Shown here one piece after another: positions 1 to 64,000 of a stretch of 64,000 nt of DNA (the stretch's first letter is position 1; each line of letters starts with the position of its first letter). Location: positions 37,138,001 through 37,202,000 of the forward strand of contig OX597818.1 of the NCBI GenBank assembly GCA_951406725.2, given 5' to 3'. This DNA is from Octopus vulgaris. Lineage: Eukaryota. The notes under the pieces are model-generated. The model was not told where the DNA came from, did not search any database, and worked only from the letters and a program-made list of their open reading frames with translations. Both the position numbers and the translations under genes were made by a program.

Positions 1-208
1 TCTGGAACTTGAAGCGTGATACACCTGAGACGTCTTATAAACGAAGAAGTAATTCTAAAATGTAGGTTAATACATTATATAATGTTAACAAACACGCCGA
101 TTCATTATGTATTCATAAATTTGGGGGCAAAATAAATTTATGGTATCGTAGAAATTGGTGTAAATTGTATAGTTACTAAGTCGGTAATTTACACGAAAAT
201 GTGCCGTG
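1..208 (+). mobile_element. Chapaev3-type DNA transposon 3' remnant (end of transposase plus 3' terminal region)
   Basis: 1-120 is a diverged copy of 1918-2037 and encodes WNLKRDTPETSYKRRS*. The region ends in ...GTGCCGTG at about 208, consistent with CAC...GTG Chapaev3 termini. Confidence 0.55.
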
Positions 209-229
209 GTGGGAAATTTTTGTTATTAA

Positions 230-860
230 ATTCGAATTTAGCACAATCAACTTCATAATAAAATGACCGTGAAATTTGTTGTACAGTGTAAATATTTCTG
301 CTCTATAGGGACTACATATGACGGAGATTTTGACGCTGCTCTCTACATTGCTGTAACTTCCCATATTTTTACCTTCAAGATTATCCTTTCAGCAGAATCC
401 AATATATAGTGATGTTAACAACACCATGTTTCAAGTATAGATTATGTGGCAACATTTTCGGTCAGGCATTTATTATGCGAGTCATATAGAAGCTTCATAG
501 GTAGATTTATTAACATCTCATTTTTATGCACTAGATATTTTGTTGTTATTTCATGTTCCTAGATTGCAAAAGCATACTCTCAATTTCTTTTTCATTAAAT
601 TTTATTCAACCATTCTTCTCAGATGACAGAATTTTTATCGACAACTTTTAACATTTGATAAACGGTGAAGCGATTTTAGTCAGTTTCTCTATCATCAATA
701 TTTTATTTTTTAATTTTATTTCTTCTTAACTTTTCATTTTTTTTTCTTTTTGTTATGAGAAATTTATTTGCTTCATTGGCCTTTATGAATATCTCCCATC
801 TTCCCAGACTTGCAACTTTGGTCATCAGTTAGATTTGATGCTTAGAAACTCTTCACTGCA
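230..860 (-). pseudogene. Decayed C-terminal fragment of an RLE-type (R4/Dong-like) non-LTR retrotransposon
   Basis: Manual minus-strand translation gives EYAFAI*EHEITTKYLVHK, matching the EGY.FAIQEQEI.TKYL motif that precedes the CCHC knuckle in RLE LINEs. Many stops and frameshifts. Confidence 0.55.
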
Positions 861-869
861 TATTGAGGA

Positions 870-1007
870 CTATGTATGCATGCATGTATGTATATATGAA
901 TGTATGCATGTATGTATGCATGTATGTATGTATGTATGTACGTATGTATGTATGTATGTACGTATGTATGTATGTACGTATGTATATATGTATGTATGAA
1001 TGTATGT
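870..1007. repeat. (TATG)n microsatellite
   Basis: Direct inspection. Confidence 0.95.
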
Positions 1008-1560
1008 CAGGTCACTTTCGAGTGCTACTGGTAACATGTAACCCAGTACAACCTGTTGCATGGTCGGGTCGTCGGCGACTAAATCGGCAACCCCACCAAG
1101 CCTGCTTGGTGAGGAGGGTCTTTATTGGACACCCTGCGGGATGAAAAACAAAACCCGTTAAAGGGCAGAGGAACTCTTGAGAGTCAACGGCCATCTAATA
1201 AATGTCTTAAGGCTGTATCATGCACGGGGACATAGAAATAATCAGACTGAATACCCAATCGCACGGTTAAACCATTGTGAGTGAAGGACTCTTAGCCTTT
1301 GTTAGGGCATCCGTCTAGGAGAAGGTAACTCAGATAACTGGGATAACTCCGACATAAAACCTGCGGCTCAGTGGTTACTGATGATGTTGACTTGTTCTTC
1401 TTTTCGGATTATGGCTGCTGTTGCTTAGTGAGTGGGATTGGCTGAGTGCACAGCCTTTCTTCACTTAAAAAAAAAGCTTCTTGCACAGGCATTGCACGAT
1501 AACAACATTGATTAAGCTTCGTGCAATGGCCATACTCGATAAGGAGGGGGGCAGCCACCA
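1005..1560 (+). mobile_element. Unclassified GC-richer insert in the TATG tract, resembling an RTE-type LINE 5' UTR
   Basis: Sharp compositional boundaries, with TATGTATGAAT on both sides. Contains GGGCATCCGTCTAGGAGAAGGTAACTC, similar to RTE 5'-UTR motifs, and the hairpin CACCAAG-cctg-CTTGGTG. Confidence 0.4.
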
Positions 1561-1862
1561 TATGTATGTATGAATATATACTTGTATATATTCATATCAT
1601 TAGTCAGATTTATTTCAAGATTTCTTGCCAGTAGAGAAAGAACCGGTTTCTAACCTAGATTCAAGATTCCTTCATTGGAATTTCAACAACATCAATGGGG
1701 TATTTTTGCATGCATTTGTATTTTATGTGCTGTATTTGGAGTCACTGCATGTGCAGATTGGTGTATTTTGCTTTTTGTGTGCATTCTCATGTATATAGTT
1801 ACAGTCTAGACATGCACCATGTATGCATCTATCTATCTATCTTTCTTTCTTTCTATCTATAT

Positions 1863-2037
1863 AGCGTCAATGAAAACAGATATAAGAGGAAATGGGGCCC
1901 AGTTATGCTGGCTGACTTCTGGAACCTGAAGCGTGACACGCCTGAGACGTCTTATACACGAAGAAGTAAAACTAAAATGTAGGTTAATACATTATATAAT
2001 GTTAACAAACATGCTGATTTATTATATATTTATAAAT
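1863..2037 (+). mobile_element. Chapaev3-type transposase C-terminal remnant
   Basis: Encodes ENRYKRKWGPVMLADFWNLKRD, matching the Chapaev3 C-terminal motif EKRYQGKW.P.MLADYCW.LKRD. Confidence 0.65.
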
Positions 2038-2085
2038 TAATTACAATGGACATGTTAATTACAATGCCCAATAGAACAGAATCTT

Positions 2086-2177
2086 TCTTTCTTTCTATCT
2101 ATCTATCTATTTATCTGTCTATCTGTCTATCTAGCTATCTATCTATCTCTCTATCTAGCTATCTATCTATCTATCTT

Positions 2178-2228
<51 letters not shown>

Positions 2229-2517
2229 GTCTGTCTGTCTGTCTAGCTATCTATCTTTCTATCTGTCTGTCTATCCGTTTATCTAACTATCTATCTTTCT
2301 ACTTATCTATCTACCTTTCTATCTATCTATCTATCAGTCGATCTATCTATCTGTCTATCTATCTATCTGCCTATCTATTTATCTATCTGTCTGTCTATCT
2401 ATATGTCTGTCTATCTATCTATCTTTCTATCTATCTATCTTTCTATCTATCTATCTATCTATCTATCTATCAATCTATCTATCTATCTATCTATCTATCA
2501 CTCTATCTACCTACCTA
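2086..2517. repeat. Compound (CTAT)n/(CTGT)n microsatellite
   Basis: Direct inspection. Confidence 0.95.
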
Positions 2518-2905
2518 TGTGTCTATGCATGTAAGTGTTGACGTTTTTGTGAGATTGTATGAGTTGGCATGTGCTCTACACTCGTCACACTACAACTGCA
2601 ATCTGTAATGTTTGTGTTCATATAGATTTCTCCTACTGGCAAATGAAGAATATGGATTGATTCGATTGGATCCAAAACCATTGTCTAAGTAAATACTACA
2701 TAAAATATCCTTGCTTCAAATGATAAGGTTATGACCGAATTTTAACCAGAAAAGGAAACTTGAATGTGAATTTTGTGGGTAATAAGAATAACATTTAGAG
2801 GTTTGTTATATGAGGTACTTGAAAGAAACTCTGTGGACATTATCAAGGAACTGCCAACCAACAGTGTAACTTTGAGCATAATATAAATACACACATATAT
2901 TCACA

Positions 2906-2908
<3 letters not shown>

Positions 2909-2975
<67 letters not shown>

Positions 2976-3089
2976 AGTGGTACGATGAGAAATAAGTTTA
3001 CCCAAGGTAGGAAGCAGGTCTATCTAAGAGAGCTTTTCCATCGAAGGAATTCATCTCAACAATTGACTTAACTGTAGAATGCACACAAG

Positions 3090-3131
<42 letters not shown>

Positions 3132-3242
3132 TACACACACACACATACACATACATATACCTATGAATTTATGTGTTTCCATGTATATACATATATATGC
3201 ATGTGTATCTGCGTGCATGTGTGCTTGTGAGGGTGTGTGTGT

Positions 3243-3285
<43 letters not shown>

Positions 3286-3352
3286 TGTGTCTGTGTTTGT
3301 GTGTGTGTGTGTTTGTGTGTGTGTATGTGTGTGTATGTTGTATGCATGTATG
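2909..3352. repeat. (TG)n/(CA)n microsatellite cluster
   Basis: Direct inspection. Confidence 0.9.
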
Positions 3353-3689
3353 TAACATTTTGTTGCCCAAAATGCCGGTGATTATGAATGAATAAGACTG
3401 ACCACCTATATTCAGAATATAAATTTTCTAGGTTCCCCTAATGCTTTATTGTAGCTGTTTCTCCTTATTCACATGTTTTGTCGTATCTGGTGAACAACTA
3501 AACACACACACAAACAGTATGTGGCTTTTGTTCTCTGCCCAATAGAACAGAATCGAGTTTGTTGTGCTTACAAATGTTTAGATGTTTTTATCAAAATGCT
3601 TCACTAATATTTTATATTTTTAATGTGCTAGAATCCGATTACTACGATGCCTTCAGATAGAACAATATATCGTTTTTCGTTTTTCTTCA

Positions 3690-4200
3690 TCTTACGTCAT
3701 AAAAACTGGACAGATTGAGAGCATTTTGAAACAGCTATTGGTTATTTTGGTGATATCTTCTATACTGGTTTTGTCCAGCTTGCCGTGGTTTTCTTCATTT
3801 TTATCAGGTATTTGATGGCTATACTCTGAATAGTGAAAGTATATCCTTCTAAATAAGATTTCATGTCTAAAACACTTCAAAGACAGACTACTCTCTTTGT
3901 CTATGTGGCTGTGATCTAAATAATTTGTGAGTATGGTACCGCACATGGAACTTGTATAGATATTTTGAATGTTTTCGCTCTAAGTTTCTGTTTTGGTAAA
4001 TCGGTTCAGCTGCGAATAGGCTTCACAAAGTACTTTTGTATTTGAATTGCTTATTCTCCTGTCAAGATATATAGATTTATGAACGTGTTATGTACTCGTT
4101 TCTTCGCTTGTACTTCACAATGTACTGACTACCACTAATATGAATCTTCCATTATTTCATTCGCATTAATTACGTCTGTATTAGCGACATTTTTCCCCAA
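3690..4200 (-). pseudogene. Second RLE-type (R4/Dong-like) non-LTR retrotransposon remnant
   Basis: Minus strand gives LEGYTFTIQSIAIKYLIK and KTSIEDITKITNSCFKMLS (compare EDITHIISSCPKMSS of the CCHC knuckle). Overlaps ORF 3692..3946. Confidence 0.6.
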
Positions 4201-4418
4201 TGTCTGCGTACTTGCATTATTCGTCATCAGATGAGGATGAATAGACATAGGTGTACGGGCGGATAGCGGAATGAATGAATGAATAAATAGATGTATAGAT
4301 GGATATTTTTCATGAATATCTACTTGAAACTATATGAAAAACCAAATGATAAGCGATTCCACTCTGAAAATGGAAGGATAATTCACTACTTTTGCTGCTC
4401 TCAGAACTCACAGCAGAG

Positions 4419-4517
4419 TTCATGAAAAACTACATTAAGACCTCCGAGTGGTGGTATTCTGTCCAAGTATTCATGAAAAACTACATTAAGACCTCCAAGT
4501 GGTGGTATTCTGTCCAA
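4419..4517 (+). repeat. 51-bp tandem duplication
   Basis: TTCATGAAAAACTACATTAAGACCTCCRAGTGGTGGTATTCTGTCCAA occurs at 4419 and 4470. Confidence 0.9.
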
Positions 4518-4745
4518 AGGCGGCGAGCTGGCAGAAACGTTAGCACGCCGGGCGAAATGCGTAGCCGTATTTCGTCTGCTATTACGTTCTGAGTTCAAAT
4601 TCCGCCGAGGTTGACTTTGCCTTTCATCATTTCGGGGTCGATTAAATAAGTACCATTTACGCACTGGGGTCGATATAATCGACTTAATCCGTTTGTCCTT
4701 GTTTGTCCTCTCTGTGTTTAGCCCCTTGTGGGTAGTAAAGAAATA
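4518..4745 (+). mobile_element. tRNA-derived SINE family A, full length, 14-bp TSD
   Basis: A box (TGGCAGAAACG), B box (GAGTTCAAATTCC) and a Meta/MESC-like core GCCTTTCATC.TTTCGGGGTCGAT...AAGTACC. TSD GGTATTCTGTCCAA at 4504-4517 and 4746-4759. Confidence 0.92.
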
Positions 4746-4904
4746 GGTATTCTGTCCAAGTACGGCCACTTGTCCGACAATGTCCAACTATATTTCTCTT
4801 TCTCGTCGAAACTTTAGAGTTTATTTTTACCGGTCCCTGCTCCACTGCAAGGTTTTAAAGAAAAGGGTCTTATTCTCTTTGTCACCATTTTACAACCATT
4901 CACA

Positions 4905-5900
4905 CTTTAAATTTTAGAAGGGTATGTAAATATTTAGTGTCCCAAATATCATGAGGTGTAGCGTATGAAACATGACGTTACATTTCTTCTCCAAGTATCT
5001 AATTTTAGCCATGTTTTGATACGGGTATATTGTCAAACAGCCTGTCGTTTTGAAAATAATGTGTATAAGGCGTAGGAGTGGCTATGTAGTAAGTAATTTG
5101 CTTACCAACCACATGGTTCCGGGTTCAGTCCCACTGCGTGGCACCTTGGGCGAGTGTCTTCTACTATAGACTCGGGCCGACCAAAGTCTTGCGAGTGGAT
5201 TTGGTAGACGGAAACTGAAAAGAAGCATGTCGTATATATGTATATGTATGTGTGTGTGTGTATGTGTGTGTGTGTCTGTGTCTGTGTGTGTCTGTGTTTG
5301 TCCCCCCAACATCGCTTGACAACTGATACTGGTGTGTTTACATCCCCATAACTTAGCGGTTCGGCAAAATAGACCGATAGAATAAGTCCTGGGGCCGATT
5401 TACTTGACTAAAGGCGGTGCTCCAGCATGGCCGCAGTTAAATGACTGAAACAAGTAAAAGAGTAAGACTGAAAATGTACTTTCAGTAATGGATTTGCAGA
5501 CTCCTCGACAACGGCTCCTAAATGTATTCTACCCCCTATATTTTTTTCACCATATTGATGTCATGTGGACAGCTGATTTTTTTCATACAACAGTGAGTGT
5601 TTTATATTTTGCGATCCTAAATAATCATATTTTGTTATGTTCTTTAATATAGTTGCAGTTCATATTTGTAGATTCTACTTCTATTTTTTTTTTATCCATC
5701 AGCATCAATATTATTCATCTTTATTTGTGGTTATTTTTTCTTTCTAACCCTATTCCAGATTGTTCTAGCCACCATATTATGTCTTTCGAGAAGGTAGTGT
5801 CTAGAAACCATTCTTTCACAACTGGAAGTATTGTGGCTAATACGCATACGAGTTTGGGTTACGTGAGACAGACGCATACTTAGAGTACCTAACGAAGAAT
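4905..5900 (-). pseudogene. Third RLE-type (R4/Dong-like) non-LTR remnant (zinc knuckle plus RLE region), interrupted by SINE B
   Basis: Minus strand gives RLSH...ISHNTSSCERMVSRHYLLERHNMVARTIW, then HNK..., ISCPHDIN, EPLSRSLQ. These correspond to the CCHC/RHN/PD..D-type RLE C-terminus. Confidence 0.7.
5068..5465 (+). mobile_element. tRNA-derived SINE family B (CORE-like start, internal TA/TG microsatellite, CR1-like tail)
   Basis: A/B boxes, ACCTTGGGCGAGTGTCTT core start, and tail GGCGGTGCTCCAGCATGGCCGCAG...TGACTGAAACAAGTAAAAGAG. Multiple copies in the window. Confidence 0.92.
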
Positions 5901-6879
5901 TATCCACCTACCCTCAAGTTGTTATTATTTTCACTGTTAAATACACTGCTAGTGTGTGTACCCGCTTTTCTTTGCTGGTTTAAGTTTTCAACGTTGTTGA
6001 AGATGACAAATTGTGAATGATGATAAGATGATGATTAAAATAATAAAATAGGATTTTAAAAAATTAAGGAGAACTAAAACATGTGTGCGTATATATAAAT
6101 TTATTTGAATTAAGTAGGTGAGTTATATATAGAAGTTAAGTAGAGCATTTCAACATTGGAATTCCTGTCTATACAATATCGGTGACATTTTTCGACATAA
6201 TTCCAACAGTTCACTGTGTAGTTCTTGGTAGAGCTTCATACACAAACAAATCTGGTGGGAATAACACACCTATTTAACTCAATGACTAACAATGAGATCT
6301 ATTGACTGCCGAAAGTCATTCGAACTAGAAGTGATAATCACGTAATTGTTTCCAGAATATTCATCTTCTGTATCAAAGCCGCCTATATATGTGTTGTCTG
6401 TGAAAATGGGTTGTGCGAATTATTATTCGACTGCTAATTTGCCTTATCTAAATTTCGCAATAGGATTACTTTACATCCGTTTCAAGGTAAAATGTGATGG
6501 GATCAGTTGACCAGTGTTGGTTATTAAGGAATTTATATTCATTATTGCAGTAATCAAAGCGTTTGTAAGTGATTATTTTGTCATCAAATATGTTAATAAT
6601 TACTTTTACTTATAGACTCAAAAATGTCTTGCAAACAACTTGCACATGCAAGTGCTACCAGTCAAAAACTCTGCATACCGGAAACCAGCAAGTGTATGGG
6701 GTCGTCAGGGGAGAATGCGCGCCGTTTCGGGGCCTATCTCTCGACGGCATCAATGCGCACTGATATGAGGCTCCGCTTGCTAGATCAGCTGGTTATCAAA
6801 GAAAGCTCAATATTCTTCTAGCCATCTCTCATCGTCTCTTTTTAACCAAATCCAGTGGCTAGCCTTCTCCACTGTAGTT

Positions 6880-7501
6880 TGGATATCGGTATATCTATTA
6901 ATAGACGATAGTATTACTCGGTCCGTGAAGTTAGCAGCATCCAAGGAGCTATCGGAAATCTTTTTTTTATTACTGCATGTTCATCCATGCATTGCAGCAC
7001 TCGGAGATCGTGGAGTGTCTCCCAGATCGAGCCGCTGCTTCTCTGCACTGAAAGATCACAAATCCGGAACTATGGATATGCGATTACAATGTCGCTGGAA
7101 AGAATCGCAAAGAAAGATTCTTCAAGTCAAACCAGCTGGAGACCAAGAATGGGGTGGCCGGATAATATCCATAGTCTCAGTCGGTCACGCTTGGAGACCC
7201 AGCCAGAAAGTCTAATTACGGTTGCTTCTGATAGGGCCCTGTAGAGAAGGTGCCTAATCATTGTGCTCCCATGACCTTCCAAGGAATAGTAGGCAGTGAA
7301 GATGGAAAGCGCGATGGATGGATGGATGGATGGATGGATGGATGGATGGATGGATGGATGGATGGATGGATGGAGGGAGGAATGGATGGATGGATGGATG
7401 GATGGATGGATGGATGGATGGATGGATGGATGGATGGATGGATGGATGGATGGATGGATGGATGGATGGATGGATGGATGGATGGATGGATGGATGGATG
7501 G
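6880..7501 (+). mobile_element. Rex3/Expander-like RTE LINE 3' fragment with (GATG)n tail
   Basis: ORF 6987..7244 contains IEPLLLCTERSQIRNYGY..M...RPRMGW.D, matching the RTE C-terminus VEPLLLRIERSQLRWFGH...RPRTRW.D. It is followed directly by (GATG)n at 7313-7501, the tail type of Rex3. Confidence 0.75.
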
Positions 7502-8981
7502 TTTTGGTTGGTTGGTTGGTTTACACGTTCATTCAGTCATCACCATTTCCATACCGTATCTGGCTATCAGAGTCTAGCTGCTTCCTCCCTTCACCAACAT
7601 GAAACAGGAAATCAACCCAGCCACAGTCATTTCTATTCTGTAGTTGAATCTCTACACTCACGGTCACTTCAGGCTAGTTGACTTCTTCTAAAATAAAAAA
7701 ATGGGTCGCAAAATTTTGTTGTTGCAGGTTCGAAATATGCTTCTCAGTTTGTTGACATCAATGTTGTAAACAGAATATCTGTCAATAGAAATTGGAATAT
7801 ACAACTTTGAATAAGCTGAAGAACCACTTATGTAGAACAATGCAGTCAGTCCTAGAGATGCAACAGTGAGAAGTGGCTGATCCAAATATGCTTCTACATA
7901 TTCAATAAGTATTCGGTTGAAATATATCTTTGTGGAGCCGGGAGGATCTTCGACAAAGAAAATATTTAAATTTAGATAGTTGCTCTGTGTGGCATCTAGT
8001 AGGTTGTCGAAAATATGTCGCTACTCTTGGTTCCCTGTTTCTAGTTGGTTGCTTCAATTCTCTTTAAATAGTCATTGATAGTGTCTGGAGGTGATTTTAA
8101 AAAATTGATGTACCTTGAACTAACAACTCAGGAATGGACTGGTGAAGGGACGTCCCACGGTGGAGATGAAATTTGCAAATAAGTACTCGTACGCCTCTCT
8201 AAATGTTCATCATTACCATCAGAATATTGCCTCCAATGAAACACCCATAGACAACTACTATTTTGAAAGAATTCCAATTTCTCTGAGATTTAACCAAAAA
8301 AAAAAGCTATATCTAAATACAATGCTCATGTATTTTAAGTGCAGTACAAGTTCTAAATCCACAGGCATATTTCTCCCAAATTCATAAGATTCAATAAGGC
8401 CTATCATTAAAACCGTAGCCTTGTATATTTGACAATTTTGTCCACTAACAATTTTCAGCTCCTAATATAAACATGTCCTCGATTGGTTTAATAACGTCAT
8501 GGGCACATTATATCTTTCAGAATCTCCAAGATCGGCAAAGAAGATTCTTTAATTGACAATCTATGTTTGTTCTTTGTCTGTTCGCTTATCAGTATATTAT
8601 AAATATATGTTCGTTCTCCAACGGACGTGTCTGCTTGACTTGTTGGTCAACATTGAGTGAGAAATTATACCAATAGTAATTGGTGATTTCTGTCCAGTGT
8701 AGTATGTTGCCCGTTTTCATTGTTCTCAGAAAGATATCTACTGTTCATTTTCACAATAAACCAAGTTGTTCAAAGGAATTTTAGAATTGAATTGAGCAAA
8801 TTAAGCCTTTAATTTTTTTAACTACTTTTGTTTTCATAATTTTTTTTAGGAATACCTTCAGATTCAAATTCAAAAGATTGGAGTTCGAATAGGTTTCGTT
8901 CTCTGATTTTATGCACTTAGAACTCTGCAACAATTACGGACTAGTCTGGATTACATATATATGAAAGCAATATATCAAGCT

Positions 8982-9053
8982 TTCTTAGCCCATTCTCGGT
9001 AAGCATTCCCGTCTGTCACGGGGGAGACCGGGGTACGATTTTCCACCGGGGAG
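8982..9053 (+). pseudogene. tRNA-Asp(GTC) pseudogene
   Basis: GGTAAGCATTCCCGTCTGTCACGGGGGAGACCGGGGTACGATTTTCCACCGGGGAG aligns to the 3' two-thirds of eukaryotic tRNA-Asp. The 5' acceptor/D arm and the T-loop (GTAC for GTTC) are mutated. Confidence 0.75.
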
Positions 9054-9070
9054 GCATTTATATACTTTTA

Positions 9071-9286
9071 AGGTGGCGAGCTAACAAAATCGTTAGCACG
9101 CCGAGGAAAATGCTTAACAACATTTCGTCCATCTTCATGTTGCGAGTTCAAATCCCGCCGAAGTCGACTTGGCTTTCATCCTTTGGGAGTCGGTAAAATA
9201 AGTAACAGTTGTGCACTGGAGACGATGTAATCGACTTACCGCCTACTCCGCAATTGTGGCCTTGTGCCAAAATTTGAAATCAATAT
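9071..9286 (+). mobile_element. SINE family A, older subfamily (GGCCTTGTGCC tail)
   Basis: Diverged match to 4518-4745 and 54451-54672. Confidence 0.85.
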
Positions 9287-10422
9287 ATCTAGCCTTCTAT
9301 AGCGACGGACAATGTTAATTGCATGCCGAGGAAGATTTCTTGTAGAATTTAGGTCCTCCAATCAACACATAAAAAGTTAATATCTACCGATAGAAGTTGA
9401 CATTCGGCATTTATTTCATCAATCTGATAATATTCTGTTCTTAGATCCTGCTGAGGTTTTGCAATTTCATTAGGGAAGGGTTTTTTTTTTTTTTTTCAAC
9501 TTTGCAATAATTATAACTGTTCTTTTATGATAACCTTCCTCCAAACCGAAATATTTCCAAATCATTGATTCAGTACATCACCATTCTATGCATAATTACT
9601 CTACCTGGTAATTGTTTAATTATTTTTCACAACAATGAACAAAATATACCCATCTTTTTCTTTTAGAATCAAAAAACGACAAAACGCAACAAATCACATC
9701 CCTGATTCATATAGCTTAATTTGCTGGGAACCTTTATCAATGCTTAGTAAAATAACGCCGTGACCTTCACTGCTATTTTCTTCTGTTACAAGAGAGTAGC
9801 TGTTATTTCAGAACCAATAGGACCACCATAATTACTAGCAGAAAATGAACCAATAGCTAAATTCAAATGTTGCGTATCACAGTCGCTATGTGAGATGATG
9901 TGTGGTATGTAATTGTTCAGTTTATCGTTGTATTTATTCAGCACGCCCAAAAGAAAATCTCATGGTATTTATATTTAAACGTAGCATCAAACACATGCCC
10001 TGACTAGCTTGATCCTCTGTATCATAAGTGTAAATTTAGGCAAATCATGCTGTTTTGTCAGTGGCAGGCAATAGTTTACTTGACAAAAGACAATACACTA
10101 CACTTGAGACTCTCCGTGTGTGTCCACCATTCTTGTTTAAAACCAAGCTCTAGTCACAATTTGAAGTGAACATTAACGATGATTTGTAACTCAAAATTTT
10201 ACTTTTTATTTTTCGAAATTTAGAACTGGCTCGAATAAAATTCAATGACACTAGATTTCAAATAATTCAAGGTAGTTTGAATTTTCAATTTAAACAACAA
10301 AGATGTAATTTTGAACTTTGTATAGTCGAACCATTTTTATGATCTTCTTTTCCTGACATTCAGGACACATCACTTTCATATGACATAGCTATGTATGTCT
10401 ACAGAATAACAATCAACGTTTC

Positions 10423-10428
<6 letters not shown>

Positions 10429-10496
<68 letters not shown>
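10429..10496. repeat. (ATT)n microsatellite
   Basis: Direct inspection. Confidence 0.95.
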
Positions 10497-10497
<1 letters not shown>

Positions 10498-10819
10498 CTC
10501 GTCGTCATCATGAAATCATAATAAGCAGTAAGATCATAAAGATGACTTTCCTGCTTACTCCAGAAAACATATGTTTCCTGACTTCATACTCATTTTTTCG
10601 AGATTGTGTCATTGAATTTGCTTCACTTAGCATTGGAATAATTAACGCAATAGTATCTTCATTAGTGTATACCAATTGATGTTGCTTCATCGCTGAATAT
10701 TCCATGCAAGTTTCTTCATTAACACGCACCAAGTGCTTTCGTACACATTGATAATTTGTATTCATATTCGTTGCTATGGTAGTAGTAGGATTCATAGAAG
10801 AAGTTTCGTGGGAATATTG

Positions 10820-11270
10820 AATTCACAAGCGGTCCCCGACATCCTGCATGCATATCCCGAGTGACGGGACGCCCTGTTTGCCGCGGAGTCTCCACATACG
10901 CAGAGACAGAACGACCTCGAAGCCGCCGGTTGCCGATCAGACGTCTCTTGGAATTTTCACAAGAGCCCCGTTGACCAGGCTGTGGCCCTAATACCTATTT
11001 CTTTATTGCCCACAAGGGGCTAAACACAGAGGGGACAAACAAGGACAGACATAGGTATTAAGTCGATTACATCGACTCCAGTGCGTAACTGGTACTTAAT
11101 TTATCGACCCCGAAAGGATGAAAGGCAAAGTCGACCTCGGCGGAATTTGAACTCACAACGTAACGCAGACGAAATACCGTTCGGTGCCAGACCAATCCGC
11201 CTTGGATGGCCCTACCAGGGACCGAAGTTCCCGACGGCATAGCTCTGACACTGCCCGTTTACACCACCCT
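10820..11270 (-). mobile_element. GC-rich fragment resembling an RTE 5' UTR, interrupted by SINE A
   Basis: GGCCCTACCAGGG...TTCCCGACGGCATAGCTCT resembles RTE 5'-UTR motifs in antisense. GC-rich relative to flanks. Confidence 0.4.
10996..11178 (-). mobile_element. SINE family A, 5'-truncated exactly at internal GGTATT
   Basis: Body and tail match 4518-4745. AATACC (GGTATT on the element strand) lies at both junctions: 10990-10995 and 11173-11178. Confidence 0.9.
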
Positions 11271-11956
11271 ACCGCTTTGAGATTCTTGACTTGCAAACCT
11301 CCCCATCTTTCCCACTGTTATTCTGTCACTGTTTCATTCATTCTTGTCACCGTTTTAATGTTTTCATTCTTGACGATTGCTTCTTTCTTGTCCCTTACCG
11401 TTTTCTTCTCTCTCCGCTGGTCTTTCTTTATCCATGATGCAAAGTAAAACAAAAGTTATGTGGATAGTCACAACAGTGGCTATATCGGTTATATTGATTA
11501 ATTATTGCCGTGAAACAATATTGCTGAGCCTGTCTAATAAAATAAAAATACTCATCAGAATTTCTATAAAACGATGCGAAATTCAACTCTTCTTCTCCAC
11601 ATAGTAGAGACAAAATGAAATAAAAGTGTTTATTTTCTTGTATGAAAGTATACTCCATGATTCCTAAAAAGCATGTCCTCTCACTACGCACACTTCATTG
11701 TGAGGTTAAGGTGAACTGCGAGTCAAGATATTCTTGAAAGACAAGAAAAAAACTTGACAGATACACGCTACATTATTTTACTGACATCGATGAGATGTAC
11801 ACATTTTTCCTTTTACTGTACAATAACTGTTGTCTGAGTGATACGATGCTGCGCTCAAAAGCTGTTTGAAATAACCTTCTGCATCCGCCTCCATACCTCA
11901 GTTTCACTCTCATTGTTGATGTGTAAATTACCAATGGAGATTCGTAGCTTCCTAGT

Positions 11957-12171
11957 CTTACTCTTTTACTCTTCTACTTGTTTCAGTCATTTGACTGTAG
12001 CCATGCTGGAGCACCGCCTTTAGTCGAGCAAATCGACCCCAGGACTTATTCTTTGTAAGCCTAGTACTTATTCTATCTGTCTATTTTGCCGAACCGCTAA
12101 GTTACGGGGACGTAAACACACTAGCGTCGGTTGTCAAGCGATGTTGGGGGGACAAACAGACACACAAACAT

Positions 12172-12229
<58 letters not shown>

Positions 12230-12233
12230 GCAC

Positions 12234-12285
<52 letters not shown>

Positions 12286-12340
12286 TTGTGTGTCTGTGTT
12301 TGTCCCCCCAACATTGCTTGACAACCGGCGCTTGTGTGTA
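11957..12340 (-). mobile_element. SINE family B 3' half with fold-back (inverted) duplication around its internal microsatellite
   Basis: 11957-12172 matches the SINE B tail. About 12270-12338 is an inverted copy of about 12116-12185. Confidence 0.85.
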
Positions 12341-12350
12341 TATATATATA

Positions 12351-13562
12351 TGTTTTAGCCCGAAGGCCGCGGCCACGCTGGGGCACCACCGCTGAACGAG
12401 CTACACTAATATGTGAATCCACCTCTGATACGTGGCACTTGATCAACAAGGGAGTTCGATGCTGCTGCCCGCATCTGCGTCTCCTGTCGTGAGGTAGGTT
12501 CATCTGGGACTCCCGACAAAAAGAGATCCAGTTTAGTTTTAAAGAAACCCACATCCACACCATGTAAGTCTCTCAGGCATTTAGGGAGGATGTTAAAGAG
12601 CTGTGGTCCTCTGAAACCCAAGCTGTTGCAGTATCTGGACCTGTATTTTGATGGTGATGTTGGAATCTTTGGCACCATGCAATGGCGCCCCGTTCTGCGG
12701 CTGGGGTAACTTTGAATGCCAAAGTTTGGGACAAGACCCTCCAGGATTTTCCAGATGTATATCACCGCATATCTCTCCCGCCTCCGCTCTAGGGAGAAGA
12801 GGTTTAATACTTTCAGCCTTTCCCAATAGCTGATATTTTGCATTGAGACGATTTTCTTTGTGTAGCTTCTCTGAATTACTTCGAGTTCTGCTGTTAGTTT
12901 TATATTGTGTGGTGACCATAGTTGGGAGCAGTAGTCCAAGCGGCTGAGGACGAATGTTTTTCCATAGGACCATCAGTGTCTCCTTCTCTCTTGTTCTGAA
13001 AGTTCGAGAATCCATCCAGCTTGCCGTCTGCATTTTATCACCAGATTAGTAATATGCACTTGGAAAGATGCATCATTGCTCATGTCAATGCCCAGGTCAC
13101 GCACTGATTTTGACTCAGGGATTGCAATTCTTCCTCGGCCAGTGTATCCAGTATGCACGTCGTTTACCTTTGTGTGCCGGTAGCGCAGGGCCTGGAACTT
13201 ACCTGCATTAAACTGCATGTTGTTGTCCTCAGCCCACCTGTATATTGTGTCCAACTCCTGTTGCAGATGCGCAATATTTTCAGGGTTTTGTATTGTGTGG
13301 GAGACTTTTGTGTCATCTGCATAGCTAGCAAGGGTGGTCATCGTAGCAACAGAAGGCATGTCTGAAAGGGCCACTATGAACATCAGTGGCCCCAAGACAG
13401 TGCCCTGTGGGACACCGCTTGTTATTTGTGTTTCCATGGAGGTGGCTCCATTGCTCACAACTGCCTGTTTTCTGTCTTTTAGGAAGTTGTGCAGCCACTC
13501 TCCAAGTTTTCCGCCTATGCCGAGACCACGCAGTTTGTGACAGATCATACCATGGTCGACTT
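12351..13562 (-). mobile_element. CR1-like LINE, 5'-truncated (RT domains plus C-terminus plus 3' UTR), one frameshift near 13000
   Basis: ORFs 12973..13548 (SGVPQGTVLGPLMF, YADDTK) and 12406..12939 (LDYCSQLWSP, LERRRERY). 3' UTR GGTGCCCCAGCGTGGCCGCGGCCTTCGGGCTAAAAC. Confidence 0.92.
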
Positions 13563-13582
13563 TATTATATATATATAATATA

Positions 13583-13791
13583 TTCTTTTACTCTTTTACT
13601 TGTTTCAGTCATTTCACTGCGGCCATGCTGGAGCACCGCCTTTAGTCGAGCAAATCAGCCCCGGGACTTATTCTTTGTAAGCCCAGTACTTATTCTATCG
13701 GTCTCTTTTGCCGAACCGCTAAGTGACGGGGACGTAAACACACCAGCATCGGTTGTCAGGCAATGCTAGGGGGACAAACACAAACACACAA

Positions 13792-13883
<92 letters not shown>

Positions 13884-14039
13884 GACGGGCTTCTTTCAGT
13901 TTCCGTCTAAAACATCCACTCACAAGACTTTGGTCGGCCCGAGGATATGCTAGAAGATACTATCCCAAGGTGCCACGCAGTGGGACTGAATCCGGAACCA
14001 TGTAGGTTGGTAAGCAAGCTACTTACCACACAGCCACTC
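13583..14039 (-). mobile_element. SINE family B, full length
   Basis: Matches 5068-5465. Confidence 0.92.
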
Positions 14040-14096
14040 TTATTTGTTGGATCACTTCAAATGGCAAGTTTAGTATCCAAACATAGGTACTAGATC

Positions 14097-14480
14097 TGTA
14101 TGTATGTATGTATGTATGTATGTATGTATGTATGTATGTATGTATGTATGTATGTATGTATGTATGTATGTATGTATGTATGCTTGTGTGTAATGTATAT
14201 GTGTATGTTTGTATACATGTATGCATGTATATTTGCATGTATCTGTGTACGTATGTATACATATACGAGCGTATGTACGTATGCATGTATCAATGAATGA
14301 ATGTATATATGTATGTATGCATATATATATATATGTATATGAATATATATGTCTATATGTAATGAATATATGTAATGAATATATATGTGTGTGTATATGT
14401 AATGAATATATATATGCATATATGTATATGAATATATATATGTATATATGTAATGTATATATGTAATGAATATATGTATA
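14097..14480. repeat. (ATGT)n plus degenerate TA-rich repeat
   Basis: Direct inspection. Confidence 0.9.
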
Positions 14481-14482
14481 TT

Positions 14483-14693
14483 TTTTTTTACTTGTTTCAG
14501 TCATTTGACTGCGGCCATGCTGGAGCACCGCCTTTAGTCGAGCAAATTGACCCTGGGACTTATTCTTTGTAAGCCCAGTACTTATTCTATCGGTCTCTTT
14601 TGCCGAACCGCTAAGTGACGGGGACGTAAACACACCAGCATCGGTTGTCAAGCGATGTTGGGGGGACAAACACAGACACACAAACATACACAC

Positions 14694-14741
<48 letters not shown>

Positions 14742-14904
14742 GACAAGCTTCTTTCAGTTTCCGTCTACCAAATCTACTCACAAGGCATTGGTCGGCTCGA
14801 GGATATGGTAGAAGACACTTGCCCAAGATGCCGCGCAGTGGGACTGAACCCGGAACCATGTGGTTGGTAAGCAAGCTACTTACCACACAGCCACTCCTGC
14901 GCCT
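14483..14904 (-). mobile_element. SINE family B, full length
   Basis: Matches 5068-5465. Confidence 0.92.
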
Positions 14905-14969
14905 ATATATGAATAAATAAATGAATATATATATATAATGAATGTATATATGTATGTGGCATGTATGTA

Positions 14970-15079
14970 TGTAGGTAGGTAGGTAGGTAGGTAGGTAGGT
15001 AGGTAGGTAGGTAGGTAGGTAGGTAGGTAGGTAGGTAGGTAGGTAGGTAGGTAGGTGGGTAGGTAGGTCGGTAGGTAGG
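14970..15079. repeat. (TAGG)n microsatellite
   Basis: Direct inspection. Confidence 0.95.
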
Positions 15080-15424
15080 AATGCATGCATGCATGCATTC
15101 ACTGCGTTTCTATGTATTTACGCTCTCTAGTGTTTCTTTTAATTTTTATCGAGATAAGAGTTGGATCACTCATTGAATTGCAAAACGCTTTGAGGAGGTT
15201 AAACAATACTTTGTGTAAATTATCGAACTAAATGTCAAGAACCTTATTCATACTTTGACTGTCCCACTAATGGGTCGGAATGTATTCGTAAGTGCTGCTC
15301 CAAATCTTGAGAATCAAACGGCCATATATTTCGTTTGAGTTCACCAGAAAATAAATAAATCTAGGGTTTTGGGGCATAAAAGAAAAGAATTGCCAATCGA
15401 TCCAAATTTAAAGCTCGGTACTTA

Positions 15425-15857
15425 TTCTTTTCTACTCTAGACACAAGGCCCGAAATTTTTGGGTTGGGAGCCAGTCGATTAGATCGACCTCTGTACGCAA
15501 CTGGTACTTAATTTATTGACCCCGGAAGGATGAAAGGCAAAGTTGACTTCGGCGGTATTTGAACTCAGAACATAAAGACAGACGAAATACCGCTAAACAT
15601 TTTACCCAGGGTGCTAACGTTTCTTATTTCTTTATTGCCCACAAGGAGTTAAACATAGATGGGACAAACAAGGACAGACAAAGAGATTAAGTCGATTACA
15701 TCGACCCCAGTGCGTAACTGGTACCTAATTTATCTACCCCGAAAGGATGAAAGGCAAAGTCGACCTCGGCGGAATTTGAACTCAGAACGTAATGGCAGAC
15801 GAAATACCTCAAAGCATTTCACCCGGGGTGCTAAAGTTTCTGCCAGCTCGCTGCCTT
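15425..15857 (-). mobile_element. SINE A heterodimer (two subfamily tails) inserted in a degraded SINE B
   Basis: Two tandem bodies. Flanking duplication CGGTACTTATTCT at 15416-15428 and 15863-15875. The degraded SINE B continues at 15863-16127. Confidence 0.85.
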
Positions 15858-16235
15858 AATCCCGGTACTTATTCTATCGGTCTCTTGCTCAATCACTCGC
15901 TTTCCGGAACGTAAACACTCCAACACCGGTTGTCGAGCAGTCGTAGGGGACAAACACAGACACAGACATACACTTCTTCCAGCTAACGTCTACCAATTCC
16001 ACTCTCGAGGTATTGGTGGACCTAAGGTTCTAGTAGAAAAAAACTTGCCCTAGGTGCCACGCAGAAGGACTGAACACGGAACTTTGAGGCTGGGAAGCAA
16101 GCTTTTTGCCACACATATATGCCTGCGTCTCTATACATAAACATAAATACATACATACATACATACATACATACATACATACATACATACATACATACAT
16201 ACATACATACATACATGCATGCATGCATGCACATA

Positions 16236-17123
16236 TTGAGGTTGTCCCAAAAAATTTGACATCATTTCAGATGTCCATATTGGAGTGATTACATGGTCAA
16301 GAGAAATGAAGCTTAATAGGCTTAATTTTGAACACAGCAAATTTTATTCTACAGATTTTCAACGAAAATTTCTGCGAGATGATAATTTTTATAATATCTT
16401 AAAGTTATCACAGTTCGTTGAGATGGTGCAGAACACACTCAATTTTGGTGAGTCCCTTTCGTGTCCAATTGTGACATGTGGATTTTTCTTCGCCCCGAAT
16501 GCGAACATTTTCCATTCGCATGGAATATGGCCTCGTCGCTGAAAACAAGACGGTTTTCAAAGTCATCACCTTCAAGCTTCTTTAACGCGTTTGCTTGTCG
16601 ACCGGTTTAAAAGTATGCACAAGCTGAAGCTTGTAGAGGATTAGTCGCAAGCGTTTTTTTTTATGACACGCCAAACAGTTGACTTGGGGATCCGGGTTTC
16701 CCGGCTCGCTCTTTGCACAGATTTCTTTGGACTCCGACTAAGCCTTTCCCGAGGTTGGTGCACCATCTCTTCTGAAACTGCTGGTCATCCAGATCCTTTT
16801 TTCCGTCACAAACAGCCTTCCTCTTGAAACTTCTTATACCACATCCATATCTGCTTACCTGTTGGCACTTGTTTATGAAGTCTTCTTACAAATACACGTT
16901 GCACATCCGCATTTGACTGAGTTTGGGCGTACTTCAATTCACAAAACGCCTTTTCTGTTGCAGTAAACGACATGTCTAATCTTGAAAAAAATAGCAAACG
17001 AAAGATCATATTTTAAAAACGTATTGAATTCTAGACATACAGCTAAAATTTGAGACAACGTGGACGAAACTTGTTCGCGTTATTAGGTGATGAAATGACA
17101 TCAGCTGTTTTGGGATACCTTGT
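16236..17123 (-). mobile_element. Internally deleted Tc1/mariner element (DUF4817-type HTH N-terminus to first catalytic D)
   Basis: MSFTATEKAFC...VQRVF...KKFQEEGCL, RSPKKSVQRASRE..IPKSTVWRV, YKLQLV, LVFSDEAIFH, HERDSPKL.VFC. Degenerate TIRs (GGT.TCCCAAAA...TGA..TCATTTCA) at both ends next to TA. Confidence 0.85.
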
Positions 17124-17124
<1 letters not shown>

Positions 17125-17172
<48 letters not shown>

Positions 17173-17290
17173 TACATACATACATACATACATACATACA
17201 TACATACATACATACATACATACATACAGCTAGACAGACATACATGAATGTGTGTATGATAGATAGAGTGAGAGAGAGAGAGAGAGAGAT
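17125..17290. repeat. (CA)n/(CATA)n/(GA)n microsatellites
   Basis: Direct inspection. Confidence 0.9.
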
Positions 17291-18216
17291 AAAAATATGT
17301 GTGCATGATATGTATTTTGTTCATATAGGGCAATCCAGTAGCCTAATAGTCCGACGTTTTCCCCGACTTATACTCGGTTTCTCAGACACAAGATGACTGG
17401 ACAATAGATTAAGCAGAGGAGGCCTCTGTTATTATTCACAATTTCTCAAATATCGTTGATCATATAATTTCTGATCATGTGAGGGGGGAATTTATTTAAA
17501 AGATATGCATATATATAAGCACTCACACACGCGCGTGATAGACAAAGAACATGTACCAACAAAATAATAGTTGTTGATTGTATTGTTTAATTAAATGGAG
17601 TGGCATGAAACGATCGTACTGCATTACCTCTGGATATCCTTGTTGCTTATTTTGATTTTAATCACCTTATTTTGAAATTGTATCGATAATACCGTACCAA
17701 ATTCTGGTGCCTCAACTTAAGCACCATATTCATCTGAATCTACATATATATGCACACATACATACATACATACATACATACATACATACAAATGCATGAG
17801 TATGCGGCGAAAACACTCGCGCGGGCACACACGCACACATACATAAGATAAATGCGCGTACAAATATATATATATATGATAGTTTTTATAAAGGAAGTAT
17901 AGTTTTATTTGGGAAAGCATTTATATGTATGGAAAACATCATCAGAAGAATTAATTTTTTAAGTATAAAACAATAAAGATACGACCGAAATGCAGTATAG
18001 TGTATGAAAGGTAATAGTCGGTCCCAGGTATAAATATATTTAGATAATTTTGATTATAAATGTATATACAGAAAAGCATATGATGAACCGCTAAATAAAT
18101 GTTTATATATATTATACATCTATAAAATATAGGCAGAATATGTACGTTAATACATCTGGTAAATATGCCATAAAGAGTTCATTACATAATTTCTTGCTAT
18201 ACATACATACATAAAC

Positions 18217-18287
<71 letters not shown>

Positions 18288-18418
18288 AGATAATGGTGTC
18301 ATTGAGACCCAAAAGTGTCAGGTAATGCTGAATAAGTGCTATAGACAGACCATAGTTGAGTTCAAGATTCGGTAATATTGCGAATAAAGGGTTCAACGTT
18401 GGTTCTATGTCAGCGCGT

Positions 18419-18636
18419 GTATATAAGAATTTTTTGCGTAATAAGATAAAAAAAACCAAGGCTGTATAGATATTAGAGCGTTTATAGATACAAGGTCTTA
18501 CAGCTGTTTCTAAGATAACCGTCTCTGATGAAGGGATATTATTAATTAATATCCTAGAAACAGCTGTAAGACTTTCTATTTATAAATGCTCTAATATCTA
18601 TACAACCTTGGTTTTTTATCTTATTACGCAAACAAT

Positions 18637-18645
<9 letters not shown>
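18419..18645 (+). mobile_element. Penelope-like pseudo-LTR remnant forming a roughly 95-bp-arm inverted repeat
   Basis: Arms about 18419-18517 and 18550-18645 are reverse complements with some mismatches. Contains a hammerhead motif and is flanked by (TA)n. Confidence 0.7.
18521..18572 (+). ncRNA. Minimal type I hammerhead ribozyme (Penelope-type)
   Basis: Stem I GTCT/AGAC; core CTGATGA; stem II GGGATATT/AATATCCT; GAAA; palindromic stem III CAGCTG; cleavage triplet GUA. There is an A-A mismatch at the base of stem II. Confidence 0.75.
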
Positions 18646-18697
<52 letters not shown>

Positions 18698-19009
18698 TAT
18701 ACATCATAGGGTTTCACAGATATTCCATATATTAACAAATCCGCTTACAAATCGGTCCGGGGCTATTGTAAAAGAAGATTACAGAGTTTCTTTTCTACGG
18801 AAAGAATGTTCTAGGCGGAGCAGGAGGATACATGTAGATGGAAAGGTCACTGAAGAGGTCACTGATGACTGAGAAAGATTTGCAGACAAAGGACATAAGA
18901 TGAAATAGGAACAATAATAAACGAGTGAAGAATGAATATATAATGCGTATGTATTTGTGGCAAACAAAAAACATGATCGTCCCAAAATATGACAACATAT
19001 ATGTATATA

Positions 19010-20008
<999 letters not shown>

Positions 20009-20220
20009 TATATGTTTATATATATATATATTCAATCAGTTCAGTGGGATGGGATATCAGAAAATATAGGGGCTAGTTGGCTTGTTATAGAGTAGAAAGG
20101 GGTAAGTGACCTCCCGTAACCAAGGTGTCCCCAATAAGATCTAGAAATTGTTGTGTATGCATTTAATTCGGACCTAAGTAGGTGCCTCAGCTTTAAATAC
20201 TGTATTGAAATGAATCTTGT

Positions 20221-20285
20221 ATATATATATTATTTATATTATTATTTGATTGAACACCACCATCCATTTCCAAGTAAGTTTATAT

Positions 20286-20337
<52 letters not shown>

Positions 20338-20398
20338 CGTGGCGTTCAATCAAATAATAATATATATTATTATACATATAAATGCATATATAAATATG

Positions 20399-20436
<38 letters not shown>

Positions 20437-20496
20437 CATATTATATATATATATGTATGTATGTATGTATGTATATATATATATACATATATATAC

Positions 20497-20530
<34 letters not shown>

Positions 20531-20600
20531 ATATAAACTTACTTGGAAATGGATGCGTAGCATTCAATCAAATAATAATATAAATAATATATATATATAT
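20221..20600. repeat. Inverted duplication (about 70-bp arms) around a (TA)n tract, plus an extra partial arm
   Basis: 20221-20290 versus 20526-20600 are reverse complements. An extra partial copy lies at 20337-20370. Confidence 0.8.
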
Positions 20601-20727
20601 ATATAATATTAATTAGAGACAAAACCACTATTTTGCAAATCAAACAAGGAAAGACTTAATCAATACATAAAAAAATTTCCTTGTTTGATTTACAAAATAG
20701 TGGTTTTGTCTCTAATTAATATTATAT
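20601..20727. repeat. 52-bp-arm inverted repeat (possible Penelope-like remnant)
   Basis: 20601-20652 versus 20676-20727, one mismatch. Confidence 0.85.
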
Positions 20728-20805
20728 AATATTTTACTATAAAATTGAATTCAATCCTAAATCTGATTTTTCCCTGTAAATTTGGATTTATTCCCTAATA
20801 TTTAT

Positions 20806-20834
<29 letters not shown>

Positions 20835-20836
<2 letters not shown>

Positions 20837-21041
20837 GCATATATGGGTACAGGACGTCACCAACAGTAAAATGTATGAAATACGAAAAGAATGAGTTCAA
20901 TACGCAAACAACGAGAGAAACAAATGGAAAACAGGACAAGAAACATAACGAGCGACCCTTCATCAGTTGTTGACTGTCTATCTACTCCTCATTTTGAGCA
21001 ATGTTTTTACTGTTGGTAACGTCCTGTACCCATATATGCAT
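20835..21041 (-). mobile_element. 37-bp-arm inverted repeat enclosing a CTGATGA motif (probable Penelope-like remnant)
   Basis: Arms 20835-20871 and 21005-21041. Minus-strand CTGATGAAGGG at about 20956-20966. Confidence 0.5.
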
Positions 21042-21044
21042 GTT

Positions 21045-21089
<45 letters not shown>

Positions 21090-21169
21090 CTGAGCGAGAG
21101 GAAGACAGATACACAGATGTATATGTGTATGTATGTATGCGTGTGTGTGTATGTATATGTATTTTCCTC

Positions 21170-22148
21170 TCTAGTTTCAGCTCAGAGCTGCGGCCATGCT
21201 GATGCACCGCCGTTTTGTGCTACACCGTTATTACGAAGAACCTCGTGTAATATGTAGCACTTGGTGAAGAATGGAGTTTGATATAGCTACTCTCATTCGC
21301 ACCTCTTGCCGTGAGGTAGGTTCATCTGGGACTCTTGACAGGAAGATGTCCAGCTTTGATTTAAAAACCGCTACATCTACTTTGTGCAAGTTCCTCAGAC
21401 TCTTTGGGAGAATATTAAAAAGCTGTGGGCCCTTGAAACCCAGGCTGTTGCAGAAGCTGGTCCTGAAGCGTGATGGCATTGCTGGGATATTTGGCACTAT
21501 GCAGTGTCGTCCCGTTCTAGCATTGGTGTAGCTTACAATGCCAAAATTTGGCACAATTTCTTCCAGGATCTTCCAGACATATGTTACTGCATACCTCTCC
21601 CGTCATCTCTCCAAGGAGTAGAGTCTTAGCTGTTTCAACCTTTCCCAGTAGCTGAGCTGTTGCAAAGAGACGATCTTCTTTGTAAATCTTCTCTGGATTG
21701 CTTCAAGGTCCGCTGTTAATTTTACACTGATGGGTGACCATAACTGTGAGCAGTAATCCAGGCGGCTGAGGATGAATGTCCGCCAGAGGACCGTCATGGT
21801 TTCCTTATCTCTGGTTCTGAATGTTCTTAGGATCCACCCAGCCAGTCGTCTGCACTTTGTCGCCATCCTGGTAATGTGCACTTGGAAAGAGGTATCATCA
21901 CTCATGTCGATACCCAGGTCCCTCACAGACTTAGGCTCTGGGATTGAAATTCCCTGTGGACCGATGTATCCTGTAAGTTTAATATTCAGTTTTGGATGCT
22001 GGTAGCGCAGGGCCTGGAATTTTTCAACATTAAACTGCATATTATTATCCTCAGCCCATCTGTAGATTGAGTCCAACTCCTGCTGCAGGTGTGCAACATC
22101 GCTGGGGTTCTGTATTTTCTGCGAGACTTTCGTATCGTCTGCATAGCT
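21170..22148 (-). mobile_element. CR1-like LINE 3' fragment (third subfamily), truncated at SYADD
   Basis: ORFs 21603..22217 (SYADDTKV...LDYCSQLWSP) and 21231..21554. 3' UTR GGCGGTGCATCAGCATGGCCGCAGCTCTGAGCTGAAAC. Confidence 0.92.
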
Positions 22149-22224
22149 GTATGTATATATATAAATATATACGTATATATACACACACACACAAAGAGAG
22201 AGAGAGAAAGAAAACATGAACCTA

Positions 22225-22420
22225 ACTTCCTAGGCCTCTATCTTTATCACCTTTCTTTACTCCTTCTCTTTCTGGTTTCTCCTTAATTTTCCTCTAGTAT
22301 CTGAAGAAGCACTAAGTCCGAAACGTTACAACTTTTACTCTTTTCATTCTTCTTTGAGCCGCAGCTAAATATTAACTGTTGAAGACCCTTGTGCGTTTGT
22401 TTTTTTTATTTTACTTTTTG
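22225..22420 (+). mobile_element. Probable Penelope pseudo-LTR fragment with degenerate hammerhead motif
   Basis: CTGAAGA-agcactaagtcc-GAAA-CGT-TA at 22301-22328 (palindromic AACGTT stem III) in a pyrimidine-rich context. Stems I and II are eroded. Confidence 0.45.
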
Positions 22421-22429
22421 TTTTTCCCT

Positions 22430-22490
22430 ATATACATCTATTCATATATAAATATATATGCATGTATATATATATATATACATATACATA

Positions 22491-22550
<60 letters not shown>

Positions 22551-22607
22551 TGCATATATGTGTATAAGTGAAATATATGTGTGTACATACACAAAAACCC
22601 CACACAT

Positions 22608-22653
<46 letters not shown>

Positions 22654-22719
22654 ATATATGTATATATATGTATATATATGTATATATATGTATGTATATA
22701 TATATGTATGTATATATAC

Positions 22720-22765
<46 letters not shown>

Positions 22766-22772
22766 GTATATA

Positions 22773-22825
<53 letters not shown>

Positions 22826-22850
22826 ACATACAAGAACGCATATATGTCCA
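22430..22850. repeat. (TA)n-rich compound microsatellite
   Basis: Direct inspection. Confidence 0.95.
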
Positions 22851-23087
22851 TATTCAAGTATACGTTTTATTATTTTTATTTGGCAAGAAGTTAGGAAAAT
22901 GACTCGAGTGATGAGAGTTTCGTCTTTGGCATTTTAATCGCTGCCACGCTACAAACTCTGCCCTCAAGTCACTCTGGTGGCCTTCTTCTGATTGAAAATA
23001 ATCCGTGCGCGTGTGTATGTATTTCAGTATGTTTACATGTATGAAAATATATATACATATTCATATTTATGTGTACGTATATATATG

Positions 23088-23353
23088 TATAATATAATAT
23101 AATATAATATAATATAATATGATATATTATAATATAATATAATATAATATAATATAATATAATATAATTTGATATATTATAATATAATATAATATAATAT
23201 AATATAACATGATATATTATAATATAACATGATATATTATAATATAATATAATATAATATAATATAATATAATATAATATAATATAATATAATATAATAT
23301 AATATAACATGATATATTATAATATAATATAATATAATATAATATAATATAAT
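23088..23353. repeat. (ATAAT)n pentanucleotide array with periodic ACATGATATATT variant units
   Basis: Direct inspection. Confidence 0.95.
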
Positions 23354-24021
23354 GAGATGGTCATATCTTAAAAATTAGACGCACGCACTATATATTTAGT
23401 CTTCAACTCAGCTAAATTATTATCATTATTTTAGTTTCTTTGTCAAAGTTCTTGTTCTTTCGTCACACATCCTGTGACCTCAGCAATAAATCTCTATCCC
23501 AAGTGTCACCTCTTGTTCTGCTTATTCCATTTTATCTTTCTGTAGTATACACACACACACACACGTATCTATGTATTTAACCTGTTCGTTCTACCAAGCC
23601 TATATTCACAAACACACACACTCACACACATACAAACATGAACACACTTGCATACACGCACGCAAGCAAATGTACTAGAGTTTAATTAACGTTATTTTGT
23701 ACAATATATATATAATTCCTAATACTTGTTCCTATAATGTATGATTTGCATACGTGAGGGATGTGTGTGCGCGCACAAAAATGTGCGCACATACATGTGT
23801 ATGTGTGTGTACGCGTGCATGAGTATGTGAGTATGTCTGCATTTATTTTTTTTTTTTAATATTTTGTCATAACTAACTCCTACTCATCCGACATTTCAAA
23901 TTTTTTTCTTGATGTTTAATTTGATAACTTGAATTACATATATGTACCATAGAGATAAGTCACATCAGCTGCTGGACTTATAAAATTATACGCACGTAAG
24001 AACAAGTATACATACCCCCTG

Positions 24022-24064
<43 letters not shown>

Positions 24065-24269
24065 GGTGTGTGTATGCATATAACTATATCATTTAGTGCG
24101 TTTTTAACTTTTATATTGTATATTTTTTAGATGGTCCTATTCTGTTTTAGAAGTGTGTGTATGCATGCGTGTGTGTGTGTGTGTGCATATAACTATTATT
24201 TTATTCGTTAAGTTTAGAAAATTCATGGTTGTGTATTTTTTATATATTTTTGAAAGGGCGTGATAAGGT

Positions 24270-25900
<1,631 letters not shown>

Positions 25901-26279
25901 ACCTAGGATAGCATGCCACCCTATTTAAAAAAAAAAAAGAAACGATTGGTGTATATAGTTTTAAACTTAATCAACGACAGTAAACATTTGAACCCCCTTC
26001 CTTCCTCGCCCACCCCCCTCCCGATTACGAAAAAAAAAACGATATTCAACTAAAATAAATTACAAAACAACAACAACAACAAAAATATTTAATATCTAAA
26101 TAATTGACTTCATTAGTTTTTGAAATATATATAAACATCTGTCCTAATTTTATATTTGCTTTAATATAAATATAATATATATATATATATATATATACAT
26201 ATATACTGTGTTTTAATATTTCAATGTGTTGAATAAGTCAGACCAACACTTAAATGTTAATGTGTGATAGTATGAAAAA

Positions 26280-27703
26280 CAACCCTTCAACACACACTTG
26301 TAAAGCCGACGATCAGATCTGGCGGAATATACCGAGAATGTCTTGAAGCTTTATTTTAGAAATATTCGTTTTGTTTTGTAAATCTAGAAACAACAATCAA
26401 AACTCGATTGAAAAATTGAGTTTAATAAAAGGAATATTAGCAATTCTTTCAAACGCCTACCATGTAAAATTCCGTCGAAATTTTTCGTTGGTTTCCGGTA
26501 TAATCCGTAAACTGAAAAAAAAAATTTTGTTTTAAAATTATTATCCGTCATTTTGTCCGATTATTGTACATAAGCTGTTTGTTAATTAATTATATTAAAA
26601 AGGGGGAGAAAAGAAGAAGAAGGAAAAAATTTTTAAATTTATTCATATTTCCCATGAGACCTGAAAGGTGTAGGTCGGAAGGCGGTGCTACTAGTTTCAT
26701 CATTAACGGTGAAGAGAAGAGACTGAGTAACAGGACAAACAACAACATTATCATCATTTGCTACCGACGTTACACTGTCGATAGCGTTACCACTTCCATC
26801 TTGTCGACTACTGCTACCACCTCTGTATAGTAAATATACGAAAAAGAAGACACAAATAAAGAAAGAAACAAAAAAAAAAGCCACCACCACCACCACTACA
26901 CAAAGCTTGGATAACTTAAAGTCTAGTCGCAATACATTTCTCTGTTACACTCGGAAGAGAAGGCGATCAGACAGACGTGTTTGTTAGGTTCTCGCCATTT
27001 TTCTCATGGAAACACATATACATATTTATTCACTCACTCACAACAACAACAACAAACAACAGCGAAGCTTCTTCTCCTAAATGTTGTTACCGTGTCGTGG
27101 AAATTGTTACTTCTCTCTTTCTCTCTATATATATCTCTGTCTCTATCTATCTCTCTCTCTCTCACGCTCTCTCTCCCCCTAAATGTGTGTGCAACTATGC
27201 ATAAAAAAAACACCCAAACTCTTTTAAGAAGAAGAAGGTTTTGTGTTTGTTTGTAAAGCTGTATTTAAAACCTTTGACTAACCACTACAGAGGCGATATA
27301 ACAAACAAAATACAAGGTACTAACATAACAGTAAGAAGACACAAAACAAGAAGGTAGGACGCGATCAACAAACAAAAAAACATCAAATTATACACAGACA
27401 TATACACACACAGACACACACACTATATATACATACATATATATATATATTTAAGCTATTACATATATTTATCTATGTAAACATGTACAGCAACACTCAC
27501 AAGTTATTAATAACCTATAAGAAATCAACTTTCGGTTTATAAACGCGCACACAAAACTGTATATGTTTTAAAACACTGTGAAGTGTTTATGAATATTAGT
27601 TACCAAAGTACTTATATGTATTAGATTATCAAGTAAATAACAACTAAAATCTGTACTACGTCAACGTACCTTCTTCACTTTAAACCTATATAAACTTTCG
27701 TAC

Positions 27704-27741
<38 letters not shown>

Positions 27742-28155
27742 ATCCTTTAATATATACAGCTACATGTATATAAACATACATATTTATTTCTTAAATTTCT
27801 CATGTGGATCATAAAACATTAAAAACAATAAGGAGAGATAAAAGATACTCTTTTTTTTTTTGCAATATAAACAAATATACAGCGGATATACATTATATAT
27901 TGTGTATATATATATATAGATTATATATATATATAGATACATATATATTTGTGTGTATAAATACATCTGTCTCTTGGTTTATATGATGATATATATACAC
28001 CGATCTGGAATGTAAACGGAGGTTATTACCGAGTGAAAAAGAAGCTTCCACCATGAATGTAACATATAATAAACACAGCAGCCAGCATAGTTACATAGGT
28101 CTGTGTAAATATACATAAACATATCGCTTGCATACTCGTGTGCGTTTTAGTATAT

Positions 28156-28195
<40 letters not shown>

Positions 28196-28635
28196 CATAC
28201 AGTCACTCACTCACACGCGCACACACACAAATACATTAATATCGCAACAAATCAGACAAAGTAAAAGATAAGAAATATTTTATATAAGATTATTTATACA
28301 ATACACATACGTTTTTTTTTTGTCGTCTTTGTTTTTTTATATGTTTTAAAAAAAAAAGAATTATGGAGACGAGAGCGGGGGAGAAATCGTGAATTATATT
28401 ATATATACACAAGTGCTGAAATGTTTATTTTACCTTAATCATCATCGAATATTGTTTTTATTTCATTGATATTCTTCTCTACAATCGGAATATATAATTA
28501 CAAAACCGTTTACCAAGTCACATACATTTATATATAAATATATATATATACGTGTGTGTTTGTGCGTATATAAAAAGTGGTGTACATAGTTTTAAAAAAA
28601 TACGCGTGTATACAAATACACACACACGTGTGTGT

Positions 28636-28671
<36 letters not shown>

Positions 28672-28760
28672 CCCTTGTACCATTCTCTTTTGAATATATA
28701 AGCTAACCTATTGGATTTTTAATACACTAATTACCAGTTTGCGACTCTGATCAAGGTAAA
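26280..28760 (+). promoter_or_regulatory. Candidate promoter / 5'-UTR region of a long gene
   Basis: No recognisable TEs, visibly retained CpGs, A/C-rich UTR-like composition, and possible donors AAG|GTAGGA (27354) and AAG|GTAAAC (28756). Weak evidence. Confidence 0.25.
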
Positions 28761-29731
28761 CCATATTTTTGTTTATTTATTAAAAATGTCATTGCTTCTC
28801 TCTTCTTTCTCCCTTTTATTATAACATGAGTTTTATATGTAATTTATTTTCTCAGGGTTCTTTTTTTTTTTTTTTTTTCACTTGCCCTTAAATTTTTTTT
28901 TCCCTGAGTGTTTGAATTTACTCAAGTTTTGATCAAGTACCTGCTGTTTCTATGTGAGCTCAATAGACATAATGATGGAAGCAGGTGCAGTGTATATAAA
29001 TGATTCAACAACAAAAGCAATAAGGATGATTATAAATTGTAGCAACTATATACATTCACATACATTTCTTAGGGGGTCGCCGCTAAAACTTTCATACCCC
29101 CTCCCCAAATAATTAGTAACTATATTCCAAGTTTTTAAGGAGTGATGCGCGCGATCATGCTAATTTCTTAATCTGCTTGAAAAGATGTTTCCCTTAGCAG
29201 AGCAGTTATATAATTATTTATATTTCAAATAATTCATAAGTTCTTTGTTGTTTTTTTTTTACTGTTATTTCTATATTCGGTGCATTATGCGCTTTTGGTG
29301 GGGGTTGCAGAATAATTAAGTTACGTAATTAATCTATAAAAATGAAAAAACAAATTAGCTTCAATCATCGCCAGAAGGGCAAATTGCACGATTCTTATTA
29401 TTCGAAATCTATTGAAGAAACCTTATGAAATGATGCGGTGCCACTCCTAGTTTAGCACCACCTCATCGGATAGATGCGTGGTCGAAAGCCTTCGGCAACC
29501 CTGATCGCCCCAGCTGTTCGGAGGAATCCAGGGTTGGGCTGTCGAATGTGTCCTTTCCTTATTAAGACAATAGAAGGATCAGTGACAACAGTTACGAAAC
29601 TCGGAGTTTATAACTGAGTAATAGGCAGCAAGTACTAACAATAGATAATTGCTCTGTGCTTGCGTACTTTTTTTTTCTTTTCGTCTTTGTAAATTGAAAT
29701 GCATACACACACACAGACCAACGTTTGTGTG

Positions 29732-29783
<52 letters not shown>

Positions 29784-30154
29784 CATACATACATACATAC
29801 ATATGTGTGTGTCTGTGTATTTATGTGTATGTAACTATACACACACACAGTGTGCTTTTAACAACATAGTTTTCTAAAAGGCGATGGTGTTGCTAATTAG
29901 ACAAGAGAAGCATGTGTTGACAACGATCGCTGGAACTTATGTTGCTGCAAAACCAAGACGCACACACGTACACAAGAATTCACCATTGATCTCTTCTCTT
30001 TAACTCCCTCTCTTTCTCTCTCTCTCTTTCTGTTTCTATTAATCACCCTCTCATTTCATATTAATCAAATATAGCACCATTCTGTATGTATATATGTATG
30101 TATGTATATGCTTATATGTACGTGTTTATGTTTTGGATATATAAATATGTATAA

Positions 30155-30190
<36 letters not shown>

Positions 30191-31218
30191 GAATTTGTTT
30201 CGTTGATATGACGCATACATAGGTACATGCTTCGACGCACCCAAGCTAATATACAGAGACATACCTTACAAGACGGTTACACTCTCTCTTACACACACAC
30301 ACACACTCAGACATATTCATGCACATTCTATATACGTGCATTCACATACATCTTCTTACACGCGAGAAAGTTTAACGCATTCATTTAAAGAATACACATG
30401 TTGCTATACATATATATTTTTACATACACGCACGCACGCACACACACACACATACATAATACGTTAGTCTTTACACAAACTGACAAATTTTCTCTCTTGA
30501 CATACTTTTAGCATTTTTCTCACTTGAGCTCGATCAACAGTTATGTCTATTAGGCGAAGGCGGGGGGAACATACATACATACATCCTTATCTCTCTATAT
30601 ATATATTTAAATATATATATATATATATATATATGTGTGAAATATATAAATTGTGCGTATGTGTGCATGTGCGTTGTCCAGCCCTGCATGACTGTCTGGG
30701 GGGTACGGACGAGCAAACAAATTTCAACATTTTCAAACGCCCGCCATTCACAGTTGGCGCGCTCCTTATCATTAAGAATGTTATGTAGGGTCAGATCTTA
30801 TTTTTTAATGAACTTTCTGGGGGGGTTTTTTTTTTTTTTTTCAGAAAAAGAAATGCAGATTAATGCGATGACATAAAATAAGTTACCTTACGTAATGTGT
30901 CTGTATCTGCTATGTAATTTTTTTTTTATTGCACAAAGAAGAAAAAAAAGCTAATTTTTTTTTTTGTAGTTGTGTGTGTGTGAGTGACCTCTGTTGCTCC
31001 ATTTGTTTAATATTCTTTTTTCTCTTTTTACTTATGTACTTTGATCTTCGTGTTTAAACTCTAGCTGATAACTTATCTTCTGTGTGTACGTGTGTGTGTG
31101 CAGCAATTTCAATTAAAATGTAGAAAAACTAAAGGAAAAACAACAACAAAAATTAAATAAAACAGAAATATATTCTCTTGATCTATGCTAATTTTAGTAG
31201 GTACTTTGGGAGGGGTGG

Positions 31219-31255
<37 letters not shown>

Positions 31256-32356
31256 TGTGTGTGCGTGTGTGTCTTTCTCTTCTCTGCGACTAGCGCTAAA
31301 CATTGTAGCCGCACGCATTGAAGTTTCCTAAATGGTAGTGAAGGAATTTCACGGATGACAAAGAACCTCAACTAACCAAAAACACAAAAGAATTTGTTTT
31401 ATCTCTTTGTCACTGTGAAATTAGTCTGTTAATAGTCTAAATAGGTTGTGTTATGTGTACTATTAAGCAGCATAAAAAACAAATTTTAGTGAATATTGTT
31501 TATGTAAAATTATGAGTCAGTGCTTTATTAATTACATATACTAATATTGATTTTTTTTTCTTTTCTTTTTTTGTTTCAAATAAAGTTCGTCTGATCGAAT
31601 AGATTCATGTTTCCTCTGAGTAAAATTGAAATGAATTCTATTTTTCTTTGTAATGTTAATTTCTGTAATATGCTTCCTATAACTATATCCTTTCTCATCT
31701 TCTATTTGAACCCAACAGTTGTCTAAATTATGAATTTTATTGTAAATTTTCTTTCATGTAATATATATAACATTTTGATCTCATCGCATTTCATTTGAGC
31801 AAGTTTCAGAATGTATTTTCTATAGATTAAGTTTTGAAGAATCTAAAAAAAAAAAATTTTTTTAAATAGGCTGAATTAAGGGTTTGTGAGGAGGTGTGGG
31901 TGAAACAAAAGATGCGAAACTTGTTTCCAACTGTTATATTTTAGTGATTAACGGGTATGTGTGGGTGGGTGTTGGCGGTGACTGGATATTATTAGAGTTG
32001 CATATATAACTTTGTATTGCAATTTCCAACGAATTAGACTTCATTACCAGTCTCGACACTTTTAGCAGTCGATTAATTTACATAATATAAACGGCATTAT
32101 AATTTCTTTTCTTTTTTTTTATTATTAATTCACTTCATTCTGCCTGTTCGTTTTTTTTGTACCTTCATTCCTTTTTGTATTCTCCCTATCTCTTATCTGT
32201 GTGTGTGTGTATGTATGTATGTATGTATGTATGTATGTATACACACACAGACACTGGACATAAGACGTGTTTAATTTCATCAGGGGCTTTTTTTTTTCTT
32301 TTTCTCTTAACTCAGATATCTTTTATTATTTGTCACTGGCATAGATTCATTGTTTT

Positions 32357-32931
32357 TGCCTTTCATCCTTTTCGGGGTCTATACAAGTAACCACCACTTG
32401 CTTACTAGGGGCCGATGTAAATCAATTAACCCTTATCTCCCCAGAACTTCATGCGTTGTGCTTATAGTTGAAAGGATTTGCGCCTGTAGGTCGGAGAGCA
32501 GGAGAGAGGGTTCGTACCTTTCGTGGCCAGAGCAATCCTGGATGTGTGGGGGGTTTGATTGGTCCTAGTCGGAGGTTCTCCTGTATCAGGAGGTCTACAT
32601 CAGTCATGTTGTCACTTTGGTTACTATGTATACTCTTATCGCATTTCACTGACTTTTCCTTTTCTTTCTCCACACCCTTTATGTTAATCCCCACGCAAAC
32701 TGTTGCCTTTCCTTGTGATGTCCCCCCACATTACGTTTGTGTGGCTACAATCGCCACGTTCTAAGTTCAAATTCCACCGGGGGTCGACTTCGCCTTTCAT
32801 CCTTCCGGGGTCGGTAAAATAAGTACCAGTTGAGCACTGGGGTCGATGTAATTGATTAGTCCCCCCCCCCCGCCTCCCACAAGAATTTCAGGCTTTGTGC
32901 CTATAGTAGAAAGGATTATTATTATTATTAT
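32357..32931 (+). mobile_element. Two SINE A fragments (32357-32477 degraded; 32752-32931 5'-truncated with ATT tail)
   Basis: Meta-like core and tail matches. Confidence 0.8.
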
Positions 32932-33811
32932 TTGATGGGGGATCTTAATGTTTCTTGTTTCAACTTTTATAATTGCGTTCGTTAGTTGAGAATGATTGAG
33001 GTAATGATTAATAGTGGCCGAAAAAGATTGCCTAAGTTGTTGTGTGGTCGGTCTCTGGTCAGCTATTTCCGAGTACGAGATGTATGCTTTATAAATCGTT
33101 CTAGGTGTGACCATCCCATTTTCTTAGGAGTATCTAGGACCACATCATCTAATGTGTCATATCCTATTTTTAAGATGACACAATGCCGTTTTCATGGTAA
33201 TTTCATTGGTCTTTCTTGTCGTTCGAACGAATACTTCGATCCTGGAATGTAACGATGTGTTCTGTGATTTTGATGTGTAATACATCTTTGAAAACTGTCG
33301 CTGATGTTTCTCCTACAAACAACGTATGGTTTTTCTTCAATTTTTCACTGGATTCAATATTTTTCGCGAAACGGTAAGAGACATCAATATTTGATTTCTG
33401 AAGACCACTTAAATTTCATATATAAGTTGTTTCTTTTGTCTTTCCTTTTCGATTCTTTTCTTTTCTTTCCTTGATAGTTTTGCGGCATGCTACTGCAACT
33501 CTTATGATTTTAATAACACGGTTGTGTGTGTGTGCTGAAAGTCTGAAAGTGCTCACCACTCACTCCGATAGTTTCCGTTCGACATTAACTGTCTGTAGTG
33601 TATCGAAGTCAACAGGTATGCATAGCAACACAGACAACGCGCACACGGACATAGATAAGGTTACAATCGTTGCAACAAACATGCACAGCTTGTGTTAGGT
33701 ACGAGCTTAACTATAACAGTTGTCTTTGATGCACACACGCACACACACGATATTCTATTGACTATCAGGTATAAAGGAAAACGATGAAAAGTTCTTATTG
33801 AATTTATAATT

Positions 33812-34031
33812 TACTCCAGTCTAGGCACAGGACCTTCACGTTTTGAGGGACGGTTGTTGGTTAATGCTATCGACCTCCAGTACTTACTTGTTTGGTACTT
33901 TATTTTAACCACCCTTAAGGGATGAAAAGGCAAAGATGAGAGATTTGGGATGGATTTGAATTCAGAACGTAAAGACCGGAAGAAATACCGCAAGGTATTT
34001 TTTCAGACACTCCTACGATTCTGCCAGCTCA
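33812..34031 (-). mobile_element. Degraded SINE family A
   Basis: Antisense match to head, core and tail. Confidence 0.75.
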
Positions 34032-35195
34032 ATGCAAATATTTATTCTGAGCTCTTGAACGGGTGTTTCCGCTATTTAACACCATTTCATCCCGCTTAGA
34101 GCAATCTATACCCAAAGACATTCCAGTGTTGAACAACCCGATTATTTTATTTTATTTTATTTTTATTTATTTATTTATTTATTTATTGTGCACTTTGGAT
34201 CGTATTATTCTTGCATTCGTGTTTCAGCAGATGATTGGATGCGGTTTAAGGGAGTATACGGTTGGATTTTGTGGTCCATCGAACGATGGGGGTTTTAGGA
34301 ACCGTTGCTTAGTAAAGGTTTTAAGAACTGGCGCTTAGCTCCGGTTTTATGATGTTGAGCGCAGAGTGAAATGTCTTGTATAACATGCAGAGCTATCTTA
34401 TTGAAATTAAATATTTTCAAGATCTACAACTATATGCTATAAACGTTGGGGGGCATCCAAGTTTCTCCATCGACCTGCTAGAAATAGCAGCCAAAATGCT
34501 AGTCATCCCTTCAAAGTGTGGGATGGTTGTAATTAGAATGTTCTGATAATAAGGTTCGCTCGATTAGGGTTGCCGTGAGCTGAACAGCAATTACTAAGGT
34601 TCAATCTCAAAGCCTATGAACTGGTATTAAATACTGCAAAACGACATCCCACTAATATATAAAGTTGAGGCACCTTGTCATCTCTTTCTGGGAAATTTTG
34701 TAACTACGTTTACGTGGCTTATATATTTTTTCTTCAAATTCCTCTTTGACTAAGTTGTCAAAATTGCCATTGGGAAGAGTAAAGGTGACTAATACATAGG
34801 ACGGCTATGTCGAGGCGATTTTAATGGGATGGCTAAGTTAGAATGATTGTTGCTATGGAGTAGTGATGCGGGCGTGTTGCTGTTTATTACTTGTCCACTT
34901 ATTGCGGATCCCTCAATGCGCCGCTCGCTTATTGATTGTGTGGGCATTCTTACATCCATAAAAATCTTTTGATATTCGTGAAAAATCTCTCACCAAAAAA
35001 TATCCCTCAGAATCACATTGTTGTTGCGTGGTATAGCTTTGAAAATGGACGCATTGGACTATGTAGTACGAGGCATGATGGGCATGGCTGAAAAACCTTT
35101 GACACATGCTGACCTTGGGTTAAACATGTCTGGTAGCCTTTTTTTTTTTTTTGGTCGTCGTGATAAAAAGGAAAGTTTGATGCTGTTTCTTTGTT

Positions 35196-35238
<43 letters not shown>

Positions 35239-35239
<1 letters not shown>

Positions 35240-35535
35240 GAAGCGCAATGGCCCAGTGATTAGTTCAGCGGACTCGCAGTTGTAGGATCGCGGTTTCGAT
35301 TCCCAGACCGGGCGTTGTGAGTGTTTATTGAGCAAAAACACCTAAAGCTCCACGAGGCTCCGGCAGGGATGGTGGTGATCCCTGCTGTACTCTTTCGCCA
35401 CAACTTTCTCCCACTCTTTCTTCTGTTTGGCCTGCTCGCTTAGCCGGCGGGGTGGCGTCATTTGAAGGCTAAAACAATGCGAAGCGCGTTGTGACCAGCG
35501 ATGTGTAGCAACATCTGATAGCCTGGTCACGGTGA
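35239..35535 (+). mobile_element. tRNA-derived SINE family C
   Basis: tRNA-like head (TGGCCCAGTGATTAG...GGTTTCGATTCCC) and tail GGGGTGGCGTCATTTGAAGGCTAAAACAATGCGAAGCGC... Confidence 0.85.
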
Positions 35536-36364
35536 TATATATATATATATAAGCCAGTATTAATCTGCCGAATCGACCGATCCTAGTATGTAATATAAAA
35601 ACAGGTATTCGCTTCTGACGGACTGCAACCAAGCTCATTAAGGGTTTGAAAACAGAATCTGTGTATAGTTGGTTGAGCTCAGTGCAGTAAAAGACACAGT
35701 TCTTTGCTCTGCTGTGGAGTTGTTGTTGCTATCGTTTCATGTTCTTAAAAGCATCCAAGTACACTCGCATTCGCGCACACACACACACATACAGTGGTAC
35801 ATGATGAGACGTGTTTTCAACACAGACAGACATAGTAGTAGCTTTCATTTAACATACATACTTTGTACAAAAACAAGAGTGTAAACGTTTTTTACCAAGC
35901 TTTGGGGAAAAAAAAATTTTTTTAAAGGTTTGTATGTAGCTGCGATGTCATGTGGCGAAGTTTGATATCGGCAACATTGTCAGATGATTTTTACAAACTT
36001 CCTGCCAGCTAGTTAACCTGCAATAATAAGGATTAATTGTTTTGCTCAGAAAGAACGAAATACATCCAGTGGATTCGAACTCGTGACAGCCTGGCAGATA
36101 GTCTAACATTGTACCCACTTGGCTACCTCGCCTTTACTTACATATTAAGACGCCCTTATATCACGTGTGTGTGTGTGTGTAAATTACCATTTTTCTATTA
36201 CAGTTTTGCTTTTGAAGAAAATTGTGCTTTTGTCACGGCTTACCAATTGCGTGTGTGTAAGCAAATTGGGGCGGTTACAATGTACCGTATGCCCGATCGG
36301 AACCTTGATCGTGGGTGCAGGAATGAGCGTGTGTTTTTTAGGCAGTTCGCTTCACAATTTACGT

Positions 36365-36482
36365 GATTTCAGGTTCACTTTGTTGCACGACACGTTGGAT
36401 AAGTGTCTCCCATCTGTAGCCTCGGTCGACAACCCGAGTACTGTAAATGAAAATTTGGAAGACAGGAACTGTATGCAAGCCC
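36365..36482 (+). mobile_element. Highly degraded SINE B 5' part
   Basis: Weak match to head and core of SINE B. Confidence 0.5.
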
Positions 36483-37448
36483 CTCCTGATGTGCTGCTGT
36501 ACATTGTACGAGGAAGTTTAGACTTGATCCATCGACCAGATTAACTACCGCCACCATCACCACCACACTAGCCAACCTTTGGACTCACTCTTCTAGTGGA
36601 GTCCACTCTCTTCCAAGAAGCGTTGTAACTAGGTGGTCGAGCTGAGGGTAACCCATGAGTTGTGTTTTCTTCCTCAGACAATTTAAATCATATTTAGGTA
36701 CTGCCCTCTTCTTCCTGATTAACCTGTTAAAAAAACAAAAAAAGCTTCACAGCCAGTCATTACTTGTCAACAGTTACGAAATCTATTACATTGCATATAC
36801 ACCCCTACATCGCCAAAGAAGTGGTCGTCACTCGATCTGTTAGAAATAGCAGCCAAATCTCCTTCACTAAACATCTACTGATTCAAATAATGAGGATTAT
36901 TATGTTAGGCAAGGTAGTTCCAGACAGTTGGAACGCCTTTGATAATATTTGATCTACCCGAAAACAACCTCTTTAACTATAGAGGTGTTGTATATTCCTT
37001 GTATATGGTTATTTGTTGTACTCACACCACTACTGACTTCGGACATGAAACTCGTGGATACAGTTATCTCTACATGGACCATAAATGCTAAGCAGTGCAC
37101 ACACACACACACAAAGACCACGTGCTAATGAGGAAGCCTCCGGTTATGTGTAGTCGACATGCAAGAAAAAATAGTCAAATTTGTCTCCTATCATATATCT
37201 TCTTTTTTTTTTTAAATAATGGTGGGAATACATTAGATATTGGATTAATGTGATCCACGGTACAGTGTTAGGAATAAAAATACAATATGGTCATCTATAA
37301 TCGAAATCCTTTGATTTTAGCTGTCCAATTGATCACAGCTGACCCGGAGACTAAATATCGACAGCGTGATGACTTATGTCATAAAGGTATTTTGAGATGT
37401 ATTCCCCACATGTGTACTGTCAACAGGTTGCAGTGTAGATAACGTATA

Positions 37449-37499
<51 letters not shown>

Positions 37500-37500
<1 letters not shown>

Positions 37501-38140
37501 AGGTGACACCATCATGGTGACAGTCAATCGTTCTAGCATGACACATTCTCTGTTAAATCACCATGTCGACGCTGTCACCATTCCAGCGACATGGCAATAC
37601 TTAGTCACCAACTAAGCTACATAGCAACACTCACTCACTCATCATTCCAACCACATGACAGCATACAGTTTACTGTTCCAGCCACATGGTAACACGCCGT
37701 CACCATTCCAGCCGCATGGCGACACTTAGTTACCATTCCAGACACGCACACACACACAGTCACCGTTCGAGCTACATGGAAACACTGTTCTAGCCACATG
37801 GCAACACAGTCACCAATCCGGCTACATGGTGAGACACACCATTCCAACTACATGGTAGCACAGTTACCATTCCAACCACATGGTAACACGCTGTCACCAT
37901 TCCAGCCGCATGGCGACACTTAGTTACCATTCCAGACACGCACACACACACAGAGTCACCGTTCGAGCTACATGGAAACACTGTTCTAGCCACATGGCAA
38001 CACAGTCACCAATCCGGCTACATGGTGAGAGACACACCATTCCAGCTACATGGTAGCACAGTTACCATTCCAACCACATGGCATCTCTCGGCCACATGGT
38101 AACACAGAGTCGCCATTCCAGCTACATGGCAACACAGTTC
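37500..38140. repeat. About 28-bp minisatellite (CAGTCACCATTCCAGCTACATGGCAACA) with a roughly 195-bp higher-order duplication
   Basis: Units recur throughout. 37682-37876 is repeated at 37877-38075. Confidence 0.9.
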
Positions 38141-38997
38141 CCCCAGCGACCACTTTCTGACATAGTTTTCATAGAACTACATGGCGTCATCTCGAAGATG
38201 TCGATTTCAAACACAACCTTAGCACCATAATGAAAGGCAATCCTGCTGTGAACTTCCCGTTTTTTGGGGGGGTGGGGGGTTGTTTACTGTTCCTTGGACT
38301 ACATTATGTATTGTAATCGTTTAAAAACAGCTAGGTGGGATTTCAGAGAGATTTAGCTGCCGTTTCTAGCAGACTGAACGATCACGTAGACGCAAAGCTC
38401 TATCGTTGGATTGCATGTATGCGTAATGCGCCTTGGTGCATAAATGAGAATCACTGAATAAAGATTAGTGTCGAACGAACACACACAAACTCCTTGTTAG
38501 GGTTCAAGTCATCACTGACTTGTATATTGACTGGCAGCCATAGGGGACACACACCTTTGCAGTTTGGCCTTTGCTATCATGAAATTCCTTTATATTTTGC
38601 TACATGTCCCCCATGATCATCGCTTGCTGCCTTATTGGCTGGCAGTGAGACATCTAACTGCATATTGTCTGAAAGTCAGTGTGTTCCATTTTTAGGATGT
38701 TGACCCACATTCGGCTTTCTTTTATTTGTTTTTTTGTTTTTTTTTTCTTTTCGGTGGATTGACCCACATTCAAGCAAACTTTATTCAACGCGTTGACCTA
38801 TATTTGGGCCTCCCTCCCTATCTCATTTTTTTTCCCGGCATATGAACATCTTAATGCTACCAAACATGTACCGACACGAGCTCATGTGTAAGACCTATCG
38901 TATTAGCCTAAGTCATCTGTGATACGCTAATCCACATCCACATCCGCTTTAATCGCACCCTGATCCAATAAACTAGCTTATATATATATATATATAC

Positions 38998-39393
38998 CCT
39001 TACTCTTTTACTTGTTTCAGTCATTTGACTGCGGCCATGCTGGAGCACCGCATTTAATCGAGCAACTCGACCCCGGGACTTATTCTTTTGTAAGCCCAGT
39101 ACTTATTTTATCGGTCTCTTTTGCCGAACCGCTAAGTAACGGGGACATAAACACACCAGCATCGGTTGTCAAGCAATGCTAGGGTGACAAATACAGACAC
39201 ACAAACACACACACGCATATGTATATACATATATACGACGGGCTTCTTTCAGTTTCCGTCTACCAAATCCACTCACAAGGCTTTGGTCGGCCCGAGGCTA
39301 TAGTAGAAGACACTTGCCCAAGGTGCCACGCAGTGGGACTGAACCCGGAACCATGTGGTTGGTAAGCAAGCTACTTCCCACACAGCCACTCCT
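38998..39393 (-). mobile_element. SINE family B, full length, in a (TA)n site
   Basis: Close match to other copies. Confidence 0.92.
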
Positions 39394-39416
39394 ATATATA
39401 TATATATATATATATA

Positions 39417-39573
39417 ACACAAGGGGGTGATGAAAAGTTCCTGACTTTGGGTAAAAGAAAATACAAGGGGATCAGTTAATTATTATTTTATTCAACACAT
39501 TCCCCTCTCAAATTATTGCAGCGGTCCTTCAGTTTTTCTAAGTCCTGTAAAAGAACTTGGAAGGTTGAGCCTC
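39417..39573 (+). mobile_element. Mariner-like terminal fragment
   Basis: Begins CACAAGGGGGTGATGAAAAGTTCCTG, resembling the mariner TIR (TA)CGAGGG..G.TGAAAAGT. The other end was not found. Confidence 0.5.
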
Positions 39574-39729
39574 ACCCTTTAAATCCAGGAACCTTTCGGC
39601 TCCCCCTGAGAGAGAGAGAGAGCTATTGGGGTCGATTTGTTCGACTACACCCTTCAAGGTGGTGCCCCAGCATGACCATTTTCAATGACTCTCACTAGTA
39701 AAAGATAACATCGAAAGCAATATATTAAT

Positions 39730-39990
39730 TACATCAGGTCAATTAACATTCATTGTCATTATTTTTACGCCCTTGCCGACACCATTTGTTACGTTCTTTT
39801 TGTCACGTCTTTTGTAAGATTCAGTGTCTGCGAGTTTTTACCATTTCTGCACATGCCTAGCTTGGTCTTCTTCCGCAGTTTTTCTTCCACTTAAATATCC
39901 TGGTACTTGTTTATTCATCTGTTATCCCTCTCTCCGTAACGCATCAATCACATGTGCAGACCAACGTATTCTTCGTCCTTTTGTAAACTA
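39730..39990 (-). mobile_element. Degraded RTE LINE 3' fragment
   Basis: Minus strand reads RRIRWSAHV...GRRP...EMVK, resembling the RTE RRLRWYGHV...GRP...W motif. Confidence 0.45.
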
Positions 39991-42900
39991 CAACTAATTC
40001 CAGCTTCGTAAAACTAAAGAAAAAATTAAGAGTAAATAGACGAAATAGGACTTGAAAAATGAACCCGTTAATTATGATTATAGATCAAGTTGTCAGATAA
40101 ATTCGTTCGTTTTTTGGGGTTTTTTTCCTACTCGACACCCCGTCATATGTTTGAAAAGAGTTAAATTTATTCAAATTTCAAAAACGGTAAAGAAAGGTTG
40201 CAGAAGAAGAATAGAGTTTCTAAAAAGAAAAATCATAAAACACTAGGACAAAGAAAAAGAAATTTAGTATGGAGAGAAACGAACGAAATTATCTGACAGC
40301 TCAATATTATATTCCATTTAAGGGATGCTGCATTAGAAAATTTTCCCTGAGATGCCTCTGTATGAAGAACGTGGAGTTAAGTGTAAGCTAAAACGTCAAA
40401 TATAATATATAATATAAAGATGGGATGGTCATATCTGAAACGCTTTTGATCTATGTCTGCCTAATCGATAAAGGTCGGCTTGTGGGTAAAACAATAGCAA
40501 CAAGCACACCCAGACATTTTCACTGTCTACACACTCTCTAAACCTCCATCTGCTCGCTCACACATCATTCCTTCACACAGCCGCACACTATAGCTTCATC
40601 ACACACACCCACGTTCACAGACATACGCAACATGTGCCACACCTACACGAACATGTACATACACACTCACATCCTGTTATTAGCGACACACCTAGTCGAA
40701 TGAATAACGTTGCACACACGCAGCAAGAGAGAGAACATTTCGCTTCATAAATGTTTGAAAGGGCTTTAGTTGTAGTGAGGCAACCTGGTTTGCTTTCTGG
40801 TTACTAGAAATAGCAGCCAAATCCCTCTCGAAATCGCACCTTACCATCTTAGATGTAAAATTTCATTGGTTAATGAAGTTGACAGGAGTGTCACTCTCTC
40901 TCTCTCTCTTTCACTTTTTTATTGTTTTTTTTTCTTTCTTTTTAGTTTTTTTTTTTTTTTTTATCGGATGATCTTCCTACATGCTATTAGTCATTCATCT
41001 GCGAAAACTCAAGTCCTACCTAGTCGCTTCTCGTTTAGTCTTGTAGACAAAAAACTCACTTCGTTTCCACTCCGAGTTTCTTACGATGCTCAAATACTTA
41101 CGAACTTCTTGTGACGAAGCTAACCGTATGCCGCTTCTACCACTACCACTACTCTATACATTTAAATGGGTGGGGGAGGGGGAGAAAATGAGATGGTCAT
41201 GGCTGGAGCGTATGTTTAATAAGTGAAAATAGCACCAGATGGTTGTTTGTCATTCATCGAAAAAGACCTCCTCTGAAAGATGCTGTATCCATGGCAAACA
41301 GCGATACGAAGACATTTTTGTCATCGATTTGCTGGCTGACATAATAGGTAGTACCACGTAACCCCAAAGACCGACTCAGTGCAAAGCAACTAAATGAAAA
41401 TGCTGGGGCGAAGAGTCGGCATAATTGCACGATGAGTTTATATGTATAGCTTATGGTGAACAATAGCGCCGTTGGTTATCAGTCTGCAGTGGGTCAGTCA
41501 CATTTTCAGTGCATTTGGATTTATGACGACAGTAATAAGGTTATTTTCAGGCAGAATAAATGCCATACATTATTATTTATTATTTATTTTTTTTCGAAAA
41601 AAAAATTTATTCAAAAGCACCTGTTTCGGATAGGAGTGGCGTTGTCCATCTATGTATATCTTGCGCCGACGTACTTCAGCGAAAGACAGACACACGCATA
41701 TAGAGTGAGAGAGGGGGGAATAGAACTCAAACATGAGTGTGTGTACACATACACACACACACACACACTCATTCTCATTATTTAATCACTTAGTAACTTC
41801 TGCCGATTGAATAACATATAATAGATAGTCATTACTGGAACACTGTCATAGGTTTGTTTGAACACAACGACTGGCTTCCCTATAGTTTCCAACTAACTCT
41901 GGACACACCTTCAGAAATCTATGATTGACGACACTCATGAGAGGTGTCGAGCAGTACACCCTAACCCGGACCTAGGTGGCTACGAGCCGAACTTGCCATA
42001 TTTACGGCCACAAACGTGTGTGTGTGTGTGTAAGAGAGAAAGTTAATGTTTAGTCCTGGCCAAAGGTTTTCTCGTCTTAGCCATCGTGCCCTTTTCAATC
42101 CATACATACATATATTGACAGGGTTACCATTATCGACTGCTGTTTCTTTGTTCTTTTAAAGACGGTTCTGGAATTGAGATTTGACTGCTATTTCTTGCAG
42201 GTCAAGTAACGACGTTGAGTCTTTTTGGAATAGTGGTGGAGGTGGTAGTAGTTAATTAGTAGTAGTAGTAGTAGTAGTTTTGTACATACGATTGCTCCAA
42301 TCGAGAAAGTTAAACTCGGCGTGGAATGGCGTGAGTGGTTTTTGCCTACGGACTAACGAGAACTGCTTAGGTAAGATTTCATAATTCATGGATGAATGAC
42401 TTAGAAGACTATTCGTCTGCAAAAAGAAAAGATTTTTAAAAAAACCCTTCCGCCAAGTTCATGTACTCTATCTATCTATCTATCTCTCGACAAGTGACTA
42501 GACGTCTCCCGTAACCCTTACGTATTTTTTTGTTATTTGGTATAAAACAAAAAGCTAACTGCTCCTAACATCTTAAAAAGAAAGGGTAAAAGTAAAACTA
42601 ATTCTACTCGTTGACTCCATAAACGTGTCAAAAGACGATAAGTCAATGAAGGGGGTTTTTACAAGGCTTGTAGTTTTACTAGGCCCCGGAAATAAAATTC
42701 TGCTTACTGGCGAAGTCTGTAAAAGTCTATTTGGGAAAAACAAAAAAGGACATTAATATTAATATCATTTGCATAAATCTGAATTTGTGAAATTAACGAT
42801 TCGTAATTTTTTTTTCTCAGCACAGGTGCGCCCCAGAGATAACTTATCCACGGTACAGGAAAGCTTTCTTAACCTCGATTTCTAAAAATAGCAGCCAAAT

Positions 42901-43368
42901 TTCCCTCAAATCACATTCAACCGTCTTTAGAATAAAAGAAAGGATACACTGGATAATGTTGTTCAAGATACGTTGTGTTGAGGGGGGAAAGGACTTATTG
43001 GTCATTGTTAGAACATCTTTAGGGGTAGGTTTGTTCGATTAGGGTCTTAATAGCAATATAAGATGATGTTGAGCCAATATTTGACCAGCGAGAAATAGTG
43101 AACAAGTGTTAAGGGATTTTTTTTAAAAAATCAAATACCCATCTCGCGTTGGATAATGTATCAAGGCCTGGGTGAATAGAATTGCATGGGCACGGCTAGA
43201 ATGCATTTGATCTTTGGTGTGTCTACCCAATGATCCCTGACCTAGGGCTACAGAACATTGTCTGTTTCTTCAAATATATTGTTTGGTGTATTTATGATGT
43301 AACAGAAACTATGCTCAATACTCTAAGAACTAAATATTGTGTGTGTGTGTGTGTGTGAGGGAGAGTGA

Positions 43369-43606
43369 AGAAGCGTGGCTTGGTGGTTAAGCTGTTTGCA
43401 CTCACGATTGCTAGATCGTGGGTTCGGTTCCCGGACCGGGCGGCGCGTTGTGCTCTTGTGCAAAACACTTTATTTCACGTGGCTCCAGCCCACTCAGCTG
43501 TAAATAGGGGACTCTACGACGGAATAGTCTTCTGATTTGGGGTGGCATCACTCGAAGGCCAAAACGAAGCGAAGCGCATTGTGACTAGCGATGTATTGCA
43601 ACATGC
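43369..43606 (+). mobile_element. Mosaic tRNA-derived SINE (head/core of family D, tail of family C)
   Basis: 5' part matches 53249-53400; 3' part matches 35449-35515. Confidence 0.8.
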
Positions 43607-44329
43607 AACTGTTGTCTGGTCAATACAGTACTGATGCATGCATGTATGTATGAATGTGTGTGTAGGATTTTTAGCTCATATTCATTTGTATATACAAGAC
43701 GAAAACCTAACTGTTTCAATCAATTAAGACACATGACCTCGATTGGATTTTCCCCACATCGCGAAATTTAATAGATTTTTTTTTTTTTTTACGATACATG
43801 ATAAAATTGCCTTGTTTCTTGTGTACAAGGCCGCAATCGTGAGTAGAACTGAGGTGGAAATTGGTACGAGGGGAGTTTACTGACTTTACTCGCCAGTGAC
43901 TTAACCTAATAATTTATGGTTCTGTGTTTGTCTGGATAGATATATAGATCTTTATTGAATTTACTCTCTAACTTAGAAGCGCCGTACACACGCACATACA
44001 CACACACACATACACACACACACACACACACTCACGCACATACACTCACTCAAAATATGATGATGTAACATTGGCATTCTCAATTCCTTTGTTCGGTTCT
44101 TTTAAATTCTTTGTCTTTTGTGTTGACATTTTGCTGTCGAGGTGGTCGGCTAAGTACTAAAAATAGATGTTAAATTCCCCCAAATCACACAATTACACCA
44201 TCCTAATAAGGCGATGGTAATGTCCTAAATATGTTAAGGATTGGAGGAGGATGGCTGAAACGCCTTTGGTCGTAGGTTTTGCTCAGCTAGGGCTGACCGG
44301 AGTTGGGTCGGGGCTGGACAAAACCAACA

Positions 44330-44731
44330 GGATCTTTTCGGTTTGACCGGCAGTTTTCTTTTAATAATTTCCATGTAACTAAACACTTTTAAACTTCATA
44401 TACTGGTAGAATGTGTTTATAAAACATCTTTTTTTTCTTGGCTTAATTGGGAAAATTCTGTAGCTTGTAAGATATTTGTCTTTTTGTTTTTCTTCAATTT
44501 CTGCAATTTCAACCAATCAATGATATCTATTGGGGTGAAAACATTCTGTGCCGTATGACTATGTCCCTCGTTTAAGAAACAGATTGGGTTTATTTACATT
44601 TATGAAGAAAAAAAGATACCCTAACCCTAAAAAAAATTGAAATGCAATAGATCGATACTAGGGTCATAATTATGGGTGACAATTTCATATGACACCGCAA
44701 GAAAAAACTGCCGTTCAAACCGAAAAGATCC
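44330..44731 (+). mobile_element. Merlin-like MITE copy 1
   Basis: TIR GGATCTTTTCGGTTTGAMCGGCAGTTTT; 8-bp TSD AACCAACA. GG termini plus an 8-bp TSD fit the Merlin/IS1016 superfamily. Confidence 0.85.
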
Positions 44732-45177
44732 AACCAACACAGCGAATAAGACAAGCTGCGAGTCCATTGACTCAAAGAAAGGACTAGTTGTGTTGACCCC
44801 GTTTCGGAAAGGAGAGAATGCGGAAATTTATGAGAAAATAACTCTGCAAAAAAAAAGTCGTTTAAATTCTTTAAGAGAGGCGAATATAAATTAATGTTCA
44901 TTGCCATTATATTTTGTTTTGTATTGATGAAGTAGGGTTGTTTCTCTTTGGTCACTAAAGTGTGGCTTCGTGCTTGCTTATGTTAGAAGCAGTTATTGTT
45001 AAAGTAAAAGATTTTTACTGAATCGGTAGAGCATCAGCCACGTATGAAATGTCTTGTGTTCAAATCCTGACGAGGTTGTCCCTTTCGGATCGATGTAATT
45101 AAGTGCCAATCAAGTACGGGGATCGATATAATTGATTGCTCCCAACACCCTCAACACTACCAACAAAAAAAACTTTA

Positions 45178-46505
45178 GAATCTTTTCGGTTTGAACGGCA
45201 GTTTTTGACATAATTTCTAGGTAACTAAAAAATTTTAAACTTCGTATACTGGTAGAATGTGTTTAGAAAACATATTTTTCTCTTGGCTCTATTGAGAAAA
45301 TTCTATAATTTGTAAGATATTTGTTGTTTTTTGTTTTCTTTCTTCAATTTCTGCAATTTCAACCAATCAGTGACGTCTATTGAGTTAAAAAGCATTCTGT
45401 GCCGTATGAATATGTCCCTCGTTTAAGAAACAGATTGGGTGGCGAAGTTTCGCATGTCGTAGCGCAGATTTCCGTCGATTTCCGTAAAAAACTTTTATTT
45501 TTTTACATAAGTAATGAGAGCGAAAGAGACTAAGAGGAAGCGATTTTATGACGAGAAGGTTTCACTTTGAAATCGGCCTGTGTGTGTTTGATGGGGTGTG
45601 GGAGACAGACAGTATGTTGTGTAAGTGAAGTGCTTCTGTTAGTGTGTGTGAAGAGACAGAGAGAGTAATGTGTGAAAGAGAGAGATAACTGATTTTTTAC
45701 TCGGTGTATGTGTATATGTATGTATGCATGTATGTGTATATGTATGTATGCATGTATCTATGTATGTGTGTGTGTGTAAGTATGTGTGTGTGTATGTATG
45801 TATGTATGGCCGATTCATCGTAATTTTTTACTCGGTGTATGTGTATATGTATGTCTGCATGTATGTGTGTGTGTGTATGTATCTATGTATGTGTGTATGT
45901 GTATGTATGTATGTGTGTATGTATGTATGGTCGATTCAGTGTAATTTTTTACTCGGTGTATGTGTATATGTATGTCTGCATGTATGTGTGTGTGTGTATG
46001 TATCTATGTGTGTGTGTGTGTGTGTAAGTATGTGTGTGTGTATGTATGTATGTATGTGTGTGTGTGTATGTATCTATGTATGTGTGTGTGTGTATGTACT
46101 CGGTGTATGTGTATATGTATGTCTGTCTCTTCGCACACACTAACAGAAGCACTTCACTTACACAACATACTGTCTGTCTCCCACACCCCATCAAACACAC
46201 ACAGGCCGACTTCAAAGTGAAACCTTCTCGTCGTAAAATCGCTTCCTCTTAGTCTCTTTCGCTCTCATTACTTATGTAAAAAAATAAAAGTTTTTTACGG
46301 AAATCGACGGAAATCTGTGCTACTACAACCGAAACTATGCCGATTGGGTTTATTTACATTTGTGAAGAAAAAAAGATACCCTTCCCTCCACCCCTAACCC
46401 TAAAAGAGATTGAAATGCAATAGATCGATTCTAGGGTCATAATTATGGGTGACAATTTCATATGACACCGCTAGAAAAAAACTGCCGTTCAAACCGAAAA
46501 GATCC
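45178..46505 (+). mobile_element. Merlin-like MITE copy 2, inserted in a degraded SINE A and carrying a nested element
   Basis: Same TIRs; TSD AAACTTTA/AAACTCTA. Host SINE A at about 45017-45177 resumes at 46506-46535. Confidence 0.85.
45441..46341. mobile_element. Foldback-type non-autonomous DNA transposon with about 220-bp TIRs
   Basis: 45441-45660 versus 46122-46341 are near-perfect inverted repeats. GGC...GCC ends; 8-bp TSD GATTGGGT (45433-45440, 46342-46349). Internal roughly 120-bp TG-rich tandem units start TTTTTTACTCGGTGT. Confidence 0.9.
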
Positions 46506-47114
46506 AAACTCTAGCCTTGTGCCTATAGAAATCAACATCATCATCATCTCTTCTAATACATTTTGTGGTCCATGCCTGCTGGCGAAATTATTGAATTTGC
46601 GCTCTCACACGTGTACACACATACTTGGGTACAAATGCACCTAACACAAGCAATCGCCCATTTTTAATGCTCACATTCGCTTGTCGAAATATGCGCATGC
46701 ACGCGCACACAACATATGCGTGCGCACGCTGCATTGGCCTATTGGGTAATGTCATGCACTACGACGGCACATACACTGAAGGTGTTTGTTTCATAAATTC
46801 AGAGATGCTGGGTTGGTCGAAATGTCACTCTTTTTTTTTATCTCCTTATGATGATACGTAATACATGTGCTGGGTTGAGATGTGTATACCATGGTGACGG
46901 TGGGAGGACAAACAACATAAACTTTAAAAGTACGGAAGACTGGACACATCTTGTCACTCACTGCAAGATAATAATGATGGTTTTTTTTGCTTTGTTAAAT
47001 TTAAAGGAATTCTCATATTTCTTGTTGAATGTCATTAGCTTGTTATTCTAGATGGTACTTCTTAATTACACTTTTATTTGGACTGCTGCTATTTAACCTC
47101 TATGTGTGCGCATG

Positions 47115-49190
47115 CTAGAAGAGGTACCCAGTGTTACCCATGTTATGTGTAGAAACTTTTCTTAAATTTAAATGACTGCAATTATAGCACTCGGATCTTT
47201 TCGGTTTGAACGGCAGTTTTTTAAAATAATTTCCACGTAACTAAACACTTTTAAAATTCGTATACTGGTAGAATGTGTTTATAAAACATCTTTTTCTTTT
47301 GGCTTTATTGAGAAAATTCTATAGCTTGTAAGATATTTGCTGTTTTTTTTCTTCTTCAATTTCTGCAATTTCAACCAATCAATGACGTCTATTGAGGTGA
47401 AAACGTTCTGTGCTGCATGAAAATGTCCCTCGTTTAAGAAACAGATTGGGTTTATTTATATTTCTGAAGAAAAAAAAGATACCTTTCCCCCACCCCTAAC
47501 TCTAACCCTAACATAGATTGAAATGCAGTAGATCGATACTAGGGTCGTAATTATTGGTGACAATTTCATATGACACCGCTAGAAAAAAACTGCCGTTCAA
47601 ACCGAAAAGATCCTAGCACTCTTTTAGGCAATCCGTTTCGCGTGTAATTGTATTCGAGTGTGTGTGTATGTATATATATATATATACACACACACATACA
47701 CATATATTGCTATGTTTCTATGGTGTGTGAAGCTTTATGACTATGCATTGATAAGTTTAAATGTGTCTTACTCAGCTAGTGCCCTGGGATAGACAACATT
47801 TCTTGTTTCTGCATTTTGGTTCTCTGGTGAAAAGATATTTATGTGGATCACCATGAGAGCATGTAATATGAAGTTTACCATGAGGCGCATGGACTTGTCA
47901 GTTCAACTACCAACAACTCTAAGGAATCTCATAGAAAAAAACACAATGTCAATGGCAACTTAAGGGTGCTTGAAAATAAATGCCTGAGAGAGTGAGAGGA
48001 ATGTGTGGAATAAAAGCATTTTTTCTAATACAACTAATTATAATTGTAGCCTTAATTACATACGGCATAAGAGTTTGGACAATTTATCTTGCACCTTTAA
48101 AGAGTTCTGGTGGATCCAAATTCTGAAGCAACATAATGAGTGATTCTACTTTGAATTGCAGATTATGGGGAAGGACAACAATAAGCTGGAGAGAATTTTA
48201 AAACTCTAAGGTGAAGAACTTCCTTTGCACCACCTGGATCGAGCTGGTACCTGTTGAATGATTATAGCATTAATATCTGCTACTCTGTCATTTGGGGGCA
48301 GGTGGAATGGCACACTGACAAAGTCTCTCCGGTTTTTCTATAATTCTGTGAAAGACTAGAATAAACTTTGAATTGCATTTCTTGATATTTGATGGTGATC
48401 TACAATTTTGTTTAGTGTTTTGACATCTTTAATTTCAGTGTCAGCTGGTTGCTGAGAGAACTCTGTTAAGTGCAAATCTCCTGTTTGGTAGTAGAAAGAT
48501 TTACCTCTTGTCTTCAAATATATAAACTTTTTTGAGGCATCCTCTCAAATCATCAGCTGGTGTACTCTTTGAATAACTGACTGTGTTTGCTAGAAATCAC
48601 CTGAGAGTACGGCCATGACGCCGTTCATGCTGTTAGTTACTTTTGAGGTCTTTAAGAGGTGCAAGTCTGTAAACATTGTGCATTCACTCTGTTTCAGTAG
48701 ATCAGCTGTCCAGATCCTTTACCAGTATTGCACACTCAGCAGTCAGTGTGTACTAAGGTGGAGTGGTCATTTAAAAACAAAATGAGTAGTTTATATTACC
48801 AGTGAGTAAAGTTGCACCAACTCTATATGAGGCCAATACAATAGTAATATGTTTGAGTGAACTTGAAGTTTGCCAGATTTACATTGATCAAAAAATGTTT
48901 TGCCTGCTGCATGAGAAGGATCTGATGCCACCGTTTTTGGGGGGTTTTTTCCCTCTAATCCAGAACCATGAGTTCATTTTAGTACACATAGTGCTCCAGT
49001 TGTGAAATATCATTGCTGAATGTGTGAAAATATTTCAGATGAGAGCTACAACTGCTGTTCATGCTGGAATGGGTAGACTACAAGGCTTTAGTATCCTTGC
49101 CAGCCATGACTGTACATCGTTTTCGAGGAGGATCAATGCAATAAGTGAGGATAAGTATATAGCAAAGATGAACTTATGGTGTTTGTATCA
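47115..49190 (-). mobile_element. Second decayed Helitron (PIF1-like helicase half plus 3' end)
   Basis: Minus strand: AAGKTFLINV..., LAS..VGATLLTG, ECTM, LSGDF*QT..VI..STPADDL.GCLK, VLPHNLQFKV, IMLLQNLDPPEL.KG.R, FIPHIPL, HGKLHITCS, RNVVYPRALAE* (stop 47768-47770). 3' end ...TGGGTAACACTGGGTACCTCTT-CTAG at 47115. Confidence 0.85.
47193..47613 (+). mobile_element. Merlin-like MITE copy 3 (inside Helitron 3' region)
   Basis: Perfect TIR ends; 8-bp TSD TAGCACTC. Confidence 0.88.
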
Positions 49191-50779
49191 AAGCATTGTT
49201 ATAATTAAAATCGCTCGTCTTAACAAAAGAGATAGGTATATATATATGTGTGTGTGTTTATGTGCATATAAGTATTTGTAAATACATATGTATGTGTATA
49301 TATAATGTTTACACATACGTGTATATATATAACAGTGTATAGGAGATACGTGCAATTAAGGAATATCAAATTTACCTGATGTTTAGAACAATGTGGCCGA
49401 CAATACACCTCCTGCCCAATAACACAGAGGAGTGATGGAGCATTCATAATTATGGTAACACATACGTATGTTCTATCTTGTTAACAGAAAGTTCGTTATA
49501 CACTCTGCGTGCGTATGTACGCGCGCAGCTGCTCGACTATAGGTGAAGGTCCCATCCGGTTAAATGTGTCCTTCATACATACATTCCTCTGTATTCACAG
49601 TTTATCCTACTTTCTTTTCTGCATATCAGTTTCGACCGTGTGAAATAAAGGCAAAGAGACGTTTGATTAATGTCACCGTAAAAATAATAATAATAATAAT
49701 AATAATAATGTAATGGTCAGGATGATTGAAATTCCTTTGGTATAAATAGACCTGCTCGATCAGGGCTGAACTGGGCCTAAACAACAACAACAATCTAGTC
49801 CCATACTTACTCGATGCTGTCTTGTGAGAGCACTCGTAGAAACTCTCACCTTGGTCGCCTGAACCTCATGTCCGCCGCCCTCACACAACACAAAAACGTA
49901 TAAATAATCGGCGATGCTGTGTTGGTGTTTGCTATTAAATTTTCTTTTGTTTCTTCGAGTTATTATTATTCTTTTCTTTTCAACTTAATATTTGGAATTT
50001 CCAGTGACTAGAAGAGTGGGTGTAGTAAGTAATAAACGCTGTTACTGTAACACGAGTTTGTCAATTTGACTAAAACATCTATCTCTAAATATCACCAACC
50101 CCTTAAGTGGCTGTGAATCAAATATTTTTCTACTTTGGTTTCAGAGTGTGTGCGTACTCGCACGTTCAAACACACATACACACATCTGTTACATTTTTCT
50201 CTCGGACAAGTGGAATTCTTATAATCATCTCTCTCTCTCTCTCTCTCGGTATGTGTGAAAGTAGGTATAAAAATGCGTATGTGTGTGTGTGAATCATAAA
50301 TATTTATGTATTGCAAAGATTGCGACAGATAATGTTGCTTCATTTCATTTAAAACGGCGAATGTTCCGTTGGTTTGTCGTGAAATTGTGCTGTCAGATGA
50401 TATCATGTGAAATTAGCAAGTAAACCGATAGTTTGCCTATGAAAAGAAATTACTTTGGCGTAACAGCTCTCTGTCTTTCCTTCTTTCTTTCATCTTCTCC
50501 CTCTCTCTCCATGTGACCACGCTATCTTTTTCTCTTAGCTCTACGTATAATATTTCTCTTTCTCTCGGAATCCAGTCTAACATCTGTATATATCTCTCAC
50601 TAATTAGTCGTCTTCGTTCAGCTTGACATCTCCCTACTTATTTGTCATTTTTCTTTTTTTTCGTCCTTCTTTTCTCTAGCTTTCACTTTTTTTCTTCTCT
50701 GTCGTTCGAACAACATTACTTTTTTTTTTTGTTTGTTTCTTTTGTACCTGTCCCTGCTTTTGGTTGCGCATAAAATCTC

Positions 50780-51005
50780 TTCCCGTTGAACGTATATCTT
50801 CTTTTTCAGTCAAACGTAACTTCTCCCCCAGTCAGATGTAACTTTCTCTTTCAGACGAACGTAGCTTCATGTCCAACTAGACGTAACTTCTGTACCAGTT
50901 AAAACGTATGTCTTCTGCTAGATGAGCGTATCCTTTTCTTCCAGTTAACCGTAGCTTCTCACCTAACCAGTATAGCTTCTCTTGTAAATAAGTGTAGCTT
51001 TTAGT
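50780..51005. repeat. Degenerate roughly 21-bp minisatellite (CAGTCAAACGTAACTTCTC-like)
   Basis: About 10 units containing ACGTAACTT/CGTAGCTT. Confidence 0.75.
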
Positions 51006-51227
51006 TTCGGCCTGTCTTATCTATGTCGGTTCCATATGATTCTCTTACATTTGCGAGTGACGCTCCACTTTCACGCTTTGTGTGTGTATGTATATATATA
51101 TAAAATCATCACAGTCGATCGTGATTTTGCCATCTCAGTTTTATATTTTCGATCTATTTCTCGCAGGTTATTTGAGTCTTCCCCCATTTCAACGTTAATT
51201 TTTCCTTTAAGGAGACCATGTCTCTCC

Positions 51228-52096
51228 ATAGGATGACGTCTCGGTTTAGGGAAACCCGCCCTAATTCATGCTGACTTGTATATCAGCTCCGTATTACCAC
51301 TGCTCTTGTTTCAGGATGACCTCTACTCTGTACAAGTTCAAGTCACCTTGAACTTGTACTTCTGTTGAAGATGACTTCTTTTTCGTCCCAAATCATCTCT
51401 TGGCTCTCAGATACCTCTTTAGTTCAGAGAAGCGTCTCTTTCAGTTTTAGATGACTTCTCAGTACAGGATGACCTTTTGTTTTGACGAAGGTCTTCTCAG
51501 TTCAGAGTGACCTCTTCTCTCAGATCAGAGTGACTTCTTTCGGTTGAAGGTGACCGCCTCTCTGTTTAAAATTAGTCCTTTTTATCTTGCTTTTCGCAGT
51601 TCAAGCTGATTTCATCTTTCAGTTCGGAGTGACCTATTCTCCTCTCTGACCCCTTGAGTGGCGTCTACTTTCAGGTCAGTATGACCTCTTGCAGTTCAAG
51701 GTTTCTTGTTTCAGTTCAACTTGACTTTTCTTTCAGTTCGAGGTGACCTCTGGTTGATCTCTACTCTTGTTTCAAGCTAACCACTTATCTCGGCTCAGTT
51801 TGACCTCGCAGTTCAAGGTGACTTCCTCTGACAGATCGAAGTGACATCTTCTCACAGTTCGAAGTAATGTCTTCTCGCAGTTCGAAGTGACCTTCTCTTG
51901 ATTATAGTTGATTTCTCTGGCATCAAGTTGACCTCTTCTCATTGGGAGGGTTGACCTCTGGATGGTTTTTTTCTCTCAGTTCTGGATGACCTTTTCTCAG
52001 ACGTTACCTCGCAGTTCGTGTTGAACTCCTTTCTCAGCTCAGACTAAACCTCAAAGCTCATTCACGGTGATTTCTTTCAGTTCAGCATGACTTCTC
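51228..52096. repeat. Degenerate roughly 20-25-bp tandem array of CAGTTCAnnnTGACCTC units (IR3 palindromes)
   Basis: More than 20 units by eye; perfect AGGTCAgtaTGACCT at 51673-51687. Confidence 0.85.
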
Positions 52097-52128
52097 TTTA
52101 CGTCGACTCGATTCACCGCTTGTCACTT

Positions 52129-52129
<1 letters not shown>

Positions 52130-52188
<59 letters not shown>
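52130..52188. repeat. (CT)n microsatellite
   Basis: Direct inspection. Confidence 0.95.
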
Positions 52189-52193
<5 letters not shown>

Positions 52194-53248
52194 TCGTTTT
52201 ATCGTATCTCGCAGTCTCTCTTTCAAAATTGTCCCAAGTCGTGAACGTTTACGTCACTTTGGCCAAGTGTCTAACCAAGCTTTATGAATGAAATTGGAAT
52301 GACAGAAACTTTGCTGAAGTTCATGAGATGGATTGTACGTGTAATTCAAAGAGCCAGCCTCATCGCACAGATTCTGCTTGAAAGATTGACTTGTGAGATC
52401 ATGCATCGTCGTGACGTACCAGCAGATGGTTCTTACTCTATTTGTATAAAGTCATTGACTGGCGGTTCAGTTCGCCCTCTGTTCGATTCTGGCACAAAAC
52501 GTTAAGCCACGAAAATTACGAAATATCGGTATCCATCGCTCCTAGATGGGACTAGGGGAGAGTTGTCTCTCTCGTCTATGACTTTCAGGTGTTGTAACAC
52601 CAAGTGCTTTGGGGGAGTCGTCCCCAGACCGTTGTACGACAGCGGACCAGTGAACAAGCAGAACACATGCGTTAAGTCTGTGCGGTCGATAACACACACA
52701 CGCTCGCACAGAAAGATAGGCTAATTGGATTAAAACAACTAGAGGCATTAAAGTATATACTGGGACACATGTGTCTCTGGTGCATAAGCACGGGCAGAAT
52801 TTTCAGCTGCATGCCAAATGAACACAACATCGAATTTGCTTACTCCTACACACATCCGCGCTCGCGCGAAATAGAATGGTGTGTAAAATTAGGTTTTAAT
52901 TTTCTTTGGAATTTGAATTTCTTCTCTTTGGGTTCTAGTTATACTAGAGCGAAGCTCATCAACAAAGTCAAACTCATTCAAGCTTTGTGTGTGTGTGTGT
53001 TTATATATATATATATATATATATATCACACCTAAAAAAAATCGGCCTGATTGCATTCTCAAAAAGCTGTGTGTGTGATTTTTCATTAGTGCACAGAAGA
53101 TGAAATTTTTCTCGTATTGAAGGTGATCATTTAGGCTCTTACTTAAGGATTTCTCCTAACCTCTCTCCGTTTTTTGCAGCTTCGAACGCAAAGAGTCAAA
53201 CATAGTATCTTGTCCTGCGCTCTAACTTTCCACCAATCCGCTACCATG

Positions 53249-53586
53249 TGAAGGCGCATGGCTCAGTGGTTAGAGCGTCGAGCTTACGATCGTGCGGTTG
53301 TGAGCTCGAATCCCGGACCGGGCTGCGTGTTGTGTTCTTGAGCAAGACACTTTATTTCACGGTTGCTCCAGTTCACTCGGCTGTATAAATGAGTTGCGAC
53401 GTTACAGGTGCCAAGCAATATCGGCCTTTGCAATTCCCTTGGATAACACTGGTGGCGTGGAGAGGGGAGGCCGGTATGCATGGGCGACTGCTGGTCTTCC
53501 ATAAACAACCTTGCCCGGACTTGTGCCTGGGAGAGTAACTTTCTAGGTGCAATCCCATGGCCTGTGTCGTGACCAAAGGAGGTCTC
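53249..53586 (+). mobile_element. tRNA-derived CORE-like SINE family D
   Basis: Head TGGCTCAGTGGTTAGAGCG...ACG...TCGAATCCC; core TTGTGTTCTTGAGCAAGACACTTTATTTCAC...GTATAAATG. Confidence 0.85.
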
Positions 53587-53679
53587 AGAATCCGCTACCT
53601 TGGACTGCTACTTCCCTTATCGATCCCAAAATGATGACAAGTAATGCTGACATATCCTACAACATATTCAATCCTTTCA

Positions 53680-55105
53680 TACTGGTTTCAAATTTTGTGG
53701 GGAGACGTCTAGTCGATTACATTGACCCCCAGTGCCCAACTGGTACTTATTTTGTCGACTTCGTCTGAATTTAAATTCAGAATGTAAAGACGGACGAAAG
53801 ATCTTTTTTCGAAAAAAAAGAAAACGGTTAGTCTTATACGCCATCAAATATATTTGTACATGGATGTACAAAAGGATGGAGGGATGGAAGGGAGACTTGA
53901 CCTCAGTAGAATATGTTCGAACCCGGTAAATAATAGAACGTAGCTAAACACTGTATTCTACCATCCACTGATCCTTTCCCCTCTTCCAATAATGATGATA
54001 ATGTTCTTTCTTTACGACGCTGCAAGGCCACAACATTTATGGGTGAAAGAAGGTGGTCGATTTTATCGACCCTTCCCCTGTACTGCACTGATGAAATTCA
54101 AAATCGATTCTGGTATGATTTCAACTCATAATATACATGAGCCAAATTAAATATTGTAAAGCATTTCTTCAAAGTCTTTATGTTCTGAGTTCAAATCCTG
54201 CCGAGGTCAACCTTCTTTCTCTGCATCGGAGTGGGTTTAATCGACTAACCTTCCCCACTTCCAATTTTAGACCCTCTGCCTATATTAGAAACAACTATTT
54301 TGGATGGTGGATCAGCAGTGTGTAATCGAGTGTTCTCTTACCCTGCCAGTCCTTGTATCTGTTAAAACAGAGACATGAATACTGTAGCATCGTGAACTAA
54401 CAAACGACGATGAGACATGATTGTTTTTATTATTATTATTAATCATTCTAAGGCAGCGAGCTGGCAGAATCGTTAGCACGCCGGGCGAAATGCGTACCCG
54501 TATTTCGTCTGTCGTTAGGTTCTGAGTTCAAATTCCGCCGAGGTCGACTTTGCCTTTAATCCTTTCGGGTCGATAAATTAAGTACCACTTGCGTACTGAG
54601 GTCGATCTAATCGACTGGCCCCCTCCCCAAAAATTTCGGGCCTTGTGCCTAGAGTAGAAAAGATTATTATTAGTCATTTTAATTCTTTCCTTCCATTTAT
54701 AATTTTCGGCTGTTTCGAATTTTTTGAACTACATGACAATTTCTGAAATAGTATCTTGTATCAAAACTTCATTCTCTGGGTCAAGCTGACCGTTTCAAAA
54801 ATTCAGCCTTTGTCTTTTTATCCAAAACTGAGAGAAGAAACCATCCAGAGGGCAACCCTACCAATGAGAAGAGGTCAACTATTGCTGGTAACATTAGTTT
54901 CAAATTTTGGTACAAGGCCAGCAAGTTCGGGTGAGGGGGAAAGTCGATTACATTTACGCCAATAGTCCTCTAGTACTTTATTTTATCGACCCCGGGACGA
55001 TGAAAGGCAAATTCGACCTCGGCCAAATTTGAACCCGGAACGTGAAAACGAACGAAATGCCTCCAAGCATTTTGCCCGGTGTGCTAACGATCTTCAAGCT
55101 CACCT
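53680..55105. mobile_element. Cluster of SINE A copies in both orientations (53680-53810 -, 54020-54170 -, 54178-54295 +, 54451-54672 + full length, 54895-55105 -)
   Basis: Matches to family A. The 54451 copy is flanked by ATTATTATTA(A/G)TCATT duplications. Confidence 0.8.
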
Positions 55106-55386
55106 TTGTTGCAGGTAATATTCCCTGATAATCAAGCTGCTATTTTTATTCGGGACAACTAAGTGAGCTGATGCAATAGCCAATACAGTATGTTTTTCCC
55201 ATAAACACAAAAGAAACTTCTTCAGCTGATTTGAGCTCATTACTCATAAGTTGGTTCTTCAATAACTTACCCAGTCAGTCTTTTTCGCCTCCGCTATTAT
55301 CCTTTTGACAATACACCTTTTTATTCCGGCAACATAAGTACGTTTTGAATATGTGCAAAGTGTTTCTCGTGAATCTGGTTGATACC

Positions 55387-55803
55387 TATTTCTTTACTAC
55401 CCACAAGGGGCTAAACAAAGAGAGGACAAACAAGGACAGACAAATGGATTAAGTCGATTATATCGACCCCAGTGCGTAACTGGTACTTATTTAATCGACC
55501 CCGAAAGGATGAAAGGCAAAGTCGACCTCGGCGGAATTTGAACTCAGAACGTAGCGGCAGGCGAAATACCTAATTCTTTATTACCCACAAGGGGCTAAAC
55601 ACAGAGGGGACAAACAAGGACAGACATAGGTATTAAGTCGATTACATCGACCCCAGTGCGTAACTGGTACTTAATTTAATCGACTCCGAAAGGATGAAAG
55701 GCAAAGTCGACCTCGGCGGAATTTGAACTCAGAACGTAGCGGCAGACGAAATACCGCTAAGCATTTCGCCCGGCGTGCTAACGTTTCTACCAGCTCGTCG
55801 CCT
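55387..55803 (-). mobile_element. SINE A head plus two tandem bodies, 10-bp TSD
   Basis: TSD GGTTGATACC at 55377-55386 and 55804-55813. Internal junction at AATACC 55565-55570. Confidence 0.92.
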
Positions 55804-56747
55804 GGTTGATACCGTTCATACTGAAGACTAATGTCATATATGGAGAGAGTTCAAATCACCATATTCTACACCATATTAGCCATTGTGTACAGGAAGTTGG
55901 ACTGGTTTACACGCACACTTCATCTGCCTTTAAAAACAAATCATTAGCTTATAACCACAATTTCATTCTTAGTCTCTCTTTCTCTACCTATATGGACACA
56001 CCAACCAAATGTATGGTTCAAAGTAGATACAAGAGTACATCTCTTTCAGTCGGCTGCATCCCTGCCCACTAATCAGGCCTTCAGTTACTTTTTCGGCTTT
56101 TGCAATATGAGTGTATGAACCTAATCAGTCTGAAATATCTTGTGACGAAATACAGCTAATATAACAATTACATATCTAAGCGGTGGAGCTGTATCTGATA
56201 GAGTTAATTCAGAAGTGTGTTAAGATGTGTTGGTAAGGTGCCCGACGTATGCGTTGCAAGGCCCTGCACGTTGAATGAAAAGCTTTCTAGAAACATATCT
56301 GAAACGTTATATTTTATTCTCATGACATGTTTCACCTTTTGGGGATTTTATAAATAAATATATCGTCTCGTGAATACAGAGTTATAATCAGACACGTGCC
56401 GTGAGTAAATACTCGTGATAGGCAGTAGGCATTAAGAAAATTGTCAACAAATGACCTTATCGCTATGAGACATTTTTTCAGAAATAGTTTGACAGCGAAA
56501 AGAAATATTTACTCAAAACTAATAAAACATGATAGATATTATATATTTGTATTTTTATATCGTTGTATTTAGACACGCGTATATATATACATATATGTGT
56601 GCGTGTGTTTTACTATTGCATACATCCGGCAAGTGCAAACTTTTTCGAGAAGTTGGTCGCATGAGGTATGGTTCATATGCATCAGACGAGCGGCACTACT
56701 TGAAAAAAAAATTCAGTGTAATTTTTCGTTGGCGTGCTATTCAGTAC

Positions 56748-56898
56748 GGATCTTTTCGGTTTGAACAGCAGTTTTTTCTAGCAGGTGTCATATAAAATTG
56801 TCAGCCATAATTATGACCCTAGAATCGATTTATTGCATTTCAATTTCTTTTAGGGTTAGAAACTATGTTAAAAACTGCCGTTCAAACCGAAAAGATCC
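56748..56898 (-). mobile_element. Merlin-like MITE copy 4, internally deleted
   Basis: Both TIRs present; TSD TTCAGTAC/TTCAGTAA. The deletion breakpoint is at the TTAGGGTTAG tract. Confidence 0.85.
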
Positions 56899-57813
56899 TT
56901 CAGTAAAAGTCTTGTGGGCTGCAGTTTGATCATGACTGATATAGATAGATTCGCAACAAAATCTCTGAAATTCAGCTCAGTCACCGGGAACACGTGTACA
57001 ACACAGCAGAGCACTACTAAAACATCCTGAAAGCACTGTTCTTTCTTATTCAACCCGGACACTTACACAAAACTAATTGCAACTTTAGTAGCCTCACTCG
57101 CCTCCATAAACAGCTACTGGGATGCGCACCAGAGGAGCAGTAACGACTGAGCTGTGACAAAGGTCACATTGCCCACCTCCTCTGTCGCCACTAACAGATT
57201 CTATGAGAGTACAGAACTAGAATTGCCAGCAGGGAAAGGGCAGTGTGATAAGACTCCATACAGTTATTTACCACTGCATGTTGGATTGTGCAGTTGTGGT
57301 CCTCAACTAAGCGGAAACCTGGTATAAATGGCAAGGTGGATCTGTGGGTTGCATTTCTTCGTTTGGCCGGCAACTTGCTCAGAGTTGACCATGGGCTACT
57401 AGACGGCCTTTCGACATACTAGAAATAGCAGCCAAATCCCCTTCGATTTCACCACACTGCTTTAGAAAGGAATGTAATCTTTTTTTTATTATATTGGCCA
57501 GTGCAATGCAAGTTATGCTATTACTAGAAGTCGGGATTGGCACGGCTGGAATGCATTTAGTCATCGAGTTGCTCAATCAGGACTGATTTTTGGTAAAACA
57601 GTACACACCTCTCTTTGTAATGACATTGAGCGCAAGCATATATCATCTTGTTCAGTTTTATGTTTGTTTCATTTGGGGTTGGTTGAAAAAAGGTTTGCTA
57701 ACATAAAAATAGTGAACCACTTATTAAATTTATACACTGAATTTCATGAACTGGATTAGACATTTTCATAACAAATTGAAACTCATTTATTTATTTTTTT
57801 ATTAATATTATTT

Positions 57814-58214
57814 AGTCGTAGGAGTGGCTGCGTGGTAAGTAGCTTGCTCACCAACTACATGGTTCTGGTTTCAGTTCCACTGCGTGGCACTTTGGGCAAG
57901 TGTCTTCTACTATAGCCTCGGGCCGACCAAAGCCTTGTGAGTGGATTTGGTAGATGGAAATTGAACGAAGCCCGTCGTATATATGTATATATATATATGT
58001 GTGTGTATGTTTGTGTGTCTGTGTTTCTCCCCCGACCATCGCTTGACAACCGATGCTGGTGTGTTTACGTCCCCGTAACTTAGTGGTTCGGCGAAAGAGA
58101 CCGATGGAAGAAGTACTAGACTTACAAAGAATAAGTCCTGGAGTCGATTTCCTCGACTAAAAGGCGGTGCTCCAGCATGATCACAGTCAAATGACTGAAA
58201 CAAGTAAAGGAGTA
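57814..58214 (+). mobile_element. SINE family B, full length
   Basis: Matches other copies. Confidence 0.9.
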
Positions 58215-58799
58215 GTCGGGTAGGAGGCACTGCCTACTCTGCCACAACCAGACATCTCATACATATACAGACGATAGACATTTGCTCGTATGCTTATACA
58301 CACACACACACACATATATATATACAGATATACACGTGTGTGTGTGTTCTTATGAATAGTTGAAAAGGCAACCGGTTTATAATGCCCTACCCAATCAAGG
58401 TTACTTCTTTTCTTCCAGAACCAGATTATTCAATATAATGATTATACATTAGGTTACTCGAAAATAAGTTAAATCAAGTCGAATGCAAGCAGTTTATTTT
58501 CGAGGGTAAAACAAAATAATTTCAGTGCATGATATTCTTTTGTAAAGTTTCGGCATTATTTGACGTTTAATTTTTGCAAAAATCAACTTGAGTCTTTTAC
58601 ACAACCCACCTCTCTCTCTCTCTCTCTCTCTCCTCTTTCTCTCTCTCTCGCTTCCATCTTTGATGCTACCAGTTTGCCTCTCTATTCCTCTTTGTCTTTC
58701 GTGTTACGGAAGAAATAACATGCTGTGAAGAGAGCATAGAACTCTACTGACGAAATCACATTTTGTTGTTTGAAGCCGGTTTTTACTTATTTTCATTTA

Positions 58800-59757
58800 A
58801 TATTTTCTTAAATAGACTTACTCGGTTTTTGCAGAAGTTTGGCTTGACATAGAAACCGCATGTTTGAGGGTGAGAAGGCAGTAAATGTGGGAGGCAGCAG
58901 TCAGATAAATATATAAGAGAGAAGAAGGTGAGGAGTGCGATATAGCTAAGTGAAACACTGTGTTTTGTTAAATTTAGAGAGAACTGTGCAAAGAGAGAGA
59001 AGACTGTGCAGAGAGAGAGAAGGGGGGGAGCACAACTCGTGACTGGTTTCTCAGAATCTAGCACACTGTGATCAATAGGTTACATAAATTTGTATCAGTA
59101 TATAAACACAACCTTTCCTACCGGTTTATACACCTTACACATCAGCAAGAGGCACTCGCAGCTGTGTGTATGTATGTATATGTTGTGTGCTCAGTCGATT
59201 TAATTGTGGCTAAATTCTTTGAAATTTCAAATTCTCCGTCCTTCCAAAGACTGCTATTTGCGGAGGTGTTGTTGGGAGAAAATTTTAGGAATCTGATTTT
59301 GGAAAGAGAAAAGAAATGTCTCTATCGTACTTGTTGCTTTTTTTCTTTTTTCTTTATTTTTCCTTTGTGTGTTTTAACTCTAAAATTATAGTTTTTTTCT
59401 GTTTAATAAATGAAAAGATAACTTGTTAAATTTCTTTCGTTTTTTGTTTCTCCAAGGTTTTATATAGTTCGTATTTATTATAATAATGTGACTAAACTTG
59501 GCATTGGTAACTTAAATTCAAACTACCTTAATAGCTTGTAATGCTTATTCTTTACGAAAGAATTGTGTGTGTGTGTGTGTGCGTTTTTAATTCATTCGCC
59601 AATGTTGTGGTGCAGAATTATTTCCCCAAGTTGTTGACAAGCAGTCAGTCATCCGTAATGGTCTTCTTACTTTTGTGTGTTTTTGTAGAAAGTCTATCTG
59701 TGTGTGAGGTTTTCCCCCCCTCCTCGCACCGTAGTATGTCGGTAATTTGAACAGAAA
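58800..59757 (+). promoter_or_regulatory. Candidate promoter and 5' UTR upstream of the putative first coding exon
   Basis: TE-free, TATA-like ATATATAAG near 58908, GA-rich tracts, and TCAGT initiator-like motifs (for example 59191 and 59645). Confidence 0.3.
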
Positions 59758-59786
59758 ATGGCTGCTGTATCTGCTGTTGTCCGGAG
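59758..59786 (+). CDS. Candidate first coding exon (MAAVSAVVR, phase-2 donor) of an unidentified gene
   Basis: AAAATGG strong start context, open frame, and donor AG|GTACGT at 59787 followed by pyrimidine-rich intron-like sequence. Too short to identify. Confidence 0.4.
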
Positions 59787-61699
59787 GTACGTCAGCTGAT
59801 TATCCTCATCCGCCGCTTCCGCCATCGCCGCCGTTCTCTTCTTATAATAATGTGTACCATCTTGTCGCTTTCGGAATAGCAGACACTCCAACTCCTCCGA
59901 CTTCCCTCCATCATCATCTTCTTCACCCTCGCCCACCGCAATTTTCATTGCTCCTTATTTCATCTGTTTATATTATTAAGGTTTGGTTATATTTGGTAGC
60001 TTCAGTTTTTGTTATGGTTGTGCGAGAGTGGAGGGGGGAAGTTCTCTGTCTCTTTTTTTTTTTTTTTCCCTCTCTCCTTTTCACTCTGCTGCTGTTCGTT
60101 TTATTAGATACTCTCCCTACACAAACTATGCTAAAATCTTGCTCTCTCTCTCTCTCGTTGCCCCTTTCTCGTTAAGACTATTTTAATTTTTGAAACCACT
60201 TTCCTTTTTCTTTTTTAATCCATTAAGCTTAAAATAATTGTTCAGCATACCATCTTCATTAAATCCTTAATAACCTCATTTTAACTACTATCTCGACCTC
60301 TGAATTGATAGTTATCGCTATATTTATTGGATTTCCTCTTGCTATTGTAATTTCTAGACTTGGTAGAAGGTTAACTGTATTAAATATTCAGCTTTTCGTT
60401 GTTTTATTGTGGCTATCCCAATTTACTACTCGCCGATTTATCGTTCGTTATTTCAAGCCTATAATTCTGTTAAGTGCATAAAGAACTTCTTACGTACGCA
60501 ACAAGTTCAATTCGAATAAACTGAAAGTGGTTAGAAATTAGAAAAGGGCTAGTGTTGCTTGCTTGACTCTGTCACGTGTGATTTGTATACAAACTCCAGG
60601 TTAGCAACAAGCTAACTCGGCGCACTTCGCTTTTTTTTATTGGGCGAGGTTGAGGTGAGGCAGGTTGGGGGTGGTAAACCCGCTTGTTTCCACCTCTGCT
60701 AAGTTATTCTGAAAGACATTACTTTCTCGGTGGTAAAGATGCTAACTGCACTGTGACCCTTAAAAAAAATGTTATACTCTGTACGGACAAGTAAGTGTAT
60801 TTTTCCGGAAAACGTTCCAAATGACCCCCCCCCCCTTAAAACATTTCTGACTTCCTTTCCAGTACTAACGTTGAACGAAAGGAAACATTTAAATATATGC
60901 TTAATAATTTAATGTTCTGTCTCCTATATTCCGCGCTTGTTAATTAGATGGATTTCCGGTGTCGGAAGGGCGCTATTCCTGTCTGCTTTTGTTTTTATCT
61001 CCATTTTTGTGTGTTGCTGTTTTCTTTCTTTTCTACGTGTTTTATTATTATTATTATTGGTATTCTTATTATTTTATGCTGTTGTTAGTCTTCTTTACAC
61101 GCCAAACCCTCGCAACACATACATACATACATTCTTTGTTTTGTCGTGTATTATCCATAATGCTTTAATGTAAACCCCTTGTGCTTAATATAACGCTTCG
61201 TTGACTGATAGTTCGATTTTATGGACACAAAAATAATAATATACGTAACATAAATTGCAAAATTTCATGATTACTGAATAAGCATATCTTAGTTTGTTTT
61301 GTATTGTTTTTTTTTTTTCATCCTGATCTATTCCCATTGTTTTATGGTTTTCTGGAGGTGGGGGTCGGGTGGAGTCAGACGTTTCCAAAACTGAAATAAG
61401 AATGAAGTGATGAAAGTAAGTTGCTCTTTCTAAAATAGTTATACTGATGTTTTATAACGTGAAAATAGTGTAAAATTCGGTGGAGTCGGGGAGCGTTATT
61501 AAATAACTAATGTAGTAATGTGGAATACCTGCTTTTTGCACTCTTGTTCTGTTCGTGGAAGATTTGCTATTATGGTGATTTCCCCCCCTCCACTCCATCC
61601 TCTATTCTTCTCTCTCATATGTATATAAATTTAAGATGATATAAAAGCTTTCCTCTCCCCCCCTTCCTCCATCGCTTCTATCTAATACCGGTGCGAGAT

Positions 61700-61980
61700 G
61701 GCTGGAACTGTTGGAATGTGGTAGCAGCGACGGCGGCGATGCCAGCGAGATGCATGTAATACTTTTCTTTTGTAACCACTGCATAGAACAACCAATCAAT
61801 CTCAACATAGCAACAGCCGAGCAGCCAATCAGATTGGTTGCCCGTCAGCATCGCTTGGTGACATGTTGCCCGCTTCCAGCTGCTACCAACACTAGGCTTG
61901 TTGTCATAGCTGTAATAACTCTGGGTACCTGCTGTCAGCAGCTCACATGATGGAAGCTACAGCTATTATTTATCTAGTTG
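61700..61980. promoter_or_regulatory. Candidate cis-regulatory module (three CCAAT boxes, RFX-like half sites, E-boxes)
   Basis: ACCAATCA 61791, GCCAATCA about 61823, ATTGGTT about 61833, CATAGCAAC about 61807, CAGCTG and CACATG. Locally GC-rich. Confidence 0.35.
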
Positions 61981-63472
61981 GTCCTCTCTCGTTCTATCTC
62001 TCTCTCTCTCTCTCCAACTCTTCCAGAGATCCAAGGTGTATGCAAATGTATGCTAATGTAGGATATGCTATATTTCAGCAGCATATTTGATTCAATATTA
62101 GATCTTAACAGTCGACTCAATAAAACCATATATTTTTTTTTAATTTTCTTCTTTTTTTTTTCTACGAATATTTGGCAACATTTCGTTCGTGCTTTTTCAG
62201 CATTTGTCCTTGCTTTATCTCTCGCTGAATGTATTACTTACTAATCAAAGTTCTTCAGTATTCTTCAAATTTTCCAGCAGATCCGATATAACATATATAT
62301 ATATATATATATATATTCCTCATTAAGTTTCCACAACCCAGAATTTCAGTAGTATCAAAATTTCTAATTTATTTTCTGCCCCCCACCTTTTTTTTTATTA
62401 TATATATCAAGAAATGAGTAAGCTCTTGTACAAGTTTCTCTGTTCGCCTCCTGCCTTCATTTGCTGTGTTATTATACTCATACCATTTCTACCAAAATAC
62501 TTTCAATTCAAAATTTTAATTGGACCAGATTTTAGAATACTTTGTAAATTATATCTTACCATTTTTTTTTCATTAATTTTATTTATTTTTACATTTGATA
62601 TGTTAACATATCCAGAGTAAAAATTTATTGATAAATTCTAATCTGCTTAACATAAAAAGTTCGTTAATAACTGCATTTGATTGGGAGTTTTCCTTCCTTT
62701 AATTTTGACTTGAAAACTGATAGATTTAGGAAATTTTCAATCAACTAAGAATTTTCTGCATATGCTTCTCTGCACATCACCCCTTAACTTCTATCTGTTG
62801 CCCTAACTCATTTATTTTCCTTACCTCATTTCATTTATTTACCTTATTTTTATAAGGTAAAATTAGTGCTTTAACCTTTTTCTAAGTAACTGACTTTAGA
62901 ATTCACCCCATTTTACATCTACTGATGCGTATTTGTTGATTGTACAAATACTAATTTCAGCTTGGCTACTTAAAACTACTCCAAGTAATATACCAGACGT
63001 TGGGATGCATGTAGAGACGGGTTTCAAAAACAAAATTAACTTCTTTAACAGATGTTCAAAAATCCATACACCATATATATACACTGTGTGTATTTTTTAA
63101 TATTAAGTTCATTTTAAATTAAGTTTCTCGTTAGAGTGAGTCATTTAGGAATCGAGTAAAAATGTGTGTACATTATCATCACCATCATAGTCGTTTTAGT
63201 GTTCACTTGATATTATGATCATAATTGTTTCAATGTTAATTTGACCTCATTTACCAGAGTACCTAAGCATGTTACCTTTTTGGTAATTGCAGATGCTAAC
63301 AGGACTCAGGGAACTTTACTTACAATAAATCTGCAAAACGTTAAACATTATTTTTTCTTATCATATATCTCTATCAATAGTGCATTTTAAAATACTTATT
63401 GTAAATAATTGTTAATGTCAGGATTATAAATCTGGCAGGAATTTATCTGACCAGTGATATTTTATATATATC

Positions 63473-63616
63473 TTGGCGTTAGGAAGGGCATCCAGCCGTA
63501 GAAACACTGCCAGATCTGACTGGGCCTGACGAAGCCTTCCAGCTTCACAGACCCCAGTTGACCCGTCCAACCCATGCTAGCATGGAAAGCGGACGCTAAA
63601 TGATGATGATGATGAT
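63473..63616 (+). mobile_element. 3' fragment of a SINE with (GAT)n tail (V-domain-like / RTE-type tail)
   Basis: TTGGCGTTAGGAAGGGCATCCAGCCGTAGAAAC...CCCATGCTAGCATGG...(TGA)n. Confidence 0.7.
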
Positions 63617-63722
63617 TACATACAGGATGACAAAAATTAAGTAAATTGATCTTCAGGAGCAGAGTAGTTAGGAAATTAACAAATCCAATTAGAAGTCGTG
63701 TTTCTTAAACCTGTTACATTAT

Positions 63723-63877
63723 AGGCACAGGCGTGGCTGTGTGGTAAGAAGCTTGCTTCGCAACCACAAGGTTCCAGGTTCATTACCACTGTGTGGTACC
63801 TTGGGCAAATGTCTTCTACTATAGCCTCGGATTTGGTAGACAGAAACTGAAAGAAACCTGTTGTGTGTGTGTATGTG

Positions 63878-63910
<33 letters not shown>

Positions 63911-64000
63911 CTGTGTTTACCCACCATCGCTTGACAACCAATGTGGTGTGTTTGTGTCCCTGTAACTTAGCAGTTTGGTAAAAGAGACCAATAGAATAAG
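63723..64000 (+). mobile_element. SINE family B (older copy, runs off window end)
   Basis: Head, core, microsatellite and part of the 3' half match family B. Confidence 0.88.

Follow-up and report, generated by a model that had tools for sequence, protein, structure and literature searches.

A single-copy degenerate minisatellite of imperfect IR3 palindromes upstream of DYRK1/minibrain in Octopus vulgaris, a candidate cluster of nuclear-receptor sites

Introduction

In homotypic enhancers derived from VNTRs or microsatellites, tandem duplication multiplies the site of one factor beside a gene. An array of short palindromes in the genome of Octopus vulgaris, located upstream of the gene for the dosage-sensitive brain-growth kinase DYRK1/minibrain, raises the question of whether a minisatellite has been kept here as such a cluster, with nuclear receptors as its readers, or whether it is decaying neutrally and only resembles one. 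We analyzed this array within a window of 64,000 nucleotides (contig OX597818.1 of assembly GCA_951406725.2, positions 37,138,001 to 37,202,000 of the forward strand; window coordinates are used below) and compared it with the surrounding chromosome, the complete genome, metagenomes and close relatives. No published description of the array was found in the open literature, the scope of this search leaving most subscription journals outside.

Structure and uniqueness of the array

The array is a degenerate minisatellite at 51263..52093 on the + strand. Its units share the core TYTC-AGTTCR-nnn-TGAYYT-C, which is an imperfect IR3, and are joined by pyrimidine linkers of variable length. Cyclic alignment splits 51290-52100 into ~39 units, whereas an ungapped scan with equal weight on all 20 columns recovers 28, and therefore ~11 of the ~39 units are broken by deletions or decay. 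With units that are ~74% alike, arranged head-to-tail with a period of ~23 nt (minisatellite units measuring 10-60 bp) and multiplied by local duplication, the array belongs to the minisatellites. A previous sequence-only reading of this DNA had described more than 20 IR3-like palindromes. This description is confirmed by the 28 ungapped units, and all 12 sites that it quoted are exact in letters and position. Its statement that the half-sites are always 3 nt apart goes too far in view of the broken units: when the half-sites were scanned independently, the gap was 3 nt in 20/28 pairs of first and second half-sites lying within 0-9 nt of each other. The exact 3-bp distance between inverted half-sites that defines an ERE is nevertheless the prevailing arrangement.

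Within 51228-52096, 13, 19 and 29 IR3 sites lie at <=2, <=3 and <=4 mismatches from AGGTCAnnnTGACCT, respectively, compared with means of 0.03, 0.54 and 3.18 and maxima of 1, 3 and 10 in 200 dinucleotide shuffles. At <=3 mismatches, 17 sites fall within 1 kb, while every other kb of 264 kb holds <=3, a site density far above background as in homotypic clusters. A single unit at 51673-51687, also among the quoted sites, matches the ERE consensus perfectly; it differs by one base from the usual first half-site of the array and is the only perfect ERE in the window. Orientation is nearly uniform, with 27/28 well-aligned units, as well as the broken ones, facing one way. The reverse-oriented unit at 51340-51354 is a 15-mer identical to 51810-51824 and is held in a 13-bp perfect inverted repeat (51330..51359, - strand). 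Decay in one half of a unit shows no correlation with decay in the other (rho 0.09). A coding repeat was ruled out, as the array is not covered by any ORF of 80 aa or more, and an RNA polymerase III B-box, considered by eye for its resemblance to GTTCRA, was dropped since the units lack the C with which the B-box consensus ends.

Related DNA was found close to the array. At ~50790-51005 on the + strand, ~8-10 units composed of YAG, 7 nt, TAAC/TAGC and a pyrimidine tract form a sub-array from which the IR3 palindrome is absent, and which is likely a diverged sister block of the main array. An isolated outlying unit at 50611..50630 (+ strand) fits the array profile with 15 bits. Finally, bases 51926-51987 of the array recur as an inverted 61-bp copy (92%) between SINE-like repeats at 54820..54880 on the - strand. 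This local copy is the sole other match to array DNA in the genome, which sets the array apart from dispersed repeats and transposon subterminal arrays with copies elsewhere.

The genome scan for similar IR3 arrays that the sequence-only reading had envisaged, run over 2.8 Gb with three tandem-unit patterns, yielded no second array, and a PWM trained on the array itself found no second cluster in 464 kb. The outside hits of the tandem patterns were rejected as members of the same family: those on C7 consist of two sites, a ~131-bp satellite on C8 repeats one fixed perfect ERE, and the hit on C1 is a single site. The C8 satellite (G000:C8:49570844 onward, L028) carries five identical perfect EREs and is a young homogeneous counterpart to the studied array. 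In metagenomes, the pattern scan returned 22 loci with a G+C of 0.36-0.67 and mostly one to three spacers per array; these were likewise rejected as relatives, as homology ends at the short motif. The window itself contains a second degenerate minisatellite at 37574-38130, with units of 28-30 nt, a 194-bp higher-order duplication and arms (ATGGYRAC / GTYACCAT) that form a quasi-palindrome around 3-5 nt. These arms resemble RFX half-sites, and the repeat sits ~21 kb upstream of the inferred DYRK1 start.

Divergence across the unit

Column conservation was determined from the 28-unit alignment, in which all columns carry equal weight. Across the 12 columns of the half-sites, the majority base has a frequency of 0.79, versus 0.57, 0.54 and 0.39 in the spacer (mean 0.50), and a fully unsupervised seed search shows a dip at the same spacer columns. 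The spacer is thus less constrained than the half-sites, as in an ERE, and the test that the sequence-only reading had set for itself, namely that spacers diverge faster than half-sites, came out in its favor. The five flank columns (TYTC before, C after) reach 0.78, level with the half-sites, so that the motif extends beyond the 15 bp of an ERE. This flank conservation could be explained by shared descent of the units. Like the inverted unit and the palindrome-free sub-array, the conserved flanks had escaped the sequence-only reading. The spacers are purine-biased (26/28, 24/28 and 19/28 purine per column) and comprise 15 distinct triplets in 28 units, which corrects the earlier description of them as freely varying; the count of distinct spacers is unremarkable under neutral simulation. 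The two halves tolerate different changes, most of them transitions.

We compared the half-site-minus-spacer contrast, 0.29, with simulated arrays in which a single natural unit multiplied along either a star or a tandem-duplication history. This contrast was reached in 2/1,799 simulations with HKY, CpG and indel processes and in 0/392 of the runs matched for unit number and identity. Strand-asymmetric, purine-fast simulations reached it in 9/1,800 runs (5/1,449 matched; 1/1,800 for purine columns only), and both simulation sets pooled in 11/3,599. Across 21 neutral model settings, the mean contrast ranged from -0.05 to 0.11. To treat the spacer as if chosen post hoc, we also allowed the three columns to lie anywhere, upon which 53/1,800 runs reached the contrast, with 15/200 in the worst model. 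Purine columns in half-sites stand at 0.77 versus 0.50 for the purine spacer. In four control degenerate arrays from 1.324 Mb of the same genome, a small set whose top value comes from n=12 units, the best three-column contrast was 0.05-0.225 versus 0.24-0.31 here. The control at 0.225 is a degenerate ~31-nt array with a CCAATCA core in the DYRK1 3' region (G000:C5:~37374400-37375200), ~172 kb past the window end, and its 12 units have an uneven column profile.

Genomic context and the start of DYRK1/minibrain

Mapping of its exons identified the gene downstream on the + strand as DYRK1/minibrain, with the first coding exon ~79.5 kb downstream of the array. The sequence-only reading had placed a candidate first coding exon at a distance of 7.7 kb, but of 16 proteins compared from the DYRK1 cluster, none starts with the ORF at 59759. 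The CpG observed/expected ratio is mostly 0.7-1.0 over 260 kb upstream. At ~62 kb it drops from ~0.8 to 0.2-0.5, and low values prevail from there to the end of DYRK1. Gene-body methylation is established for invertebrates and would give such a drop. From this drop we infer a DYRK1 start at ~58-62 kb, 7-10 kb from the array, with the promoter or a non-coding first exon in the region 58350..62000 (+ strand), where candidate donors occur at 58926 and 59785. The array would lie just upstream of this putative gene body, in CpG-undepleted DNA, and its link to DYRK1 is one of proximity only. Of the earlier proposal of a minisatellite-derived enhancer or receptor sponge upstream of a gene, the minisatellite and the position before the inferred start were retained, and the short distance to a coding exon was given up.

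Two further stretches deserve mention. At the CpG boundary, 61690-61950 holds CCAAT boxes (61792, 61825, 61833) together with RFX-like half-sites and appears promoter- or enhancer-like. A unique exon-like stretch at 26600-27330, with a donor-like AG|GTACT near 27316 seen by eye, is possibly an upstream promoter or non-coding exon. Over the array and the DNA around it, contigs from three runs of putative RNA and one run of unknown kind give patchy, low-depth cover, and among the 15 of 80 contig joints listed, none touches the array under this patchy cover.

Conservation among close relatives

The compared organisms are relatives diverged by <1%. One contig of organism D spans the array with one substitution, the contig cover of organism C runs from 51327 to 52125 and differs by one substitution and an extra T, and organism A has an identical array, its run possibly being the assembly's own source. 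No gain or loss of units was seen among these sampled close relatives. Altogether, the array is a single-copy, length-stable and heavily diverged minisatellite. Substitutions between organisms fall within half-sites in 0/3 cases, a number too small to inform (P=0.23). The array differs at 1/799 positions versus 20/2440 near the promoter (P=0.04, from different runs); the non-array flank is equally low (1/814), and low divergence is therefore regional and not array-specific. In organism B, the 50 letters 5' of 51639 in one contig (run X10) do not align, and a DNA run has zero cover over the array, although a gap proves nothing. These signs could reflect a structural variant of the array or an assembly effect.

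Fit to receptor sites and candidate receptors

Compared with the 15-bp ERE, one of the 28 units has no mismatch, one has a single mismatch, ten have two, five have three and 11 have more. This places 17/28 units within 3 mismatches, while 26/28 carry 2 or more and just 2/28 have half-sites with <=1 mismatch to AGGTCA over 12 bases. The usual first half-site is AGTTCR, and the second half-site reads AAGTCA in 10/28 units. The monomeric ERR site TNAAGGTCA is missing from the units by eye. AGTTCA half-sites are favoured by NR1I/NR1J-type receptors; on the half-site preference of NR1J, the accessible text of PMC4070562 and PMC12965858 holds nothing. The looser form RGKTCR-n3-YGAMCY fits 13/28 units with <=1 mismatch. 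RGKTCR serves as the half-site for RXRA/COUP-TF2, and steroid receptors share the IR3 motif (PMC10345098). In human, ER-bound sites are mostly non-consensus EREs, tandem imperfect EREs may act additively, and the ER motif stops short of the flanks (PMC2853111). Genome-wide, perfect IR3 sites number 270, and the remaining six spacings in the range 0-6 average 153. The dominant variant of the array is under-represented, with 244 occurrences versus 388 for the reversed control, and the commonest form of the array is therefore not a favoured site.

Candidate receptors are encoded in the genome, which contains first zinc fingers that are ER-like (C14) and ERR-like (C16). In molluscs, estrogen receptors show constitutive activity and no binding of estrogens (PMC3886901, PMC12965858); in the accessible portions of these two papers, no genomic target of a molluscan ER is named. 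The octopus ER was presented in the sequence-only reading as a constitutive ERE-binding activator. Constitutive activity is documented for its ligand-binding domain (PMC3886901), whereas ERE binding could be located only for a snail ER (PMC3778743). The accompanying emphasis on ER and the perfect ERE is weak in view of the 2/28 close matches, the under-represented dominant variant and the conserved flanks.

A gene-like region at G000:C6:40512961-40529348 (L105-L107) contains 13 matches to the nuclear-receptor C4 zinc-finger domain, nine in one 2,990-codon open frame and four in later exon-sized frames. The canonical P-box occurs in the last of the 13 domains only. As a reader of the array, this gene was rejected because 12/13 domains are without a canonical P-box and their spacing is irregular. 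A length-limited search returned no homologs, while 4-6 matched stretches at 32-40% identity do occur in some unnamed proteins. Neither octopus nor receptors with at least three DBDs were found in the accessible text of the 2DBD-receptor paper (PMC10497141), and the gene may be an undescribed multi-DBD receptor.

Discussion

How, then, did this array arise, and what might hold it? The reading that we prefer, at a rough probability of 0.45, is that the minisatellite has been kept as a homotypic, low-affinity cluster of nuclear-receptor dimer sites that would act on DYRK1, with the receptor no more than a candidate. Local tandem duplication of a unit with a chance imperfect IR3 would have built the array. 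A receptor dimer reading RGKTCR-type half-sites head-to-head would contact 6+6 bases and not the spacer; candidate dimers are of ER- or ERR-type, which are ligand-independent in molluscs, or of RXR/COUP-TF-type. Selection on summed occupancy would then preserve the half-sites but leave spacers free to drift and some units to die. The pitch of ~20-23 bp, about two helical turns, would put bound dimers on one face of the DNA, and the cluster might tune DYRK1/minibrain transcription from 7-10 kb upstream. Strict membership in the ERE class failed at the half-site match and at flank conservation; in function, the array may nevertheless be a cluster of imperfect IR3 elements.

The main competitor is an ordinary minisatellite decaying neutrally, whose founder unit held an IR3-like string by chance. 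Its spacer dip would stem from early subfamily structure, slippage in a 4-nt purine run or a local mutation bias outside the models. We regard this as rather unlikely, though several observations speak for it. Some 11 of the ~39 units are broken, the flanks are as conserved as the half-sites, and spacer variation is mostly A/G exchange within a purine run. The post-hoc window statistic is met in up to 7.5% of deep-tree simulations. The same motif has arisen by chance in unrelated tandem repeats (the 22 metagenome loci and the C8 satellite), another quasi-palindromic minisatellite lies at 37.6 kb in the same window, and the sister sub-array without the palindrome counts against a receptor reading. 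However, 0/21 neutral settings give a mean contrast near the observed one, the purine columns of half-sites are far better kept than the purine spacer, and the chance arrays elsewhere have one or few spacers. If the array is neutral, it is a useful example of a decaying minisatellite mimicking a response-element cluster.

Other explanations invoke a different reader or none. C2H2 fingers recognize base triplets, and the C2H2 family is greatly expanded in octopus. A homotypic cluster bound by a protein other than a receptor, for example a multi-finger C2H2 zinc-finger protein reading the whole asymmetric ~20-bp unit and skipping one triplet, would account for a constrained motif of ~17/20 columns with non-palindromic flanks and asymmetric halves, and for the orientation shared by 27/28 well-aligned units and the broken ones. 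It would, however, turn the position of the free triplet, at the exact centre of inverted nuclear-receptor-type half-sites, into a coincidence, and it has no candidate protein; we consider it improbable. We would give very little weight to an RNA-level reading, in which the + strand units, with their branch-like TGAC/TAAC, pyrimidine tract and CAG, would resemble 3' splice sites and serve as decoys or acceptors in a transcript, non-coding or of DYRK1, that starts upstream. The two best-kept columns are the T and A of TGA (27/28 each), which fits a yUnAy branch point; the sister sub-array retains YAG and T-A-A/G-C with the palindrome gone, and the units lie on the DYRK1 sense strand. Yet the AG is intact in only 18/28 units, with the downstream TTC better kept, and in 13/26 cases the distance between the branch-like A and the next AG is <=13 nt. 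The array also lies upstream of the CpG-inferred gene body, and with the decayed AG, the splice-site explanation is therefore weakened. Just as implausible, in our view, are small DNA or RNA hairpins with a hypermutable 3-nt loop, which would explain the spacer dip with no protein involved. In human tumours, short inverted repeats do mutate ~1.35-fold faster in their spacers, but this effect is restricted to 4-5-nt loops with 7-15-bp perfect arms (PMC5737083). At three pairs, the common variants would allow G-U pairing on the + strand; the arms here, however, measure 6 bp with a central mismatch in 24/28 units, DNA folding yields 0 to -0.9 kcal/mol in 26/28, and RNA folding rarely predicts the IR3 hairpin.

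Returning to the receptor-dimer cluster, a bolder form of it would see the repeat domesticated as a ~28-site landing pad for the ligand-independent octopus ER/ERR, driving or buffering DYRK1/minibrain. We hold this to be a long shot. If true, the orphan molluscan estrogen receptor would gain a direct neural target, and the array would become a candidate cis-change in cephalopod brain evolution. As a unique 830-bp element with ~28 IR3-like sites upstream of DYRK1, it offers in any case a ready-made probe for molluscan receptor targets.

Among known systems, EREs and tandem imperfect EREs share with the array the inverted 6-bp half-sites 3 bp apart, the less conserved spacer, the close imperfect copies with one perfect copy among them, and occurrence in repeats (PMC2853111). 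The array exceeds them in number, with ~28 copies within 830 bp and a pitch of ~23 bp, whereas only ~3% of human ERE-bearing bound loci hold three or more within 2 kb (PMC2853111). It also differs in its usual first half-site AGTTCR, its conserved flanks and its purine-rich spacers in place of C(A/T)G, and its receptor sites are predicted from sequence. The RGKTCR elements of RXR and COUP-TF accommodate AGTTCR, including the A/G at its last position, but are mainly direct repeats such as DR1, while IR3 is the steroid-receptor arrangement (PMC10345098). With tandem-repeat-derived homotypic enhancers, the array has in common the local duplication that multiplies a site next to a gene; VNTR enhancers, however, are polymorphic and homogeneous, whereas the array is old, length-stable in the sampled close relatives and composed of units ~74% alike. 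Finally, an ordinary decayed minisatellite would share the ~23-nt period, the pyrimidine linkers, the broken units and the single locus, but the divergence of the array is concentrated in three central columns, beyond what neutral models and the four control arrays display.
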